NCBI GenBank assembly: GCA_964589445.1
Contig: CAZPQX010000001.1
Coordinates: 110,098-174,097, forward strand
DNA length: 64,000 nucleotides
DNA from: an uncultured Candidatus Saccharibacteria bacterium
Lineage (GTDB): Bacteria > Patescibacteriota > Minisyncoccia > Phycocordibacterales > WO2-35-19
Reading direction: 5' to 3'
This document shows positions 1 to 64,000 of the stretch, piece after piece (the stretch's first letter is position 1; each line of letters begins with the position of its first letter). A program made the translations under genes and the position numbers. Under the pieces are notes generated by a model. The model made no database searches. It was not told where the DNA came from and saw only the letters and a list, made by a program, of their open reading frames with translations.

Positions 1-64
1 AAAAGCACCCCCTTTTCTTTATTTATCTTTTTTATTATTTGTTTTTTGTTATTTGTCATTTCCA

Positions 65-688
65 TTAGAGATTGTCTTTAAGATTTCTTAAGAAAACCTG
101 AGTAGTTACGACTATTGGACCCAAAGATCTGTTTGGATACTTGTCTATTTCGACACTTACCTTTATAAATCTGACACTGGTAACAGGTACAGGACTAGAA
201 AGGGGTGTGCTTGTACCTGCATAATTTGAATCAAAATATTGAAATATAGGACTAGAGGTACTATTTCTAACATTGTTTATCAAAGTAACTACCGATTCAT
301 TTGCACTATTATAAACAAGAGGATTTCCTGAAGGATTTATAACACCCTTTTTTAAGGAACCATTTTGAAGGAAGTACCTTACTTGCTCTTTATGTGAATC
401 ATTATCTATGTTACTAAAGAAGGTTATGCTTGATGTAGCTGCCTGGGAAATAGGGTAAGAACCTAGGCTAGACGGAGAAGTACTGCGAAGCTCCTTTGCT
501 ATGGTCTTAAGCACCCTCCTACCATCACTCTGTGCACTCAAGTTTTCTTGGGAAGTTGAATTGAACAAAAATATACTATTACTAAAATTAAAAACAGCGA
601 TAAGTATAGCTCCTCCCACAGCAACAGAAATAATAACCTCTGCGAGACTGAAACCATTATATTTTTTTATTTTTATAAATTTAGTCAT
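65..688 (-). CDS. Type IV pilin / pseudopilin with prepilin N-terminal cleavage-methylation motif
   Basis: N-terminus ...KKYNG|FSLAEVIISVAVGGAILIAVF matches the prepilin peptidase site (G, F+1, E+5) followed by a hydrophobic helix; overlaps the next pilin gene by 4 nt. Confidence 0.6.
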   Translation of the reverse strand: MTKFIKIKKYNGFSLAEVIISVAVGGAILIAVFNFSNSIFLFNSTSQENLSAQSDGRRVLKTIAKELRSTSPSSLGSYPISQAATSSITFFSNIDNDSHKEQVRYFLQNGSLKKGVINPSGNPLVYNSANESVVTLINNVRNSTSSPIFQYFDSNYAGTSTPLSSPVPVTSVRFIKVSVEIDKYPNRSLGPIVVTTQVFLRNLKDNL

Positions 689-2511
689 GGTGTCATCAAA
701 ATCTCCGTTCTCTTGGAAGAAGAGTTTAGGTTGAAGTCATTTACTGTTTGGGTTGAGTACCCCGGAGCAACCACCTCTATGTCATACAAACCAGTGGATA
801 ATCCACCAAAAGTGACTTGTCCAGGAGGAATGCAAGATGAAGAGAAAGAGATGACAAAATCAGAAACGGTAGGAGAAAGCGCTGGATTTATTGTACTTAA
901 AAATATTTTGTATCTTATATACCTACTTCCGTTGTGTACAGAATTTATTGAATTATTTGTTATGGTGTAAAAACTAGAAGCTGTACCGTCAGGCCCTAGG
1001 AAATTCCATGTAGTTGTAGCTGTATTATCAGGAGAAGTAGCTATTTGATATTTCACCGGGTCACTACCCAAAGAAGGGTTTTGATCAGTTGGCAATATAT
1101 CCACCTTACTCCAATTTGAAGATGTGCCTGTATCAAATATGGATGAGACAAGGAACCCAGAAGGTACAAAGTTACCGAGTGATTGTACAAGCTTCAAATC
1201 TCCCGCAGGGTTGCTTGTATCAATATTTCCGTCTGATGTATGAAATCTAGTCTCATCTGACCAATTGACTTGCCCACTACCACCCGACCAATTTGTTTGT
1301 CTAAAATAACCTTGATTTGTATCAAGTGTCTCAGAAAAACCAGTACGCGAAATAGTGACACTAGCTCCAGAAATAGGTAAACCAGTTGAACCATCTTTTA
1401 CGCCCACAGAAAGAAAAGATGGGCTACCTTCGGCCACTACAAGATCAATATTTTGTGTTGAGTCTGGAAGTATTGAAATCGGGAAGATTGGGTTGGTACC
1501 CGCAAGATAATTGCCTCCTGAAAGAGCGAAAGAAAAAACATCCCACTCCAAATTATTTATATTATATTCACCAGAAGAGTTGGTACTGAAGCTACCATTC
1601 CACTTAAATACATTTGGCGAAGTACCTATGAGCTTGGTGCCGTCTATAGAAAAAGGGACATTTGGTACAGGTAAACACTTGTCTGTTATGGTCCTGATAT
1701 TCAAATCACTAACTCTGTCTATAACAAAAGAAACCTGAGTGAGCTGTTGAAGCAAAACAGTCGCATCACTTTTTACTGGATTTGGGTTTGAAGTAGAAGT
1801 GGCATAAGTACGATCTGTAGTAAATCCTGATTTTGTAGCTGTAATCCTATAAGAATTTTGTCCTGGCGGTGCATCCACGATCTGGAGGAGACCTTCGTTG
1901 TTTGTTGTTTCGTTTATAGATATACCAAGAGTTGGATTTTGGACACTGACGTTTGCCTGAGGTACTGGGTTGCCATTTGCATCAAACACTCTTACGAACA
2001 ATGCTCCATTGGTAGAAGCCGACTCAAGATTTTTGGGAGCAAATACAGTATGAGCTTCAAAATCTGAGCTATCTTTACAATTTTGACACACCACATTAAC
2101 CTGCATCATTTTATAATCTGCGGGGGATAAATCATTGGGTGAGCCGCCTATAGTACCATCAAACGGATCGTCAATATTTCTGATTACTCTAGTAACAGAA
2201 AACTGCCTACCGTCGACCATAACCGTCGAAGTTGGTGCCACCACCCCGACGGGAATACCCCCTAACAACCCCACCTTGGCAAAGGGTATATTTCGGACAA
2301 GCTCAAATTCAGCATTCATCAAATCTATTGCTGCTATCTTGTCTCTGGAGACAGATACTAGTCTTGTGATAGAGACAAACCCTTGATAGATGGCCATAGA
2401 GACAACCGCAAAAATAGCAGCAGCTATCACCACTTCAATCATTGAAAAACCCCTACTAATACTTAGTTTAGTGATCAAAAAACTTTTTTGTTTTGGTTTA
2501 TTGGATAGCAT
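685..2511 (-). CDS. Large (608 aa) prepilin-type N-terminal domain protein (minor pilin/tip-like), S/T/N-rich C-terminal region
   Basis: N-terminus ...SISRG|FSMIEVVIAAAIFAVVSMAIYQGF carries a class III signal peptide motif; long low-complexity Thr/Ser/Asn-rich body; overlaps the pilC start. Confidence 0.55.
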   Translation of the reverse strand: MLSNKPKQKSFLITKLSISRGFSMIEVVIAAAIFAVVSMAIYQGFVSITRLVSVSRDKIAAIDLMNAEFELVRNIPFAKVGLLGGIPVGVVAPTSTVMVDGRQFSVTRVIRNIDDPFDGTIGGSPNDLSPADYKMMQVNVVCQNCKDSSDFEAHTVFAPKNLESASTNGALFVRVFDANGNPVPQANVSVQNPTLGISINETTNNEGLLQIVDAPPGQNSYRITATKSGFTTDRTYATSTSNPNPVKSDATVLLQQLTQVSFVIDRVSDLNIRTITDKCLPVPNVPFSIDGTKLIGTSPNVFKWNGSFSTNSSGEYNINNLEWDVFSFALSGGNYLAGTNPIFPISILPDSTQNIDLVVAEGSPSFLSVGVKDGSTGLPISGASVTISRTGFSETLDTNQGYFRQTNWSGGSGQVNWSDETRFHTSDGNIDTSNPAGDLKLVQSLGNFVPSGFLVSSIFDTGTSSNWSKVDILPTDQNPSLGSDPVKYQIATSPDNTATTTWNFLGPDGTASSFYTITNNSINSVHNGSRYIRYKIFLSTINPALSPTVSDFVISFSSSCIPPGQVTFGGLSTGLYDIEVVAPGYSTQTVNDFNLNSSSKRTEILMTP

Positions 2512-3724
2512 CTACTAGAGAATATGTAGGCAACATCATGGCTATAGCAAAAATACCAACAGCGATACCCATGAGCACCATTAGAAATGGCTCGATGATA
2601 GTAGAGAGATCTTTTGTTTTTTGATCTATTTCTGCCTCATAATAATCAGCTATGTTACCGAGCATCTCAGACATCTTACCTGTCTCCTCACCCACTGAGA
2701 GCATTTCTGAAAGAAATACAGGGTAAAGATTTTGATTTTCGGAATTTAAAGATACAGACAAAAGCTCGCCAAGCTCTACTTTTTTGGTTGCAGTAATTAC
2801 AATTTCTTTAAAATAATGATTTTGCAAAACATCTGATGTAGTTTCGAGAGCAGAAACAATAGGCACCCCAGAAGAAATAAGTGATGAGAGTGTCCTCGCT
2901 GTACGAGCGGCATTTACCTCCCTCGACATACTGCCTATCACAGGCAAATGCAAAACAAGAGAGTCTGAAAAGTCTTTGCCTCTTTTTGTTTTTAAACTGA
3001 AAAATACTGTAAGGAAAATAGCCATAAGTGAACCCAATGTAAGCAAAATGTTTAATCTCAAAAAGTCACTTATAGCCACAATAATCCTGGTAGGCAAAGG
3101 CAACTCAATATTTAAACCTTTAAATGTTTCTGTGAGAGTAGGTACCATATAAACCATGAGTACGATACCGATGACTAACATTATAGTCATGATAACGACA
3201 GGGTAAATCATCGCGCCCTTAACCTTCTTGGTAAGAAGGTAAGATTTTTCAAGTTGCTGCCCTATTGTCCTAAGGGACTCCGAAAGTTTGCCCGACTCTT
3301 CCCCCGCTCTCACCATAGAGACGAAAAGCTGAGAAAAAACTTCAGGGTGAGCTTCGAGTGATTTTGAAAAAGTCTCTCCAGAGCTAACTGAATTAGAGAT
3401 AGACTCGAGGAGAGAAATCATGTTTTTCTTCTTGGCCTGCTTTTGAAGTACAGAAAGAGCACGAGAAATAGAAAGGCCTGCATCTACCATAACTGCTATA
3501 TTTTTAGCAAAATTTATTTGATCTTCTGGCTTTATCTTTTTTCTAAAAGAAAAAATGTTTATACTAGGCCCCTTACTTTTTATTTCTTCTACAGAAACTA
3601 CAGAGCCGTTTTCACCCCTTATAGCAGAATATAATTCACCCTTGTCAGCAAAAGATTTTGTTTCCTGTTTTTCTACTCCATTTACTATGTATTTGTATTT
3701 ATAGTTTGGCATGCGATTTTGCAA
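2498..3724 (-). CDS. pilC: Type IV pilus assembly platform protein PilC (GspF family)
   Basis: 408 aa with duplicated GspF domains and three TM segments (MIYPVVIMTIMLVIGIVLMV..., IEPFLMVLMGIAVGIFAIAMMLP). Confidence 0.85.
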   Translation of the reverse strand: MQNRMPNYKYKYIVNGVEKQETKSFADKGELYSAIRGENGSVVSVEEIKSKGPSINIFSFRKKIKPEDQINFAKNIAVMVDAGLSISRALSVLQKQAKKKNMISLLESISNSVSSGETFSKSLEAHPEVFSQLFVSMVRAGEESGKLSESLRTIGQQLEKSYLLTKKVKGAMIYPVVIMTIMLVIGIVLMVYMVPTLTETFKGLNIELPLPTRIIVAISDFLRLNILLTLGSLMAIFLTVFFSLKTKRGKDFSDSLVLHLPVIGSMSREVNAARTARTLSSLISSGVPIVSALETTSDVLQNHYFKEIVITATKKVELGELLSVSLNSENQNLYPVFLSEMLSVGEETGKMSEMLGNIADYYEAEIDQKTKDLSTIIEPFLMVLMGIAVGIFAIAMMLPTYSLVDAIQ

Positions 3725-3805
3725 GATGCGACGTCATGCTAAATTATAGCAACATACAAAAATATTTTGAAAAAAATCTGTTTATAATAAAAAAATTTTT
3801 ATTAT

Positions 3806-5557
3806 TTATTCAGACACCACTCTCAAGACTTCTTCGATAGTTGTGAGACCTTGCGCAGCTTTGAAGACTCCGTCTTCGAGCATTGTGAGCATACCTTCTT
3901 TTTTTGCATGTAGCTCTATGTCTTCAGTAGTTGCACCTTTGATTATCAAATTTTTGACAGCAGAAGAAACATTGAGTACTTCGTATATACCTATACGCCC
4001 CTTAAATGCGTCCTCTTTAGCATCTTTCTCTGGCCTGAAGAAAGGCACATTTTCCCAGTCATCATTTTTGCCTATTATCTTTTCTTCTTTGAGCACATTG
4101 AGCACCACATCCAAATTGACCACTTTTGAAAGAGAGTCGAGCTCCGCTTTTGATAAATAATATTTTTCTTTTTTGTCTACCAATTTTCTTACGAGCCTTT
4201 GAGCAATGATAGCATCGAGAGTTGATATAAGTAGAAACGGCTCAACTTTCATATCGATGAGGCGGGGGATGGCGCCAGCGGCTGAGTTGGTGTGCAAAGT
4301 AGAGAGCACCAAGTGCCCAGTGAGGGATGCGTTGATAGCGAGGCTCGCTGTCTCTCCATCGCGGATCTCCCCCACCATTATGATATCTGGGTCCTGACGC
4401 ACGAGAGTACGTAGACCAGCACTAAATGTAAGCCCAATCTCTGGCTTCACTTGAGTTTGGTTGACCCTTTTCATTTGGTACTCCACAGGATCTTCGATGG
4501 TAGAAATATTTACATCATTGGTATTTAAAATATCGATCATTGTATAGAGTGTAGTAGACTTTCCGCTTCCTGTTGGGCCCGTGACTAGTATCATGCCTGT
4601 AGTGTGCTGCAAAACTTTGTGAAGCAAATCCAAACCTTGGCCATGGAAGCCGAGTGACTCGAGCGTAAAGCCCGAGACTGATTCGCGTAGTAACCTCATC
4701 ACTATCTTCTCACCATAATAAACAGGCAAAGTAGATACACGGAAAGAAACTTTTTCCCCATTCATGTCTATCTTGAACCTTCCATCTTGCGGAAGCCTCT
4801 TTTCGTCGAGCCTCAAATTTGAAAGCACTTTTATACGCGCAGCGAGCGAGTTGCCTATGTGTTTTGGCAACACCATGGCGTCATGCAACACCCCGTCTAT
4901 CCTATACCTTACAAGTATCTGATCTTCGAGTGGCTCGATGTGGATATCAGAAGAGTTTTGGATGATTGAGTGCTTGAGCAGTGTGTCGACTATCCTGACC
5001 ACAGGCAACTCTTCGGCAAGTTTCTTGAGATCGCTCGCACTTGCCTCTTCGCCAGGTATTTTTTCGGCTATTGTTTTTATGTTGTCAGACTCCTCCTTTA
5101 TCAAATCTCCGAAGTCGTCTTTGAGGTTTTTTTGGTATTGGATAAGTACACTCCTCATCGACTCCGAGTCAGTCAGGCGTGGCAAAATTTTGAGCCCCAC
5201 CTTTTTCTTTATGGAGTTGAGAGCCTGGAGGTCATCAGTATCGAGCATGGCGACTTCGAGAGAGTCGTCCCTTCTTTCGAAAGCTACCACGTTGTGCTTC
5301 CTGGCTATCGGCTCTGGGATAAGGGTGAGTATGTCTCTATCTATATTTTGACCTTTGAGATTTATGAAAGGGATACCCAGTATATATGCTTGTATCCTCC
5401 TTATGTCATCGTCAGAAAATTTGCCCTTAGAAACAAGAATATCGCTTATCGATTTCTTTTTTGTTTTAGCTTCTCCTTCGGCCTCTTCTACCTCCGTCTT
5501 TGAGATGAGGCCAGCATCAACTATAAATTCTTTTATTTGTGAGTCTTCTACATGCAT
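3806..5557 (-). CDS. pilB: Type IV pilus assembly ATPase PilB (GspE family)
   Basis: N-terminal GspE_N-like domain; Walker A LVTGPTGSGKSTTLYT; Asp box and His box (GEIRD, LVLSTLHTNSAAGAI) in the C-terminal domain. Confidence 0.9.
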   Translation of the reverse strand: MHVEDSQIKEFIVDAGLISKTEVEEAEGEAKTKKKSISDILVSKGKFSDDDIRRIQAYILGIPFINLKGQNIDRDILTLIPEPIARKHNVVAFERRDDSLEVAMLDTDDLQALNSIKKKVGLKILPRLTDSESMRSVLIQYQKNLKDDFGDLIKEESDNIKTIAEKIPGEEASASDLKKLAEELPVVRIVDTLLKHSIIQNSSDIHIEPLEDQILVRYRIDGVLHDAMVLPKHIGNSLAARIKVLSNLRLDEKRLPQDGRFKIDMNGEKVSFRVSTLPVYYGEKIVMRLLRESVSGFTLESLGFHGQGLDLLHKVLQHTTGMILVTGPTGSGKSTTLYTMIDILNTNDVNISTIEDPVEYQMKRVNQTQVKPEIGLTFSAGLRTLVRQDPDIIMVGEIRDGETASLAINASLTGHLVLSTLHTNSAAGAIPRLIDMKVEPFLLISTLDAIIAQRLVRKLVDKKEKYYLSKAELDSLSKVVNLDVVLNVLKEEKIIGKNDDWENVPFFRPEKDAKEDAFKGRIGIYEVLNVSSAVKNLIIKGATTEDIELHAKKEGMLTMLEDGVFKAAQGLTTIEEVLRVVSE

Positions 5558-5651
5558 ACGATTTTGCGAAATCGTTTAGAGCACGATTTACACTGTATGC
5601 ATTTATTATATTGTTATAGAAAAATAAAATCTAGGGAAAAACTCTGAAAAA

Positions 5652-6188
5652 TTAAATTTCTTTTCTGTTTCTGTTGTTTCTTGGATTTCCGATCAAATAT
5701 TTTTTTGGATTTTGATCTAAGTCGATGAAGTCATCAGCTGACTCGATAAGGCGAGCAGAAGTAGATTTGCCAAACGAAGCGACTTCCACCTGACAACCTT
5801 GGTTTTTTAAGTATTCAACAAGAGGCACGAAGTCTCCGTCACCTGTTATCAAGATGATCGCATCAAGTTTGGGTGCGAGCTTGATAGCGTCTACCGCGAG
5901 CCCCACATCCCAGTCACCCTTTTTTGCACCTCCTGCAAAAATCTGCAAATTTTTTGTTTTTGTTTCTATGCCCACTTTTTCAAGTGCGTCAAAAAAACTT
6001 CTTTCTTCACCGCTCTCTGTAGTGACTACATAAGCAACTGCTCGAGTCAAAGAACGGCCAGCGAGAGACTCTCTCACCACCTGATCAAAGTTTACTTTTG
6101 ATTTGTAAATGTTTTTTGCACTGTGATACAAATTTTGTGTGTCTATAAAAATACCGACACGTTGGCTTTTTTGTTTTATAACCGCCAT
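5652..6188 (-). CDS. NYN-domain (LabA-like, DUF88) predicted RNA nuclease
   Basis: IGIFIDTQNLYHS...ILITGDGDFVPLVEYLKNQGCQVEV is the NYN/LabA signature. Confidence 0.6.
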   Translation of the reverse strand: MAVIKQKSQRVGIFIDTQNLYHSAKNIYKSKVNFDQVVRESLAGRSLTRAVAYVVTTESGEERSFFDALEKVGIETKTKNLQIFAGGAKKGDWDVGLAVDAIKLAPKLDAIILITGDGDFVPLVEYLKNQGCQVEVASFGKSTSARLIESADDFIDLDQNPKKYLIGNPRNNRNRKEI

Positions 6189-6286
6189 AAATATAAAAAT
6201 TAGAGTATTAAAAAATCTAACATTCGAGAATTAAATAAATTAATTCCCAAATTCTAAAATTTAAAAACTAGACCGACAATAGAATA

Positions 6287-6559
6287 TTAAGCAGCTTTCT
6301 TTAGACCAAGCTTCTTAACTACTGAATTATACCTCTTAGCGTCTTTCTTTTCCAAATACTTCATGTGTGATTTCCTTGCAGCCACAAGTCCCAAAAGCCC
6401 TCTTCTTGAGTGCTTGTCTTTTTTATTTTTCTTTAGGTGAGAAGAAAGGTCGTCTATCCTACGGGAAAGTACGGCTATCTGAACCTCAGGAGAGCCAGTG
6501 TCTGTATCATGCACCTTTACTTCTTTTATTATTTTTTGCTTCTTTGTCTTTGTAAGCAT
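6287..6559 (-). CDS. rpsO: 30S ribosomal protein S15
   Basis: 90 aa; ...SPEVQIAVLSRRIDDLSSHLKKNKKDKHSRRGLLGLVAARKSHMKYL is canonical S15. Confidence 0.9.
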   Translation of the reverse strand: MLTKTKKQKIIKEVKVHDTDTGSPEVQIAVLSRRIDDLSSHLKKNKKDKHSRRGLLGLVAARKSHMKYLEKKDAKRYNSVVKKLGLKKAA

Positions 6560-6659
6560 TACCCCACAAGGTTAGCATAAATACCAATTTTTGGCAAGTG
6601 CCAAGGCAAAAGCCCCATTTTGGCTGATTTTGGGCTCTTTTGACTGTTGAGTTATCCAC

Positions 6660-6688
6660 TTGACATATCTACCTGTTTGGTATATAAT
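6660..6688 (+). promoter_or_regulatory. Perfect sigma70 consensus promoter TTGACA-17 nt-TATAAT
   Basis: ttgaca(6660-6665) tatctacctgtttggta tataat(6683-6688), then AAAGGAG RBS and ATG at 6706. Confidence 0.5.
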
Positions 6689-6705
6689 ATATAAAGGAGT
6701 TCCCA

Positions 6706-7038
6706 ATGACAATCAATATGAACGGCCTCGCTGAGGCCAAGATGAAGTGGTTTTCGGTCAGGATCTTCCTGATCACACTGATCATGTCCCTTGGTTGGAC
6801 GGGAGCTATGGTAGCTTCCCGCACGAGGGGGACCTACCAGGAGGTAAGTCACGAAGTTGGAATGATCATGGCGATGTTAACTTTAATGATCGTACTTCTG
6901 GCGATCCTCTGCCTCTGTGAGGGCAATTGGCAACCCGACCCCAGACCATGGAGCGACCGGACTTATGTGTCTGGGCGAGCATGGGTCTCCATGGCCCTTG
7001 CCCTCCCAATCACCAATATTTTCCTCCTACTACAGTAG
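6706..7038 (+). CDS. Hypothetical small membrane protein; first gene of the high-GC islet
   Basis: ORF with strong promoter and RBS; 2-3 predicted TM helices; GC content far above flanking host genes. Confidence 0.45.
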   Translation: MTINMNGLAEAKMKWFSVRIFLITLIMSLGWTGAMVASRTRGTYQEVSHEVGMIMAMLTLMIVLLAILCLCEGNWQPDPRPWSDRTYVSGRAWVSMALALPITNIFLLLQ

Positions 7039-7112
7039 GAGCAAACCGCCCCGTTTTAGACAAAGCTCCGTGCTCGTCTAGACGGGGCTTTCTGTTTGCT
7101 ATAATAAAGTAG

Positions 7113-8069
7113 ATGGATAAAAAACTTTTAAATACAGATGCAAACGAGCTCCCCTCTCACCCACTCGGGCAACTCGCACGACAATTCCTCGAATACATAG
7201 AGATAGAAAAAGGCCGCAGCCTGAAGACAGTAGATAATTACAAAAGGTACCTCTCAGTATTCCTACAACACACCAAAGTAGAAGATGCGGGAGATATCAC
7301 AGATTCCCTTGTAAGAGAGTTCCGCCTTTGGCTAAACAGGAAAGTGAGCGGCAACAATACGAAGACTGGCGACACTCTCTCACGCAAAACTCAAAACTAT
7401 TATCTGATAGCTTTGCGCGCCTTCCTCAAATATTTAGCTCGTCAAGAAGTGAAGACGCTGCCCGCAGAGAGGATCGAGCTCGCCAAGACTCCTGAGAGGT
7501 CACTCGACCTCATCACCCAAGACGAGCTAGAGCGCCTGATGGAAGCTCCTAAAGGAGAAGATTTGAAATCAATAAGAGACAGGTCTATCCTCGAGCTCCT
7601 CTTTTCAACTGGCCTCCGCGTCTCCGAGCTTTGCTCGCTGAGGCGCGATATCAACCTCAAGGCAGACGAGCTTTCGATACGAGGTAAGGGTGGCAAAGTG
7701 CGTGTCGTCTTCCTTTCTGAAAAGGCCAAAACTTGCGTCAAAGAATATTTGGCAAAAAGGAAAGATATGGACGACGCGCTTTTTGTAAAAGTAGATACTG
7801 AAAAAAGAGCGACCAAGATAGACCCACTCACCCCGCGCTCAGTAGAGAGGATCATCAAGCACTACGCGATAAAGTCCGGCATTTCCAAAAAAGTGACCCC
7901 TCACGTGATAAGGCACTGCTTTGCTACCGACCTCCTTAGCAACGGTGCTGACCTCCGCTCTGTACAAGCACTCCTCGGCCACGCTCACATAGGCACCACA
8001 CAGGTTTATACCCACGTGACCGACAAGCACCTCAAAGAAATCCACAAAAAATTCCATAACAAACGATAG
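7113..8069 (+). CDS. Tyrosine site-specific recombinase (XerC/XerD/phage integrase family)
   Basis: C-terminal catalytic signature ...TGLRVSEL...HVIRHCFATDLLSNGADLRSVQALLGHAHIGTTQVYTHV (R, H-x-x-R, H, Y); N-terminal SAM-like core-binding domain. Confidence 0.85.
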   Translation: MDKKLLNTDANELPSHPLGQLARQFLEYIEIEKGRSLKTVDNYKRYLSVFLQHTKVEDAGDITDSLVREFRLWLNRKVSGNNTKTGDTLSRKTQNYYLIALRAFLKYLARQEVKTLPAERIELAKTPERSLDLITQDELERLMEAPKGEDLKSIRDRSILELLFSTGLRVSELCSLRRDINLKADELSIRGKGGKVRVVFLSEKAKTCVKEYLAKRKDMDDALFVKVDTEKRATKIDPLTPRSVERIIKHYAIKSGISKKVTPHVIRHCFATDLLSNGADLRSVQALLGHAHIGTTQVYTHVTDKHLKEIHKKFHNKR

Positions 8070-8139
8070 CTTGATTTTTATACTCTTTTGGTGTATAATA
8101 TAATTTAGATTGATCTAACAAAAGAAAGGATGGCCCATC

Positions 8140-8862
8140 ATGGGAAAATCAGGAGTAGAACCGGAGGGGAAACCCTCGGTAGAGGCGATGTGGAAGAACC
8201 AGTCCAACCGCCTCCAACTGGCAAGAAATCAGGCTATGGTCGCTCGCAAGCTGGGCGACTATGCCTCCGCCCACAGCGGAATGCTGTCGGCGTACATCAC
8301 CATCCTCGGGGGCAACCCCGTTGAAGGTCGGCACCCAGTGAAGTTTTTCTTGCTGGCGCTGTGGCATGCATTTTGCATGTCGTGGCGGTTGGAGAAGCTC
8401 AACCACAACCAGCTGGATGTATGGATTTCATTCATACTGAAGCTGCGCGCCAAGATGCCGGCGTTTAAAAGCGTGCTAAATAAGACGCTTATAGACGCGG
8501 CTGTCCGCGAAGTAAGGGGCGCAAACACCAACGGCAAGCATCACCAGCTAGGTCTTGCACTGCTCACCTATGCCGAGGTGTTGCTTGCAACAGTTTACTG
8601 GGGTGATGAAACCCCTACCATAGTTAAAAATAAGATCAGAGTGGCTCTTGATCTGGAGCCACTGATCCGAGAAGAGTCCGAACAACCCCAAGGCCTGCAG
8701 CAGCTTGTCCGGATTCTCCGGAAAGCGGGCGAGCTCTACATCGCCCTTGGAGAACCACTCCAAGGGAAAGCGTACCTCAACTATGCTCTCGTCCTCGCCC
8801 AAGGCGAGGCAGATGCCCCAGACCAAGTCCCCAAGATCAAGGCTATACTGGCCAAGATCTAA
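8140..8862 (+). CDS. Hypothetical protein (240 aa), high-GC islet cargo
   Basis: Long ORF with RBS (aaaggatggcccatcATG) and an intrinsic terminator downstream; its start region is conserved with the gene at 35683. Confidence 0.5.
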   Translation: MGKSGVEPEGKPSVEAMWKNQSNRLQLARNQAMVARKLGDYASAHSGMLSAYITILGGNPVEGRHPVKFFLLALWHAFCMSWRLEKLNHNQLDVWISFILKLRAKMPAFKSVLNKTLIDAAVREVRGANTNGKHHQLGLALLTYAEVLLATVYWGDETPTIVKNKIRVALDLEPLIREESEQPQGLQQLVRILRKAGELYIALGEPLQGKAYLNYALVLAQGEADAPDQVPKIKAILAKI

Positions 8863-8869
8863 AACCCAA

Positions 8870-8911
8870 CCGCCCCTTCGGCACAAAATCCGAAGGAGGC
8901 GGATTTTGTTT
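8870..8911 (+). terminator. Rho-independent terminator
   Basis: ccgccccttcgg ... ccgaaggaggcgg hairpin followed by attttgttt. Confidence 0.5.
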
Positions 8912-8964
8912 ATATAAAGAGGAAAAATTTGAAAAAAAATGGTTTTCGTGTTAATTTTTTGCTC

Positions 8965-10032
8965 ATGCAATACAACGTAAAATCAAAAAAACTTCCTAAT
9001 TCGGAAGTTGAAATAGAGGTTAGTTTACCAGCTGAGGAGCTTGAAAAAGCCAGGAAAACAGCCATAAAAGAATTATCAGAAACCATGGAGATAGATGGCT
9101 TCAGGAAAGGCCATGTACCAGAAAATGTGGTACTCGAAAGAGCTGGAGAAGACCTTTTGCTCGAGAGAGCCGCTGATGTAGTACTCCAAAAACACTTCCA
9201 ATCAATAGTACTACAGGAGAAGTTTGATACCTTAGGTCACCCAGAAGTTTCTGTGACCAAACTTGCTCTTGGTAACCCTTTTGAATTTAAGGCAAAGTTT
9301 GCCGTGATGCCAGAGTTTGAGCTCCCCGACTACAAAAAAATAGCCAAGAAAATAAGAGAAGAAAACAAAAAAGAAGATAAGGAGTTTGAGGCAACCGAAA
9401 AAGAAGTTGATGATGTGCTTTTGCAAATAAGAAAGAACAAAGCTCACATCGAATGGCACAAAAACAACCCAGAAGCAGATCATCACGACCATGGAGATTT
9501 GGAAAATCCAGAGAGCCTCCCCGAGCTTACCGACGAGCTTGCAAAAGAAGCTGGTAATTTCAAAGATGTCGAGGAGCTTAAGGCAAAAATAAAAGAAAAT
9601 ATTATTTCAGAAAAAAAGCAGCGCGAAGCAGACAAGACAAGAGCTAAGATGATGGAGGCGATACTCAAAGACACTAAGATAGAGCTTCCAGAGGTACTTG
9701 TCGAAGCCGAGATAAACAAATCGATCGCACAGCTCAAAGACGATGTCGCAAGGATGGGCGGCAGTTGGGAAGATTATCTTTCACATACCAAAAAGACAGA
9801 GGATGACTTAAGGAAGGATATGCGCAACTCTTCTGCAGAAAGAGCCAAGATACAGCTCATATTCAACAAGATAGCTATAGCCGAAAAAATTGAACCGAAT
9901 GAGGAGATAATGGAGCAGGAAGTGAAGGTAATAAAAGAGCATTATAAAGATGCTTCAGAGCAAAGCGCTCGCATCTATGTGGCTACTATCCTCATCAATC
10001 AAGCAGTTTTGAAACTTTTGGAGAGCCAGTAG
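8965..10032 (+). CDS. tig: Trigger factor
   Basis: MQYNVKSKKLPNSEVEIEVSLPAEELEKARK... fits the trigger factor N-terminal domain, then PPIase-like and C-terminal domains; the ORF-table start at 8929 is probably a 12-codon over-extension. Confidence 0.8.
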   Translation: MQYNVKSKKLPNSEVEIEVSLPAEELEKARKTAIKELSETMEIDGFRKGHVPENVVLERAGEDLLLERAADVVLQKHFQSIVLQEKFDTLGHPEVSVTKLALGNPFEFKAKFAVMPEFELPDYKKIAKKIREENKKEDKEFEATEKEVDDVLLQIRKNKAHIEWHKNNPEADHHDHGDLENPESLPELTDELAKEAGNFKDVEELKAKIKENIISEKKQREADKTRAKMMEAILKDTKIELPEVLVEAEINKSIAQLKDDVARMGGSWEDYLSHTKKTEDDLRKDMRNSSAERAKIQLIFNKIAIAEKIEPNEEIMEQEVKVIKEHYKDASEQSARIYVATILINQAVLKLLESQ

Positions 10033-10050
10033 AAGAATTTAATCAAAAAA

Positions 10051-10124
10051 CCTGAAACAAAATTCTGACTCCTCCTCCCTAAAGGGTTCCCTTGGGAGTC
10101 AAAATTTTGCTTCAGGTTTTTTTT
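10051..10124 (+). repeat. Type-B palindromic element copy (22-bp arms around tcctccctaaagggttccc) plus T-run; acts as the tig terminator
   Basis: cctgaaacaaaattctgactcc ... ggagtcaaaattttgcttcagg tttttttt; the same element occurs twice in-frame inside fmt (56193-56240, 56411-56460). Confidence 0.55.
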
Positions 10125-10304
10125 GGAGCTTCTGGAGAGTGGATAGAACAGATAAGTAAAAAGTAAAAATAGAATAAAAAAGGTGAAAAGTTATTGAGCG
10201 TGCCTTGCGGAGGCTGACTGAGCCGAGCAGAGCAAAAAACCAGCAGGTTTTTATGCGTGCTAAGCGAAATAAGCTTTTCACCTTTTTTATTAGGACCAAA
10301 TAAA

Positions 10305-10997
10305 CTACAAAAACTTAGAGAGAGCAACAATAGCTGCTGTCTCGGCGCGGAGAGTGAGTTTGCCTAGAGAATAAACTTGAGCACCGGCGTTTTTAAATTG
10401 CCCTATCTCCCCTTCCGACCAGCCGCCTTCGGGACCGATAAAAATAGATAATGGTTGAGAGTCAGCAGTAACAAGTGAGGAATCAAAATAAACGCCAGAA
10501 GAATCAAAAAACACAATATTTTTTGCCGTCTCCAATGCCTCATTTAAGCTCAAAATACTTCCGATCTCGGGGACATCGGCCCTACCGCACTGCTCGCTTG
10601 CTTCGATTATTATCTTTTCAAGTCTTTCTATATTTAAATCTTTCTTTTCACTTCTCTCTGAAAGCACTGGCACTATCTTGGAAACCCCGAGCTCAGTCGC
10701 TTTCTCGGCAATCCACTCCATTTTATCTTTTTTGACGAGCGACTGGTAAAGAGTAATTTTTTTCTCGGGAATAACCCCTTCTCTTTTTGAAATAACAGAC
10801 ACCTCGGCTTCCCTATTTGTCATTCTTTCCAAAACACAATCAAACTCATTTCGAGAGCCATCGAAGAGCACCACTTGCGAGCCGACATTGTATCTAAAAA
10901 CATTTCTCCATTGGTGAATAAGCCTTTCATCTGAAATGCAAAATTTGTCTCCCACAACCCTCTCTTTAATGAAAAATCTATGAAGCCTCATAATCAT
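10305..10997 (-). CDS. rsmE: 16S rRNA (uracil1498-N3)-methyltransferase RsmE
   Basis: PUA-like N-terminus, C-terminal SPOUT fold with FIGPEGGWSEGE motif. Confidence 0.8.
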   Translation of the reverse strand: MIMRLHRFFIKERVVGDKFCISDERLIHQWRNVFRYNVGSQVVLFDGSRNEFDCVLERMTNREAEVSVISKREGVIPEKKITLYQSLVKKDKMEWIAEKATELGVSKIVPVLSERSEKKDLNIERLEKIIIEASEQCGRADVPEIGSILSLNEALETAKNIVFFDSSGVYFDSSLVTADSQPLSIFIGPEGGWSEGEIGQFKNAGAQVYSLGKLTLRAETAAIVALSKFL

Positions 10998-11030
10998 ATT
11001 TTCAAATAAAATAAATAAAAAGTAAATATA

Positions 11031-11384
11031 TTGACAAATACAATATATTTATGTAAAATAAAAAATAGAATGACTATCAACTTCACAATCAAAACCCGCC
11101 AAGGGATGGACTACTCCTTGGAATTTTCATCCGAGATTATTCCCACTGTAGGGAGCACTGTATGTTTCGGATGCGACACCGAGGGAGGCCCCAACGGATA
11201 CTACTTCAGGGTAGAAGAGGTCATATACTACCCCCTTAAGAGAGGCTCCCTAGCTTCCCTTAATCAGGGTAGTATGGCTATACAGGTAATACTCGAAAAC
11301 AATCATCAGAACCTGGGGAAACTTATCAGTCCAAAGAACTTACTCAACCCCGGAAAATGGGAGAAGAGACCTAGGGTGGCCTGA
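11031..11384 (+). CDS. Hypothetical protein (start may be 11070, MTINF...)
   Basis: ORF with upstream TTGACA-17-TAAAAT promoter-like sequence (11030-11059) and a clean terminator; no family recognised. Confidence 0.4.
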   Translation: MTNTIYLCKIKNRMTINFTIKTRQGMDYSLEFSSEIIPTVGSTVCFGCDTEGGPNGYYFRVEEVIYYPLKRGSLASLNQGSMAIQVILENNHQNLGKLISPKNLLNPGKWEKRPRVA

Positions 11385-11411
11385 TACGGTATTATCCTGT
11401 AATGATACCAA

Positions 11412-11441
11412 GGCCGGCGAGCAGTCGCCGGCCTTTTTTAT
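11412..11441 (+). terminator. Rho-independent terminator
   Basis: ggccggcgagcagtcgccggcc followed by tttttta. Confidence 0.6.
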
Positions 11442-11502
11442 TTTGCAAAATATGCTATAATTATATGGTAAAAGCTTATCAAAAATTAATAAAAATACAC
11501 AT

Positions 11503-12078
11503 ATGAGCATACTTGTACCCACAGTTATAGAAAAAACACACCAAGGTGAGCGAGCTTACGATATTTACTCTCGCCTACTCAAAGAAAGGATAATATTCCT
11601 AGGCGGCCCAATAGAAGACAATATGGCCAACCTCATAGTTGCCCAGCTTCTATTTTTGCAAGCAGAAGATGCAAAGAAAGATATTTCTATCTATGTAAAT
11701 AGTCCCGGCGGCTCAGTCTCTTCTACTCTTGCGATTATAGATGCTATGAACCATATAAAGCCTGATGTTTCTACTGTTTGCGTTGGTATTGCAGCATCAG
11801 GTGCCGCACTCGTACTTTCTGCGGGAGCTAAAGGTAAAAGGTTTATACTTCCAAATGCAGAGGTTATGATCCACCAGCCACTTGGCGGTGCAGAAGGTCA
11901 AGCTACTGATATCGCCATCACAGCAAAACACATACTCAAAACAAAAGACTCACTAAACAAAATGTTGGCTGCCAATACAGGCCAGCCCCTCTCCAAGATA
12001 GAAACAGATGTGGAAAGAGACTTCTTTATGGATAGCCAAGAGGCCAAAAAGTACGGGATAATAGACAAAATAATCTAA
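11503..12078 (+). CDS. clpP: ATP-dependent Clp protease proteolytic subunit
   Basis: ...[26 protein letters not shown]...[19 protein letters not shown]...MIHQPLGG; catalytic Ser/His context conserved. Confidence 0.9.
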
Positions 12079-12221
12079 AATACACACAAAAATAGATGCA
12101 AAAAGGCTGCCAAAGGGCGGCTTTTTTGTATTTGCCCTTCTTCAAGAAGTTTTGTATAATGCTTTCATTAACATTTAATAAATAGTATTTACAGTGACGA
12201 CAGATACTTACAACGAAACAT

Positions 12222-13751
12222 ATGTCATTAAAATTAGCGATACTGCTTGCAGGCTTCGCTTCTTTGATTGGTGTGGCATTCGGTTACTTCCTAAGGTGGA
12301 TAATATCACTCGGGCAGAAGGGATCGATGGAGCTCCGCATAAAGCAGATGGAGCTTCACGCCAAAGAAGAAGCTAAAAAAATAATCGAAGAGGCAGAAAA
12401 AAGGGCTGAAGAAACAGCCAAAGAACAGAGACAAGAATTCAAGGAGAGAGAAGAAAAAATAAAGAAAACAGAAGATAGACTGATAAAAAAAGAGGAGTTT
12501 CTAGACAAAAGACAAGTCGATATAGATAAAGAAATCGAGCAAGTCAAAGAAAGAGTAGTAGAAGTAAAGGCAATAAAAGAAAAGGCCGAAACAATCGAAA
12601 AAAAGAGAGCTGAAGAGCTTGAAAGAGTGGCTGGTATGAGCCAGGAAGACGCCAAAAACCTTTTGCTCAAAGAGGTGGAGAAAAAGTGTGAGGAAGATTT
12701 GATAGTAAAACTAAAGAAACTCGAAACTACTGGTATAGAAAAAATAGAGTCAAAGGCAAAAGAAATACTTACTACTTCTATCCAAAGGTTCGCCAATTCT
12801 GTTTCAGCAGAAGTGTTTTCAACTACAGTTGCTATCCCCTCTGATGAGATAAAGGGTAAAATCATAGGAAAAGAAGGTAGGAACATAAAAGCGTTTGAGA
12901 GAGTTTCTGGTGTTGAAGTGATAGTGGATGACACCCCAGGTCTTATCACCATATCTTCTTATGACCCGGTGAGGAGGCAGATAGCGAGAGTGGCGCTCGA
13001 AAACCTTATCCAAGACGGCAGGATCCAACCGGCAAAGATCGAAGAAATGGTTGATAAGGCAAAGCAAGAGATAAATAAAATAATGAAAGAGAAGGGTGAG
13101 CAGGCTGTTTATGAGTGCGGCGTATTCAACCTCGACCCAAGGATCATCGCCATCCTCGGCAGACTATACTTCAGGACTTCGTATGGTCAAAATGTCCTCC
13201 AGCACTCAGTTGAGATGGCACATGTAGCCGGTATGATAGCCACCGAAGTCGGAGCAAATGTCGCCATTGCAAAAGCCGGCGCCCTCCTCCACGACATAGG
13301 CAAAGCAGTCGACCATGAAATCACAGGTACTCATGTAGAAATAGGAAGGAGGATACTCCAAAAATTTGGCGCTGACGAAAGGATCATACGCGCTATGGAA
13401 GCTCACCACGGTGAATACCCTTACACCACTCTCGAGTCTTATATCGTACAGACTGCCGACGCAATATCAGGAGCAAGACCTGGAGCTAGAAGAGACAGTG
13501 TAGAAAACTACCTCAAGAGGCTTGCAGAGCTCGAAGGTATTGCTACTTCTTTCAACGGAGTAGATAAGGCTTATGCATTACAAGCCGGAAGAGAAGTAAG
13601 AGTGTTTGTCACCCCTTCACAAGTAACCGACCTAGAAGCCAAAAACATGGCTCGAGACATAGCTATAAGGATAGAAAACGAACTCAAATATCCAGGAGAA
13701 ATCAAAATACTCGTCATCCGCGAATCCCGCACAATCGAATTTGCGAGGTAA
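12222..13751 (+). CDS. rny: Ribonuclease Y
   Basis: N-terminal TM helix, long Glu/Lys coiled coil, KH domain (IGKEGRNIKAFE) and HD domain (LLHDIGKAVDHE). Confidence 0.9.
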   Translation: MSLKLAILLAGFASLIGVAFGYFLRWIISLGQKGSMELRIKQMELHAKEEAKKIIEEAEKRAEETAKEQRQEFKEREEKIKKTEDRLIKKEEFLDKRQVDIDKEIEQVKERVVEVKAIKEKAETIEKKRAEELERVAGMSQEDAKNLLLKEVEKKCEEDLIVKLKKLETTGIEKIESKAKEILTTSIQRFANSVSAEVFSTTVAIPSDEIKGKIIGKEGRNIKAFERVSGVEVIVDDTPGLITISSYDPVRRQIARVALENLIQDGRIQPAKIEEMVDKAKQEINKIMKEKGEQAVYECGVFNLDPRIIAILGRLYFRTSYGQNVLQHSVEMAHVAGMIATEVGANVAIAKAGALLHDIGKAVDHEITGTHVEIGRRILQKFGADERIIRAMEAHHGEYPYTTLESYIVQTADAISGARPGARRDSVENYLKRLAELEGIATSFNGVDKAYALQAGREVRVFVTPSQVTDLEAKNMARDIAIRIENELKYPGEIKILVIRESRTIEFAR

Positions 13752-13790
13752 ATCACACTTCTAAAAATTTCCATTTTTCATCATGATATA

Positions 13791-13997
13791 ATGAAGTTTA
13801 TGGTAAGGTTATCTGAAGTACAGATAGAAAAAACTTCTTCTTACTTGATTGATTTATCCAAACTCTTATTTGGTGCAACTGTTGTTCCAGTTTTTGTTCC
13901 AGGAAGTATTTTTAATGTTTGGTTTTTTATAGCTGGAGCAGGTGTAGCAGTATTCTTTTTTGGTTTCGGATTGTCACTAACAAAACAAAAAATATGA
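13791..13997 (+). CDS. Small hydrophobic protein (68 aa, about 2 TM), apparently leaderless
   Basis: TGATATAAT extended -10 ends 1-2 nt before the ATG; Gly/Phe-rich TM segment FFIAGAGVAVFFFGFGLSL. Confidence 0.4.
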   Translation: MKFMVRLSEVQIEKTSSYLIDLSKLLFGATVVPVFVPGSIFNVWFFIAGAGVAVFFFGFGLSLTKQKI

Positions 13998-14089
13998 GTC
14001 CCTCAGAATATTTACAAATTTTCTTTATTATTATGGGAATTTTTGGTATAATAATATACGTTATAGCAAAGAATAGTAGGCAAAAATAA
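13994..14089 (+). CDS. Small hydrophobic peptide (31 aa, MSPSEYLQIFFIIMGIFGIIIYVIAKNSRQK)
   Basis: ATGA start/stop overlap with the preceding ORF; single TM helix; one of three tandem paralogous peptides too short for the ORF track. Confidence 0.3.
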   Translation: MSPSEYLQIFFIIMGIFGIIIYVIAKNSRQK

Positions 14090-14090
14090 T

Positions 14091-14189
14091 ATGACAAATA
14101 TAATATTAAACATATTGACTGTGGCAGTGATATCAACAATGGCTTACTTGCTTTTCTTCTACCACCCAGAAAAAGAAGGTGGTAAATAA
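14091..14189 (+). CDS. Small hydrophobic peptide (32 aa, MTNIILNILTVAVISTMAYLLFFYHPEKEGGK)
   Basis: Starts 1 nt after the previous stop; paralogous to the next peptide. Confidence 0.3.
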   Translation: MTNIILNILTVAVISTMAYLLFFYHPEKEGGK

Positions 14190-14190
14190 T

Positions 14191-14292
14191 ATGGACAACA
14201 TACTCTTAAATATCTTCTCTGCGACAGTCGTCGCTATAATGGTTTATTTAGCCTTTTTCGACAATTCCGAAAAATGTCGTAACCACAAATAA
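14191..14292 (+). CDS. Small hydrophobic peptide (33 aa, MDNILLNIFSATVVAIMVYLAFFDNSEKCRNHK)
   Basis: Starts 1 nt after the previous stop; shares the N(I/L)LLNI...V..(M/I)(A/V)YL.FF pattern with the 14091 peptide. Confidence 0.3.
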   Translation: MDNILLNIFSATVVAIMVYLAFFDNSEKCRNHK

Positions 14293-14296
14293 TACT

Positions 14297-15697
14297 CTAT
14301 ACCAATTTATATTCCTTGTTTGGCTCAGGATATATTGATTCGACACCTACATAGTCGTGGAGTCGCTGGCAAAGGAAGAGTGAGGAGTGCGGCTCGCCCA
14401 TTATTACAAAAACTTTTTTAAGTTTGGTTTCTGAAGATTTATTTACTATTTGATCTACAAAATCAACCAAGTTGTCAGAATCTTTGTGCGAGGAATACCC
14501 CGATATCTTTTTTATTTTGGCTCTTACTTCTATCCTCTCTTTGCCGTTTTCTTTATTACCATCAGCTTCAATAAATACATGACTCTCCCCCTCTTCGAGC
14601 CTCTTGCCCAAAGACCCACTCGACTGATAACCAGCAAGCAAAATAGTAGAATTGGGGTCGCCAAGATAAAAGGCTTCGTGACTCAGCACCCTTCCACCCT
14701 CTGACATACCAGAGCCGGCTATGATTATTTTAGGGCCTTCTGTCTTTTTTATAGCGTCCGACTCTCTTATGTTTGAAATAAGTTTCAAACCTTTAAATTC
14801 AAAAATATCATCACCACCCTCTATTTCACTTTTTATAGAATCATTAAAATCTTTATTGTATTTTGAATATATTTTTAATACCTTGAGTCCTAGGGGTGAA
14901 TCAAGGAAAACAGGTAAAGGGGTGACTTCTCCATCTTCTATCATGTTATTTATCTCATAAAGCAAAACTTCCGTCCTCTCTATCGAAAATGCAGGGATGA
15001 CAAGTGCCCCTCCCCTTTTTTGAATATCAATTATAGCTTCTTTGAGCTCCTCCCTTCTATTTTCTCTGCCCTCATGATTCCTATCTCCATACACACTCTC
15101 CATAACCATATAATCTATATTCTCGGGTATTTCAGTATCTTTAAGCAAAGGAGAAGGTGAGTTGCCAAGGTCCCCAGTAAAAGCAAGTCTCCTAACACCT
15201 TCTTTTGTTTCTAAAGAAACCACGACAATAGATGATCCGAGTATATGCCCAGCATCAACCATCTCTACCTCTACCCCATCAAAAAGTTTTATTTTCTTGT
15301 GATAATCAAAACCTTCCCAAAGTGCAAAACTGTTTTCTATATCTTGCTTACCGAAGAGTTCTTTATGATGACGCTGCTTCAAGACCCTCATTTCGTCCTC
15401 AAGCATAGGCAAAGAAAGCTCTTTTGTTTCTTTTGTAGAAATTATCCTTCCGTTAAATCCCTCCCTTACTAGCTTTGGTATGCGGCCAATATGATCCATG
15501 TGAGCATGAGTGACCAGAAGAAAGTCTATAGAAGCAGGATCGTAAACAAAGTTTTTAAAATTTTCTTCCTCCTCTTTTCTGCCCCCTTGTTTCAGGCCGG
15601 CATCTACAAGTATTTTTTTTCCTCTAAACTCGAGGCAAATATTTGCCCCTGTAGCCGAACCTACCCCACCATAAAAACTTAAATTAAAATCTTCCAT
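14297..15697 (-). CDS. MBL-fold metallo-hydrolase with beta-CASP/RNA-specificity domain (RNase J/CPSF-like)
   Basis: Metallo-beta-lactamase motifs incl. LLVTHAHMDHIG (HxHxDH) and a C-terminal beta-CASP-like region; 466 aa. Confidence 0.65.
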   Translation of the reverse strand: MEDFNLSFYGGVGSATGANICLEFRGKKILVDAGLKQGGRKEEEENFKNFVYDPASIDFLLVTHAHMDHIGRIPKLVREGFNGRIISTKETKELSLPMLEDEMRVLKQRHHKELFGKQDIENSFALWEGFDYHKKIKLFDGVEVEMVDAGHILGSSIVVVSLETKEGVRRLAFTGDLGNSPSPLLKDTEIPENIDYMVMESVYGDRNHEGRENRREELKEAIIDIQKRGGALVIPAFSIERTEVLLYEINNMIEDGEVTPLPVFLDSPLGLKVLKIYSKYNKDFNDSIKSEIEGGDDIFEFKGLKLISNIRESDAIKKTEGPKIIIAGSGMSEGGRVLSHEAFYLGDPNSTILLAGYQSSGSLGKRLEEGESHVFIEADGNKENGKERIEVRAKIKKISGYSSHKDSDNLVDFVDQIVNKSSETKLKKVFVIMGEPHSSLFLCQRLHDYVGVESIYPEPNKEYKLV

Positions 15698-16205
15698 CTG
15701 CTATTTTAGTTAACTCTTTTTTAATGGAGTCAATTTCTTTTATAAACCCATACATACATGCAGTGAGACCCCCCAAAGAGTCCATTATGAAATCAAGGGT
15801 TGTGTCATACGCATAATTGTCTCCAGCAAAAACAGCTTCTCCTATCAAAAGCTCATAAATCTCCCAAGACACAGCTATAAATGCCATACCCACAAAAGAA
15901 ATAAAGAAAAATTGTTTGAATCCTCTTTTTTCTGGTTTGAAGTATCCTGAAAAAAAGTAAAACCATATAAAAAACAGACCAGCAAAAGCTCCGCCAAAAA
16001 AATGTACCAGGCTATCAAACTCATTTACGCTCCAATAAAGACTTCTATCTATGGCTATTTCATTTAATAAAAAAGTACAAAAAAGTACAAAAAATGTTTC
16101 GAAAAAAAGTGTGGTTTTTAACATCAAAATAATTTTAACACAAAATCCGTCTTGCGACGGAATCTTGTGTAGGACCACCAGAGTATAATTCCTAATTGCT
16201 TGCAA
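15684..16205 (-). CDS. Hypothetical polytopic membrane protein
   Basis: 4-5 predicted TM helices; overlaps the MBL gene by 14 nt. Confidence 0.4.
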   Translation of the reverse strand: MQAIRNYTLVVLHKIPSQDGFCVKIILMLKTTLFFETFFVLFCTFLLNEIAIDRSLYWSVNEFDSLVHFFGGAFAGLFFIWFYFFSGYFKPEKRGFKQFFFISFVGMAFIAVSWEIYELLIGEAVFAGDNYAYDTTLDFIMDSLGGLTACMYGFIKEIDSIKKELTKIADGRF

Positions 16206-16357
16206 TCAGGTGGGTGGCCTCGACTCTATCCCGTAATGGTTTAGAGAAAGTTAGCCTCCCAAAATATTTTCAAGTTAGAAAATATATCCAGCAGTCCTGT
16301 ACTTATTATAGTAAAGTACCAGAAGTTATGAAGTTTACAAGCACGTTTAAGTGTTTC

Positions 16358-16960
16358 TTATTCTAAGATACCGTCTAGGTTTACATCATACATTATTTGC
16401 TCCTGTACAAGACGGTAATTCATAAGCTCATTTTCATCAAACCAGTGTTTTATCTCGTTGTTTGCCTCATCTACCGAACCTGAAGCGTGTACTAAGTTTC
16501 TAACCGATCTATTGTCCATGTCTGACATTTGGTAAGAATCAAGCACAAAGTCACCCCTGATAGTACCTGTATCGGTAGAAAGAGGCTCTGTACCTCCTGT
16601 TATTTTTCTTACGATTTTGACAGCGTGAGCCCCTTGCCAAACCATGGCAAATACTGGGCCACTAGTCATATATTTCTTTAGATTCTCCAGGATCCTTGCT
16701 GTGATCTCAAGAGGGTCGTTTGAAGGCGGCTCCATGCCCTTATCTTTATAGCTCTTTATTGTTTTCTCTCCTGTCACTCTCCTCCATTCTGGATCAAGAG
16801 TATAGTGCTTTTCTATAAAATCAGCAGTGGGTACAAGCATTTTTACACCCACGAGTTTCAAACCAACTCTTTCGTATCTTTTTATTATCTCGCCTACGAG
16901 AGACCTCTGGATACCGTCTGGCTTTATAACAACTAAAGTTTTTTCTGTTTTTGGATGCAT
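16358..16960 (-). CDS. ndk: Nucleoside diphosphate kinase (long form with insertion)
   Basis: TLVVIKPDGIQRSLVGEIIKRYE... and NLVHASGS active-site His context. Confidence 0.8.
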   Translation of the reverse strand: MHPKTEKTLVVIKPDGIQRSLVGEIIKRYERVGLKLVGVKMLVPTADFIEKHYTLDPEWRRVTGEKTIKSYKDKGMEPPSNDPLEITARILENLKKYMTSGPVFAMVWQGAHAVKIVRKITGGTEPLSTDTGTIRGDFVLDSYQMSDMDNRSVRNLVHASGSVDEANNEIKHWFDENELMNYRLVQEQIMYDVNLDGILE

Positions 16961-17016
16961 GTTAAAAAATTAATTTAATATTAATAAAATTTAATCCTAT
17001 TAAATTAGATGTCAAA

Positions 17017-17781
17017 CTAAATCTTGGTCAATACCTCGATACCATCTTTGGTCACAGCCACTGTGTGCTCGAAGTGTGCAGAAAGAGACTTGTCTTTGGT
17101 GACAAAAGTATAACCATCTTTCATACGTTTAATATTGCGACTACCCAAACTAAACATAGGCTCTATAGCTATCACAAGTCCCGGCACAAGTTCAGGACCT
17201 TCGCCTCTCTCAGCTCTATTTGGCACATATGGCTCCTCATGCACATCGTACCCTACACCATGGCCCGAAAGTCCCTCTATAATCCCCATGTCGTGTTTTA
17301 CAGCTGCCTGCATCACAGCGTCCCCTATGTCGCCTATATGCCCACCCACCCTCATGGCTCTTATAGCCCTATCAAGAGCGTCACTTGTAGCGCTTATAAG
17401 TTTTTCCGCTTCTTCACTTATTTTTCCTACTGGCACAGTGATGGCTGCATCGGTGATAAGACCTTTATAGGTGACCCCGAGGTCGAGTGTGACTATGTCG
17501 CCTTCAAAAAGCATATTTTCACTCGGTATACCATGTACAATTTCTTCGTTTATAGAAACACAGAGAGAGGCAGGGTAAGGCCTCTTGGCATCGTATGGTT
17601 GGTAGCCAAGGAAAGAGCCTGTGCAACCTGCTTCATCCAAAAGATGCTCAGCATAATCATTGAGTTCTTGTGTCTTGACTCCAGGGGCAACTTTTTTAGC
17701 TACTTCTTTAAGTATTTTGGCATGAATCCTGCCACCCTCTTTCATTATTTCGATCTCCTCGTCTGTCTTGTATTTGATCAT
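17017..17781 (-). CDS. map: Methionine aminopeptidase type I
   Basis: Pita-bread fold metal ligands (D..D...H...E...E) in a 254-aa protein at the classic position after adk. Confidence 0.9.
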   Translation of the reverse strand: MIKYKTDEEIEIMKEGGRIHAKILKEVAKKVAPGVKTQELNDYAEHLLDEAGCTGSFLGYQPYDAKRPYPASLCVSINEEIVHGIPSENMLFEGDIVTLDLGVTYKGLITDAAITVPVGKISEEAEKLISATSDALDRAIRAMRVGGHIGDIGDAVMQAAVKHDMGIIEGLSGHGVGYDVHEEPYVPNRAERGEGPELVPGLVIAIEPMFSLGSRNIKRMKDGYTFVTKDKSLSAHFEHTVAVTKDGIEVLTKI

Positions 17782-17798
17782 TATCTAATTATAGGATT

Positions 17799-18392
17799 TT
17801 ATTCACCGATTGTCGCTTGTAGAATTTGCTTGTGCACGTCTTCTATTGCACCAGAACCGTCTATAGAAATAAATTTATAGTTTGGATTGTCTCTAAAGTA
17901 ATTTATAGCAGGGACCACATTTTCCTTGTACCACTTAAGGCGCGCCTCTATGTCTATCTTGTTGTCATCGCTCCTTCCTCTATTCCTGAGCCTCTCTGAA
18001 GCTACCTCATCAGACAACTCTATGGAAATAACGACAGGTTTTTTTCTACCATAAAACTTCATAGCTGAATCGAGTATAGGAGCCTCATGAGCCCTTCTTG
18101 AAAGACCGTCTAGCACTATATGCTCATTTCCTGAAACATGCCTTACGAAGTATTCTGTCCAAATCCATATAGGCAAAAATTCTGGGAGCAAGCCTCCTTC
18201 ATCTATAATCCTTTTTGTCTCGTGAGCAGTAAAGGAAGATTCGGTAGTAAAGTCTCTAAACTTCTGCCCTGTCTCTATGTAGAGGACTTTGGTCGCTCTG
18301 TCCCTCTCCTTCAATTTTTCTATGAGCATCTTGGCCTGAGTACCTTTACCGCATCCTGATGGTCCAAAAAATATGAAGGTTTGTTTGTCCAT
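17799..18392 (-). CDS. adk: Adenylate kinase
   Basis: P-loop GPSGCGKGTQAKML; located between secY and map as in canonical spc operons. Confidence 0.75.
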   Translation of the reverse strand: MDKQTFIFFGPSGCGKGTQAKMLIEKLKERDRATKVLYIETGQKFRDFTTESSFTAHETKRIIDEGGLLPEFLPIWIWTEYFVRHVSGNEHIVLDGLSRRAHEAPILDSAMKFYGRKKPVVISIELSDEVASERLRNRGRSDDNKIDIEARLKWYKENVVPAINYFRDNPNYKFISIDGSGAIEDVHKQILQATIGE

Positions 18393-18409
18393 TTTTATAT
18401 TATTTTATT

Positions 18410-19681
18410 TTAATATTCTCTTGCAGAGACTTGAGTGTCTATTTTTTTAACTAAATCAATAACAACTGAAACTACAATAAGTATACCAGTTCCTCCGATA
18501 GCTACAGCGCTTATGCCTGTGAGTGCTCCTATAGCTATAGGTAATACTGCTATAGCACCAAGGAACAAAGCACCTACCATTGTAAGTCTGAAAAGTATAT
18601 TTGATATGTAGCTTGAAGTAGAGCTACCAGGTCTCACCCCTGGTATAAAGGCGCCACTTCTCTGCAAATTTTTAGATATACTGTCTGGATCAAAAGTAAC
18701 TGCTGTGTAAAAGTAAGTAAAGATAAATACGAGTAGGAAATATAGTGACCCGTAAAATGCCTTATTAGTAAGTAGAGCCAAAGCTGAAGTAGCAAAGGAG
18801 CTAATACTTTGATTTGTTACGTTTACCAAGAATCCCAAGATCATCTGAGGGAAAGTGATTATAGAAATCGCAAATATGAGAGGTATCACTCCTGACTGAT
18901 TAACCTTCAAAGGAAGGTAAGTAGAAACGCCACCATAAACTTTGTTACCTCTCACCTGCTTTGCATAAGTTACTGGTATTGGCCTCTCTGCTTCGTTGAT
19001 AACTACCACACCCCAAACAACAATAGCAGTGACTATGGCGAATCCAATATAAGATGGGAGTTGCGCTGGATCAAAAGCAAGCAAGAGTCTACTTACAGCA
19101 CCAGGAAGGGCTGACACAATACCTGCGAAAATTATAAGAGAAAGACCATTACCAAGACCAAATTCAGTGATAAGTTCACCTATCCACATGATAAGCATAG
19201 AGCCAGCTGCTATGATTATCAGGTTTGTCAAAAGTTCAAAAGGAGCAAGTGGAGCCAAAACCCCCTGATTTTGCAAAAGTGCCATAAAAGAATAACCTTG
19301 TATAAAAGCTAGAGGCACTGTAAGGAGTCTCGAGTATTGAGAAAATTTGCGTCTACCCATTTCCCCTTCCTCTTGGTACATCTCTTTAAGACGAGGCCAC
19401 ATCACAGTAAGAAGCTGCATTATGATAGAAGCTGTGATACTTGGAGAAACTCCGAGCATGACAATAGAGAGGTTTGAAAGACCTCCTCCAGAAAATATAT
19501 TTAGAAGACCAAAAAAGTCATTACCAGAAACAAACTGTTCAAGCCTCATGGTATCTATACCTGGTATAGGGATCACCGCCAAAAACCTAAAGACAATAAG
19601 AAGAACTGCTGTAAAAAATATCCTCTTCATTAAAACAGCATCCTCGATAACAAGCCTAATTTTATGCATGAAGCCGTTCAT
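18410..19681 (-). CDS. secY: Preprotein translocase subunit SecY
   Basis: 423 aa, 10 TM helices, conserved SecY plug and lateral gate regions; follows rplO. Confidence 0.9.
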   Translation of the reverse strand: MNGFMHKIRLVIEDAVLMKRIFFTAVLLIVFRFLAVIPIPGIDTMRLEQFVSGNDFFGLLNIFSGGGLSNLSIVMLGVSPSITASIIMQLLTVMWPRLKEMYQEEGEMGRRKFSQYSRLLTVPLAFIQGYSFMALLQNQGVLAPLAPFELLTNLIIIAAGSMLIMWIGELITEFGLGNGLSLIIFAGIVSALPGAVSRLLLAFDPAQLPSYIGFAIVTAIVVWGVVVINEAERPIPVTYAKQVRGNKVYGGVSTYLPLKVNQSGVIPLIFAISIITFPQMILGFLVNVTNQSISSFATSALALLTNKAFYGSLYFLLVFIFTYFYTAVTFDPDSISKNLQRSGAFIPGVRPGSSTSSYISNILFRLTMVGALFLGAIAVLPIAIGALTGISAVAIGGTGILIVVSVVIDLVKKIDTQVSAREY

Positions 19682-19706
19682 TTTTTAATTTTTATTCCTG
19701 ACTAAA

Positions 19707-20150
19707 TTAAACTACAACCTTACCACCAACAGATTCTACTATCTTCTTTGCACCTTCTGAAATCTTAAGACCTTCTATATTTAGTGATTTTGTAAGCTCT
19801 CCTGAACCTAGTATTTTTACTTTAGGAAACTTACCGCTAATCTTGCTTATTACCCCCTTCTCAAGAAGAGAATTTAGATTTATTGTATCACCTTTAGAAA
19901 AGGATGCCTCGAGTACCGAAAGGTTGATCGCTGCAAATTCTGCGTTTCTTGTTTTAAGAGAATTTTTACCTCTTCCGCGAAGCTTAGGAAGCTTCTTGAT
20001 TATATCTCTCATCTCAGGTCTCTTTTTCCTTCCTGATCTTGCGTTCTGTCCTTTAGTACCCTTACCAGATGTTTTACCACGTTTACCACCACGCCCAACT
20101 CTAATAGGATTTCTGTTGCCTTTATTCTTTTTTAAATTATGAACCTGCAT
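19707..20150 (-). CDS. rplO: 50S ribosomal protein L15
   Basis: RVGRGGKRGKTSGKGTKGQNARSG... Gly/Lys-rich L15 N-terminus. Confidence 0.9.
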   Translation of the reverse strand: MQVHNLKKNKGNRNPIRVGRGGKRGKTSGKGTKGQNARSGRKKRPEMRDIIKKLPKLRGRGKNSLKTRNAEFAAINLSVLEASFSKGDTINLNSLLEKGVISKISGKFPKVKILGSGELTKSLNIEGLKISEGAKKIVESVGGKVVV

Positions 20151-20151
20151 T

Positions 20152-20709
20152 TTATTTTATCTTAGAAAGAGCCTTTATTGTTGCTCTAGCTATATTTAGC
20201 TTATTTTTTGACCTTGAAAGTATCTTTGAGGAAACCTCCTTTATACCAGCGAGCTCGAGCACTGTCCTCACTGAGCTTCCTGCTATCACTCCCTTTCCAG
20301 GAGCTGGCATGATAGTGACAAGAGCACTTGAGTATTTAGCATCAACTTCGTGAGCAATTGAACCCTTTTTATTTATAAGGACTTTTACCATGTTCTTCTT
20401 TGCTGATCTCAAAGCTTTTTCCACAGCTACTGGAGTGTCTGTAGCCTTGCCGATACCCACACCTACTCTACCCTTTCTGTCTCCCGCAACTACAGCGATA
20501 CTAAAAGCAAATCTTCTACCACCTGAAGTAACTCTTGTAACCCTTCTTACACTTATCACTTTATTATCAAATTCAGACCTTGGCTTTTCCGCACGTCTAA
20601 AAGGCTTGCGTTCGTTTTTGCGCCTGTCTCTTCCTCCATCTCTATCTGCTACAGGAGCTGCTGGAATATTTGTTGTTTCTTTTTCTGTTTTTACTTGATT
20701 TTCATCCAT
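20152..20709 (-). CDS. rpsE: 30S ribosomal protein S5
   Basis: VRRVTRVTSGGRRFAFSIAVVAGDRKGRVGVGIGKA... S5 dsRBD and C-terminal domain; ends 1 nt before L15 (no L30 gene between them). Confidence 0.9.
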   Translation of the reverse strand: MDENQVKTEKETTNIPAAPVADRDGGRDRRKNERKPFRRAEKPRSEFDNKVISVRRVTRVTSGGRRFAFSIAVVAGDRKGRVGVGIGKATDTPVAVEKALRSAKKNMVKVLINKKGSIAHEVDAKYSSALVTIMPAPGKGVIAGSSVRTVLELAGIKEVSSKILSRSKNKLNIARATIKALSKIK

Positions 20710-20719
20710 ATTTTTTCAA

Positions 20720-21067
20720 TTAAAACTCGAGACCACCCTCTCTCGCCCCTTCTGCAAGAGCAGCGACAGAACCAGTATAAATATAACCTCCTCTATCAAA
20801 AACTACTTTGCTTATACCTTTTTCCTTTGCCTTTTTAGCAAGACTTGCACCAGTAGCCTTAGATCTAAGGACAGCAGTCTTTTCTTTTACTGACATACTT
20901 GTTTCAGAAGCAAGAGTCACACCCTTGGTGTCGTCTATGATTTGAGCACTTATGTACCTATTTGATTTAAAAACACTGAGTCTAGGCCTCTCTGTTGTGC
21001 CAAAAACCTTAGCCCTGATGCGCTTTTGTCTTCTTTCTCTTTTTTGTTTTTTATTTTTAGTATCCAT
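20720..21067 (-). CDS. rplR: 50S ribosomal protein L18
   Basis: [20 protein letters not shown]...[22 protein letters not shown]. Confidence 0.9.
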
Positions 21068-21087
21068 TTTGTTTTCTAAATTTTAGA

Positions 21088-21621
21088 TTAGACGTTTTTC
21101 TTACCCTGCTTCCTTCTTATGATTTCACCTTCGTATCTAAAACCCTTTCCCTTGTAAGGTTCTGGCTTTTTAAGGCTTCTTACTTTTGCTGCGAAGCTTC
21201 CTACAAGCTCCTTATCGCTTCCTGATACTGTAACCACATTTTTATCAGCTGTAACTGTAAGTTCTTTAGGTATTTCTACATTTACTGGGTGAGAAAAACC
21301 AAGGTTTAGTACTAGATTTGTGCCGTTAACTTGAGATTTGTAACCCACACCTTCAAGTATAAGTTTCTTTTGGAAACCTTCACTTACACCCTTTATCATG
21401 TTTTTTATGTGAGAAGCGTAAGTACCCCAAAGAGCCATCAAGTTGTTACTGTTTCTGATCGGAGTAAGCATTACCTGCTTACCATCTACTTTTATTTCTA
21501 TATCAGAAGTAAACTTCCTCTCAAGAGAACCCTTGGGACCTTTAGCAGTGAAAACACCCGAGTTGAATGATACTTCAACATTGTTTCCTGCCACTATTTC
21601 TTTTTTACCTATTCTGCTCAT
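21088..21621 (-). CDS. rplF: 50S ribosomal protein L6
   Basis: 177 aa, duplicated L6 alpha/beta domains (MSRIGKKEIVAG..., GVGYKSQVNGTNLVLNLGFSHPV). Confidence 0.9.
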   Translation of the reverse strand: MSRIGKKEIVAGNNVEVSFNSGVFTAKGPKGSLERKFTSDIEIKVDGKQVMLTPIRNSNNLMALWGTYASHIKNMIKGVSEGFQKKLILEGVGYKSQVNGTNLVLNLGFSHPVNVEIPKELTVTADKNVVTVSGSDKELVGSFAAKVRSLKKPEPYKGKGFRYEGEIIRRKQGKKNV

Positions 21622-21627
21622 TTTTGT

Positions 21628-22020
21628 TTACCAAAGTTTAAAAAGTACTTCACCTCCAAGGTTTTGCTCTTTAGCATCACTGTCAGCAAGGATACCTTTT
21701 GGAGTAGAAAAAACTGAAATACCGAAGCCTCTCTTAAATTTCTTTATATCTTTAGCCTTCTCGTAAATTCTTCTTCCTGGCTTTGAAATTCTCTGCACAT
21801 CTCTTACTTTTGGAGTACCGTCTTCTCTGTATAAAAGAGTTACTGTCATTACATTTTTACCATCTTTAGCTTTACTTGAAACTTCGCCTAGAAAGCCTTT
21901 TTTAGACAAAAGCTCAGCTATCGCAAGCTTCATTTTTGAAGATGGCAAAGAAACGGTCTCCTTACTGACCATTCCTGCGTTCTTTATTCTTATTATGAAA
22001 TCTCCTATTGGGTCTGTCAT
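21628..22020 (-). CDS. rpsH: 30S ribosomal protein S8 (true start MTDPIGDFIIRIKNAG at 22020; the ORF-track N-terminal 30 aa are probably not translated)
   Basis: MTDPIGDFIIRIKNA... canonical S8 N-terminus. Confidence 0.85.
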   Translation of the reverse strand: MTDPIGDFIIRIKNAGMVSKETVSLPSSKMKLAIAELLSKKGFLGEVSSKAKDGKNVMTVTLLYREDGTPKVRDVQRISKPGRRIYEKAKDIKKFKRGFGISVFSTPKGILADSDAKEQNLGGEVLFKLW

Positions 22021-22103
22021 GTTTTTTCTAGGCAGTATCTTGCTCGTCAGTAGGCTACTATCCTTCGCGTTGCTCAGGATCTCGCTTCCTTCGGAAGCTC
22101 GAC

Positions 22104-22298
22104 TTACCAAGATGATTTTTTAATTCCCGGAATTTTCCCCTCGTTTGCAAGCTCTCTGAAACAGATTCTGCAAAGACCGAAATCTCCCATATAGCCTCTT
22201 CCGCGACCACACTTAAAACATCGGTTAACTGCCCTACTTGGAAACTTAGGTTTCTTTAGCGCTCTCGCTTTAACTGATGCTTTTGCCATACGGGTCAA
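22104..22298 (-). CDS. rpsZ: 30S ribosomal protein S14 type Z (zinc-binding)
   Basis: 61-64 aa with [20 protein letters not shown] zinc ribbon. Confidence 0.85.
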
Positions 22299-22352
22299 AG
22301 GTTAACAAATATCCCAAAAATAGTCAAATACGGACTTCCCACTTTGTTAAAA

Positions 22353-22449
22353 TTCGGCTAGATATTTTCTGAGGAAAGCCTTGAACCAAAGAAGTAGCGG
22401 GTACCACTCCCGGGTTAGGGGTGCTTTTCGAAGAATATATCTAGCCGGA
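22353..22449. promoter_or_regulatory. Long inverted repeat between the uvrB stop and the S14 start; candidate structured leader of the S14-S8-L6... operon or an atypical uvrB terminator
   Basis: arms ttcggctagatattttct (22353-22370) and cgaagaatatatctagccgga (22429-22449) around a 58-nt GC-richer core (gggtaccactcccgggttagggg). Confidence 0.3.
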
Positions 22450-22457
22450 TTAAAAAA

Positions 22458-24581
22458 CTACTTTGTGAGCATTTTTTCGAGTTCCTTGATCTCGTCGCGG
22501 AGGATAGAAGCCGTCTCAAAGTCGAGGATTTTGACTGAGGCATTCATTTGTTTCTCTTTAGTTTTTATGAGCTTCTGTATACTCTTGGCACTTGCGTTTT
22601 TGGTGTCTATCGCCAAAAGCTGCCCTACTGCCTGCCTGTGCTCCTTCTGAAGCTGGTCAGTGATGTCTTTGATCTCTTTCTTGATAGTCATCGGTGTGAT
22701 GCCGTGCTCTGTGTTGTAAGCCACTTGGAGGGCTCGCCTCCTGTTTGTCTCATTTATAGCACGCTCCATAGAGCCAGTGAGGTTATCTGCATAAAGCACC
22801 ACCTTACCTTCTACATTCCTAGCCGCCCTACCTATAATTTGGATGAGCGAAGTCTCGCTACGAAGGAAACCTTCTTTGTCAGCATCGAGGATACCGATAA
22901 ACTCAACCTCAGGAAGATCGAGCCCTTCTCTCAATAGGTTGACCCCCACGAGCACATCAAACTCACCTCTCCTAAACTTTGTAAGTATCTCGATCCTCTC
23001 TATCGTCTTGATATCACTGTGCAAATATTCTGCTTTTATTTTTCTTTCTTTCAAAAACTCTGACAAATCTTCTGCCATTTTTTTGGTCAAGGTAGTAGCG
23101 ATGGCTCTGTTGCCTTTTTTGATTGCTTTCTCAGCTTCGTTTATAAAATCAAATATTTGTCCCGGATACGCAGAAATCTTTTCGAGAGCAACTTTCGGAC
23201 CGCGACCGGCGGGAGAAGGAGGGGATTTTTCAGCAGAAAAATACCCCGGTTGATCGAGAGAAGATTTCTGGGTATCCGACTTCTTTGCAATAATCGGTCT
23301 GATGAAAATCTCTGGATCGATAAGACCAGTAGGCCTGATCACTTGCTCAACGATATTTTGCGAATGCTCAGCTTCATATTTACCAGGAGTAGCAGAAGTA
23401 TAAATAGTTTGACCCACTCTTTTTTCAAACTCATCAGCCTTGAGTGGCCTGTTGTCCTTGGCACTTGGAAGCCTGAAACCGTGCTCTACGAGAGTTTGCT
23501 TCCTCGCTTGGTCACCATTGAACATGGCACCAATCTGAGGCACAGCTACATGCGACTCATCTATGATAGTCAAAAAGTCCGGGGTACCATCTGCCTTGTG
23601 TGGAAAATAAGAAAGGAGAGTATGGGGTGCTTCGCCTTCTTTCCTTCCGTCAAAATGCCTGGAGTAATTTTCAATACCACTGCAATACCCCACCTCCTTT
23701 ATCATCGAAAGATCATAAGTAGTCCTCCTCTTTATCCTCTCTGCTTCAAGTATCTTACCTTCCTTTTCAAACTTCTTTAATTGTTTAGCGAGCTCTTCTT
23801 TTATGTCTTTGATTGCCCTCTTAGTTTCAGCTTCTGGAGTGATGAAATGCTTGGCAGGAAAGAGAAAGAAAGCCTGTTTTTCTTCTACCACCTGCATAGT
23901 GATAGCATCTATAATTTCTATCTTGGCTATCTCATCACCAACTATTTCAAGTCTGAATATTTTTTTCTCTGACACAGGCATGATCTCAACTACATTTCCA
24001 GTTGAGCGGAAAACTCCAGGCGAAAGGTCTGCATTTGTCCTTTCATAATGGATAGCCACGAGCTTCAAAAAGAAATCTTTCCTATCGAACTTGTCCCCCT
24101 TTTTTATTTTTAGATTTACTTTTTGATATTCCACCGGAGAGCCTAGACCATATATACAAGAAACAGAGGCTACAATAATCACATCTTTCCTTGTAAGCAA
24201 AGCTTCGGTCGATGCATGGCGGAGCCTTTCTATCTCTTCGTTTATCATCGCCTCCTTCTCAATATATGTATCAGTCACGGGCATATAAGCTTCTGGCTGA
24301 TAGAAGTCGTAGTAAGAAACAAAATAATGAACAGCATTTTCAGGGAAAAATTCACGATACTCCTGTGCGAGCTGAGCGGCTAGAGTTTTGTTGTGAGCAA
24401 TCACAAGAGTCGGCTTTTGGAATTGTTGTATCACATTTGCAGCAGTAAAAGTCTTACCGCTCCCAGTCACACCTAGGAGTGTTTGTTTGTCTAAACCTTT
24501 TTTTAAGCCTTCAACAAGACCTTTTATAGCTTTAGGCTGATCTCCTGCTGGCTCGAATTTTGAATGTATTTTAAATTCCAT
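22458..24581 (-). CDS. uvrB: Excinuclease ABC subunit B, carrying an in-frame insertion of about 40 aa
   Basis: Helicase motifs, UvrB interaction domain and C-terminal UVR coiled coil; extra segment DTQKSSLDQPGYFSAEKSPPSPAGRGPKVALEKISAYPGQ between ...IRP and TTLTK relative to canonical UvrB. Confidence 0.9.
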   Translation of the reverse strand: MEFKIHSKFEPAGDQPKAIKGLVEGLKKGLDKQTLLGVTGSGKTFTAANVIQQFQKPTLVIAHNKTLAAQLAQEYREFFPENAVHYFVSYYDFYQPEAYMPVTDTYIEKEAMINEEIERLRHASTEALLTRKDVIIVASVSCIYGLGSPVEYQKVNLKIKKGDKFDRKDFFLKLVAIHYERTNADLSPGVFRSTGNVVEIMPVSEKKIFRLEIVGDEIAKIEIIDAITMQVVEEKQAFFLFPAKHFITPEAETKRAIKDIKEELAKQLKKFEKEGKILEAERIKRRTTYDLSMIKEVGYCSGIENYSRHFDGRKEGEAPHTLLSYFPHKADGTPDFLTIIDESHVAVPQIGAMFNGDQARKQTLVEHGFRLPSAKDNRPLKADEFEKRVGQTIYTSATPGKYEAEHSQNIVEQVIRPTGLIDPEIFIRPIIAKKSDTQKSSLDQPGYFSAEKSPPSPAGRGPKVALEKISAYPGQIFDFINEAEKAIKKGNRAIATTLTKKMAEDLSEFLKERKIKAEYLHSDIKTIERIEILTKFRRGEFDVLVGVNLLREGLDLPEVEFIGILDADKEGFLRSETSLIQIIGRAARNVEGKVVLYADNLTGSMERAINETNRRRALQVAYNTEHGITPMTIKKEIKDITDQLQKEHRQAVGQLLAIDTKNASAKSIQKLIKTKEKQMNASVKILDFETASILRDEIKELEKMLTK
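23171..23270. repeat. MITE-like palindromic element (type A), about 100 bp with about 22-bp TIRs, inserted in-frame in uvrB
   Basis: TIR cagaaatcttttcgagagcaac / gttgatcgagagaagatttctg; core gggagaaggaggggatttttcagcagaaaaataccccgg; near-identical copy in tgt. Confidence 0.6.
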
Positions 24582-25905
24582 AATAATTTTTCAAAAACTC
24601 CTGCTTATACTCCACGAAATTATCTTCGATAATAGACTCCCTTATTTTGTCTGTCATATTAACAACAAAATGTAAATTGTGAATAGTGGCGAGTGTAGCC
24701 GCCAGCATTTCCTTCGCCCTAAAAAGATGAGCGAGTATACTTCTATTATAATGAGTACAAGTATAACATTTGCACGAGTCATCTACTGGCCTCAGGTCAC
24801 TTCTAAAACTACTATTTAAAATTGAAATCCTGCCATGGATGGTGTGTAGGGTGCCATTGCGCGCCATCCTTGTCGGAGCCACACAGTCAAAAGTGTCACA
24901 ACCATTTTCAACCCCAAGGAAAATATCGATAGGCTCACCCACCCCCAAAAGGTGCCGCGGCTTTTCTTCGGGCAAAATTTCATTTACCCACCTCACAGCA
25001 GTACTCATGTCTTCTTTTATAAAAGTGCCTCCGATGCCGAAGCCGTCAAAATCGAGAGCAGCGATTTGTTTTGCACTCATCTTGCGAAGTTCTTCGTGCC
25101 TGCCACCTTGGACGATACCAAAAAGTTGTTGCCCTCTGGGACTTTCATTCTGCTCAGCAGGAGAAAAAATGTTCTTGAGAGCAACTTTCGGACCGTGAAT
25201 GACGGGAGAAGGAGGATATTTTTCAGCAGAAAAATAATCCGGTTGCTCGAGAGAATATTTTTTCTCCTGATGATTTTTCTGTAATATTTTATGCTCAACC
25301 AAACACCTCTTGGCCCAACGCTCGGTGCGCTCGATAGTTGATTTTATTTTTTCAAAAGAAGCGTGAGGAGAAGTGAATTCGTCGAGTGCAAAGATGATAT
25401 CCGCACCTATCTTACTCTGTATTTGCATCGAGTCTTCAGGCGACATAAACCTAGGGCTACCGTCTATTACAGATTTGAAGTGAACACCATCTTCAGTGAC
25501 TTTGGCCATTGAGCCCTCTTTTTCCTCTTCAATACTTTCTACCACCTCTCTTTCTGGGGAATCAGCCGAGACAAACTTACCTATACCACTACCACTCGCG
25601 ACACCAAGCGAAAAAGCCTGGAAGCCACCAGAGTCTGTCATAGTAGGAAGTTGCCAATTCATCATGCCGTGCAGACCTCCATTTTTTTCCACCAAATCTT
25701 CGCCTGGCTGCAAATGCAAGTGATATGTGTTGGCGAGCACTACCTGAGCGCCCAAATCTCTGACTTGCTCTGAAGTTACAGCTTTAACTGTGGCCTTTGT
25801 ACCTACAGGCACAAAGGCGGGGGTCTTGATACGCCCATGTACTGTCGATATCAAACCCGCCCGCCCTAGTGAACCTTTTAGTCTTTTTTCTATTTTAAAA
25901 CCCAT
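24571..25905 (-). CDS. tgt: Queuine tRNA-ribosyltransferase, carrying an in-frame insertion of about 45 aa
   Basis: DSGGFQ, LGVGEPIDIFLGVENGCDTFDCVAPTR and zinc site CKCYTCTHY; extra segment KKYSLEQPDYFSAEKYPPSPVIHGPKVALKNIFSPAEQ before LFGIVQGG. Confidence 0.9.
   Translation of the reverse strand: MGFKIEKRLKGSLGRAGLISTVHGRIKTPAFVPVGTKATVKAVTSEQVRDLGAQVVLANTYHLHLQPGEDLVEKNGGLHGMMNWQLPTMTDSGGFQAFSLGVASGSGIGKFVSADSPEREVVESIEEEKEGSMAKVTEDGVHFKSVIDGSPRFMSPEDSMQIQSKIGADIIFALDEFTSPHASFEKIKSTIERTERWAKRCLVEHKILQKNHQEKKYSLEQPDYFSAEKYPPSPVIHGPKVALKNIFSPAEQNESPRGQQLFGIVQGGRHEELRKMSAKQIAALDFDGFGIGGTFIKEDMSTAVRWVNEILPEEKPRHLLGVGEPIDIFLGVENGCDTFDCVAPTRMARNGTLHTIHGRISILNSSFRSDLRPVDDSCKCYTCTHYNRSILAHLFRAKEMLAATLATIHNLHFVVNMTDKIRESIIEDNFVEYKQEFLKNYYGI
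25158..25269. repeat. MITE-like palindromic element (type A), about 112 bp with 24-bp TIRs, inserted in-frame in tgt
   Basis: TIR caggagaaaaaatgttcttgagag / ctcgagagaatattttttctcctg (22/24 complementary); core gacgggagaaggaggatatttttcagcagaaaaataatccgg. Confidence 0.6.
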
Positions 25906-26409
25906 TTATTGTACGATCTGTGCAGGAGCAGCTTCAGTAGATACAAGCTCTACAGTAAAGACAAGAGTTGAATTTGGAGGTATTGGACCTACTTGTGCGG
26001 AGCCGTATCCGAGCTCAGGAGGTATTGTCATTGTCCTTGTACCACCAACTTTCATACCAGCAAATCCCTGCTCCCAACCTTTTATGACTTCACCAGCTCC
26101 AAGCACAAATTGGAAAGGCTGACCAAAGTCTTTTGAATTTTGAAGTACTGTGCCATCAGAGAGAGACAATATATAGTGCACAGTCACAAGATCGCCTTGT
26201 TTGACTTCTGCTCCATTGCCTGGAGTTAGGTCATTTATAACAACACCTGTCCCTGTATTTGTATCGGCGTTTATAGCGGCCGCTGCGTTTTCATCCATTT
26301 GATTTTTATTAGTAAATAAAGCAGTAATGCTTGAACCAAAAAGAGTGTACCCCGTGAAAGCTATTGCCGCAAACACAGCTACCCATTCGGCTTTAGATAA
26401 TTTTCTCAT
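25906..26409 (-). CDS. FKBP-type peptidyl-prolyl cis-trans isomerase with N-terminal signal/anchor
   Basis: GDLVTVHYILSLSDGTVLQNSKDFGQPFQFVLGAGEVIKGWEQGFAGMKVGG...TVELV. Confidence 0.8.
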   Translation of the reverse strand: MRKLSKAEWVAVFAAIAFTGYTLFGSSITALFTNKNQMDENAAAAINADTNTGTGVVINDLTPGNGAEVKQGDLVTVHYILSLSDGTVLQNSKDFGQPFQFVLGAGEVIKGWEQGFAGMKVGGTRTMTIPPELGYGSAQVGPIPPNSTLVFTVELVSTEAAPAQIVQ

Positions 26410-26506
26410 TTAAAAATGGTTAAAATTTTAAATTTTTACTTTTAATTTAACTTCACCCCATATTAACATATTGCCTTAATTATTTAAAACCAATAAAATT
26501 AGCAAT

Positions 26507-27574
26507 ATGAAAGAACAAAATGCCAGTATCACGCTAAGTGAAATATCCGAGTCAGCAGAAAGAAGGGTCGCCCTCATATCGCAAGAATTTAAAGCTGGAT
26601 TTGAGTTCGTAAAAAACTACCCCAAGTCCGTCACCTTTTTTGGTTCAGCGAGGACCAAGACGGGAGATGAATATTATGAAAAGGCACGTGACCTCGCCAA
26701 GATGATAGTCGAAAAGCTCCACTACTCTGTAGTCACAGGTGGAGGCCCAGGCATAATGGAAGCAGCCAACAGAGGTGCCTATGAAGCAGGTGGCAACTCC
26801 ATCGGCCTCACCATAGAGCTACCACACGAACAAGTGACCAACCCCTACATCACAAGCCAGATGGGCTTTCATTATTTTTTTAGCCGAAAGGTCTGTCTTT
26901 CTTTTTCTGCTGAAGCTTACATATTTTTCCCTGGAGGCTTCGGCACACTCGACGAGTTCCTTGAGATTATGACCCTAGTACAAACCAAAAAAATACCCGC
27001 CGCACCAATCATACTTTTTGGTGAAAAATACTGGCAACCTCTTGATAAGTTTTTTAAAGGCTTCCTCAGAGACAAAGGTATGATAGACGAGCTCGATACT
27101 TCCCTTTACCTCATATCGGACGATGAGGCAGAAATATTGAAACTTATCGAAAAGGCACCAGTAAGATTTGGCATAAAATACAACGACTCTTCCGAAAAAT
27201 ATCTAGAACAAAATGGTAAAAATGCGACAGGCCCCCTAAGTCAACTTTCAGAAAAGCACTGCGTACCTTGCGAAGGTGGCATGCCTCCCCTTTCAAAAAC
27301 AGAGTCCGAGGTACTACTCAAAGAAGTAGATGAGTGGACCTTGATGGGAGAAAAAGAAATTCTAAAAACTTACAAATTCGAAGATTTCAAAGAAGCCATG
27401 CAGTTTGTAGTAAATGTAGGCAAAATAGCAGAAAAAGAAGGACACCACCCAGATATAAAAATATTTGATTACAAAAAAGTCGAGATACGCATCTCGACTC
27501 ATGCTATCGACGGCCTCTCCGAAAACGACTTTATCCTTGCATCAAAAATCGACGAGCTTCTGAGAGATAAGTAA
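26507..27574 (+). CDS. Fusion protein: LOG-family (TIGR00730) domain + pterin-4a-carbinolamine dehydratase (PCD/DCoH) domain
   Basis: N-terminus VTGGGPGIMEAANRGA and FFPGGFGTLDEFLE (LOG signatures); C-terminus ...EGHHPDIKIFDYKKVEIRISTHAIDGLSENDFILASKIDEL (PCD signature). Confidence 0.7.
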   Translation: MKEQNASITLSEISESAERRVALISQEFKAGFEFVKNYPKSVTFFGSARTKTGDEYYEKARDLAKMIVEKLHYSVVTGGGPGIMEAANRGAYEAGGNSIGLTIELPHEQVTNPYITSQMGFHYFFSRKVCLSFSAEAYIFFPGGFGTLDEFLEIMTLVQTKKIPAAPIILFGEKYWQPLDKFFKGFLRDKGMIDELDTSLYLISDDEAEILKLIEKAPVRFGIKYNDSSEKYLEQNGKNATGPLSQLSEKHCVPCEGGMPPLSKTESEVLLKEVDEWTLMGEKEILKTYKFEDFKEAMQFVVNVGKIAEKEGHHPDIKIFDYKKVEIRISTHAIDGLSENDFILASKIDELLRDK

Positions 27575-27651
27575 ACAAAAAGACCGAGCACTCGCGCGTT
27601 CGGCCTCCGAAAATACCCGACTGAAAGAACTGAGTCTGCATCCACCACCGC

Positions 27652-28125
27652 CTACCCTCCCTTCGAAACCATAAATTTTGCGACAGCTTTTTCAACCAGA
27701 CCCCTGCTGCCGAATTTGAAAGTATGGACATCCCCTGCTGCCATAACAGGATTACTCTCCGGCTCAGGGATAAGTACGAAGGAGTTAGCGGAAACAACCT
27801 CAACACTCCAAACCACCGAAAGAGTCTTTGTGTGCAAAACCTGGACAACAGATAGGTTTTTCCGCCCAACCTCCTCTGTTTTATAAATCACATGGAAAAA
27901 CTCTCCCATACCCCATTCTCTTAGAGCTTCTTCATAAAAACCAACTAAGGCTCTAATAGAGAGATAAATCTCAAGTGCTGGTTGCATAGCAGTCTTTATC
28001 TGCTTAGTATTGTCAGGTTTGTTGCGAAACTTGGACCAAAGGGCCAAAAGATCCCTATCTGCCCAACCCCTGTCATTCATGAGGGCTTTTAATACCCCCC
28101 AGGCAGTAACCAAAAGAGACAGCAT
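27652..28125 (-). CDS. Hypothetical protein (157 aa), high-GC islet
   Basis: GGAGG RBS 8 nt upstream of the ATG; GC content well above host; no family recognised. Confidence 0.45.
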   Translation of the reverse strand: MLSLLVTAWGVLKALMNDRGWADRDLLALWSKFRNKPDNTKQIKTAMQPALEIYLSIRALVGFYEEALREWGMGEFFHVIYKTEEVGRKNLSVVQVLHTKTLSVVWSVEVVSANSFVLIPEPESNPVMAAGDVHTFKFGSRGLVEKAVAKFMVSKGG

Positions 28126-28244
28126 GTGAGCAAACCTCCAGAAATACTATTAAACACTTCATCAAATAAAGCAATAGTGCTGGCGCCCTGCCTATCCACA
28201 GCCTCACTTGCAAAAATACTTAAATATGCTATAATGTAGTAAGA

Positions 28245-28451
28245 ATGACCGACAAAAATCGGTACCCTAAGGTGGATCAGGCTCTTGCTGAGCTTAACCA
28301 CACCGAGCTGTCACGGCTCGGTAAAAAGGGGGCGGCATCAAGAAAAAGAAGGAAAAAGAAAGTTAACCCCTTCAGAATAAAATTCCTGCTTCGTGGAGCA
28401 GCAGAAGCTGAGCGCGAAGCAAACCTCGATGTTTGCCCCATCCCCGACTGA
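28245..28451 (+). CDS. Small basic hypothetical protein (68 aa, RKRRKKK stretch), high-GC
   Basis: TATAAT box 12 nt upstream; GC-rich hairpin terminator downstream (gagccgcccccgagcggctc). Confidence 0.3.
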   Translation: MTDKNRYPKVDQALAELNHTELSRLGKKGAASRKRRKKKVNPFRIKFLLRGAAEAEREANLDVCPIPD

Positions 28452-28500
28452 GATTAGAGCCGCCCCCGAGCGGCTCATTTCTTCGCCCAAAAATTCTAAA

Positions 28501-31242
28501 CTAAAGAGAGTATTTTTTCATTACCAACTCTTCGATCTCTTGGCGAGGTCGACCATACTTTTCATAAGACAGATTTTTCAAATGTTCTACCATGAGAGTG
28601 TCGCCCTTTTGAGGCGGCAAAACTTCCATATTGAAAGGTTTGGCTGGTTTTCCATTTACCAAAAGTCTTAGGTAAGCGTTGCGATTGTCTATATTCATCA
28701 GGTCACTCGCGGCAAAAATCGGAGCAAATTGTTTTTCTAAATATTCACTGTCTTCTGCCCCGACACGGAAGGCACAAATGGAGCCGACATTGCCGAAAAC
28801 TGCGTCTCTTATACCCTCTTCTATTTGAGCTATAAATTGGTGAGCGATATTGAGTGAGAGTTTGTACTTCCTAGCTTCAGAGAGGATAGTGGAAATGGAG
28901 TCGGTGGTGATATTTTGGAATTCGTCGATATATAAATAGAAAGGTGGCTGATGGGAGCCGAGCGAGTCAGCTCTCGAAAGTGCAGCCATGAGTATCTTGC
29001 CTACCAATATAAGCCCGATGAGGTTGGCATTTATGTCCCCTAGCCTACCTTTAGAAAGATTTACTAGGAGGATTTTTTTGTTATCCATGATGTCGCGGAA
29101 ATTGAAAGAAGATTTTTCTTGAGCGATGACGGGTCGCATGATTTCGTTGGCGAGGAAGACATCAAACTTGTTGGTCACATATTGCACATAGTTGGCGAGA
29201 CCCTGCTCACCGCTAGTCTTTTCTGCATTTACCCAAAACTGTTTTACTAAAGGATTTTTACATTTAGAAACCTTATAATCTCTATAAGTTTTGTCAGAAA
29301 GCACGCGCGACATGTCGACGAGAGTGTTGCCTGAGGCTGGGTCTTCCATCACGAGGAGTGCTGAGTTCCTAAAATACTGCTCGAAGGCTGGACCCATCGA
29401 CTCTGGCACATTGCCATAAAGCTTCCTGAAAATACTAAAGAGTTCGTTGACTACAAAAGTTTTTTGTTCTGGGAATCTTTCGTCATATTCGAGCATGTTG
29501 AGAGCCATCGGCCTCTCTGTAAAGCCTGGGTCGAAATATATGACATCATCCATCCTTTCCTTTGGGACATTTGCGAGCACATCTTGGATATCAGAGCCAT
29601 GAGGGTCGATCATACAAACACCATTACCCATTTTTATATCTTGGATAATCATATTTTTGAGCAAAGTAGACTTACCTGTGCCAGTCTGGCCTATACAATA
29701 AAAGTGTCGTAAGCGATCGTCTTCGGACATCTTGATTTGAGTCTCTACACTCCTATGTTTGTTTACCCCAAGCACGATACCTTCACCTGAAATATCGAGA
29801 GGTGCCTGTGCAGTCGCGGCTCTCGACTGACGGAGGCCTTCAGAGACTTTGAGGGCGCTAGTTTGGAAGTGCATAAAAGAAGTAATCTCTCTTATGTTCA
29901 TGGGCAAAAAAGAATCCTGATCAAAAATCCTAAAACTAAAATTCTTTACCAAGTTTCTCAAATTGCCTTTTTCTGACTTATGCCACTTTAGGGAATTGCC
30001 GAGAGTATTGTTGAACTGATTGAAACTGGACTTGATACTCTCCAAGATTTCTTCTGCCTCTTCTTGGGTAGCGGATGAAGCGAGCACTCTCAGGTTGCAG
30101 CGTACTATGGGTGTGGTTATCTTCCTGCCTATTTCTTCAATTACAGTTTGGTCTATCGGCTCTGGCTTCTTTGGCTCTTCGCCCTCTTTCTCTTTTGGTT
30201 TGGAAGGTCCAAACATACCCTTGAGCGTGTGGAATACTTCGCCTCCTACACTATCAGGAATATCGAGCGCTTCGCTTAGTGGTGCGCCTGCCTTTATTTT
30301 ATCTAAAGCCTTCCTATATTTTTTGATATACCTATCCCCGACTGGCGACCAAAGTAGCTGTATGGCAGCTCCTTCACCATCGCGATTTACTTTTGAAAAA
30401 CCAGAAATAATAAGGTTGAGCGGGTCATGACTAAAGCTTTCATAAGTCTTGAGTGGATAGATTGGATTTTTCTCAAAGAGTGCATAGCTGGCTGCAGTGT
30501 GGCCTGTCTCGTTGAAGATATTGTAGTCGTCGTTTTTTTCTTCTATTTTTGCATTATGGAAAATCGAGAGAATAGACTTTTCAAAAAGACCCTTCCTAGA
30601 TAAAGGCACGGCCACATAAAAAACTACTTCCTTAGAAAAGTTGGAGTTGGCTATCTCGAGTGATATCCAATTTTCTTCACCTTCCTTTGAAACCGAGAGC
30701 ATGCTCGCATAAAACTGCTCCATGCCAGAAATAATTTCTTCCAGCTTTACGTTTTCCTTTCCTTCTTCTTCTTTTATCAAAACTTGGTACAAGACCATGT
30801 TCATAATCTTCCACATCTTCTCTTTTTCACTCACGCCGGGGATGGTGAAGCCCTCTCTTATGTACTCAGAAACAAAACGATGGAAGTCGTCTGTGATATG
30901 AAAGTTTGAAAGCTTCTCGACGGCAGAAAGAGCATTTTTGATACCCTTCTCTTTGGCGAGCTTCACGAGCTCACTCACCTGCTTGTCGTGACTCTCGGGA
31001 GATAGTTTGACTATGAAATTTTCAACCTCATCTTGTGAAGCGTGGAATTCTGGGTGCACCACTTCTTCTGACTTCACAGTTTTGTATTCGGCGAGTGTCT
31101 CTCGTGCTAGAAAAACCGGGTCTTTGTTTATACCCACCTGCTCTAGAGCTTTTTCTTTTTCGGCGACAAGCCCACGCAAATAAGAAACCTCCTCCTCTGG
31201 GTTTTTGAACGGGGCTTCGGGCATTTTAAATTTGTAGTCCAT
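28501..31242 (-). CDS. Soluble TraG/VirD4/TrwB-family (FtsK/HerA superfamily) P-loop ATPase, 913 aa
   Basis: Walker A FYCIGQTGTGKSTLLKNMI...CMIDPHGS; TraG-D_C-like Walker B region PFYLYIDEFQNITT...ARKYKLSLNIAHQFIAQ; no N-terminal TM helices. Confidence 0.65.
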   Translation of the reverse strand: MDYKFKMPEAPFKNPEEEVSYLRGLVAEKEKALEQVGINKDPVFLARETLAEYKTVKSEEVVHPEFHASQDEVENFIVKLSPESHDKQVSELVKLAKEKGIKNALSAVEKLSNFHITDDFHRFVSEYIREGFTIPGVSEKEKMWKIMNMVLYQVLIKEEEGKENVKLEEIISGMEQFYASMLSVSKEGEENWISLEIANSNFSKEVVFYVAVPLSRKGLFEKSILSIFHNAKIEEKNDDYNIFNETGHTAASYALFEKNPIYPLKTYESFSHDPLNLIISGFSKVNRDGEGAAIQLLWSPVGDRYIKKYRKALDKIKAGAPLSEALDIPDSVGGEVFHTLKGMFGPSKPKEKEGEEPKKPEPIDQTVIEEIGRKITTPIVRCNLRVLASSATQEEAEEILESIKSSFNQFNNTLGNSLKWHKSEKGNLRNLVKNFSFRIFDQDSFLPMNIREITSFMHFQTSALKVSEGLRQSRAATAQAPLDISGEGIVLGVNKHRSVETQIKMSEDDRLRHFYCIGQTGTGKSTLLKNMIIQDIKMGNGVCMIDPHGSDIQDVLANVPKERMDDVIYFDPGFTERPMALNMLEYDERFPEQKTFVVNELFSIFRKLYGNVPESMGPAFEQYFRNSALLVMEDPASGNTLVDMSRVLSDKTYRDYKVSKCKNPLVKQFWVNAEKTSGEQGLANYVQYVTNKFDVFLANEIMRPVIAQEKSSFNFRDIMDNKKILLVNLSKGRLGDINANLIGLILVGKILMAALSRADSLGSHQPPFYLYIDEFQNITTDSISTILSEARKYKLSLNIAHQFIAQIEEGIRDAVFGNVGSICAFRVGAEDSEYLEKQFAPIFAASDLMNIDNRNAYLRLLVNGKPAKPFNMEVLPPQKGDTLMVEHLKNLSYEKYGRPRQEIEELVMKKYSL

Positions 31243-31313
31243 CTTCTTTTAAATTATACAAAAACAAAAGCGCTTTAAGAAGCGCTTGTTGTTTAAAAAC
31301 TCATGAAATAAAT

Positions 31314-31508
31314 TTACATAGGCATCGAGTTGTTGCTCTTTGGCTTCAAAGAAACCAAAGCAGAAACACCTACGAGTATGTAAACTATTCTTGGGATCCA
31401 TCCCATCATGCTCATGCCAAGGAAACCAAACAAATCGTTTTGGAAGAGTCCTACTAGGAGCCAGTTGATGCCCCCTATGATGAGAAGCCAAAATGCTATT
31501 TTGCTCAT
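31314..31508 (-). CDS. DUF378-family small membrane protein (start at internal MSKIAFWLL...)
   Basis: MSKIAFWLLIIGGINWLLVGLF matches the DUF378 signature (LLI.GG.NW.LVG). Confidence 0.55.
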   Translation of the reverse strand: MSKIAFWLLIIGGINWLLVGLFQNDLFGFLGMSMMGWIPRIVYILVGVSALVSLKPKSNNSMPM

Positions 31509-31671
31509 AAAAATTTGAGTTAGTGTTTTAATAAAAACGACCACTTTTAATACATCTAAATTATACGACACAATAGTTTTGAAATAAAACCAAAAATTGT
31601 GTATTATTCTGCTTGTCCGCTAAATGCGTTTGGTTTGGTAGGCTTGCCCCGCGAAGCTTTAGCGTAGTGGG

Positions 31672-31850
31672 GGCCCTATCGTAAACGGTTAGTCGCCTCC
31701 TCGGCGACCCGCCGAGGAGGCGGGGACGGAGCCTTCTCAAGACTTAAAGAGGGGTTGAATTGCGAAAGCTTGGAGCAATTCAAAGCCGGACTGAGCGGAG
31801 GCGAAGGAGGCGGGGTCGTGGAAATTTTTAGCAAAAAATTATCTGTGACC
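31672..31850 (+). pseudogene. tRNA-Glu-like unit 1, disrupted by GC-rich hairpin insertions in the D-loop and T-loop regions (probably non-functional)
   Basis: Starts ggccctatcgtaaacggttag, then a 31-nt perfect hairpin (cgcctcctcggcg accc gccgaggaggcg), then ggacggagccttctcaagactt (CUC anticodon loop) and a disrupted T arm; no matching 3' acceptor strand. Confidence 0.3.
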
Positions 31851-31887
31851 GATTCCCAAATCGAACGTTGTGTAGTAAAAATATATG

Positions 31888-32050
31888 GCCCTATCGTCTA
31901 ACGGTTAGGACGGAGCCTTCGAGAGGTGAGGTTGGGATATGGGACCCAACCGCAAGACCTTTTGAGAATTTTTATGAGTAGAACGAAATAAAAAGCCCAA
32001 AAGGTGTACAGCGACTGTAAGTCGGAAAATTCGGGTTCGATACAATTAAA
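31888..32050 (+). pseudogene. tRNA-Glu-like unit 2: first 33 nt identical in register to the intact tRNA (through U33), then about 115 nt of unrelated GC-rich sequence and a T-arm remnant
   Basis: ggccctatcgtctaacggttaggacggagcctt | cgagaggtgaggttggg... ttcgggttcgatac; no 3' acceptor complement. Confidence 0.3.
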
Positions 32051-32054
32051 TAAT

Positions 32055-32126
32055 GGCCTCATCGTCTAACGGTTAGGACGGAGCCTTCTCAAGGCTTAAA
32101 TCGGGGTTCGATTCCCCGTGAGGTCA
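32055..32126 (+). tRNA. tRNA-Glu (anticodon CUC), 72 nt, CCA not encoded
   Basis: Cloverleaf by hand: acceptor ggcctca/tgaggtc (one G-U), D stem gtct/ggac, anticodon stem gagcc/ggctt with loop ttCTCaa, T arm cgggg-ttcgatt-ccccg. Confidence 0.75.
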
Positions 32127-32160
32127 CATTCAACAGCTAGCACGAGAAGCGTGCGAAATA

Positions 32161-32859
32161 ATGCTTCTTTACTGCCGAAGTTTTGTACATAATTACATTA
32201 TGAAGGAACACTTTGACAAAAATAAACGCCAGATATTGATGACAATTACACATCTGAATCGTTTTCATCTGCGCGCAGTAAGAAAAGATACTAAAGTAAG
32301 TGAAATTAGTTTAGATAATATTTTTGCAAAAATTATTATAGGGCTCTGGGTATCTCTATTAGAGGTTGAGTATGAATTATTAAACAGTAAAGTTGGATTA
32401 AAAAAAGAAAAAGATTCTTTAAAAGATAAATATTTGAAATTGTTAGATAGATTGTTTCAAGAAAAGTATTTAAATAATAGCGGAAAAGATATTAACCAAA
32501 GGAATTTAGGTCACGATAGTTATCATCGTTACAAAACTCTTAATGACATTATAAATAATGAATTAGCTAATTATATTGAGATTAGAAATAAAATAGCTCA
32601 TGGTCAATGGCATGTTGCTTTTTCAGATTCCGGAAAGGTTAATAATGACATAACCGCACATGTATGGAAATTATCTAAAAAAGATCTCCTCATTCTGAAA
32701 ACACTTGTCATAAATATACCTGCAATTTTAAATATTCTTTTTCAAAGCAAGAAAACTTTTGAAAGAGATTTTAATAAAATAATAAATAAAGTCTTATTAT
32801 CAAAAGAAGATAATGAAATCAGGTTTGGCTGGCTAAAAAATAAAGCTAGGAAAATATGA
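32161..32859 (+). CDS. Rx4H (HEPN-type) motif protein A, Abi-like; possible start at 32200 (MKEHFDK)
   Basis: ...ELANYIEIRNKIAHGQWHV... contains R-N-K-I-A-H in an alpha-helical context, resembling the RNxxAH signature of Abi_2/AbiD-type HEPN proteins; AT-rich accessory DNA next to a tRNA. Confidence 0.5.
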   Translation: MLLYCRSFVHNYIMKEHFDKNKRQILMTITHLNRFHLRAVRKDTKVSEISLDNIFAKIIIGLWVSLLEVEYELLNSKVGLKKEKDSLKDKYLKLLDRLFQEKYLNNSGKDINQRNLGHDSYHRYKTLNDIINNELANYIEIRNKIAHGQWHVAFSDSGKVNNDITAHVWKLSKKDLLILKTLVINIPAILNILFQSKKTFERDFNKIINKVLLSKEDNEIRFGWLKNKARKI

Positions 32860-33515
32860 GCCTTCTAGAAAATAAACCCAATAGTAAAGAGGAAAAAGTT
32901 CTAGAACTTTTCTATAATAGATTTTACGATTTGTACGAGGAATTATATCAAGAGGAGTTTTTTAAGAGAGAAGAATCCTACAGATTCTATCGAATACGAG
33001 AAATCTTTTCTGTATACAAAGAACTACTAGGGTATGAACCAATCCAATACTATATTAAATATGTTAAAAATGGGGGTAGACCACCTCTTGAGGGTTTAAT
33101 TGTTGATGATCTTTTTAGTTTTGTAAGAAACCTACTTCTACACTTTCCAGTTTTTGATAAATGGGAAGATGTTTACATAAGTAAAGATTTAGCTACTTGG
33201 AATAAAGTAGGTACTATTCATAAGTTTCTATTAAAAAGCAGTAAAATAAAAATCGATGATAGTGGAGTTATAAAATATAGGATATGGGAAAAGAGCAAAA
33301 AGCTAATGACTTATATTCAATTCCACTTACCAGAAGAATACAACGATAGTAGAAAAATATTCCTTAAAGAGGTTATTTCTGAAACAGATGGTATCAAACT
33401 TTGCATATCTTTTATGAAGCAAGTTCTAGATACACAAGTTCATTCTAATACTGAGGAGGATATTGTAATAATGTCTCAAGTTTACATGCCAATTCCTGAA
33501 ACTAGAAATCCATAG
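32856..33515 (+). CDS. Rx4H (HEPN-type) motif protein B, translationally coupled to protein A (ATGA overlap)
   Basis: ...DLFSFVRNLLLHFPVFDKWE... contains R-N-L-L-L-H; 4-nt overlap with the upstream gene. Confidence 0.5.
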   Translation: MSLLENKPNSKEEKVLELFYNRFYDLYEELYQEEFFKREESYRFYRIREIFSVYKELLGYEPIQYYIKYVKNGGRPPLEGLIVDDLFSFVRNLLLHFPVFDKWEDVYISKDLATWNKVGTIHKFLLKSSKIKIDDSGVIKYRIWEKSKKLMTYIQFHLPEEYNDSRKIFLKEVISETDGIKLCISFMKQVLDTQVHSNTEEDIVIMSQVYMPIPETRNP

Positions 33516-33679
33516 TCGCACGGGAAGGGTCATTAGAAACTTAATAACGTTACTCAGAATAACCTTACTGGACAACAAATCAGACAGGTTCTATCTCGAG
33601 AAGGCTCACCTTTTAGAGAGCGCTCGGGAAGGATATGAAAATTGGAGACTTTTTTCATTAAAAATGTATAATTTATTAA

Positions 33680-34303
33680 ATGGAATTTGTCTATATAGGT
33701 TTTGGATGGCTACTGGGTCTTTTAGCCCCAGCAACCACAAAACGGATTGCGGATCATTATGAAAAACAGAATCTTGAAAAGATTATTCTTAATGACATAA
33801 AAGATTTAAAGAAAAGACTCGGGGGAATACCCTATCTTGTATACCCTAAGCACGGAAAATTAAATCAAGAGATTTTTAATTGGATTAAAAGTAATTCTAG
33901 TATTGACTTCGATACCGGATTAACGCAACTTGCTGAACAAGGATTAACTGAGACCCAGATAATAAATCATCTAAATACAATAGGACAACAAGATGTAACA
34001 ACAACATACTTTAAGAAAGTAAACCTTTTTGCGACAGACTCTCATCTTACTAAATTAAGTTTAATTGAAAATAATCTAATGGAGAAAATTTTAGAGATAA
34101 AATTCCATGTACAAGCACTAAATGAAGACATCGATAGTTTTAGGGATGATCTAAAAATGACGTTTATGCCAGGAATCACTCCACAAAATCATATAATAGT
34201 ATCGGTTGAAATTGATAAAAAGAGTTTAATGATTGCAAAAAAGTCTATGTTTATAGTTGATAAAATTAATGAAATTCTATTCTCTCGAAAAGGGTCGAAA
34301 TAA
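33680..34303 (+). CDS. Hypothetical membrane-anchored protein (1 N-terminal TM helix), third gene of the accessory island
   Basis: MEFVYIGFGWLLGLLAPATT... TM helix, then a soluble domain with no recognised family; TGTATAAT box at 33657-33664. Confidence 0.45.
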   Translation: MEFVYIGFGWLLGLLAPATTKRIADHYEKQNLEKIILNDIKDLKKRLGGIPYLVYPKHGKLNQEIFNWIKSNSSIDFDTGLTQLAEQGLTETQIINHLNTIGQQDVTTTYFKKVNLFATDSHLTKLSLIENNLMEKILEIKFHVQALNEDIDSFRDDLKMTFMPGITPQNHIIVSVEIDKKSLMIAKKSMFIVDKINEILFSRKGSK

Positions 34304-34376
34304 TATACTTAAAAAACTTTAAATAGCCTTACGGAACAATGAACCCTGAGGCTCTATCTTGCTATACGCCCACAAA

Positions 34377-34405
34377 TTGACAATTACTTAATTTAGGAGT
34401 ATAAA
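34377..34405 (+). promoter_or_regulatory. Sigma70-like promoter TTGACA-17-TATAAA, followed by a 15-aa uORF (34422-34469, MKKLLGKDVCVYEKK) whose TGA overlaps the ATG of the downstream gene
   Basis: ttgaca(34377-82) attacttaatttaggag tataaa(34400-05); AGGAG RBS; ATGA coupling at 34466-34469. Confidence 0.35.
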
Positions 34406-34465
34406 AAAATAGGAGTACCTCATGAAAAAACTACTAGGTAAAGATGTTTGTGTATATGAGAAAAA

Positions 34466-35035
34466 ATGAATACGACTAATAGAACACAACAGCTCTGCGA
34501 CGCCCTCAAACAAGGCGCACCCTGGGGTTCACTCGCAAGATTCCTCGACACGATCAATTTGATCGAAGAATTGGAACAATTGGCCCCTATACTCCATGGA
34601 TCAAATAAAGCGGATCTAGCCGAGTACTACAAGGAGAACCTCCTTCGGTGGCCTGACCCCCAATTGCCGGCAGGGTTCAGCGAGAAGTACCCCCTGTTCT
34701 CTGCACGGCTAGATACACCAGGAAAAATTCGCATTCTTTTGCGGGGTGCATACTACCGCGATGTCCCCCCAGAAATTATGGGCGATGTTTTCGAAGAGAT
34801 CATCCGCCGTCACGAGGTGGAAGGCGAGAGAAAAATCGTTTATCGCAACTACCGCAACACTACGCGCGATCGCGCTTTGCGAATCGTATACCACACCCAG
34901 CTCCCATACTGGACCCTGACGGAACTGGCCCTGAATGGAATGCCCAACGTCGGCATTTCTACCAAAGAAGGTCTCTTCCTCGATTGGAGAACAAAAGAGG
35001 AGAGACTCGCAGCCGGCGAAACCGTGTATTCATAG
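34466..35035 (+). CDS. Hypothetical protein (189 aa), high-GC islet
   Basis: Abrupt GC jump exactly at the start codon; terminator with the same 3' end (ggcggattttgtt) as the 8140 gene. Confidence 0.5.
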   Translation: MNTTNRTQQLCDALKQGAPWGSLARFLDTINLIEELEQLAPILHGSNKADLAEYYKENLLRWPDPQLPAGFSEKYPLFSARLDTPGKIRILLRGAYYRDVPPEIMGDVFEEIIRRHEVEGERKIVYRNYRNTTRDRALRIVYHTQLPYWTLTELALNGMPNVGISTKEGLFLDWRTKEERLAAGETVYS

Positions 35036-35042
35036 TCAATTA

Positions 35043-35090
35043 GCCGCCCACAACAGGACAAGATCCGTTGGAGGGCGGATTTTGTTATCT
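35043..35090 (+). terminator. Rho-independent terminator
   Basis: gccgccc...ggagggcgg hairpin + attttgttatct; the 3' half is nearly identical to the terminator at 8890-8911. Confidence 0.45.
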
Positions 35091-35328
35091 AAATTTTCCA
35101 TAAGAATAGTTTATTCCTAAATAAACTTATTTTCAAAAACCTACCCCCCCATTGACTTCCCCATCATTTGAAGGCCGGCGGCTTTTTTTAAAAAATTCCA
35201 AATATCCCCTTCAAAAATTCAACAAATTTGTGGAGAAGAAATAATAATCAAAATTCTCTTTACAAAGTTTAAAAATACTTGCAAAACTGTATTGGCCTGA
35301 TAAGATCTGCAACGGAAAGGAGAAAGCC

Positions 35329-35553
35329 ATGAAGGTTTGCCCACATCGTGGTGAAAAATTCTCTAAGCGCAGGTGGGATAGAGAGACCAACCCACCCAAG
35401 ATGCGCTGTGCATCGTGCAGTGTCACTCTATTTTCCAGAGAAGGAATCCTAGACACCTGGGAATTTCTTCATCCTCCCGACGAAGGAGGGATAGGGAAAA
35501 AGCTGAATAAGCAAAAACCCAAAGAAGAACCTTCGTTCGGGGAGGAATACTAG
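35329..35553 (+). CDS. Small zinc-ribbon-like protein (74 aa)
   Basis: GGAGAAAGCC-ATG RBS; CPHRGEKF...CASCS Cys/His pairs. Confidence 0.4.
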   Translation: MKVCPHRGEKFSKRRWDRETNPPKMRCASCSVTLFSREGILDTWEFLHPPDEGGIGKKLNKQKPKEEPSFGEEY

Positions 35554-35682
35554 AACCTAAGTCTCCCTCACCCCCCTCAGCCGCCGCCCCACCACGGGCG
35601 ACCTTTCTTTTTCTCCTCTTTTTATCGCCTTGACACACCATATTTAATATTGTAATTTCTTAAAAGAAAGGCTTTTCATCAT

Positions 35683-35970
35683 ATGGGGAAATTAGGAGTT
35701 GAGCCTCAGACCGAGGCCATGATCCTGGAGAACTTAGGTAAGTCTCTCCAGACACTTCGAGATGAAAATCCCGAAGCCACCTTCGACAAAGAATTGGTCG
35801 AGGCGATTTGCTTAGAGCGAGTGTTCCCTCATCAAGCAGCAGGCCTGCTTGGAATGACAGAAGACGCCTCGCTCGACTTGTTTTTTGGGCTGTTTCGCCA
35901 AGAGTCGTCGCGACAGGAGTTCTTCTCGTTCTACGTGGTGCGGTGGAAGCAGAAGCACCAAGAACACTAA
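35683..35970 (+). CDS. Hypothetical protein (95 aa), high-GC; N-terminus MGKLGVEPQTE similar to the 8140 gene (MGKSGVEPEGK)
   Basis: About 45 nt spanning RBS and start are conserved with 8100-8160 (aaaagaaagg....catcatgggaaaatcaggagt.ga.cc). Confidence 0.4.
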   Translation: MGKLGVEPQTEAMILENLGKSLQTLRDENPEATFDKELVEAICLERVFPHQAAGLLGMTEDASLDLFFGLFRQESSRQEFFSFYVVRWKQKHQEH

Positions 35971-36069
35971 AACGAACCCCTCGCCCGCCGCGCCCACAAG
36001 GCCGGCGGCTTTCTTTTTGTTAAAATTTTAAGTCCCCCGCCCCAACCCACAATTTGCTATAATATACTC

Positions 36070-36402
36070 ATGAATCAAAATACTTTTAAATTTAAAAAAT
36101 GGTTTGGGAGGGTTTTAGGAGCTATGTTAGTTTTTGTACCAAATTTTGTCTATGCATTTTCTTTTGAATTCGTACAACAAAGCAACTACTCCGCTAGTAG
36201 CCCAGCAGGGCTCATCTCGGGGCTGTGGCATGGCATGATAGCCCCTTGGTCTCTCATCGCAAGATGGTTTTTTAGTGACATTGGGCTATATGCCTTTTCC
36301 AACACGGGCTGGTTTTATGATGCTGGCTTCCTCATTGGAGCTGGTGGCTCTATCCCTCTCGGCTGGCTCGCAGCCATAATCGCTACAATAGCAATGTTTT
36401 AA
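36070..36402 (+). CDS. Hypothetical membrane protein
   Basis: 3 predicted TM helices, low-GC host-like composition. Confidence 0.4.
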   Translation: MNQNTFKFKKWFGRVLGAMLVFVPNFVYAFSFEFVQQSNYSASSPAGLISGLWHGMIAPWSLIARWFFSDIGLYAFSNTGWFYDAGFLIGAGGSIPLGWLAAIIATIAMF

Positions 36403-36406
36403 ATAT

Positions 36407-36811
36407 ATGAACGAAACCTATATCTACAACGACCTGGTCAAGCCATTTTGGTCTCCTCCATCATGGATATTTGGTCCAGTGTGGAGCGTTTTGTATTTTA
36501 TAATAGCAATATCTTTCAGTACCATATTTTATAAAGCAATCAAAAAGGAAATCCCTTTCGCAACAGCCCTACCCTTTATACTCAATCTACTTTTCAACTT
36601 TTTGTTTACCCCGCTCCAATTTGGAATACAAAACAACATCTTGGCTTCTGTAGACATATTGCTAGTACTCGCGACCCTTGTCTGGGCACTCCTCACTGTG
36701 TATAAAAAGCACAAAAACCTACGCTGGATAGCCTACGCCAACATACCCTATTTGCTTTGGGTGACTTTCGCGACTTTTTTACAACTCACCATCACTTATT
36801 TGAATATGTAA
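36407..36811 (+). CDS. TspO/MBR-family (tryptophan-rich sensory protein) membrane protein
   Basis: FWSPPSWIFGPVWSVLYFIIAIS...LNLLFNFLFTPLQFG matches the TspO signature. Confidence 0.65.
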   Translation: MNETYIYNDLVKPFWSPPSWIFGPVWSVLYFIIAISFSTIFYKAIKKEIPFATALPFILNLLFNFLFTPLQFGIQNNILASVDILLVLATLVWALLTVYKKHKNLRWIAYANIPYLLWVTFATFLQLTITYLNM

Positions 36812-36856
36812 AAAAGCTTGTAATAAAATATGATAAAATATTTTTATTAAAATAAT

Positions 36857-37180
36857 TTGAAAGGTATGACAAATTCAAACCCAGCTATTGAAGCACTCAA
36901 AAGAGAGATCGAAAAAGAAGTACAAGAACTTAAAGAAAAACAAAACGAACAAAGGAAAAAAGACTCTGAGTTATCACGCAAAAAACAAGAATACGAGCGC
37001 AAACAAGCTGAGGCTGACAAACTAAAAAAGGAGCTTGAAGATTTGGAAAAGGAAGTAAACGATATTAAGTCAGATATACAGAAGCTAGAACAAGAAAGGA
37101 CGAACAAAGAATCTTCTTTAAGGGAGATGCAGCAAGAACTTGCAAATTCAATAAAAGAATCTGAAAAAGACAAAAAATAG
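36857..37180 (+). CDS. Coiled-coil hypothetical protein
   Basis: Continuous E/K/Q-rich heptad pattern over about 100 aa. Confidence 0.4.
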   Translation: MKGMTNSNPAIEALKREIEKEVQELKEKQNEQRKKDSELSRKKQEYERKQAEADKLKKELEDLEKEVNDIKSDIQKLEQERTNKESSLREMQQELANSIKESEKDKK

Positions 37181-37501
37181 GTAAAATTTTTAGACAAAGA
37201 AAAAGACGCTGTAGTGTTGCAAGTCACCGCAGCGCCTCGTCGAAAGTTTCCGTACTTATCCCCCGGGGAGGGGGCCCTAATGACTACCAGTCCTAGTCTG
37301 ATAGGCACCAGAAACATTCGAACAAAATCAAATCTAAACTATTTATTTAAAAAGTCAACAAAAATAAAGAGGGGTGTGGTACAGGGACAGAAACCACGAC
37401 CCCTCAGTGCTCACTTACTCTAACCTCCCACGAGGGTCGAGTGGCCACCATGGCTGAATGGCTGTGAGCTATATTGAGTATTAAATATAATAGATTTTTT
37501 G

Positions 37502-39220
37502 TCAAATGCCCTTTGAAATCGTTTCCTCTGGCCTATCGGGTGGCAGCTCGTAGTAGTTGATGAGGAATTTGGTGATATTGAGGAATGGGTCAGTCAAAGT
37601 CTCCGAAGCGTACCTAACATTTTTTGGGTAAGTATGGAAAAGAAAAACAAGGAACCTTGGTTTGAAAGCGGGGAAATATCCAAAAAATGAGTGGAGGTAT
37701 TTGTTTGGGGCATAACCAGCTATACCCTCCTCTGTCATCTGGGCTGTCCCAGTCTTCGCTGCCACGGAGTAGCCTGGTATCTTGGCTGTGCCATTCCTAA
37801 GAGAAGTGTCCACCACCTTTACAAGCATGCGAGTTATTTCTTCTGAAGTCTCAGGTTTTATCACTTGCTTTGCCGGAGCAAAAGAAGTCTTCTTTGTGAT
37901 ACCACTCTCATACTCTATTTTTTGGACTATATGAGGCACGATGAGTTTGCCACCGTTTGCAAGAGAAGAAAGTGCCCTCACAGTGGCTATAGGGGTAAGG
38001 GCGATACCTTGGCCGTAGCTCGCAGTTGCCATTTCTATATCTCTACCTGAGTCTAAGTTGTTTATCAGGCCAACTGTCTCGTTGGGTAAATCAATACCAG
38101 TCTCAGTGCCTATACCAAAACTTTTCATGTATTCAGGAAATTTGTCTCCCATCTTCATGGCCACATGAGCCACCCCTGTGTTTAAGGACTGATTTAAAAC
38201 ATCTTGCATAGTAGCTGTGCCTCTCCCCCTACCATCATAATTTGAAATGCGTTTTCCATTCAAAACAAGAAACCCAGCATCATAGTATGTACTCTCTGAA
38301 GTGATGACTCCTGTATCCAACCCAGAGGCTATGGTGAGGGGCTTTATTATCGAACCCATTTCAAAAACATCTTCCACCATAGGGTTCCTAAACGCAGAAA
38401 TACTACTCTCTTTAAAATTATTTAAATCGAAAGTTGGATCTGAGGCGATGGCGAAAATCTCTCCTGTGACTGGATCTATAATTATACCCCCCGCCAATTC
38501 ACTGCCCCAAGTTTCCTTTATATTTTCAAGTTCTTTTTGAAGGAAAACTTGTACAGAAGGTTCTATAGAAGTCACGATATCCCCCTCCTCTTCTGGTTTG
38601 TCACTAAATGTCTGCTTAACTCCAGAAAAAAATTCCGCAAAGAAATTATTAAATGCTTTGCTTTGATCTCTTTTTAATGTCTCTTCATAATACCTCTCAA
38701 GGCCATACCTCCCGGCAAGCTTATCTTCAAGGAAAGCCACGAAGCCAATACTTTGTGCTGCTAGGCTGCCCCCTGGGTAAAACCTCCATTTATCACCTGA
38801 GACATTCACACCATATAAATTTAGCTCTTTTATTTTATTTGCTGTTTCTGAATTCAGATTTTTTGCTATCTCTCTGTTTTTTTCTTTTTTATTAGATATT
38901 TTTGAGAAAAATTCTTCCCTAGTTATCGACATTACTTTGCTCAATTTTTCATAAATAAAATCACCGTCTTCTATCACGCTTGGATTTAGAGAAATAGTAA
39001 ATCCGGACCTTGAGATGGCCGCCGGTATCTTTTCACCCTTTCTATCTTGAAGATAAATTTCCCCACGATCAAAAGAAACTGTATTTTTGTTTACATACTG
39101 TCTTTCAGCAGAAGCAACAAAAGTCTCGCCCCTTACTATCTGAAGAAAATACAGTTTTATAACAAGAAATAAAGCAGCGACAATTAGAGCGACTGAAATA
39201 ATACGAATCCTGCCGTTCAT
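37502..39220 (-). CDS. ftsI: Peptidoglycan D,D-transpeptidase FtsI (class B PBP) of the dcw cluster
   Basis: N-terminal TM anchor, dimerisation domain, transpeptidase motifs SIIKP (SxxK), SxN and KTG(T); sits downstream of ftsL/rsmH/mraZ. Confidence 0.8.
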   Translation of the reverse strand: MNGRIRIISVALIVAALFLVIKLYFLQIVRGETFVASAERQYVNKNTVSFDRGEIYLQDRKGEKIPAAISRSGFTISLNPSVIEDGDFIYEKLSKVMSITREEFFSKISNKKEKNREIAKNLNSETANKIKELNLYGVNVSGDKWRFYPGGSLAAQSIGFVAFLEDKLAGRYGLERYYEETLKRDQSKAFNNFFAEFFSGVKQTFSDKPEEEGDIVTSIEPSVQVFLQKELENIKETWGSELAGGIIIDPVTGEIFAIASDPTFDLNNFKESSISAFRNPMVEDVFEMGSIIKPLTIASGLDTGVITSESTYYDAGFLVLNGKRISNYDGRGRGTATMQDVLNQSLNTGVAHVAMKMGDKFPEYMKSFGIGTETGIDLPNETVGLINNLDSGRDIEMATASYGQGIALTPIATVRALSSLANGGKLIVPHIVQKIEYESGITKKTSFAPAKQVIKPETSEEITRMLVKVVDTSLRNGTAKIPGYSVAAKTGTAQMTEEGIAGYAPNKYLHSFFGYFPAFKPRFLVFLFHTYPKNVRYASETLTDPFLNITKFLINYYELPPDRPEETISKGI

Positions 39221-39228
39221 GAAAGAGG

Positions 39229-39555
39229 CTACCTAGAATTAAAATTAATGGCTGTTCTCGCGTTGCCCTTGATGATGAATGTTTTACTATTTGCTTCTAC
39301 GAACCCGAGAGATACAGCAAGATCTGGGTTGATGGTATTTTCGGAAATAAGTCTTTGTGACTCCATTTCGCTCACCCTCATAGTAATCGACTGAACTTCT
39401 TCTTTGGTATTTTGAAGAACAGACAAAGTGCGCACTGTGCTGTTTGCAAAAAATATGTAGAGAGCGATGCAGAAAACAATAGAGAGCCCCACGGAAAACA
39501 AGGCACTCCTACTTTCTGCTATCGCTATCGCTTTTTCTTTTATTTGAACTCCCAT
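39229..39555 (-). CDS. ftsL: FtsL-like small bitopic cell-division protein
   Basis: 108 aa, single TM helix + short coiled coil, canonical position between rsmH and ftsI. Confidence 0.4.
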   Translation of the reverse strand: MGVQIKEKAIAIAESRSALFSVGLSIVFCIALYIFFANSTVRTLSVLQNTKEEVQSITMRVSEMESQRLISENTINPDLAVSLGFVEANSKTFIIKGNARTAINFNSR

Positions 39556-39578
39556 TTGTTTTTAATTATTTAATAAAT

Positions 39579-40481
39579 TTATATTTTTCTTATTACTCTA
39601 AGTTTGGCGCTACGGCTGCGAGGATTTTCGGCTATCTCTTGCTCGCTTGGAGTCATAGGTTTTTTACCAAAATCTTCTATGTACTCTGCTTCGCCACTTT
39701 CTACCTTTTCCCTAAAAAAATTCTTGACTATCCTGTCTTCAAGACTGTGGAATGAAATGACTGCCACTCTGCCGCCCTTTCTAAGGATAGTAAACGCACC
39801 ACGAAGGCCTTCTTCTAAAGCACGGAGCTCATCATTTACCGCTATGCGTATAGCCTGGAAAGTCTTGGTGGCTGGATGTATCCTGCCAAATCGGTAAAAG
39901 ACAGGCACTGCTCTCTTGATGATTTCTGCGAGCTCGAGTGATGTCTCGATTGGCTTATTTGCTCTCGCTTCGATAATAGCCTTGGCTATCCTCCTCGAAT
40001 ACTTTTCTTCGCCGTAGCCATATATCACAGTGGCAAGATTTTCTTCGCTCCAAGTATTGACCACATCATGAGCTGTGATGTCTTCTTCGCTTAAGTTACT
40101 CTTGAGACTCATGATAAGCGGCTCCTCCTTTTGAAAACTAAAACCCCTAGCCCCTTCTTCAAATTGAGGCGAGCTCCAACCAAGGTCGAAGACTATTTTT
40201 GAAGGCTGTTTTGCATCCAGAAGCTCTGGTGCTTTTTCGATATTTCTGAAATTTAGCTCTACTGCTTTATATCTGACCCCTGAGAGATCTAAATTTTCTT
40301 TTGCAATAGCAAGGGACATTTGGTCTGTGTCTATCCCGAAAAGCCCCACTGTGCCCTTGGTACGCCTAGAAACTTCCTCTAGGTGCCCACCTGACCCCAG
40401 CGTCGCATCAAGATAAACATCACCCTCTTCGAGAGCTAAACAATCTATCGCTTCTTTTAAAAGAACACTTTTATGGGCCAT
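39579..40481 (-). CDS. rsmH: 16S rRNA (cytosine1402-N4)-methyltransferase RsmH (MraW)
   Basis: MAHKSVLLKEAIDCLALEEGDVYLDATLGSGGHLEEV... SAM-binding motif. Confidence 0.9.
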   Translation of the reverse strand: MAHKSVLLKEAIDCLALEEGDVYLDATLGSGGHLEEVSRRTKGTVGLFGIDTDQMSLAIAKENLDLSGVRYKAVELNFRNIEKAPELLDAKQPSKIVFDLGWSSPQFEEGARGFSFQKEEPLIMSLKSNLSEEDITAHDVVNTWSEENLATVIYGYGEEKYSRRIAKAIIEARANKPIETSLELAEIIKRAVPVFYRFGRIHPATKTFQAIRIAVNDELRALEEGLRGAFTILRKGGRVAVISFHSLEDRIVKNFFREKVESGEAEYIEDFGKKPMTPSEQEIAENPRSRSAKLRVIRKI

Positions 40482-40486
40482 GGCGA

Positions 40487-40924
40487 TTACATTATCCCAA
40501 GTGAAGAAAGTTTTTCGGCCAAACTGTCGGCCTGCTTCTCCACCTGCCTCTTGTAATCAACCCACGACTTCTCATTCCATATTTCGAGCCTGTTTTGCAC
40601 ACCGATCAAAACTACTTTAGTTTTGAGATTGGCGCGCTCACGAAGGAAATCTGGAACCAAAACTCGCCCCATACCATCGATCTCTACTTCGACTGCTCCT
40701 CCAAACATATACCTGTTGAAGCTTCGCATGTCAGCAGAGAGGATAGATGAATTCTCCGAAAGTTTCGAAGAAATAGTCTTCCATTCTTCAGTGGTAAAAA
40801 CGAAGAGACATTGGTCGAGTCCAGGAGTAATAAATATTTTTTTACCTAGGAGGCTCCTCAGCTTTGAAGGCAGCGAAATCCTGTTTTTGTCGTCTATCGT
40901 ATGTGTGTATTCGCCTATAAGCAT
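40487..40924 (-). CDS. mraZ: Transcriptional regulator MraZ
   Basis: MLIGEYTHTIDDKNRISLPSKLR... duplicated DXXXR motif. Confidence 0.85.
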   Translation of the reverse strand: MLIGEYTHTIDDKNRISLPSKLRSLLGKKIFITPGLDQCLFVFTTEEWKTISSKLSENSSILSADMRSFNRYMFGGAVEVEIDGMGRVLVPDFLRERANLKTKVVLIGVQNRLEIWNEKSWVDYKRQVEKQADSLAEKLSSLGIM

Positions 40925-40939
40925 ATTTATTTATTACTC

Positions 40940-40985
40940 CTGTCACAACCCACTTCTTCCCACTTGGTTCCATTTTACACCACCT
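40940..40985 (-). promoter_or_regulatory. Candidate MraZ operator: direct GTGG(G) repeats with about 10-bp periodicity upstream of mraZ
   Basis: minus strand: aggtggtgtaaaatggaaccaagtgggaagaagtgggttgtgac. Confidence 0.3.
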
Positions 40986-41036
40986 GATTGCACCGGTCTA
41001 CCACAAAGCCCCATTTCCTGTGGATAAAAGCAAAAT

Positions 41037-41074
41037 CGCCCTATTTCTAGAGCGATTTTGCTTTCCAAAACCAA
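41037..41074. terminator. Perfect 13-bp inverted repeat hairpin downstream of lysK / upstream of mraZ
   Basis: aaagcaaaatcgc cctatttctaga gcgattttgcttt. Confidence 0.4.
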
Positions 41075-41089
41075 ATCCTGAACACTTTT

Positions 41090-42724
41090 TTATATGCTCA
41101 GTAGCTTGAGGCAAGTACCTCTGTCTATAGCCCAAATAAATGTGGACAGTCTAGGACCCGCATCTTTACTTATGAGAAGGTTGTAGAGATGTTTGAAAAA
41201 TGCTTTTTGAGCTGGAGCGTTTTCTTTGTCTGTCTTTGCAAGGTCTTTGGGGATGGAGTAAACCAATTTTTCCAACTCCTCCACTGAATCATATTCCTTT
41301 TCTAGTTCCTCCTTTAGTTTTCTAACTTGGTTTTTGGAGTTTTCATCCATAGAATCACTATAATTTTCATTTACAGAATCTCGGAGGGTAATAGACTCTT
41401 CTGGGTTATATTTTTGAAGCCAGTTCTTTGCTTTTTCTATTCTTACCTCTACAGAATTTTTATCATAATCAGCATTCAAATCTGTTATAAGATTCATTGT
41501 TTTATCCAAATTCCATTGAGTGATTTGGCCCAAAGAAACTGCTTGTTTGAAAGGAATAGGATTTTGGTATTTTTCATACCCACTGAGAGAAACCGACTTA
41601 GAGTCAGAAGGATTTTCTACTTCTCTATCAAACTCGTCATACTGTCTATATATTTCTGTGTCAAAAGCCAGACTAAAAGGTTGATCTGGTCTTCTTCTAA
41701 AATAAAGCCACTTAAGCAGTGAGGGCTCATATATGTCCAAAAGTTCTTTAGGAGAAATGGCATTGCCTTTAGAACCAGACATTTTACTTCCTCCTCCTTG
41801 TATACCTACAAATTTATATTCTGCAAAGAAAGGCTGTTCTATACCAAATATTTTTTCAGCTATCACACTAGAAACATCATAGCTGCTGCCCGGTGAAGCA
41901 TGGTCATGCCCGCCCGGTTCAAACACCACACCTTCTTGCTTCCATCTCATCGGCCAATCTACTTTCCATGCAAGCTTTGCTATCCTATCTTTTGATAGAT
42001 CCACGGTTTCCTCTTTTCCAGTTTCTACACACTTATAAGTAATGGAAGTCGCTCCGTCACAAGACAATACCTTGGTTGCATCTTTGTTTGTAAACCTAGA
42101 ATAAACAGATATGGGATAATAATTTTCAATATAATCTTCTTCATTGATTCCACCCTCTTCCTTACCCTTTTCAGTCATAAAAGAAAGCAACACTTTTGCA
42201 ATCTCCTTTCTCTTTTGAAGACTCAGGAAGATCATTTCATCGTATCGCCCACTCTTGTATTCGTCAGTCTGATATTTATATTCAAGCTCTATACCAAGCT
42301 CTCGCATAGCATTTTCAAAGGGTTTCTGAAAGTATTCTGCATAAGAAGAAAACCCCTCCACTGGACTAGGGACCATAGATAGTGGCATACCGATATACTT
42401 TTCAAATTCCTTGGGAATATTTACAGGAACCTTTCTAAATCTATCGAAGTTGTCCCAAGAAAAAATACATCTGGAATTTTTACCTTCTTTTTTTAAAGCC
42501 AAATGTACAGCAAAAGCAGTTATGACATCTCGGAAATTTCCAAAATGAACTATCCCAGACGGGCTAATACCAGCTGCGCAAGTAAAAACATCACTTTTTA
42601 CTTTGTTTATTATTTCAGAAGCAATTGCCTCACTCCAGTGTTTATTGTTTAGATCAAACTTATCTAGGTTTAGTCTTTTGTCATTCATTCTAGCTATTCT
42701 ACACCCAGAATTACTCAATACCAA
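41090..42724 (-). CDS. lysK: Lysyl-tRNA synthetase, class I (archaeal-type LysK)
   Basis: Class I motifs: ...ISPSGIVHFGNFRD (HIGH-like) and GGGSKMSGSKGNAIS (KMSKS); 544 aa. Confidence 0.7.
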   Translation of the reverse strand: MVLSNSGCRIARMNDKRLNLDKFDLNNKHWSEAIASEIINKVKSDVFTCAAGISPSGIVHFGNFRDVITAFAVHLALKKEGKNSRCIFSWDNFDRFRKVPVNIPKEFEKYIGMPLSMVPSPVEGFSSYAEYFQKPFENAMRELGIELEYKYQTDEYKSGRYDEMIFLSLQKRKEIAKVLLSFMTEKGKEEGGINEEDYIENYYPISVYSRFTNKDATKVLSCDGATSITYKCVETGKEETVDLSKDRIAKLAWKVDWPMRWKQEGVVFEPGGHDHASPGSSYDVSSVIAEKIFGIEQPFFAEYKFVGIQGGGSKMSGSKGNAISPKELLDIYEPSLLKWLYFRRRPDQPFSLAFDTEIYRQYDEFDREVENPSDSKSVSLSGYEKYQNPIPFKQAVSLGQITQWNLDKTMNLITDLNADYDKNSVEVRIEKAKNWLQKYNPEESITLRDSVNENYSDSMDENSKNQVRKLKEELEKEYDSVEELEKLVYSIPKDLAKTDKENAPAQKAFFKHLYNLLISKDAGPRLSTFIWAIDRGTCLKLLSI

Positions 42725-43175
42725 TTATTTTGTAAGTAACAGACCCAGCTGGAGTATTGAACTTGAAGCTCTCGCTCTTTTTCTTCCCGAGCACTGCTTC
42801 ACCAAAAGGAGATTTGACCGAAATCTTGCCTGTAGAAATATCAGACTCTTCGCCACCTACGATAGTGTAAACCTTTTCAGCTTTGTCGCCTTCTTTGACT
42901 ACTTTGACTACAGAGCCGACTACCACGAGGTCGGTATTGTGAGAAGAAACTATGACAGCATTTTTGAGTACAGACTCGATTTTTTGTATCCTGTCTTCCA
43001 CCACACCCTGCATATCGCGAGCTTCATGATATTCTGCATTTTCAGATAAGTCGCCAAGTGACTTCGCATATTCGAGCTGTTCGGCTATCTCCTTCCTTCT
43101 TACCTTTTTTAAATGTTCGAGTTCCTCTATAAGAGTTTTCTCTTTTTCTTTAGTTATATATTCTTTTTCGTTCAT
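42711..43175 (-). CDS. greA: Transcription elongation factor GreA
   Basis: N-terminal coiled coil with LSENAEYHEARD and C-terminal FKBP-like domain. Confidence 0.85.
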   Translation of the reverse strand: MNEKEYITKEKEKTLIEELEHLKKVRRKEIAEQLEYAKSLGDLSENAEYHEARDMQGVVEDRIQKIESVLKNAVIVSSHNTDLVVVGSVVKVVKEGDKAEKVYTIVGGEESDISTGKISVKSPFGEAVLGKKKSESFKFNTPAGSVTYKIIGIE

Positions 43176-43225
43176 ATTTTTAAATTAAATAGGAAATAGG
43201 CATTGTACTCGTTTTTGACCAAAAG

Positions 43226-44554
43226 TCAATGTGGATTTTTCTTGGTTTTCCACTCCTCGCCTTGCCTTACAAGCCTTTTTTGGTCTTTTGGGTCAGCGAG
43301 GAGCGGCTTTATGGCCTCCTCTGCAAATACTCCATTTTGAGAACCTTTGACCAAAATCACAGAATCTTCTTTCAAATTTCTAAAAACTATTTCACCCGCC
43401 TCTTTAGAACTTTGAGCTCTGTATACAGTGACACCTTTTGCTTGTGCAGCGTCAGCAAGGAAGCTATTTGCATCCCTACCTATCGTGACCACGAAATCCA
43501 GAGTCTCTGGATTACAGTATCTTCCCACTTCTGTGTGTGCATCAGGTGAAGAGACGCCAAGCTCATTCATCATGCCGAGCACTGCCACCTTGTGAATCTT
43601 TGGGTGAGTATACAGAGCGTCTAGAGCGATCTTCATGGATGCCGGGCTTGCGTTGTACGAATCGTCGATGATGACAGACTTTTTAATTCCACCAAGTGTT
43701 TGCATGCGACCTTCAAAACTTTGCAAGCCAGACAGAGAGTCTTTGGCTTCTTCGATAGAAAGTGACATGTGTCTCACAATAGCGAGGCCAACACAAACAG
43801 AGTAAAGCTGCACTTCTGAGACTGCGGGGTAAAATACTTCTGTCATCTTGCCTCCTTTGTAAGATATTTCGAAATTAAATCCGTTTTCTTGTTTTTTTAT
43901 ATTTTCAATCTTATAAACCGAGCCAAAACCCTTTCCGTAAAAAATTATCTTCTTATGATCTACATTTTCAGGTACTGTCTCGCACAAGTCTCTGTTTACA
44001 AAAATCACATCACTAAAGAAACTGACTGACCACTCTTCTTCCATCACATTTTCAAGTGACCCAAAAAACTCCATGTGCTCGGGAGTGACAGCTGTGAGCA
44101 CTGCGATATCGACATGCAGGTATTTGCGAAACTCTGCGATGTCGCCCGGCTTGTCAGTGCCTAGCTCTAGCACCACAAAGTCAAATGGGAAATCACTCAA
44201 TATTTGACCCTCGTTTTGTAAAATTACTTTTGCCCAAGCGAAAGGATTATATAAACTCGGCATCTCCTGACCAAACATACATAGGGGCACACTCAAAATG
44301 TCATTATAATTTCCTTCTTGGTATCGCACTCTTTTTTCTGCCGAAAGAGCTTTGGCTACCGCCATCTTAGTGCTCGTCTTGCCGATACTACCTACCACTC
44401 CGACAATTTTAAAATTGTGCTTGGCACGGAGTCTCCTGACCTGCGAGCCCAGGATAGAGACCAAGATACCTTTGAGAAGTGATTTCATTAAGATAAATTC
44501 TAGCCTACTTTGCCCACTCAAACACACTTGACAAAGTTGCAATATTCGTTGCAT
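43226..44554 (-). CDS. murF: Mur ligase family, likely UDP-MurNAc-tripeptide--D-Ala-D-Ala ligase MurF
   Basis: P-loop VVGSIGKTSTK, Mur ligase central and C-terminal domains (NASPASMKIALDAL). Confidence 0.6.
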   Translation of the reverse strand: MQRILQLCQVCLSGQSRLEFILMKSLLKGILVSILGSQVRRLRAKHNFKIVGVVGSIGKTSTKMAVAKALSAEKRVRYQEGNYNDILSVPLCMFGQEMPSLYNPFAWAKVILQNEGQILSDFPFDFVVLELGTDKPGDIAEFRKYLHVDIAVLTAVTPEHMEFFGSLENVMEEEWSVSFFSDVIFVNRDLCETVPENVDHKKIIFYGKGFGSVYKIENIKKQENGFNFEISYKGGKMTEVFYPAVSEVQLYSVCVGLAIVRHMSLSIEEAKDSLSGLQSFEGRMQTLGGIKKSVIIDDSYNASPASMKIALDALYTHPKIHKVAVLGMMNELGVSSPDAHTEVGRYCNPETLDFVVTIGRDANSFLADAAQAKGVTVYRAQSSKEAGEIVFRNLKEDSVILVKGSQNGVFAEEAIKPLLADPKDQKRLVRQGEEWKTKKNPH

Positions 44555-44587
44555 ACACTTTCCCGCGGCCGCGATTTTTTGTATAAA

Positions 44588-46303
44588 TTATTTTATATAT
44601 TCGGGAGTATTGATAGCCATCCAGTCGAGGAGTTGGCGCATTACATAAGTCGCACCAGTCAGGTTGGTCACAGGCCCTCTTTCCATCACCACAGCAAAAG
44701 CGTATTTTGGATTTTCATAAGGGAAAAATCCGATCACCCAAGAGTTTACAAATTGCTTCCTTGCTCCGAGCTCGGCGGTACCAGTCTTGCCTGCGACAGC
44801 AAGTCCGGGGACACTGAGACCTCTCGCGGTACCGTCAGTCACAGCAAGTCGCATGCCTTCTCGGGCAATTTGAAAGTGCTCTGGGTCACCTTCTACCCTA
44901 CCACCATCTACTACTGTCGAAGTCGAAGTAAACAAAATACTAGGCACCAAAAGCTTGCCGCCATTTGCAAGACTCGCAGTTGCTACGACAGCTTGTATTG
45001 GAGTGATTTGAGTACCGTATTGGCCGATCGATGTGTTGTAGGTGTCCCCGACTCTCCATATTTCACCATCAAAAGTTTTGGCTTTCCAATCAGGATCAGG
45101 GATGACTCCTGCGGCTTCTTTTTCATTATCAAATCCTGTCTTTTTGGTAAAGCCGAATTTTTCTAAATATTCTTTTATCCTCTGGACACCCAAACCTTTT
45201 TGAGAACCAAACCCGCCCCCTATTTGATAAAAGTAAACATCCGAAGAAACAGATATAGCCTTCCTCATATCTGTCGCGCCGTGAGCCTTCCAGTCTCTAA
45301 AAATAGTTGGTTGATCTGGATTGTATGGGTTGGGTATCACGAGGCGGCCCTCACTCACGATTTCTTTTTCTGGAGAAATTATATTTTCCTCAAGGGCCGC
45401 GAAGGCAAGGAAAGGCTTCACTATAGACCCTGGTGTATATAGACCTGATATAACCCTATTTAAAAATGGGTTGTTTGGATTTTGGAAATACCCTTGTATG
45501 GTTTCAGCGTCTGTCCCGTCAGTCATTACCGAAGGTTTATATTCAGGGAAAGTAGACATGGCCAAAACTTCTCCAGAGTGTATATCCATTATTATCCCTG
45601 AGCCACCCTGGAAACCTACTTTTTGTGCCAAACCTTCTATTGTTGAGTAAAGTTTATTTTGTACTCTTGAATCAACCGAGAGTACGGCATCCTCACCTAT
45701 CCTAGCCCTCCTTACGACACTTTCAGAAACAACATTGCCTGAGACATCAGTCTCCATAAATTTGATACCATTGCTCCCTGCCAATATTTCATCCAAGTAA
45801 AGCTCGGCTCCGTCTTTTGGCACAAACTCATCTTCATAATAAAAGCCGGCACTGTCTTTGGCAGGATATTTTATAAACCCAAGTAAGTTTCCGAGGCCAT
45901 CTAGTTCAGTGTACTTTCTTCTAGGAAACTCTTCCTGATCCAAAGACTCACTCTCTTTTTGATTCCACGAAAGCTTGGCACCCTCTCTGCTCAAGATAGA
46001 GCCGCGTGGCGCCACCACCACAATCTCTTTCAGTTTGTTGTTTTCACTTCTTTCTCTGTACTCCTCACCATTTACAACCTGCAAAGAAAAAATCTTAAAC
46101 AAAAAAACAGTTCCGATTAAAATAAAAAAAGTAAAGAAAAATGTAAAAGCCCAGGGAGACAAAGATTTTTCGAGGCGACCTTCGAGCTGATAGGTGTTGA
46201 ACTCTGGAAGATTTTTGGAATCTAGAAATATCAAATCAGGATCTATATCCTCATAGCTCCTTTTATTAAAACTCTTTATTATTTTTTTTAGATTGCCAAA
46301 CAT
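44588..46303 (-). CDS. mrdA: Penicillin-binding protein 2 (elongasome transpeptidase)
   Basis: TM anchor, SIVKP (SxxK), KTGT motif; immediately downstream of mreB-mreC-mreD-like. Confidence 0.8.
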   Translation of the reverse strand: MFGNLKKIIKSFNKRSYEDIDPDLIFLDSKNLPEFNTYQLEGRLEKSLSPWAFTFFFTFFILIGTVFLFKIFSLQVVNGEEYRERSENNKLKEIVVVAPRGSILSREGAKLSWNQKESESLDQEEFPRRKYTELDGLGNLLGFIKYPAKDSAGFYYEDEFVPKDGAELYLDEILAGSNGIKFMETDVSGNVVSESVVRRARIGEDAVLSVDSRVQNKLYSTIEGLAQKVGFQGGSGIIMDIHSGEVLAMSTFPEYKPSVMTDGTDAETIQGYFQNPNNPFLNRVISGLYTPGSIVKPFLAFAALEENIISPEKEIVSEGRLVIPNPYNPDQPTIFRDWKAHGATDMRKAISVSSDVYFYQIGGGFGSQKGLGVQRIKEYLEKFGFTKKTGFDNEKEAAGVIPDPDWKAKTFDGEIWRVGDTYNTSIGQYGTQITPIQAVVATASLANGGKLLVPSILFTSTSTVVDGGRVEGDPEHFQIAREGMRLAVTDGTARGLSVPGLAVAGKTGTAELGARKQFVNSWVIGFFPYENPKYAFAVVMERGPVTNLTGATYVMRQLLDWMAINTPEYIK

Positions 46304-46304
46304 T

Positions 46305-46577
46305 TTATATTTTCCTTTGCCAATTTATCCTATCTCCTAAGAAGAATGCCACAAAAATTAGGGCTATCGAAAATAAGCTGAAGATGTTGTCCCTCCAAAA
46401 TCCTTCGCCGAAATAATATATATTATCTAATAGAGCTGCGAAAATTATTATTTCATATGGTAGCTTTGCCAGGTATACATATATAAGAGCAAGTGGGAAA
46501 AATATCCACCACCCAAATACAAGGGTAAGGATGACCATGATGACAGAGTAAATAATCCTCAACATTTTATTCTTCAA
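46305..46577 (-). CDS. Small polytopic membrane protein in the MreD position (MreD-like)
   Basis: 90 aa, 3 TM helices, between mreC and PBP2. Confidence 0.35.
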   Translation of the reverse strand: MKNKMLRIIYSVIMVILTLVFGWWIFFPLALIYVYLAKLPYEIIIFAALLDNIYYFGEGFWRDNIFSLFSIALIFVAFFLGDRINWQRKI

Positions 46578-47412
46578 AAAAATCTAGTGCTTTCTCGATA
46601 AAAACAATCCTTGTCTTGAGTATGTTGCTAGGGAGCGACATGAGTACTAGCTTGAACCCGAGTGATTGGTTTTCTTCTACTGACTCCACTATCGCGAGTA
46701 TGTAAGGACGAGACCCTTCAAGCACAACTTTGTCCCCTGGGACTACATCGAAGTCTATCGGAAGCCTTGCTTCCATACCTCCACCACCCACACCCACCAC
46801 CTCAACCGGCTCGAGTGTCCTCTCTATAAACCCAAAAGAATTTTTATCAGCAAAAGAACTCAGAGCAACTACACTATTTTTGTTTGAAATTTTTACCACC
46901 CGGCCAATAAGGCTCACTCCATCACTGAAAACAAGGTCATTCTCTTCTATACCATCACTCAGGCCCCTATCTATGATAACAGAATCAAGTGGGATTTGTG
47001 GAGACCTGGCCAAGATCCGCGCGCCTACAAAGTCGGCTTGGGGACGCAACTTTAATTCACCATTTAATCTTTCGTTTTCAATTTTTAAGGAATTGTACTC
47101 GTGAGCGATGGCCGTGAGTCTCTCTACCTCCACAGAAAGTTTTGTATTTTCTTCTACCAAAGCCGCTCTTTCAGAAAAGAACTTACCAAAGAAGAAAAAG
47201 TTATTATAAAAAGTATTGCCACTATTCAAAAATGGAGAGGCGGGCCCGAGGAGAGAAACTCCGATATAATAAAACAAAGACACAAGGACTATCAAAGAAA
47301 CAAAGATTTTCAAAAACCTTTTGCTTCCTGATTTATTCCTATTATATTGATTTACTTGAAATATCATTTTCGTCTTGGACGAGTACATCTTTGTAGCTTT
47401 CGAGATTTTCAA
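46567..47412 (-). CDS. mreC: Rod shape-determining protein MreC
   Basis: N-terminal TM, coiled coil (ENTKLSVEVERLTAIAHEYNSLKIENERLNGELKL), C-terminal beta domain. Confidence 0.75.
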   Translation of the reverse strand: MKISKATKMYSSKTKMIFQVNQYNRNKSGSKRFLKIFVSLIVLVSLFYYIGVSLLGPASPFLNSGNTFYNNFFFFGKFFSERAALVEENTKLSVEVERLTAIAHEYNSLKIENERLNGELKLRPQADFVGARILARSPQIPLDSVIIDRGLSDGIEENDLVFSDGVSLIGRVVKISNKNSVVALSSFADKNSFGFIERTLEPVEVVGVGGGGMEARLPIDFDVVPGDKVVLEGSRPYILAIVESVEENQSLGFKLVLMSLPSNILKTRIVFIEKALDFFEE

Positions 47413-48409
47413 GGATTATGCCTGTGCCTCGCACCACACAAGTGAGTGGGTCATCAGCAATATAAACTGGCATATTTACTTCTTCTTCTAAGATTTGTGC
47501 CAAGCCTCTCGTTAGAGCACCACCCCCAGAAAGGTGCATTCCCCTGTGCATTATGTCAGAGAGTATTTCAGGAGGAGTAAGTTCCAAAACCTCTTTGGAA
47601 GCTGCCACCAACCTTTCTATGGAATGAGAAATTGCATTTCTAACATCAGAGTCCGTCACGATCACTTCCTTAGGGAGACCCGTCACCAAATCTCTACCTC
47701 TAGCTTTTGTTTCTATTGGCATCTCGCCAGGCAAAAGAGAGCCAATTGTTACTTTTATATTCTCGGCGGTCTTGTCGCCTATGACCATTTTGAATTCACT
47801 CCTTATATAAGAAGATATGTCACTATTTAACTTGTCTCCGGCGATTCTGACATTTTTTGAACTAACCACCCCGCCCATCGATATCACGGCGATATCAGCT
47901 GTGCCGCCACCTATATCTATCACCATATTACCCACCGGGTCATTTATCGGAAGATGCATACCTATAGCAGCAGCTATTGGCTCTTCTACTATATGCACTT
48001 CACTTGCGCCAGCGTTCATGGTCGCATCCCTCACCGCTCTAGTTTCAACATTTGTAATATGAGAAGGTACACCGACTACTACTCTTGGACCCAAAAACTT
48101 TTTAGATATCTCTTGAGATTTTCGAAGAAGAAAATGTATCATCTCTTCTGTAACTTCAAAATCAGAAATGACTCCGCCGACTATTGGTCTCACCACAGAT
48201 ATATGCGGCGGTGTACGACCAAGCATGTTTTTTGCCTCTCTTCCGAGAGCTACAATTTGGCCAGTTTTTTGGTTGAGCGCCACCACAGATGGTTCGTTGA
48301 TTATTATGCCCTTACCCTTCACATAGACAAGCACATTGGCAGTACCGAGGTCTATGCCGATATCATTTCGCAGCATGCTCTTCCACTTTTCTATTTTTTC
48401 TTTAAACAT
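47342..48409 (-). CDS. mreB: Rod shape-determining protein MreB
   Basis: IGIDLGTANVLVYVKGKGIIINEPSVVA... actin-fold ATPase motifs. Confidence 0.9.
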   Translation of the reverse strand: MFKEKIEKWKSMLRNDIGIDLGTANVLVYVKGKGIIINEPSVVALNQKTGQIVALGREAKNMLGRTPPHISVVRPIVGGVISDFEVTEEMIHFLLRKSQEISKKFLGPRVVVGVPSHITNVETRAVRDATMNAGASEVHIVEEPIAAAIGMHLPINDPVGNMVIDIGGGTADIAVISMGGVVSSKNVRIAGDKLNSDISSYIRSEFKMVIGDKTAENIKVTIGSLLPGEMPIETKARGRDLVTGLPKEVIVTDSDVRNAISHSIERLVAASKEVLELTPPEILSDIMHRGMHLSGGGALTRGLAQILEEEVNMPVYIADDPLTCVVRGTGIILENLESYKDVLVQDENDISSKSI

Positions 48410-48416
48410 TTTTAAA

Positions 48417-49649
48417 TTAGAGGTCTTTTATTTCTACATTTTTTACTTCTTGAGTCTTTCTGTTTTTAAGTTCTACTTTACCAGTGCCTACGTTTTTTTC
48501 GCTCACTACTATTTGATATGGGAGACCGATCAAATCTGCGTCATTAAACTTTTCTCCGGCTCTCAAATCGCGGTCATCATAAAGTACATTGTCTTCGCCA
48601 AGCTTCTCATATATTTCTTTGGCAGCCTTTTCCACTTCAGGATTTTGGGATTTTATCTCCAACAAGTGGTATTTGAAAGGAGCCACAGCCTCTGGCCAAA
48701 ACATTGAATTTTCGCCGCCATTTACCTCAACCAAGACACCCATGAGCCTTGTCACACCAATACCATATGAGCTGAGGTATGCCGGCCTCTTTTCTCCAGC
48801 GCTATCGGCAAAATTCAAGCCCATCTGCTCGGATTTCTTGGTTCCAAAATCAAATATATTACCTACTTCTGCAGCCTTCTTTTTCTCAAAGTCTTCTTCT
48901 TTCATTCCCATTTTTTCGAGAGCCTCCTTACCATAAACCTCTTCATTTATAGCAATACCCTTTTCTTTATTTACATAAATCCAGTCCTCGCCAGCTTCAC
49001 AAACAGTTTGAAATTCGTGACTAAATTTATCAGTAAACACACCCCCAGAAGCTGAAGTAACATAAGTAATGTCGCCAAGACCTACCCTATTGAAAACATT
49101 TTTATAAGCCTCAATTGTTTTGTTATAAAATTCTGTATTCTGAGCTTCTGTTGCTGCAAAATAATACATGTCCTTCATGACAAATTCTCTGCATCGCATA
49201 ATACCGCTCTTAGCTCGGAGCTCGTTTCTGAGTTTGTTTTGAAATTGATGAACACCTCTTGGTAAATCGTTATAACTTGAAATAAATGATTTGATCATTT
49301 CAGTTATAGCTTCTTCGTGTGACCAACCAAAACCTACTTCTGTATCATTTTTAAGTTTTGATTTGAACCACACATCAACCGCTTCATCATCCCACCTACC
49401 TGTTTTTTCCCAAGTTTCTTTTTTTTGGAGAGTAGACATGATTATTTCTACAGAGCCCAAACTCTCCATTTCTTCAGCAATGATCTTTTTGATTTTATTT
49501 ATAGTGATAAGACCCAGAGGTAAAATAGAATACACCCCTGCCATCTCCTTATTTATAAAGCCAGCTCTGATAAGTAACTGCGCGTTTTTGGAAGTCTCGT
49601 CGCTAGGAGCCTCTCTCCTTGTTTTAGTAAAAAGTTTTGATTGCCTCAT
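48417..49649 (-). CDS. proS: Prolyl-tRNA synthetase (short form, no editing insertion)
   Basis: MRQSKLFTKTRREAPSDETSKNAQLLIRAGFI... class II motifs and C-terminal anticodon-binding domain. Confidence 0.85.
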   Translation of the reverse strand: MRQSKLFTKTRREAPSDETSKNAQLLIRAGFINKEMAGVYSILPLGLITINKIKKIIAEEMESLGSVEIIMSTLQKKETWEKTGRWDDEAVDVWFKSKLKNDTEVGFGWSHEEAITEMIKSFISSYNDLPRGVHQFQNKLRNELRAKSGIMRCREFVMKDMYYFAATEAQNTEFYNKTIEAYKNVFNRVGLGDITYVTSASGGVFTDKFSHEFQTVCEAGEDWIYVNKEKGIAINEEVYGKEALEKMGMKEEDFEKKKAAEVGNIFDFGTKKSEQMGLNFADSAGEKRPAYLSSYGIGVTRLMGVLVEVNGGENSMFWPEAVAPFKYHLLEIKSQNPEVEKAAKEIYEKLGEDNVLYDDRDLRAGEKFNDADLIGLPYQIVVSEKNVGTGKVELKNRKTQEVKNVEIKDL

Positions 49650-49687
49650 GGACTTTATGTTATATCAGGCTGTCAATAAGGTCAAAA

Positions 49688-50902
49688 TTAGATAAGTTTC
49701 AATATGTCACGGTATGTCACAAAAAGCATGAGCGCTATCAGGATGAAAAATCCTGCCACATTTGTATACTCTGCGAACTTTTTGTTTATGGGCCTCTTTG
49801 TGATTGCCTCGACAGCCACAAACACAAGCCTACCGCCATCGAGAGCTGGAAATGGCAGAAGATTTATAACCGCCAAGTTTATAGAAATAAGAGCAGTAAA
49901 TGTCACGAGATAAGAAAACCCGAGTTTGGACGCGTCTCCCACCAAACCAACAATACCCACAGGACCAGAAACCTGAGAAACATCAGCCTGCCCCATGAAC
50001 GCATCTTTTATGAGACTCAGAGTCCCAGAGACAGTGAGATAAGTGATAGTAAAAGTAGCTTTGACTCCTTGATATAGTGCCTTATGGATAGGAAGCTTTA
50101 AGGTGCCTACTGTGTCCATACTTATACCAATGGCTTTCTTGCCTTCAACCAAATTTGAATTTGGCTCTATTTCAAAATCAAAAATTTCGTTACCTCTCTC
50201 AACTTTCACACCCACCAAACCTTCTGAAGTATTTATGAGACCTGAGACTTGCTCTGTAGTCGGACTTTTGAAAGAAGAATTTTTGTCAGAAACTTCTATG
50301 ATTTTGTCGCCCGTCTTGAGACCAGAAAGACTAGCAGGAGAGTCTTCGAGCACGCTCACTACTGTAGTTACAGGATTTTCGACTTGGCCTCCAAAATCAT
50401 TTTCGAGTGGAGCTGGTACTCCAATAAGGAAACTTAAAGAAAAAAGCATCCAGGCAAAAATAATATTGAACGTGACACCTGCTGCAAGTATAGTCGCCTG
50501 CCACTTTTTTGAAACTTCTGTAAATCTAAAATTTTTCTGAACAAAATATTCAGAAGAGGCTAGCGAGCCTGACTGAGGCGAGCTCGAGGAAAAATTCAGC
50601 AGAATTTTATCCGTGCTCTTCTGGGTATTTTGTGAAGAAAAATTTTCATTCTTTCGACTCGCAGAAACAACTTCACTGTCTTCCTCATAATTTTCTCCCA
50701 AAATTTTGACGAACCCACCAAAAGGAATCCAGTTGATACTAAAAAGAGTGCCCCATCTTTTACCAAGAGAAATAGCTCTCGGCGGATATCCAAAACCAAA
50801 CTCCTCTACTGCGACACCCGCTTTTTTAGCAGCAAGAAAGTGCCCAAGTTCATGGACAAAAACCAAAACGCTTAAAATTAAGATGAAAATAATTACAGTC
50901 AT
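49688..50902 (-). CDS. rseP: Site-2 protease RseP (M50 zinc metalloprotease with PDZ domain)
   Basis: HELGHFLAAK (HExxH) in the first TM region, PDZ domain, C-terminal LDGG motif. Confidence 0.85.
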   Translation of the reverse strand: MTVIIFILILSVLVFVHELGHFLAAKKAGVAVEEFGFGYPPRAISLGKRWGTLFSINWIPFGGFVKILGENYEEDSEVVSASRKNENFSSQNTQKSTDKILLNFSSSSPQSGSLASSEYFVQKNFRFTEVSKKWQATILAAGVTFNIIFAWMLFSLSFLIGVPAPLENDFGGQVENPVTTVVSVLEDSPASLSGLKTGDKIIEVSDKNSSFKSPTTEQVSGLINTSEGLVGVKVERGNEIFDFEIEPNSNLVEGKKAIGISMDTVGTLKLPIHKALYQGVKATFTITYLTVSGTLSLIKDAFMGQADVSQVSGPVGIVGLVGDASKLGFSYLVTFTALISINLAVINLLPFPALDGGRLVFVAVEAITKRPINKKFAEYTNVAGFFILIALMLFVTYRDILKLI

Positions 50903-50905
50903 TTT

Positions 50906-51454
50906 TTAGTTCCTTATCTCCTCTTCTTTCTTGTCTGCAATCTCCTGAAATTTACTACCGAACTCCTCTACATATTTTTGCATTTCTTCTTTGAGTCTAA
51001 ACTTATCGTCTTCACCCATGCCACCCTGCTTTTCTTTTTCATCTATTTCTTTGGAAGTTTTGTCGCGAATACCACGAAGAGAAACTCTCGCCTCTTCAAG
51101 TTTACTCTTCACGACCTTCACAAATTGCTCTCTCCTTTCTGAAGTAAGCTCGGGGAATATTACGCGCAAACCTTTTTCAAAAGGAGAAACAGAAAGACCA
51201 AGGTTTGATGTGGTGATTGATTTTTCGATGGCCTTTAGTACCGACTGATCCCAAGGCTCAACTTTTATGGTTCGAGCATCTTCCATGCCGATGTTTGCGA
51301 GCTCCCTTATGGACATTTGGCTACCATATGCCTCGACAGTCACGTTATCAAGAATTGAAATATTGGCCCTGCCAGTCCTTATAGAGGAGAGCTCCTTGCG
51401 AAGCCACTCTTCTACCGCTTTTGATTTTTCTTTGAATTCAGCGAAATTAAACAT
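50906..51454 (-). CDS. frr: Ribosome recycling factor
   Basis: 182 aa, RRF fold: ...LSSIRTGRANISILDNVTVEAYG... Confidence 0.9.
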   Translation of the reverse strand: MFNFAEFKEKSKAVEEWLRKELSSIRTGRANISILDNVTVEAYGSQMSIRELANIGMEDARTIKVEPWDQSVLKAIEKSITTSNLGLSVSPFEKGLRVIFPELTSERREQFVKVVKSKLEEARVSLRGIRDKTSKEIDEKEKQGGMGEDDKFRLKEEMQKYVEEFGSKFQEIADKKEEEIRN

Positions 51455-51474
51455 GTGATTTAGCTATACGATTA

Positions 51475-52098
51475 TTATAACACGGAACAAATCCACTCCA
51501 GAAGCATTTTTTGAGAAGCGCCTCTCTGCATAGAATAGATTTTGGCTTTTAATATACTATTTTTCTGTGAAAAATTTAATGAATTTTCTGAAGCCAAATC
51601 CTCTAGCCCCGCAATAAAATCTTTTATTTTAGATTTATCTGCATTTTTATGGAGAGACCTGACTACAGAGAGCCTCTCTGCCATACTACCTTCTAAAAAT
51701 TTTTGTGCCTTTGTACTTACTTCTTTTTTATCCAACAAATCCAATATCTCCACCCTGGAAAGAAGGGTTGGTAATATGGAGCCGATGCTTTCAAGTACCA
51801 AGAAAAAGTAAGTTCCCTCCTTTGGCTCCTCTAAAGTTTTGAGCATCGCATTTTGAGCCTCAAAATTTATTGACCTTGAAATGACAACACAAACTTTTGA
51901 GCCTCCTAAAAGAGGCTTACCGATAGCCCACCTCTCTAGCATCCTCGCACCCTCTATACTAAAAGACTCTTCTTCTAAAAGTAAAAAGTCTGGGTTGCCT
52001 TTTGTTTCAAAAGATATTTCTCTAAGCAAAATATCTTGTACCTTTTGCATATGACTTTCATTCGAAAGTATTATATTGGCATGATGAAGCTTGCTCAT
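51475..52098 (-). CDS. DNA polymerase III delta-prime (HolB)-like protein lacking the N-terminal ATPase P-loop region
   Basis: QNAMLKTLEEPKEGTYFFLV matches the clamp-loader box VII/sensor region (NALLKTLEEPP); 207 aa is short for HolB. Confidence 0.5.
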   Translation of the reverse strand: MSKLHHANIILSNESHMQKVQDILLREISFETKGNPDFLLLEEESFSIEGARMLERWAIGKPLLGGSKVCVVISRSINFEAQNAMLKTLEEPKEGTYFFLVLESIGSILPTLLSRVEILDLLDKKEVSTKAQKFLEGSMAERLSVVRSLHKNADKSKIKDFIAGLEDLASENSLNFSQKNSILKAKIYSMQRGASQKMLLEWICSVL

Positions 52099-52104
52099 TT
52101 TGGT

Positions 52105-53118
52105 TTACTTCTTAGATATTACTGCTTTTTTGTATGTACCAAGATAACCAAGAGCAATACCAGTACCCTCGACAACGCAAAATAGCGGCTTGTCTGCGAG
52201 TACTGCCTTTACGCCAGTCTTCGAAAAAATAAATTCAGGAAAATTGCGGAGAGATGATGTGCCTCCGGTCATTATTATCCCGTTGTCTATTATGTCAGCA
52301 GCGAGCTCTGGCGGCGTCTCTTGGAGTACATCTTTGACGGCCTTGACCATCTCGCGCAAATCTTTGGAAATAGCTTTTACGATTTCATTTGTTTTTATCT
52401 CGATTGACTTTGGAAGACCTGAGACTATGTCTCTACCTTTAATGGTCATAGAAAGCTCTTCTTCAAGTGGCAATGCAGAACCAATCGTAATTTTTATATC
52501 CTCAGATGTTTTGTCGCCTATAGAAAGATTGAAAGATTTTTTAATGTACTCGATTATGCTTTCATCGAGCCTGTTGCCTGCACATTTGACTGAAGTTGAA
52601 GCTACGATACCGCCAAGCGAGATCACCGCCACATCAATAGTACCTCCACCAATATCTGCAATCATGTGACCCTTGGCTTCATATATAGGGATACCTGCTC
52701 CGATAGCTGCAAGTATTGGCTCTTTTATCACATAAGCGTTTTTGGCACCTGCTTTTATCGCAGCCTCTATCACCGCCCTCCTTTCTGTAGAAGTCACTCC
52801 TGCGGGCACACTTATAAGGACTTCGGGTTTTATAAAACTCCAACCACCTAATGCTTTTTTAATATAGTAAGAGAGCATCACTTCAGTCACCTTATAATCT
52901 GCAATGACACCGTCCTTCATCGGCCTGTAGGCTTTGATGGCGTCAGGTGTCCTGCCTATCATGACTTTAGCTTCGCTACCTACAGCCAGTATCCTGTTGC
53001 TCTCTGCACCAACCGCTACCACAGATGGTTCGTTGAGTACCACACCCTTACCAGGGACGTAAACTAGAGTATTTGCCGTACCGAGATCGATTCCCAGTTT
53101 TTTAGAAAAAAATGACAT
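52105..53118 (-). CDS. MreB/Mbl-family actin homolog (second paralog)
   Basis: LGIDLGTANTLVYVPGKGVVLNEPSVVAV... full actin fold. Confidence 0.8.
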   Translation of the reverse strand: MSFFSKKLGIDLGTANTLVYVPGKGVVLNEPSVVAVGAESNRILAVGSEAKVMIGRTPDAIKAYRPMKDGVIADYKVTEVMLSYYIKKALGGWSFIKPEVLISVPAGVTSTERRAVIEAAIKAGAKNAYVIKEPILAAIGAGIPIYEAKGHMIADIGGGTIDVAVISLGGIVASTSVKCAGNRLDESIIEYIKKSFNLSIGDKTSEDIKITIGSALPLEEELSMTIKGRDIVSGLPKSIEIKTNEIVKAISKDLREMVKAVKDVLQETPPELAADIIDNGIIMTGGTSSLRNFPEFIFSKTGVKAVLADKPLFCVVEGTGIALGYLGTYKKAVISKK

Positions 53119-53191
53119 TACCTAAATACTACATACTAAGACGGAAATCGGCAATATTGAGAATATGTCAAATCTCTGACAAAATTTAATT

Positions 53192-55102
53192 ATGTTTGTA
53201 ATAGATTGCCTCCCCTTTTCAAAAGGTCTCAAGAAAGATAATCTTTCATACTTTTCTTCAGAATATGTGACCCCCGGCTCTTTGATCAAAATAACAGTAA
53301 GAAACCAAAAATTATCAGCTCTGGTCATAGACTCAAAAGATGCCCGTGAACGCAAAGCAGAAATAAAATCTGCAGATTTCAAACTAAGCAAAATATCCTC
53401 TCTCGTCTCAAAGCCTTTTTTGAGCAAAGAGTTCCTTTCTGCTGTCCAAGAAACTTCTAGTTTTTTCTCTGCAAACGAAGGCTCCATACTCTCTCAGCTC
53501 ATCCCCGCATCATTTCTTGAAAATCCCTCCCTTATCACATCTAAAAAGAAAAATATTTCTTTCAATACCGAGGAAAAGAAAAAAGCAGATGTGCTAGCCA
53601 TACAGTCTGAAGAGGACGACAGGATGAGCAATTATAGACTGCTCATAAGAGAAGAATTCGCTAAAAACAAATCTGTTTTCTTTTGCATTCCACAAAATGA
53701 AAGTATATTAAATCTCAAAAAAGAACTTTCTCGTGGTATAGACTCATATATATGTACTTTCCACAAAGACATGAGCAAAAAAGAATTCAAGGAGGAATGG
53801 GAAAGAGCAAATGACTCTTCACACCCAGTGGTGATAATAGGCACATCTAAATGGCTTTTTATGGAAAGAGAAGACCTCGGGGCTATCGTGCTTGAAAATG
53901 AAAACAAAAATGGCTGGAAAACTCTCTTTAGGCCTTTTGTGGATATGCGTTTCCTTATTGAAAAATATGCTGAAAAAAGAAGAGTGAGAATTATATTTGG
54001 AGACTTGGTTTTAAGGCTTGAGACACTTAGCCGATATAAACAAGGAGAAATATTGAGTTTTGAAAACGTGAAATGGCGAATAAGTGAGGATGTTGAAACA
54101 AGAGTGATAGACATGAAAAAAGACTTAAAAAAAAGCAGCGAGTTCCGATCTGTGTCTCTTGAGCTACTTGAATCAATAAAAGAAAATATAGAAAACAAAT
54201 CTAACATGTTTATCTTTTCTTCTAGGAAGGGATTTTCTTCAAACATAATATGCAGGGATTGTGGAGAAGAAGTAAAATGTTTCAACTGTGAGAGCCCTAT
54301 GGTTTTGTATAAAAAGAAAAATTTTGATGGAGGAGAAGAAAATATATTTCGCTGCCACCAGTGTGACGAGAGGAGAGATGCCTTAGAGCACTGCCAAAAA
54401 TGCCGCAGCTGGAGGCTTGAGGCTTTTGGGTCGGGCATAGAGAGAGTGGTTGAAGAAATAAAAAAGGTACTACCAGGGGTAGCTTTGTATGAACTAAGTA
54501 GTGACACTGCTACAAGCAGCAACAAGGCTTCAATTATCGTAAACAATTTTTATGAAAACAGAGGAGCAATACTTATCGGGACAGAAATGGCACTCCCCTA
54601 CCTTCATAAAAAAGTTTCTTCTACAGCTATAGCATCTTTTGACTCACTCTTTTCTGTACCTGACTTCCGTATAGGAGAAAAGATTTTTAGTATCATCCTC
54701 GAAACCAAATCTCTAGCAAAAACACGCTTTTTTATACAAACAAGAAACACAGAAGATGAGTACGTAAAAAGTGCTATGAGTGGAAACGTAAATAAATTTT
54801 ATGAAGACGAGCTTGGTGACAGGAGAGCTCTCGGATATCCTCCTTTTGGCATTTTTATCAAAATTACAGTACGAGGACAGAGAAACCTGGTGCAAAAAGA
54901 ATCAGAAAAATTGAAAAAATATTTCTCTGAATATGACAGTTCGTTTTTCTCATCACTCCACGAAAAAAAGGGTGAGGCTTCCTGCTTTAATGCTGTTATA
55001 AAAGTTAAAAAAGAAGAGTGGCCTGACCCAGAAATCAGCTCGATACTCAAATCCCTACCCCCTCACTTCGAAATCAAAGTCGACCCAGACAACCTACTAT
55101 AA
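53192..55102 (+). CDS. Primosomal protein N-prime (PriA)-like with degenerate helicase motifs
   Basis: N-terminal 3'BD-like region; C-terminal Cys4-Cys4 zinc region (CRDCGEEVKCFNCESP...CHQCDERRDALEHCQKC) typical of PriA; Walker A GxGKT not found and the DEEH box reads LENE. Confidence 0.55.
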   Translation: MFVIDCLPFSKGLKKDNLSYFSSEYVTPGSLIKITVRNQKLSALVIDSKDARERKAEIKSADFKLSKISSLVSKPFLSKEFLSAVQETSSFFSANEGSILSQLIPASFLENPSLITSKKKNISFNTEEKKKADVLAIQSEEDDRMSNYRLLIREEFAKNKSVFFCIPQNESILNLKKELSRGIDSYICTFHKDMSKKEFKEEWERANDSSHPVVIIGTSKWLFMEREDLGAIVLENENKNGWKTLFRPFVDMRFLIEKYAEKRRVRIIFGDLVLRLETLSRYKQGEILSFENVKWRISEDVETRVIDMKKDLKKSSEFRSVSLELLESIKENIENKSNMFIFSSRKGFSSNIICRDCGEEVKCFNCESPMVLYKKKNFDGGEENIFRCHQCDERRDALEHCQKCRSWRLEAFGSGIERVVEEIKKVLPGVALYELSSDTATSSNKASIIVNNFYENRGAILIGTEMALPYLHKKVSSTAIASFDSLFSVPDFRIGEKIFSIILETKSLAKTRFFIQTRNTEDEYVKSAMSGNVNKFYEDELGDRRALGYPPFGIFIKITVRGQRNLVQKESEKLKKYFSEYDSSFFSSLHEKKGEASCFNAVIKVKKEEWPDPEISSILKSLPPHFEIKVDPDNLL

Positions 55103-55140
55103 GATAGAAAAAATAAGAGAAATGTTGTAAATTATGAAGC

Positions 55141-55698
55141 ATGGAAGGAATATTACAAAGAGAAAATAAGATCTTGAGAAATAAGTCTCTCGAGGTGCCA
55201 GTGGAAGCAATCAAGACTCGCAAAATAGAAGTCATCATAAACATGATGAAAAAAGCGCTTGATTCTCAGGAAGACGGCGTGGCTATCGCAGCTCCTCAAA
55301 TAGGAGAAAATTTGCGCATCTTTGTAGTATCCAAAAGGATATTTGAGATAATGGAAGAGGAAAAAAGTAAGTCCAGGTCAAAGAGAGAAAACTTAGAGAG
55401 CTTCGAGAAAGAGGGACTGGACTACACAGATATGGTTTTTATAAATCCAGTCATTCTCAAACAATCAAAAAAGAAAAGTTTAGTAGAAGAAGGATGCCTA
55501 TCTGTGAGGTGGTTGTATGGAAAAGTAGAGAGGTTCGACAAAACACTTGTACGTGCCTATGACGAGAATGGCCAAATATTTACCATGGGTGGCTCTGGAC
55601 TAATGTCACAAGTTTTCCAACACGAAATAGACCACCTCGACGGAATACTTTTCATAGATAAAGCAAAAAAATTAAAAGAAATGCCACCAAAATCATAA
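55141..55698 (+). CDS. def: Peptide deformylase (with a Lys/Glu-rich insertion)
   Basis: Motifs GVAIAAPQIG, EGCLSV, QHEIDHLDG. Confidence 0.85.
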   Translation: MEGILQRENKILRNKSLEVPVEAIKTRKIEVIINMMKKALDSQEDGVAIAAPQIGENLRIFVVSKRIFEIMEEEKSKSRSKRENLESFEKEGLDYTDMVFINPVILKQSKKKSLVEEGCLSVRWLYGKVERFDKTLVRAYDENGQIFTMGGSGLMSQVFQHEIDHLDGILFIDKAKKLKEMPPKS

Positions 55699-55701
55699 TT
55701 C

Positions 55702-56832
55702 ATGATTCATGATTCAAAAAAAATAGCATTTTTCGGTAGCTCAGAATTCAGTGTTTATGTCCTAGATGAACTCCTTTTGCATGGTATAAAACCCTCACTC
55801 ATAGTCACTACACCAGACAAACCAAAAGGTAGGAAGCTAGTGCTCACCCCCAACCCCTGCAAAGTTTGGGCAATAGAAAATGATATTGAAGTTATCGCCC
55901 CTGCTTCTCTTAAAAAAGACAACGAATCCCTGATCCAAAACCTGAAAACTAAAAACTACGACCTATTTTTGGTCGCTTCTTATGGCAAAATAATCCCCAA
56001 AGAGATTTTTGAAATCCCTACAAAACAAACTTTGAACATCCACCCTTCTATGCTCCCGAAATACAGAGGTGCCTCCCCTATCCAATCACAAATTTTAAAT
56101 AATGAAAAAGAAATCGGCGTGAGCATCATGGTCATTAGTGAGGGTATGGATGAGGGGCCGGTGATAACTCAAAAAATTCTTCCGCATCATGCAAATTTTG
56201 ATCGTTCCTCCCTGAAGGGTTCCCACACGACTCAAAATTTCCACGATGCTTCAGAATTTCTGAAGCCGCAGGGTTTTGGGGGGCTTGCGAGCTTGACTGA
56301 AGCGAGCACGAGGAATTTTTTAGCAGAAAAATATCCGTGCCCCCAAAACTCTGTGGCGGAAGAAATTTCCTCGAATCAAAATTTTGATCGTTCTTCAGGC
56401 AAACCAAATGAAAATTTTGACTCCTCCTCCCTAAAGGGTTCCCACGGAGATCAAAATTTTCATTTGGTTTGCCTTGGGAGGATAGAGCTCGAAAGGGTAT
56501 TAGCTATTGAAGGCGCTCGCCTTTTCGCCCACATACTCCCAGAATGGATGCAAGGAGCTATTGACCCCATAATGCAAAACGAAGCAGAGGCGACTTACTG
56601 CAAAAAAATAGAAAAAGAAGATGGGCTTTTGGACTTAAACGACGACCCATACAAAAATTATTTAAAAATAAAAGCCCTTGAAGGCTGGCCTGGCACTTAC
56701 TTTTTCCTAGATGGTAAAAGAGTGATAATCAAAGAAGCCACATTTGAAAATGGTGAACTCGAAATATTAAAAGTCATCCCCGAAGGCAAAAAAGAAATGC
56801 CTTACTCTGACTTCCTCCGTGGACAAAAATAA
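55702..56832 (+). CDS. fmt: Methionyl-tRNA formyltransferase carrying an in-frame insertion of about 70 aa built from palindromic repeat elements
   Basis: N-terminal formyltransferase domain (IHPSMLPKYRGASPIQSQIL) and C-terminal domain intact; 376 aa vs about 310 typical; inserted region contains NFDRSSLKGSHTTQNFH / NFDSSSLKGSHGDQNFH repeats and RNFLAEKYP. Confidence 0.85.
   Translation: MIHDSKKIAFFGSSEFSVYVLDELLLHGIKPSLIVTTPDKPKGRKLVLTPNPCKVWAIENDIEVIAPASLKKDNESLIQNLKTKNYDLFLVASYGKIIPKEIFEIPTKQTLNIHPSMLPKYRGASPIQSQILNNEKEIGVSIMVISEGMDEGPVITQKILPHHANFDRSSLKGSHTTQNFHDASEFLKPQGFGGLASLTEASTRNFLAEKYPCPQNSVAEEISSNQNFDRSSGKPNENFDSSSLKGSHGDQNFHLVCLGRIELERVLAIEGARLFAHILPEWMQGAIDPIMQNEAEATYCKKIEKEDGLLDLNDDPYKNYLKIKALEGWPGTYFFLDGKRVIIKEATFENGELEILKVIPEGKKEMPYSDFLRGQK
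56193..56460. repeat. Cluster of repeat elements inside fmt: two type-B palindromic copies (56193-56240, 56411-56460), a half copy (56377-56400) and a type-A-related core (about 56305-56340)
   Basis: gaaaattttgactcctcctccctaaagggttcccacggagatcaaaattttc matches the intergenic copy at 10051-10124; aggaattttttagcagaaaaatatccg matches the uvrB/tgt element core. Confidence 0.5.
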
Positions 56833-57019
56833 AAAGGGAGGATTGCGGAATCCCCCCATTTTGCCACATAAGCAGGCTTCCAAGGGCTACACGTGGCCAC
56901 CTTACCCAGAGAAGGTCTGTCCTGAACAGACCTAAACAGACTAACAAATCTGGAATAAAAAAACAAGTATAAAAAATGATTTTGGAAATAATATACCAAA
57001 GGTGTTTGCGCCAAATATG

Positions 57020-57385
57020 TTATTTCTCTCCCCTCAGCATCCTCTTGATCATCGCGCTGCCTTTTCTAAATAGATGCAAGACTTTCTTTTTGTTGGTAGA
57101 AAGCTTGCGCGCGATTTCGTCTTTCACTTCGTCTATCGATGCATACAAATCTTCGGTCTCGGCTACTGCATAATGGTCGTTGCCGTTTTCCATCACATGA
57201 AATTCTGCCTTGAAAAATTCGCCTGACTTGTGATGTTTGGTGGTCTTGCCCACTTCGACATTTACAAGCACTTCGTCTGTATTTTTAAGAAACTTCTCGA
57301 GCATGGCTACTTTCTTTTCTACATATTCGGAGATAGCAGGAGTAAGACTAATATTTGTACCTTTTGTGTTTATATTTATTTTCAT
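57020..57385 (-). CDS. hpf: Ribosome hibernation promoting factor / RaiA family (short form); true start MKININTKG
   Basis: MKININTKGTNISLTPAISEYVEKKVAMLEKF... RaiA fold; the upstream 53 aa of the ORF-track model are unlikely. Confidence 0.75.
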   Translation of the reverse strand: MKININTKGTNISLTPAISEYVEKKVAMLEKFLKNTDEVLVNVEVGKTTKHHKSGEFFKAEFHVMENGNDHYAVAETEDLYASIDEVKDEIARKLSTNKKKVLHLFRKGSAMIKRMLRGEK

Positions 57386-57463
57386 ACCCATATTATACAC
57401 CCGAGGCAAACTAATTTGAATACAAGCCGGTTCACATAAACACTCTGAACCCTTTCTCAAAAT

Positions 57464-57481
57464 GTAGCGATGCATCGCTAC
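57464..57481. promoter_or_regulatory. Perfect 18-bp palindrome GTAGCGATGCATCGCTAC about 80 nt upstream of hpf (candidate operator)
   Basis: Exact dyad symmetry, intergenic, between hpf and the small GC-rich gene. Confidence 0.3.
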
Positions 57482-57519
57482 AAAAAGATAAAATAGATAA
57501 ACAAAAGCTCGGCCACTCC

Positions 57520-57702
57520 CTAAGGAGCGCCGAGCCACTGGCATAAATCGTGCCAGATGTAGTCTGTTCCGGGGGATACGGCTAGCGCCAATAGCCCCCC
57601 GAAAATGAAAACGAACAACCCTTCCCGCCGCCCTGACATGGCCAGGGCAAACGAGGTGGCGGAAGACACAAAAAGTGCGGACCTAAGGAGAATCATCTCC
57701 AT
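57520..57702 (-). CDS. Small GC-rich membrane protein (60 aa)
   Basis: Strong RBS GGAGGTGAACC-ATG; two hydrophobic segments; GC-rich hairpin terminator downstream (gctcggc...gccgagc). Confidence 0.35.
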   Translation of the reverse strand: MEMILLRSALFVSSATSFALAMSGRREGLFVFIFGGLLALAVSPGTDYIWHDLCQWLGAP

Positions 57703-57784
57703 GGTTCACCTCCACTAATATATTATATCACAAAGTAGGAAAAAAGCAAGGATTTTTGGATTTAGGCAGATGGCCTAAAAACCT

Positions 57785-58669
57785 TTAATTATCAAATATT
57801 TTTAGGAGATATGGGTCTATTTGCGACTGCTTCAAATCATAAAACCTCTCCTTCTCTTCGTGGAGTCTGAAAGCAAGCGCTTTACCCACAAACCTCCAAT
57901 GCCATGGCTCATACTGGTAGTACTCATTGCCGTCTGGGTATGAAAGTATAAAGCCGTACCTGTAAGCATTGTCGATGAGCCACTTATAACCCTCTGTAGT
58001 GTCAAAAGCGTTGAAGTTGCTACCTGTCTTTGAAGTAGTGAAGTCTAGCGTGGTACCGAGTTGATGCTCTGAGTACCCTTGGTCGGCAGAAAATTTATTG
58101 GCACCACTACCATAAGTGACGCTGTACTGATTTTTGAGAGAAGTTTGCTCAGCAAAAGACCTGTAAGCAGAGATTATTTTTAGATCTACACCAGCATTCA
58201 TGGCGTCTTTTATCATTGTTTCCAAAAATGGATATGCCTTGGAGTGAAAATAAAAATTCCTTGATGGCTCATGCAAAAAATCTTTATTTATTTCTGCTAA
58301 AGATTCTGGTACATAGTGCTCGTTTAAAAAGTAAACTTTAGAATACTTTTGCAAAAGCTCTTTGTCAGTTTTGGACAGCTTGTCCAAATTGCCTACTGTA
58401 CTTGCTATCTCTTGTATTTGGCCACTGAAAAGCGAGTTTTTATACTTCTCTGCTTCTAGCTCATTTGCAAGCTGACTATTCTCCCCTTCTAGCTCGATCA
58501 TTGCTAGCTTTTCCTTTTCGAGCTCAGAGCTCAAGAGACTAGCCTTGCTTGTCGAAGTAAAATAGAAATATCCAAAAATTATAGCGAGAGCCATAAATAC
58601 AAGAGAAATCACTACCCAGATTTTAGTTTTAGCAAAAACACTATTACTCATTTGTTTTATCAAGTTCAT
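57785..58669 (-). CDS. Peptidase M15B (VanY / D-Ala-D-Ala carboxypeptidase-like) with N-terminal TM and coiled coil
   Basis: ...ISAYRSFAEQ...SEHQLGTTLDF...WHW... matches the VanY/M15 signature. Confidence 0.7.
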   Translation of the reverse strand: MNLIKQMSNSVFAKTKIWVVISLVFMALAIIFGYFYFTSTSKASLLSSELEKEKLAMIELEGENSQLANELEAEKYKNSLFSGQIQEIASTVGNLDKLSKTDKELLQKYSKVYFLNEHYVPESLAEINKDFLHEPSRNFYFHSKAYPFLETMIKDAMNAGVDLKIISAYRSFAEQTSLKNQYSVTYGSGANKFSADQGYSEHQLGTTLDFTTSKTGSNFNAFDTTEGYKWLIDNAYRYGFILSYPDGNEYYQYEPWHWRFVGKALAFRLHEEKERFYDLKQSQIDPYLLKIFDN

Positions 58670-58883
58670 TGCCGATATCTTCTACAAAAGTGCCTGCCGG
58701 AGAAGTGCACTGTCTCGGATAACTCTCCATTATGGGGAAACCTGCAAGCATACATTCTTCAAAGTTTGAGACAACTACAGAAAATTCCTCCCCATCATTT
58801 CTAAAGGCAAAATAATACATAGTGTAAATAACACCAAGTATCAAAAGTGATACAAATAATTTTTTCATAAAACTACTAAACAT
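58644..58883 (-). CDS. Small membrane protein, hypothetical
   Basis: N-terminal TM helix; overlaps the M15 gene start by 26 nt. Confidence 0.3.
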   Translation of the reverse strand: MFSSFMKKLFVSLLILGVIYTMYYFAFRNDGEEFSVVVSNFEECMLAGFPIMESYPRQCTSPAGTFVEDIGNELDKTNE

Positions 58884-58914
58884 TTTTTAGAATGATATCA
58901 CGTTGCTCAATTAT

Positions 58915-61900
58915 TTATCTACTCTTTTGCAATTTTAGGAGCAGCTCTTGAACCTGACTTTGCAAAACCTTTATTTGATCTTGCAGCATCTGGTTGCTCT
59001 GACCCACACTAGACTGAAGAGTATTGCAGCTAGTACCAAGCATTGAATTTATTTTTAACCGAGTAACAGGTCCTGCCATACCATAACCAGTAGTACGATA
59101 ATCCCCTGAAGAAACTATATTGTTATCTCTTTGAAATCTTTTTACTGACTCTATAGTTACAGGGCCAAAAAAACCGGTCACATTGTCTGCTGTTGTATAG
59201 CCCTTCTGTACCAGAAAGTTTTGAAGGGTCTTAACATCTTCTCCTTCAGATCTAAAAGCCAGGTTTCGACTCAAGGCAGAAGAAGAAGGTGTGCATGTCA
59301 CGGTAGGACTAACAGTATCGGGAGCAGAGGAAACAGATAAATTTCTTCGACCTGAAGAAGTACTACCGCCCCCACCACCACCCGAAGAAACTGGTGCTGG
59401 ATCGGAAGCGTGAGATTCACTATCAACCAGAAACTCAACAAACAAAGGATCAGAATAAACGCCCAAATCATCTACCACAAAAAGAGAATAATAATATGTA
59501 TTTGGTGTCACATTTGTATCTCTAAAACTTGTAGAAGTACAATCAATGGTTGCAATGCGTTTTGATTCGTCAGGAGTTGAGACATAACCAGTAGTTGATC
59601 TGTATATTTTTATGTTCTGACAAAGATCATAATCGATACTTCCCCACTCGAGTATAACAGAGCCCTTCCTAGCATTTATAAACTGTATCTTTGGAGGCTT
59701 GACCAACCTATCTTTGGTCTTAAAGTTCTTTAGTTCAGAAACTAATTTATTTTGTGAAGCATCTGTCGCAGTAATTTTGTAATAGTAAGTAGTACCTGGC
59801 TCCAAATCTCTTATCAATAGACTGTGATTTTTTTTCATATCTGAAGTGGATATGCTTGTACCAAGAGAAGTAGTCTCCCCATATTCTATCTTAATTGCCG
59901 AATTTTCATTTGTAGTAAAGCCGACCAAAGCAGAGACCCAACCCAGATCAGAAACATCTATTGAGGATATATTCGGTGGAGTGGTGTCTTGTGCTGGCTC
60001 TGATGGTATAGAAGGTGATGGAAGTATTGGTATTTGGCTAGCACTAGTTTTAACTCCCGCAATAGCATTGTTCAAAATATCCATATTTACACCTATGTCT
60101 GCACCATCTGTACCTGCATTTTTATATACAGAACTGCTATTTAATTTGAAATTACCACTAGATAAATCTGTAAACCCCACGCCCACCAATGATGACACCA
60201 ATGTCCCACTTGGATACATCCTCAGCAAGTTATCGTTTGATATATTTACGTCTGCATACCTAGAAGATGTATTGATTAAAAGATTTTTAGCATAAGAATA
60301 ATTAGGGAAATATGTATCCAAATACCCCTTACCCTCCATTACATTTCCAAAACCATAAGCTGACCTTTCAAATATATTGTTGGTTAAAACAATGTTCGGA
60401 TTTCTAACGTTGTCTTCGTAGTTTGTAAAGAAAGTGTTGTAGGTACTAAATATAGTGTTGTGGTTGAACTCAACATCAGACGTGCCATTATATATTTGTA
60501 CGCCTCGACTGAGCTCGTTAGTCCATGAAGGATCATTGTAAAACAAGTTATTCTGCACCTTTACTCTTTTTGTAACTGGGGTTAACTTGGTCCAATCATT
60601 GTAACTTTCACTACCTTGAAACATGATCCCAACTTCGACATTTTTTATAATGTTATTGGTTATTGTCATATCTTGTGCAAAACAAAACGGACATGTTCCG
60701 TCCTGATTGGATGATTTTATAAGCAAACCATAACCAATCTGAGCACTCATCCAACTATTTTCAAAGATGTTACTATCGAGCAAAACGCGTTGCATAGATT
60801 TTGTTTCAAACAAATTTTTTATCGCATAATTTTTACCCGCGAATGTAGAATGTTTTGGATTCCAATATGCTGGCTTAATAAAATAATTTTTTCTGATTTC
60901 GAAATCCGAAGGTATCACTCCGAAATACGCTTTACTATTTGCATCAGGCACATTTGCAATAGGATCAAAAGTTATATTGTTTCCGCTTATAGACCTTACG
61001 GTTGTCCAATTTGCTTCTCCAGTCTTACCACCCACCGTAAACATAATACCCTGCCCCACACCCAAACCCTGGACTGAAGACAAAGTAGCAGAGCTAGTAG
61101 TCTGACCTGTAACAGTAGGCGAATAGCTAATAGAAGGGTCTGCCCCTCCAAACATAATATTTTCACCAGATGCTTCTAAATAATTATTTACGAATTTAAA
61201 AGGTCCAGCCGCATTCCAACCCATTATGGTTTGGGTATCTTGCCAAGTACTTTGGATCTGTGATATATGCGAATCTATGACAGCACAGTTGTTACAGTTC
61301 ATCCTAATACCTCTTTTAGTTTCGCTTGCTATATCTCCATGGATATATACGCGATCAAAAATAATATTTCTTGGCTGCTCTTGAGGGTCAGTGTCTATAC
61401 CATTGCGTAATTTTGATTGCCACCAATCCCCCAAAACAACAAGTTCACTAACAAAAGAATCAGGAAATTGTTGAGTGATTTCGAGACCTATAAGTCTATA
61501 ATTACTCGCAGCCGTTTTTGTCTGAATTACTGCTGCATTTGACCCGGGACTTACCAACTTTGCCATTTTTGAAGCATCACTCGGAGACACACGAGTACCT
61601 GGAGCCACAAAATTTGAACCTAGATTTGCAGTTCTTATTGTGACCCAACCACTGCCGGTGGTTTTTTTAGGTAAGTAAAAAGGCCCCACAAAAGTAGCCC
61701 CAGCCTGCACACAAACAGTATCGCCAAGTTTTGCTGAATCTATAGCTGCCTGCAAATCACCACCACTAGCCACATTTATAGTACAAGTATCAGATGTTGA
61801 AGGTAGTGTCGTGTCTACATAAGCCCTTGGTAGCTCTGGAGTTGATGCTCCTAAAACTTGTCCATTTATATTAGGGACCTGAGCAACTTGAGTTTTGGGC

Positions 61901-61980
61901 AATACACCCAAATTAGTACCAAGCAACATGCTGAGTGCAGCGAGAGCAGAAGCCAATTTAGACATTAATTCTATTTGCAT
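58915..61980 (-). CDS. Large secreted/surface protein (1021 aa): signal peptide, right-handed parallel beta-helix repeats, Gly-rich linker, putative peptidoglycan-binding domain and C-terminal coiled coil
   Basis: N-terminal hydrophobic signal; many N/G/T-rich PbH1-like repeats; GGGGGGSTSSG linker; LQNFLVQKGYT...GFFGPVTIESVKRFQRDNNI resembles PG_binding_1. Confidence 0.55.
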   Translation of the reverse strand: MQIELMSKLASALAALSMLLGTNLGVLPKTQVAQVPNINGQVLGASTPELPRAYVDTTLPSTSDTCTINVASGGDLQAAIDSAKLGDTVCVQAGATFVGPFYLPKKTTGSGWVTIRTANLGSNFVAPGTRVSPSDASKMAKLVSPGSNAAVIQTKTAASNYRLIGLEITQQFPDSFVSELVVLGDWWQSKLRNGIDTDPQEQPRNIIFDRVYIHGDIASETKRGIRMNCNNCAVIDSHISQIQSTWQDTQTIMGWNAAGPFKFVNNYLEASGENIMFGGADPSISYSPTVTGQTTSSATLSSVQGLGVGQGIMFTVGGKTGEANWTTVRSISGNNITFDPIANVPDANSKAYFGVIPSDFEIRKNYFIKPAYWNPKHSTFAGKNYAIKNLFETKSMQRVLLDSNIFENSWMSAQIGYGLLIKSSNQDGTCPFCFAQDMTITNNIIKNVEVGIMFQGSESYNDWTKLTPVTKRVKVQNNLFYNDPSWTNELSRGVQIYNGTSDVEFNHNTIFSTYNTFFTNYEDNVRNPNIVLTNNIFERSAYGFGNVMEGKGYLDTYFPNYSYAKNLLINTSSRYADVNISNDNLLRMYPSGTLVSSLVGVGFTDLSSGNFKLNSSSVYKNAGTDGADIGVNMDILNNAIAGVKTSASQIPILPSPSIPSEPAQDTTPPNISSIDVSDLGWVSALVGFTTNENSAIKIEYGETTSLGTSISTSDMKKNHSLLIRDLEPGTTYYYKITATDASQNKLVSELKNFKTKDRLVKPPKIQFINARKGSVILEWGSIDYDLCQNIKIYRSTTGYVSTPDESKRIATIDCTSTSFRDTNVTPNTYYYSLFVVDDLGVYSDPLFVEFLVDSESHASDPAPVSSGGGGGGSTSSGRRNLSVSSAPDTVSPTVTCTPSSSALSRNLAFRSEGEDVKTLQNFLVQKGYTTADNVTGFFGPVTIESVKRFQRDNNIVSSGDYRTTGYGMAGPVTRLKINSMLGTSCNTLQSSVGQSNQMLQDQIKVLQSQVQELLLKLQKSR

Positions 61981-62227
61981 AACATTTTATAAATATTTAA
62001 TGTATTTAAGTATAGACTAAACACAATAACACTCAACTCTGAATTAGCCTTATCTCTTCATCTTTTCTTCATGATTGCTTTTACCACCCAAATCCCCCAT
62101 TTGGCAATTTAAGACTATTTTGTTAATATGATTTTGTTCTTTAAAAGAGAATATTTTGTCTTAAAGTTTTTTACAAAACTTTAGTGACACATTCCGCGGT
62201 AGCTCAGCTGGTAGAGCGGCGAGCTGT

Positions 62228-62822
62228 GGATAGGTTTACACTCAAGGCTGGTATACTTATGTATATATGCCAGAGAAGAGAACCTATGCTGATCGTGCTG
62301 AATATTTGCGAGAAGCCGTCAAAAAAAGAAGGAAAAAACTTCGAGAAATGGCTCGCGAATATGGTGGAGGTAAGTGTGCAATATGTGGTTATAAAAAATC
62401 ACCAAGAGCACTAGCCTTTCATCATCTCAACCCACAAGAAAAAGATTTTGGACTTTCCGTTAAAGGATTGACCAGATCCTGGGAAAAGATGAGGAAAGAA
62501 ATAGATAAATGTATCTTGCTTTGCGCAAACTGCCACGCAGAAGTGCACGATGGTATTACGCAGCTTCCCGAGGTAACTCGGGTTGAAAAACGAGGTGAAT
62601 TCGGGGAAGCCCTTCGTGGGTAATCCCGAGCCAAGACCAGCACTAATTTTGGTTTTTAATTTTTATAAATCAAAATTAGTGCTGGTAAGGTGTAGAGACT
62701 ATCCGTAATTGGAGTACTTTTCGGACTAAAAGTCCGGATGGGAAGCGCCTCGCCACTTATATCTCACAGAGATTTTAAGTGGATGATATAGTCCATCCCT
62801 CTTAGAAATTTGAGGATAAATG
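62228..62822 (+). mobile_element. Group I intron (about 595 nt) within the tRNA anticodon loop
   Basis: Catalytic-core hallmarks near the 3' end: R-like tttcggactaaaagtccgg and S-like gatgatatagtcc (P7 pairing gacta/tagtc); intron ends with G before exon 2; encodes an HNH ORF. Confidence 0.6.
62267..62623 (+). CDS. HNH homing endonuclease encoded within the group I intron
   Basis: GGGKCAICGYKK...LAFHHLNPQEKDFG...LLCANCHAEVHDG (Cys pairs, HH and N...CANCH HNH motif). Confidence 0.75.
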   Translation: MPEKRTYADRAEYLREAVKKRRKKLREMAREYGGGKCAICGYKKSPRALAFHHLNPQEKDFGLSVKGLTRSWEKMRKEIDKCILLCANCHAEVHDGITQLPEVTRVEKRGEFGEALRG

Positions 62823-63002
62823 TAACTCGTTGGTCGTAGGTTCGAATCCTACCCGCGGAGCAACAAACACGAAGTCCTGATGCGTAGCATTAGGGCTTTT
62901 GTGTTTGTATCTGCCTGTAGGATTCGAACCGAAGGTGCCTGTTTTTAAGGAATAAGATGACTATAAAAACAGAGCATCTCGACCGGAAGAATGGAGGGAG
63001 AG

Positions 63003-63022
63003 GCGAATCCTACCCGCGGAGC
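63003..63022 (+). repeat. Direct repeat of the tRNA 3' end (T-loop half + acceptor + CCA), 160 bp downstream of the tRNA
   Basis: gaatcctacccgcggagcca vs tRNA 62843-62861 gaatcctacccgcggagca; an inverted partial copy (gtaggattcgaacc) lies at 62917-62930. Confidence 0.5.
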
Positions 63023-63094
63023 CATCAAAATGACCTTGTTCTGCAGGGTCATTTTGTTTGACCCAGATAGGGTTCAGAACCAATTTTTGTTATA

Positions 63095-63547
63095 ATGTTT
63101 TTTATGAAGCAAATACACTTAAAAGGTTCTTGGATAATTAAGGCACCTAAAGAAGAAATCTATAAGATAGTTTCTGACTTTGAAAATATGCCAAAACATT
63201 TTCCAACTATTGCGGAGTCAGTACGCATTACTGAAAAGCAAGGAAATCATCAGAAAATGGAGGCACGGGTAAAATCTTTTGGAAAAGTGTTTGATGTGCA
63301 GATGAATACCGAGCTTGTGCCTAATATAGGATTTAAGTCTACTAACTCTTCATCGTTTGGTACTTCTGGTTATGAGGAGCTATTGATGGAAGACGTTGAT
63401 GGTGGTACAAAAATTAACTACACATACGAAGTTGAAATCCATAAACCATTGTTAAGATTAATAGCAACGCCTTTGATAAAGTGGTTTGCAATGTGGTCTT
63501 GGAAACGTGCTTTTATTGATGTGCTACGAAAAATCGTAGAGAAATAG
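63095..63547 (+). CDS. SRPBCC-superfamily (START/polyketide cyclase-like) protein
   Basis: 150 aa; pattern ...WIIKAPKEEIYKIVSDFENMPKHFP... typical of Polyketide_cyc2/SRPBCC ligand-binding folds. Confidence 0.55.
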   Translation: MFFMKQIHLKGSWIIKAPKEEIYKIVSDFENMPKHFPTIAESVRITEKQGNHQKMEARVKSFGKVFDVQMNTELVPNIGFKSTNSSSFGTSGYEELLMEDVDGGTKINYTYEVEIHKPLLRLIATPLIKWFAMWSWKRAFIDVLRKIVEK

Positions 63548-63773
63548 TTTGTTTATAAGTTCTGAAGTGGAACCACTGGAAACAGTTCAAAAATCTTAGA
63601 AAAATCCAAATCTCTTTTAATAGTAGTCCAATTGAGAGTTCTGAAATCGTCCAACAGAGGGAGCAACAAAAAGAAAGCACTCTAGCTGAGTGTTTTTCTT
63701 TTTTATACACCTACACTTGGAGCCATTACATACCCTTGACAATATAATGTTTGAGTTATAATTTTTTTTCAGA

Positions 63774-64000
63774 ATGTTGAAAACAATTTTTGTTATACTC
63801 GTGGGGTGCATGACCGCATTCCACTTTCTCAAGAATGTGAGGTACTACAGCCGCAAAAACAGGATTGTGCTACCAATCCTATACACCACGAGCCTGGTAC
63901 TCCTGTGGCACCTTAGTCCCCTCTTCTTTGCCATCACAGCGGTAAAGACAGTGTTCTTTTGGGACCATGTATTGGAGACAAAATTCAACTACTATGGGAC
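63774..64000 (+). CDS. Partial CDS (runs off the window): hypothetical membrane protein
   Basis: ATG at 63774 followed by an open frame to the window edge; two hydrophobic segments. Confidence 0.3.
   Translation, partial: MLKTIFVILVGCMTAFHFLKNVRYYSRKNRIVLPILYTTSLVLLWHLSPLFFAITAVKTVFFWDHVLETKFNYYG

Follow-up and report, generated by a model that had tools for sequence, protein, structure and literature searches.

Can a tRNA gene that is interrupted within its anticodon loop still provide the cell with a tRNA, and what is the role of the nuclease gene that lies within the interruption? These questions are raised by a locus of the 64-kb window (the whole stretch of DNA that was analysed) where a preliminary description had placed the two halves of a tRNA-Asn(GUU) with a G73 discriminator at 62193-62227 and 62823-62860, 595 nt apart, and had taken the intervening DNA to be a group I intron that ends in G and encodes an HNH nuclease. 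All features discussed below lie on the forward (+) strand of the window. Nakagawa, Amikura, Omae and Suzuki (mSystems 2026, PMC13011429; preprint 10.1101/2025.07.03.662931) have reported group I introns in Patescibacteria that interrupt the tRNA-Asn(GUU) gene at position 35/36.

The interrupted tRNA-Asn gene

When the segments 62193-62227 (35 nt) and 62823-62860 (38 nt) were joined, ARAGORN recognised the resulting 73-nt sequence as a canonical cloverleaf of tRNA-Asn(gtt), and the intron mode of the same program, applied to the unspliced DNA, returned tRNA-Asn(gtt) i(36,595), i.e. a 595-nt intron at position 35/36, so that the exon boundaries, the length of the gap and the identity of the tRNA were all as first described. 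The 5' exon (62193..62227), found in both the spliced and the unspliced sequence, accounts for tRNA positions 1-35 and contains the acceptor strand UCCGCGG, the D arm, the anticodon stem strand GCGAG and the loop residues C32, U33, G34 and U35. The 3' exon (62823..62860) accounts for positions 36-73 and contains U36, A37 and A38, the anticodon stem strand CUCGU, the variable loop, the T arm, the acceptor strand CCGCGGA and G73, the CCA end not being encoded. This gene is the only Asn tRNA seen by ARAGORN within the 64-kb window, and neither default ARAGORN nor the Rfam tRNA model reported any tRNA in the raw DNA at the site; because default tools are blind to the split gene, the intron mode is needed to detect it.

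The last exon base is U62227, and the intron extends from 62228 to 62822, its last base being the terminal guanosine (omega G) G62822. The junction CUGU/...G/UAA was constant in all 74 related loci (74/74), with U at position -1 and G at the intron end in each of them. Uninterrupted tRNA-Asn genes were present in at least 120 metagenome stretches, 80 of which were kept as loci, and they provided the comparison with intron-less alleles proposed in the preliminary description: their 3' half is identical to that of the interrupted gene, their 5' half is near-identical, the loop CTGTTAA is continuous, and the examples submitted to ARAGORN were called Asn. Upstream of the gene, the sequence TTGGCA-17-TAATAT with a TG in front (62101..62129) is a candidate promoter of the pre-tRNA, the evidence for which is weak because the consensus scan that yielded it found 3 sites against 2.4 expected. 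Directly 3' of the tRNA there is a terminator-like hairpin with a T run behind it (62871..62899).

The group I ribozyme

The 595-nt intron (62228..62822) between anticodon positions 35 and 36 matched the full covariance model RF00028 (model positions 1-253) at 62535-62815, with a score of 64.5 bits (E 4.7e-14) that exceeds the gathering score of 50, which upholds the earlier assignment to group I. In an alignment of 59 relatives, 95.8% of the cells in P2-P9 were paired, compared with 35-44% in slid controls, and compensatory changes were observed in 36 of the 50 pairs; none of 500 shuffles reached the observed values. Since the junction is constant in the 74 related loci and the ribozyme helices covary, the intron is not a product of chance. 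P1 and P7 do not contribute to the covariation evidence because neither of them varies. The presence of P7.1 and P7.2 between P7 and the 3' strand of P3, both of them covarying, places the intron in subgroup IA by architecture.

The internal guide sequence is located at 62556..62566 and its GCAGC motif is invariant in 59/59 sequences. The P1 pairing between exon and guide, which the preliminary description had left to be checked, is formed by exon GAGCUGU (62221-27) and guide GCAGCUU (62560-66), with a wobble pair U62227.G62560 and with G62228 opposite C62559; only 5-6 bp of it are sure because conservation of the exon strand among the relatives does not go beyond CUGU. This pairing encloses a P1 loop of 330 nt, the sole consistent guide sequence being 332 nt into the intron, and none was found near the 5' splice site, where it was also looked for. 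A weak P10 is possible between UUA (62556-58) and UAA of the 3' exon, with at most 3 bp that are unconserved in the relatives.

The guide sequence is followed by the P2 hairpin CCCGAG-GUAA-CUCGGG (62567..62582), in which 4/4 modelled pairs show compensatory changes and the loops are of the GNRA type, and by the 5' strand of P3, CGAGGUG (62591..62597), which pairs with CGCCUCG (62746..62752) in 98.8% of the cells (4/7 pairs compensatory). P4 (62601-06 with 62624-29) and P5 (62610-12 with 62618-20) occupy 62601..62629, with compensatory changes in 5/6 and 2/3 pairs, respectively, and covariation is also seen at the additional pair 62609/62621, with G.U in 33 and A.C in 20 sequences. P6 (62630-32 with 62689-91) and a long P6a hairpin (62636-59 with 62663-86) extend over 62630..62691, and P7.1 (62702-05 with 62710-13) and P7.2 (62720-26 with 62732-38) over 62702..62738, with 3/4 and 4/4 compensatory pairs. 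The P8 hairpin (62753..62782; 3/4 modelled pairs compensatory) and a P9 hairpin with a GAAA loop (62798..62815), which has two U.U mismatches in this copy, complete the fold. All the invariant core positions of the intron family are intact here.

The P7 helix required a partial revision. Its 5' strand GACUA (62697..62701), placed by the Rfam alignment, lies inside the R element GUGUAGAGACUA, and its 3' strand UAGUC (62789..62793) lies inside the S element GAUGAUAUAGUCC, both strands being invariant in 59/59 sequences. The S element and UAGUC had been identified correctly in the preliminary description, in contrast to GACUA, which had been assigned to the wrong copy, and the R-like element proposed there, ggactaaaagtccgg (62723-37), corresponds to the variable P7.2 hairpin; a P7 built on GGACUA (62724-29) was rejected for the same reason. 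A pairing between GGAUGG (62738-43) and CCAUCC (62795-800) was also discarded, as it does not covary in the relatives and its first strand is part of P7.2.

The HNH gene and its distribution

The P1 loop holds an open reading frame of 118 codons (62267..62623), whose product, an HNH nuclease of the zinc-finger type, matches the Pfam HNH family PF01844 with 24.7 bits (cut-off 21.4) and PHROG 2255, annotated as 'HNH endonuclease', with 6e-31, in agreement with the HNH nuclease first read from the sequence. All of 34 relatives keep the residues C37, C40, H52, H53, C86, N88, H90 and H94, the invariant Cys being four in total. The AlphaFold model has a pLDDT of 81.7, with residues 104-118 predicted to be disordered, and its best Foldseek matches in the PDB are all HNH nucleases, weak ones with E values of 0.18 or more; searching the PDB by sequence yielded one weak match (E 0.004), the nuclease domain of a maturase from a group II intron. 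When the family was looked for in NCBIfam, none was found.

Codons from about 97 to 118 run through the guide sequence, P2, P3, P4 and P5, and the stop codon UAA (62621-23) is located in J5/4. Compared with locus L004 (Ca. Paceibacterota), whose HNH protein is 94% identical and whose differences fall mostly in variable helices and loops, the reading frame shows 18 synonymous and 7 non-synonymous codon differences, none of them at 62549-62640, where reading frame and ribozyme overlap. The start of the gene lies in a hairpin (62241..62275) that is predicted in nearly all of 69 non-redundant loci; its 5' strand holds the extended -10-like motif TGGTATACT (62249-62257) and its 3' strand the AUG (62267-69). 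The consensus TGGTATAMT is kept in at least 80% of these 69 loci and was found upstream of only 1/80 phage relatives, which restricts it to the CPR copies. The promoter scan made no call at the internal motif because a -35 element is absent.

An HNH-bearing tRNA intron had been expected to be unusual in CPR bacteria, an expectation that does not hold. Four such introns are listed in PMC13011429, and the same HNH family is present in at least 566 species-level genomes and in 339 viral stretches, the closest relatives belonging to metagenome-assembled genomes named Paceibacterota, Nomurabacteria, Kaiserbacteria, Falkowbacteria and others. Judging from these relatives, the window comes from a Patescibacteria host, probably one of the Paceibacteria. 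Among the 80 best genome loci, the gene is located in the P1 loop of a 35/36 intron in 72/80 and is free-standing beside tRNA-Asn in 8/80, in upstream, divergent or convergent placement. Of these 8 free-standing loci, 7 show a 35/36 intron that has no ORF, and the eighth is cut off before the intron site. No HNH homologue was present at the intron-less tRNA-Asn loci (0/80). The phage relatives of the gene reside in tRNA arrays in 75/80 loci, with tRNA-Asn as the immediate neighbour in 53/80.

Probable splicing and homing, and comparison with known systems

The HNH-carrying tRNA-Asn intron is thus genuine and of a kind that publications of 2025-2026 have described in Patescibacteria (CPR bacteria), and an intron that combines a IA ribozyme, splicing, HNH homing and control of nuclease expression is very probably the best overall explanation of the locus. 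The pre-tRNA would be transcribed through the intron and would fold into P1, formed by exon CUGU plus G with guide ACGCAG, followed by P2, by the core (P3-P8, including P7.1 and P7.2) and by P9. The first step would be the attack of an external guanosine after U62227; G62822 would then dock in P7, and exon ligation would restore the loop CUGUUAA. That this copy splices is suggested by its fold, by its splice-site features and by the splicing in vitro of a related intron. As to the nuclease, its target would be the intron-less tRNA-Asn gene, cut or nicked close to the anticodon; the intron-bearing copy would then serve as the template for repair, by which the intron and the nuclease gene enter the empty allele. 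Homing is the most likely role of the HNH protein, judging from its family, its location, purifying selection and its strict association with tRNA-Asn in CPR genomes and phage arrays.

The nuclease reading frame crosses the ribozyme core, and ribosomes translating its end through the guide sequence and P2-P5 would unfold the ribozyme; translation and splicing must therefore stay apart. We propose that the conserved hairpin buries the HNH start codon in the long transcript, and that the extended -10-like motif could start a nearly leaderless nuclease mRNA, hairpin and motif together keeping both processes separate. A broader reading, which is tentative and which we place slightly short of an even chance, is that the HNH lineage represents a dedicated homing nuclease of tRNA-Asn genes shared by phage arrays and CPR bacteria, the CPR loci displaying stages from a free-standing to an intron gene. 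As parts of the same reading, the C-terminus of the embedded form would be fused across the ribozyme core in the P1 loop, the position at which the reading frame ends would depend on one U/C, which also serves as a structural wobble partner in P5, and expression may be gated by the conserved promoter-like hairpin over the start codon.

Other readings of the locus concern the tRNA itself. ARAGORN gives the label Thr(tgt) i(33) to roughly half of the related loci, by which the host would be a tRNA-Thr(UGU) interrupted at 33/34; this reading was rejected, and its probability is negligible, because the intron here would then end in A (...AAA/UGUAA) and not in G, and because a single tRNA body with U1-A72 and G73 is found across the loci and matches the uninterrupted tRNA-Asn genes. 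Moreover, an identical two-base shift is documented in PMC13011429 as a software artefact settled by sequencing of the spliced product. It is also very improbable that the split gene is a pseudogene whose intron has lost splicing, with a second and intact tRNA-Asn elsewhere in the genome. The window covers 64 kb of that genome, two U.U mismatches are present in P9 and the 3' end of the tRNA is partly repeated 161 nt further on; nevertheless, this downstream copy is a fragment only, the family-invariant core positions are preserved, the tRNA halves make a perfect cloverleaf, the near-identical L004 diverges mostly in variable helices and loops, and in the complete genomes of PMC13011429 the gene with the intron is as a rule the single tRNA-Asn.

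A different objection accepts splicing and questions homing, the HNH protein being regarded as a passenger in decay, as a maturase that helps splicing, or as a nuclease directed at some other target. Although the lack of a named NCBIfam family, the weak matches to solved structures and the disorder predicted for the last 15 residues, which are dictated by the ribozyme sequence, are compatible with such a role, as is the infrequent horizontal transfer that Nakagawa et al. ascribe to tRNA introns, we consider it unlikely. The catalytic and zinc-binding residues are all invariant in the 34 relatives, synonymous changes exceed non-synonymous ones (18 vs 7), and the family is widespread (at least 566 species-level genomes, 339 viral stretches). 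Furthermore, the tie to tRNA-Asn in three arrangements and in phage arrays is typical of a site-specific selfish nuclease, and the gene is absent from 80/80 intron-less loci.

The homing intron proposed here shares with the class of PMC13011429 the host tRNA, the site, the phylum, subgroup IA with P7.1 and P7.2 and the nuclease family, as well as the failure or mis-calling of the gene by standard tRNA finders. Among 95 complete Patescibacteria genomes, 15 tRNA-Asn introns at 35/36 are reported there, four of them with PF01844 HNH genes; one Patescibacteria tRNA-Asn intron self-splices in vitro at 35/36, and exon ligation is lost when the terminal G is mutated. In the same paper, 25/28 introns at 35/36 are assigned to IA and 81% of bacterial tRNA introns to IC, and it is argued that most tRNA introns are without nuclease genes and that their horizontal transfer is limited. 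That set consists of complete genomes only, and the present genome is outside it. The portion of the paper at hand makes no mention of a reading frame in the P1 loop or of its overlap with the guide sequence and P2-P5, of the start-codon hairpin with the TGGTATAMT motif, or of the free-standing HNH arrangement and the phage tRNA arrays.

Free-standing homing endonucleases of phage tRNA clusters or beside ORF-less introns are represented by T4 SegB (PMC2330249), by trans-homing of T4 mobE (PMC2790892) and by 'collaborative homing' (reviewed in PMC3984707). The HNH relatives resemble these systems in standing free, directly beside tRNA-Asn, in phage tRNA arrays and, in 7 of the best 80 CPR loci, by a tRNA-Asn with an ORF-less intron. 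In contrast, the gene is inside the intron in the window, and SegB is a GIY-YIG enzyme, not an HNH one.

The bacterial tRNA-fMet intron is similar in being an anticodon-loop group I intron that encodes a homing nuclease directed against the tRNA gene, and differs in its site (33/34) and in its nuclease, a PD-(D/E)XK enzyme instead of HNH; the subgroup may also differ. The activity of that nuclease was shown by experiment. The introns of cyanobacterial and plastid tRNA-Leu(UAA) at 34/35 and of Azoarcus tRNA-Ile belong to IC3, measure about 200-250 nt and have no reading frame, in contrast to the intron described here, with P7.1, P7.2 and a 330-nt P1 loop that holds a gene. The P4, P6, R and S core sequences of such ORF-less bacterial tRNA introns look much like those of the present intron.

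As tRNA finders miss or mis-name the gene, CPR genomes look as if they were without tRNA-Asn and their completeness scores suffer, an annotation point that is already in print. In a cell whose genome is minimal, the production of an essential tRNA appears to depend on a ribozyme. What is added here is the scale, with the nuclease-bearing form in hundreds of species versus four genomes, together with the observation that the same nuclease family marks phage tRNA-Asn genes and that free-standing and embedded forms coexist; taken together, these allow the origin of a mobile intron to be compared directly among natural sequences.

A separate observation concerns a recurrent, structured, tRNA-derived element located downstream of tRNA-Asn, for which the candidate stretches in the window are 62906-63025 (about 120 nt) and 31954-32025. 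The tmRNA and tRNA modes of ARAGORN and Rfam at E values up to 10 gave nothing convincing for it, and its identification as a tmRNA, an SRP RNA, YrlA or a T-box was considered and dropped. A restriction of the element to intron-bearing loci was likewise rejected, as it occurs beside intron-less tRNA-Asn genes too. The module adjoins both tRNA-Asn and tRNA-Glu, and it could represent a small RNA or mobile element of a kind not described before.

The split tRNA-Asn gene and its group I intron

When the segments 62193-62227 and 62823-62860 were joined, ARAGORN recognized a canonical 73-nt cloverleaf, tRNA-Asn(gtt), and its intron mode, applied to the raw DNA, detected the gene and put a 595-nt intron after position 35; neither default ARAGORN nor the Rfam tRNA model reported a tRNA at 62193-62860 on the raw DNA. 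The tRNA contains U1-A72 and G73, CCA is not encoded, and a terminator-like hairpin (62871-62899) follows directly. These results agree with the preliminary description, which had proposed the same two halves 595 nt apart, the anticodon GUU and the G73 discriminator. The intron (62228-62822) is preceded by U and its last base is G, as had also been claimed, and inspection of 74 sequences, including the window itself and three metagenome copies of it, revealed the junction CUGU/intron...G/UAA and a single shared tRNA body in all 74. In 70 of the best 80 loci ARAGORN enclosed the ORF in an intron longer than 500 nt, naming the host Asn(gtt) with the intron at 35/36 and Thr(tgt) with the intron at 33 in about equal numbers, with a few other names. 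The Thr(tgt) calls correspond to a two-base shift of the boundary, which in the window would put A at the intron end, and therefore only the Asn reading fits group I chemistry. Such Asn/Thr mis-calling by ARAGORN and tFind is documented in the text of PMC13011429.

The Rfam group I model gave a full-length match at 62535-62815 with 64.5 bits, above the gathering score of 50 (E 4.7e-14), which confirmed the proposed group I core. From an alignment of 59 non-redundant relatives that starts at the guide sequence and ends at the 3' splice site, RNAalifold recovered P2, P3, P4, P5, P6, P6a, P7.1, P7.2, P8 and P9, and P7 was put in as a pseudoknot before the pairs were counted. Standard pairs were formed in 95.8% of the cells, as compared with 35-44% when the 3' partners were slid by 1-3 columns; compensatory changes were present in 36 of the 50 pairs, the covariation score was 0.58 (at most 0.10 in the slid controls), and none of 500 shuffles attained the observed values. 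P7 consists of GACUA (62697-62701) paired with UAGUC (62789-62793) and is invariant in all 59 sequences. Between P7 and P3' lie two helices (62702-62713 and 62720-62738) that covary and are the signature of subgroup IA, in agreement with the published assignment of the tRNA-Asn 35/36 introns (PMC13011429). As for the R- and S-like elements read from the sequence alone, the S element was right, and the supposed R element turned out to be the second P7-P3' helix (62720-62738).

The internal guide sequence of P1, ACGCAGC(UU), is located at 62558-62566, its GCAGC being invariant, and the P1 pairing that the preliminary description had proposed to check was found: the guide pairs with the exon bases CUGU (U62227.G62560) and with G62228, and in the window the pairing extends to seven exon bases. 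P10 is weak. Given this location of the guide, the whole 330-nt stretch 62229-62558 lies inside the P1 loop.

In their survey of 95 complete Patescibacteria genomes, Nakagawa et al. (PMC13011429) describe 15 tRNA-Asn(GUU) genes interrupted at 35/36 by a group I intron, which in four of them encodes a PF01844 HNH nuclease, and self-splicing in vitro of two introns, one from tRNA-Asn and the other from tRNA-Asp, with the junction sequenced and a G-to-C control. The feature in the window agrees with this class in every testable criterion, and it is thus already known as a kind; accordingly, the suggestion that an HNH-bearing tRNA intron in CPR bacteria would be unusual does not hold, the class having been published in 2025-2026 with its four HNH cases. 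Taken together, covariance-model, covariation and comparative data provide good support for a real tRNA-Asn gene split by an HNH-encoding group I intron, as the preliminary description had interpreted it. A term search of the text of PMC13011429 returned no mention of the ORF location in P1, the ORF/core overlap, a start-codon hairpin, the free-standing arrangement, a phage connection or the far greater abundance of nuclease-bearing copies among draft genomes, and that text itself anticipates more such copies in draft genomes. Other systems are known to have ORFs that extend into core sequences, and nuclease genes adjacent to introns that lack an ORF (PMC3984707, PMC2790892).

An HNH reading frame that overlaps the ribozyme

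The ORF (62267-62623) begins 39 nt into the intron and encodes a 118-aa protein that matches Pfam HNH above the cut-off and PHROG 2255 ('HNH endonuclease') at 6e-31, in line with the 118-aa HNH nuclease of the preliminary description. The reading frame enters the guide sequence at about codon 97 (...ITQLP...) and continues across P2, P3, P4 and P5, and the stop codon UAA (62621-62623) sits in J5/4. At the base of P5 the first nucleotide of this codon (62621) forms a wobble pair with 62609, and the two positions covary (columns 59 and 97 of the ribozyme alignment), 33 relatives having G.U and 20 having A.C. The codon itself is UAA in 36 sequences and CAA in 23, and in the latter the ORF continues through P4' and P6 with the tail GQSRAKP. 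When compared with the closest match from the scan of one genome per species, a Ca. Paceibacterota MAG (L004; 94% protein identity), the ORF differed synonymously at 18 codons and non-synonymously at 7, with complete identity across 62549-62640, the region under both coding and ribozyme constraint. The AlphaFold model (pLDDT 81.7) shows an HNH core, a long N-terminal helix and a disordered stretch at residues 104-118; its fold matches are weak, and all of them are HNH nucleases. The C-terminal tail is probably dispensable, because the free-standing relatives stop near residues 102-108 (...GITKIPKK) and do not run into the ribozyme.

Directly upstream of the ORF, at least 80% of 69 non-redundant loci carry the motif TGGTATAMT, which forms the 5' strand of a hairpin (62241-62275 in the window) whose 3' strand contains the AUG. 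The motif resembles an extended -10 element 9 nt ahead of the AUG; as a -35 element is missing, it was not picked up by the promoter scan, and the phage relatives of the nuclease are without it. Within the pre-tRNA this hairpin might mask the start codon, and a transcript begun inside the hairpin would be a nearly leaderless nuclease mRNA; both effects could keep ribosomes off the ribozyme core.

Arrangements of the nuclease family at tRNA-Asn genes

The protein database contained 1,509 relatives of the nuclease, many with 70-97% identity and mostly from Parcubacteria/Paceibacteria-type MAGs, and a scan of one genome per species yielded at least 566 encoding stretches. In 72 of the best 80 genome loci, two of which end at a contig edge, the nuclease lies in the P1 loop of the intron, and in the other 8 it is free-standing and adjoins tRNA-Asn, either upstream on the same strand (loci L036, L039, L072, L074, L080 and L082), divergent (L019) or convergent (L025). 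The free-standing HNH match is at about 1501-1800 in most of these loci, at 1028-1333 in L019 and at 347-646 in L074. Seven of the 8 show a 35/36 intron without an ORF (216-317 nt), or at least the beginning of one, and the eighth (L080) is cut off before the intron site. L072 and L074 have a degenerate tRNA 5' half upstream of the ORF (about 1375-1470 in L072), with TCCGCGG followed by a 44-nt hairpin insert and a D-arm-like stretch, and an intact 5' half downstream, which points to a duplication of the 5' exon during relocation of the ORF.

Intron-less alleles were sought in metagenome contigs with a query made of the uninterrupted anticodon loop and the window's 3' half. At least 120 stretches matched the spliced product nearly exactly; of these, 80 were kept as loci, and none of the 80 contained a nuclease relative. 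In viral contigs, 339 stretches encode relatives with 49-68% identity. Among the best 80 of them (L204-L283), 75 are in phage tRNA gene arrays and tRNA-Asn is the nearest gene in 53, often 1-60 nt off or overlapping, and none of these 80 showed a group I intron. The family is therefore tied to tRNA-Asn genes in every arrangement, which is the pattern to be expected of a nuclease with a putative site-specific homing activity.

A structured tRNA-associated module

Directly after tRNA-Asn and its terminator comes a structured, roughly 120-nt element (62906-63025), flanked by the hairpins 62871-62899 and 63026-63056. It opens with GUAGGAUUCGAA, which resembles a T-arm 5' strand and at the same time repeats the tRNA 3' end in inverted orientation, contains a long hairpin, and closes with an exact copy of the last 19 bases of tRNA-Asn plus CCA. 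The element folds with an energy of -41.4 kcal/mol (z -4.1). Of 66 nuclease-intron loci, 18 have the tRNA-Asn 3' end repeated 90-230 nt downstream; such a copy is also present in 8 of 71 intron-less loci and is therefore not tied to the intron.

In an alignment of seven module copies, 19 of 34 pairs were compensatory, and the covariance model built from them (R1) found more, including a second copy in the window (31954-32025; 35.4 bits, E ~1e-7). This copy is preceded by a partial duplicate of a tRNA-Glu 5' half (31887-31920) and followed by a T-arm-like stretch, with the intact tRNA-Glu(CTC) gene (32055-32127) immediately downstream. No Rfam family matched the downstream module. The module may be a relic of elements integrating into tRNA genes, may consist of decayed tandem tRNA copies, or may be a small structured RNA or a mobile module.

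One contig without the intron (L109, 6589-6859) has two intact tandem tRNA-Asn genes 229 nt apart, possibly the ancestral state of the downstream 3'-end copies. Two other loci, L087 (minus strand, about 7930-8370) and L136, have a GIY-YIG nuclease gene with a frameshift (PF01541, E 4e-9) located between an intron-less tRNA-Asn and a direct 3'-end repeat 381 nt downstream.
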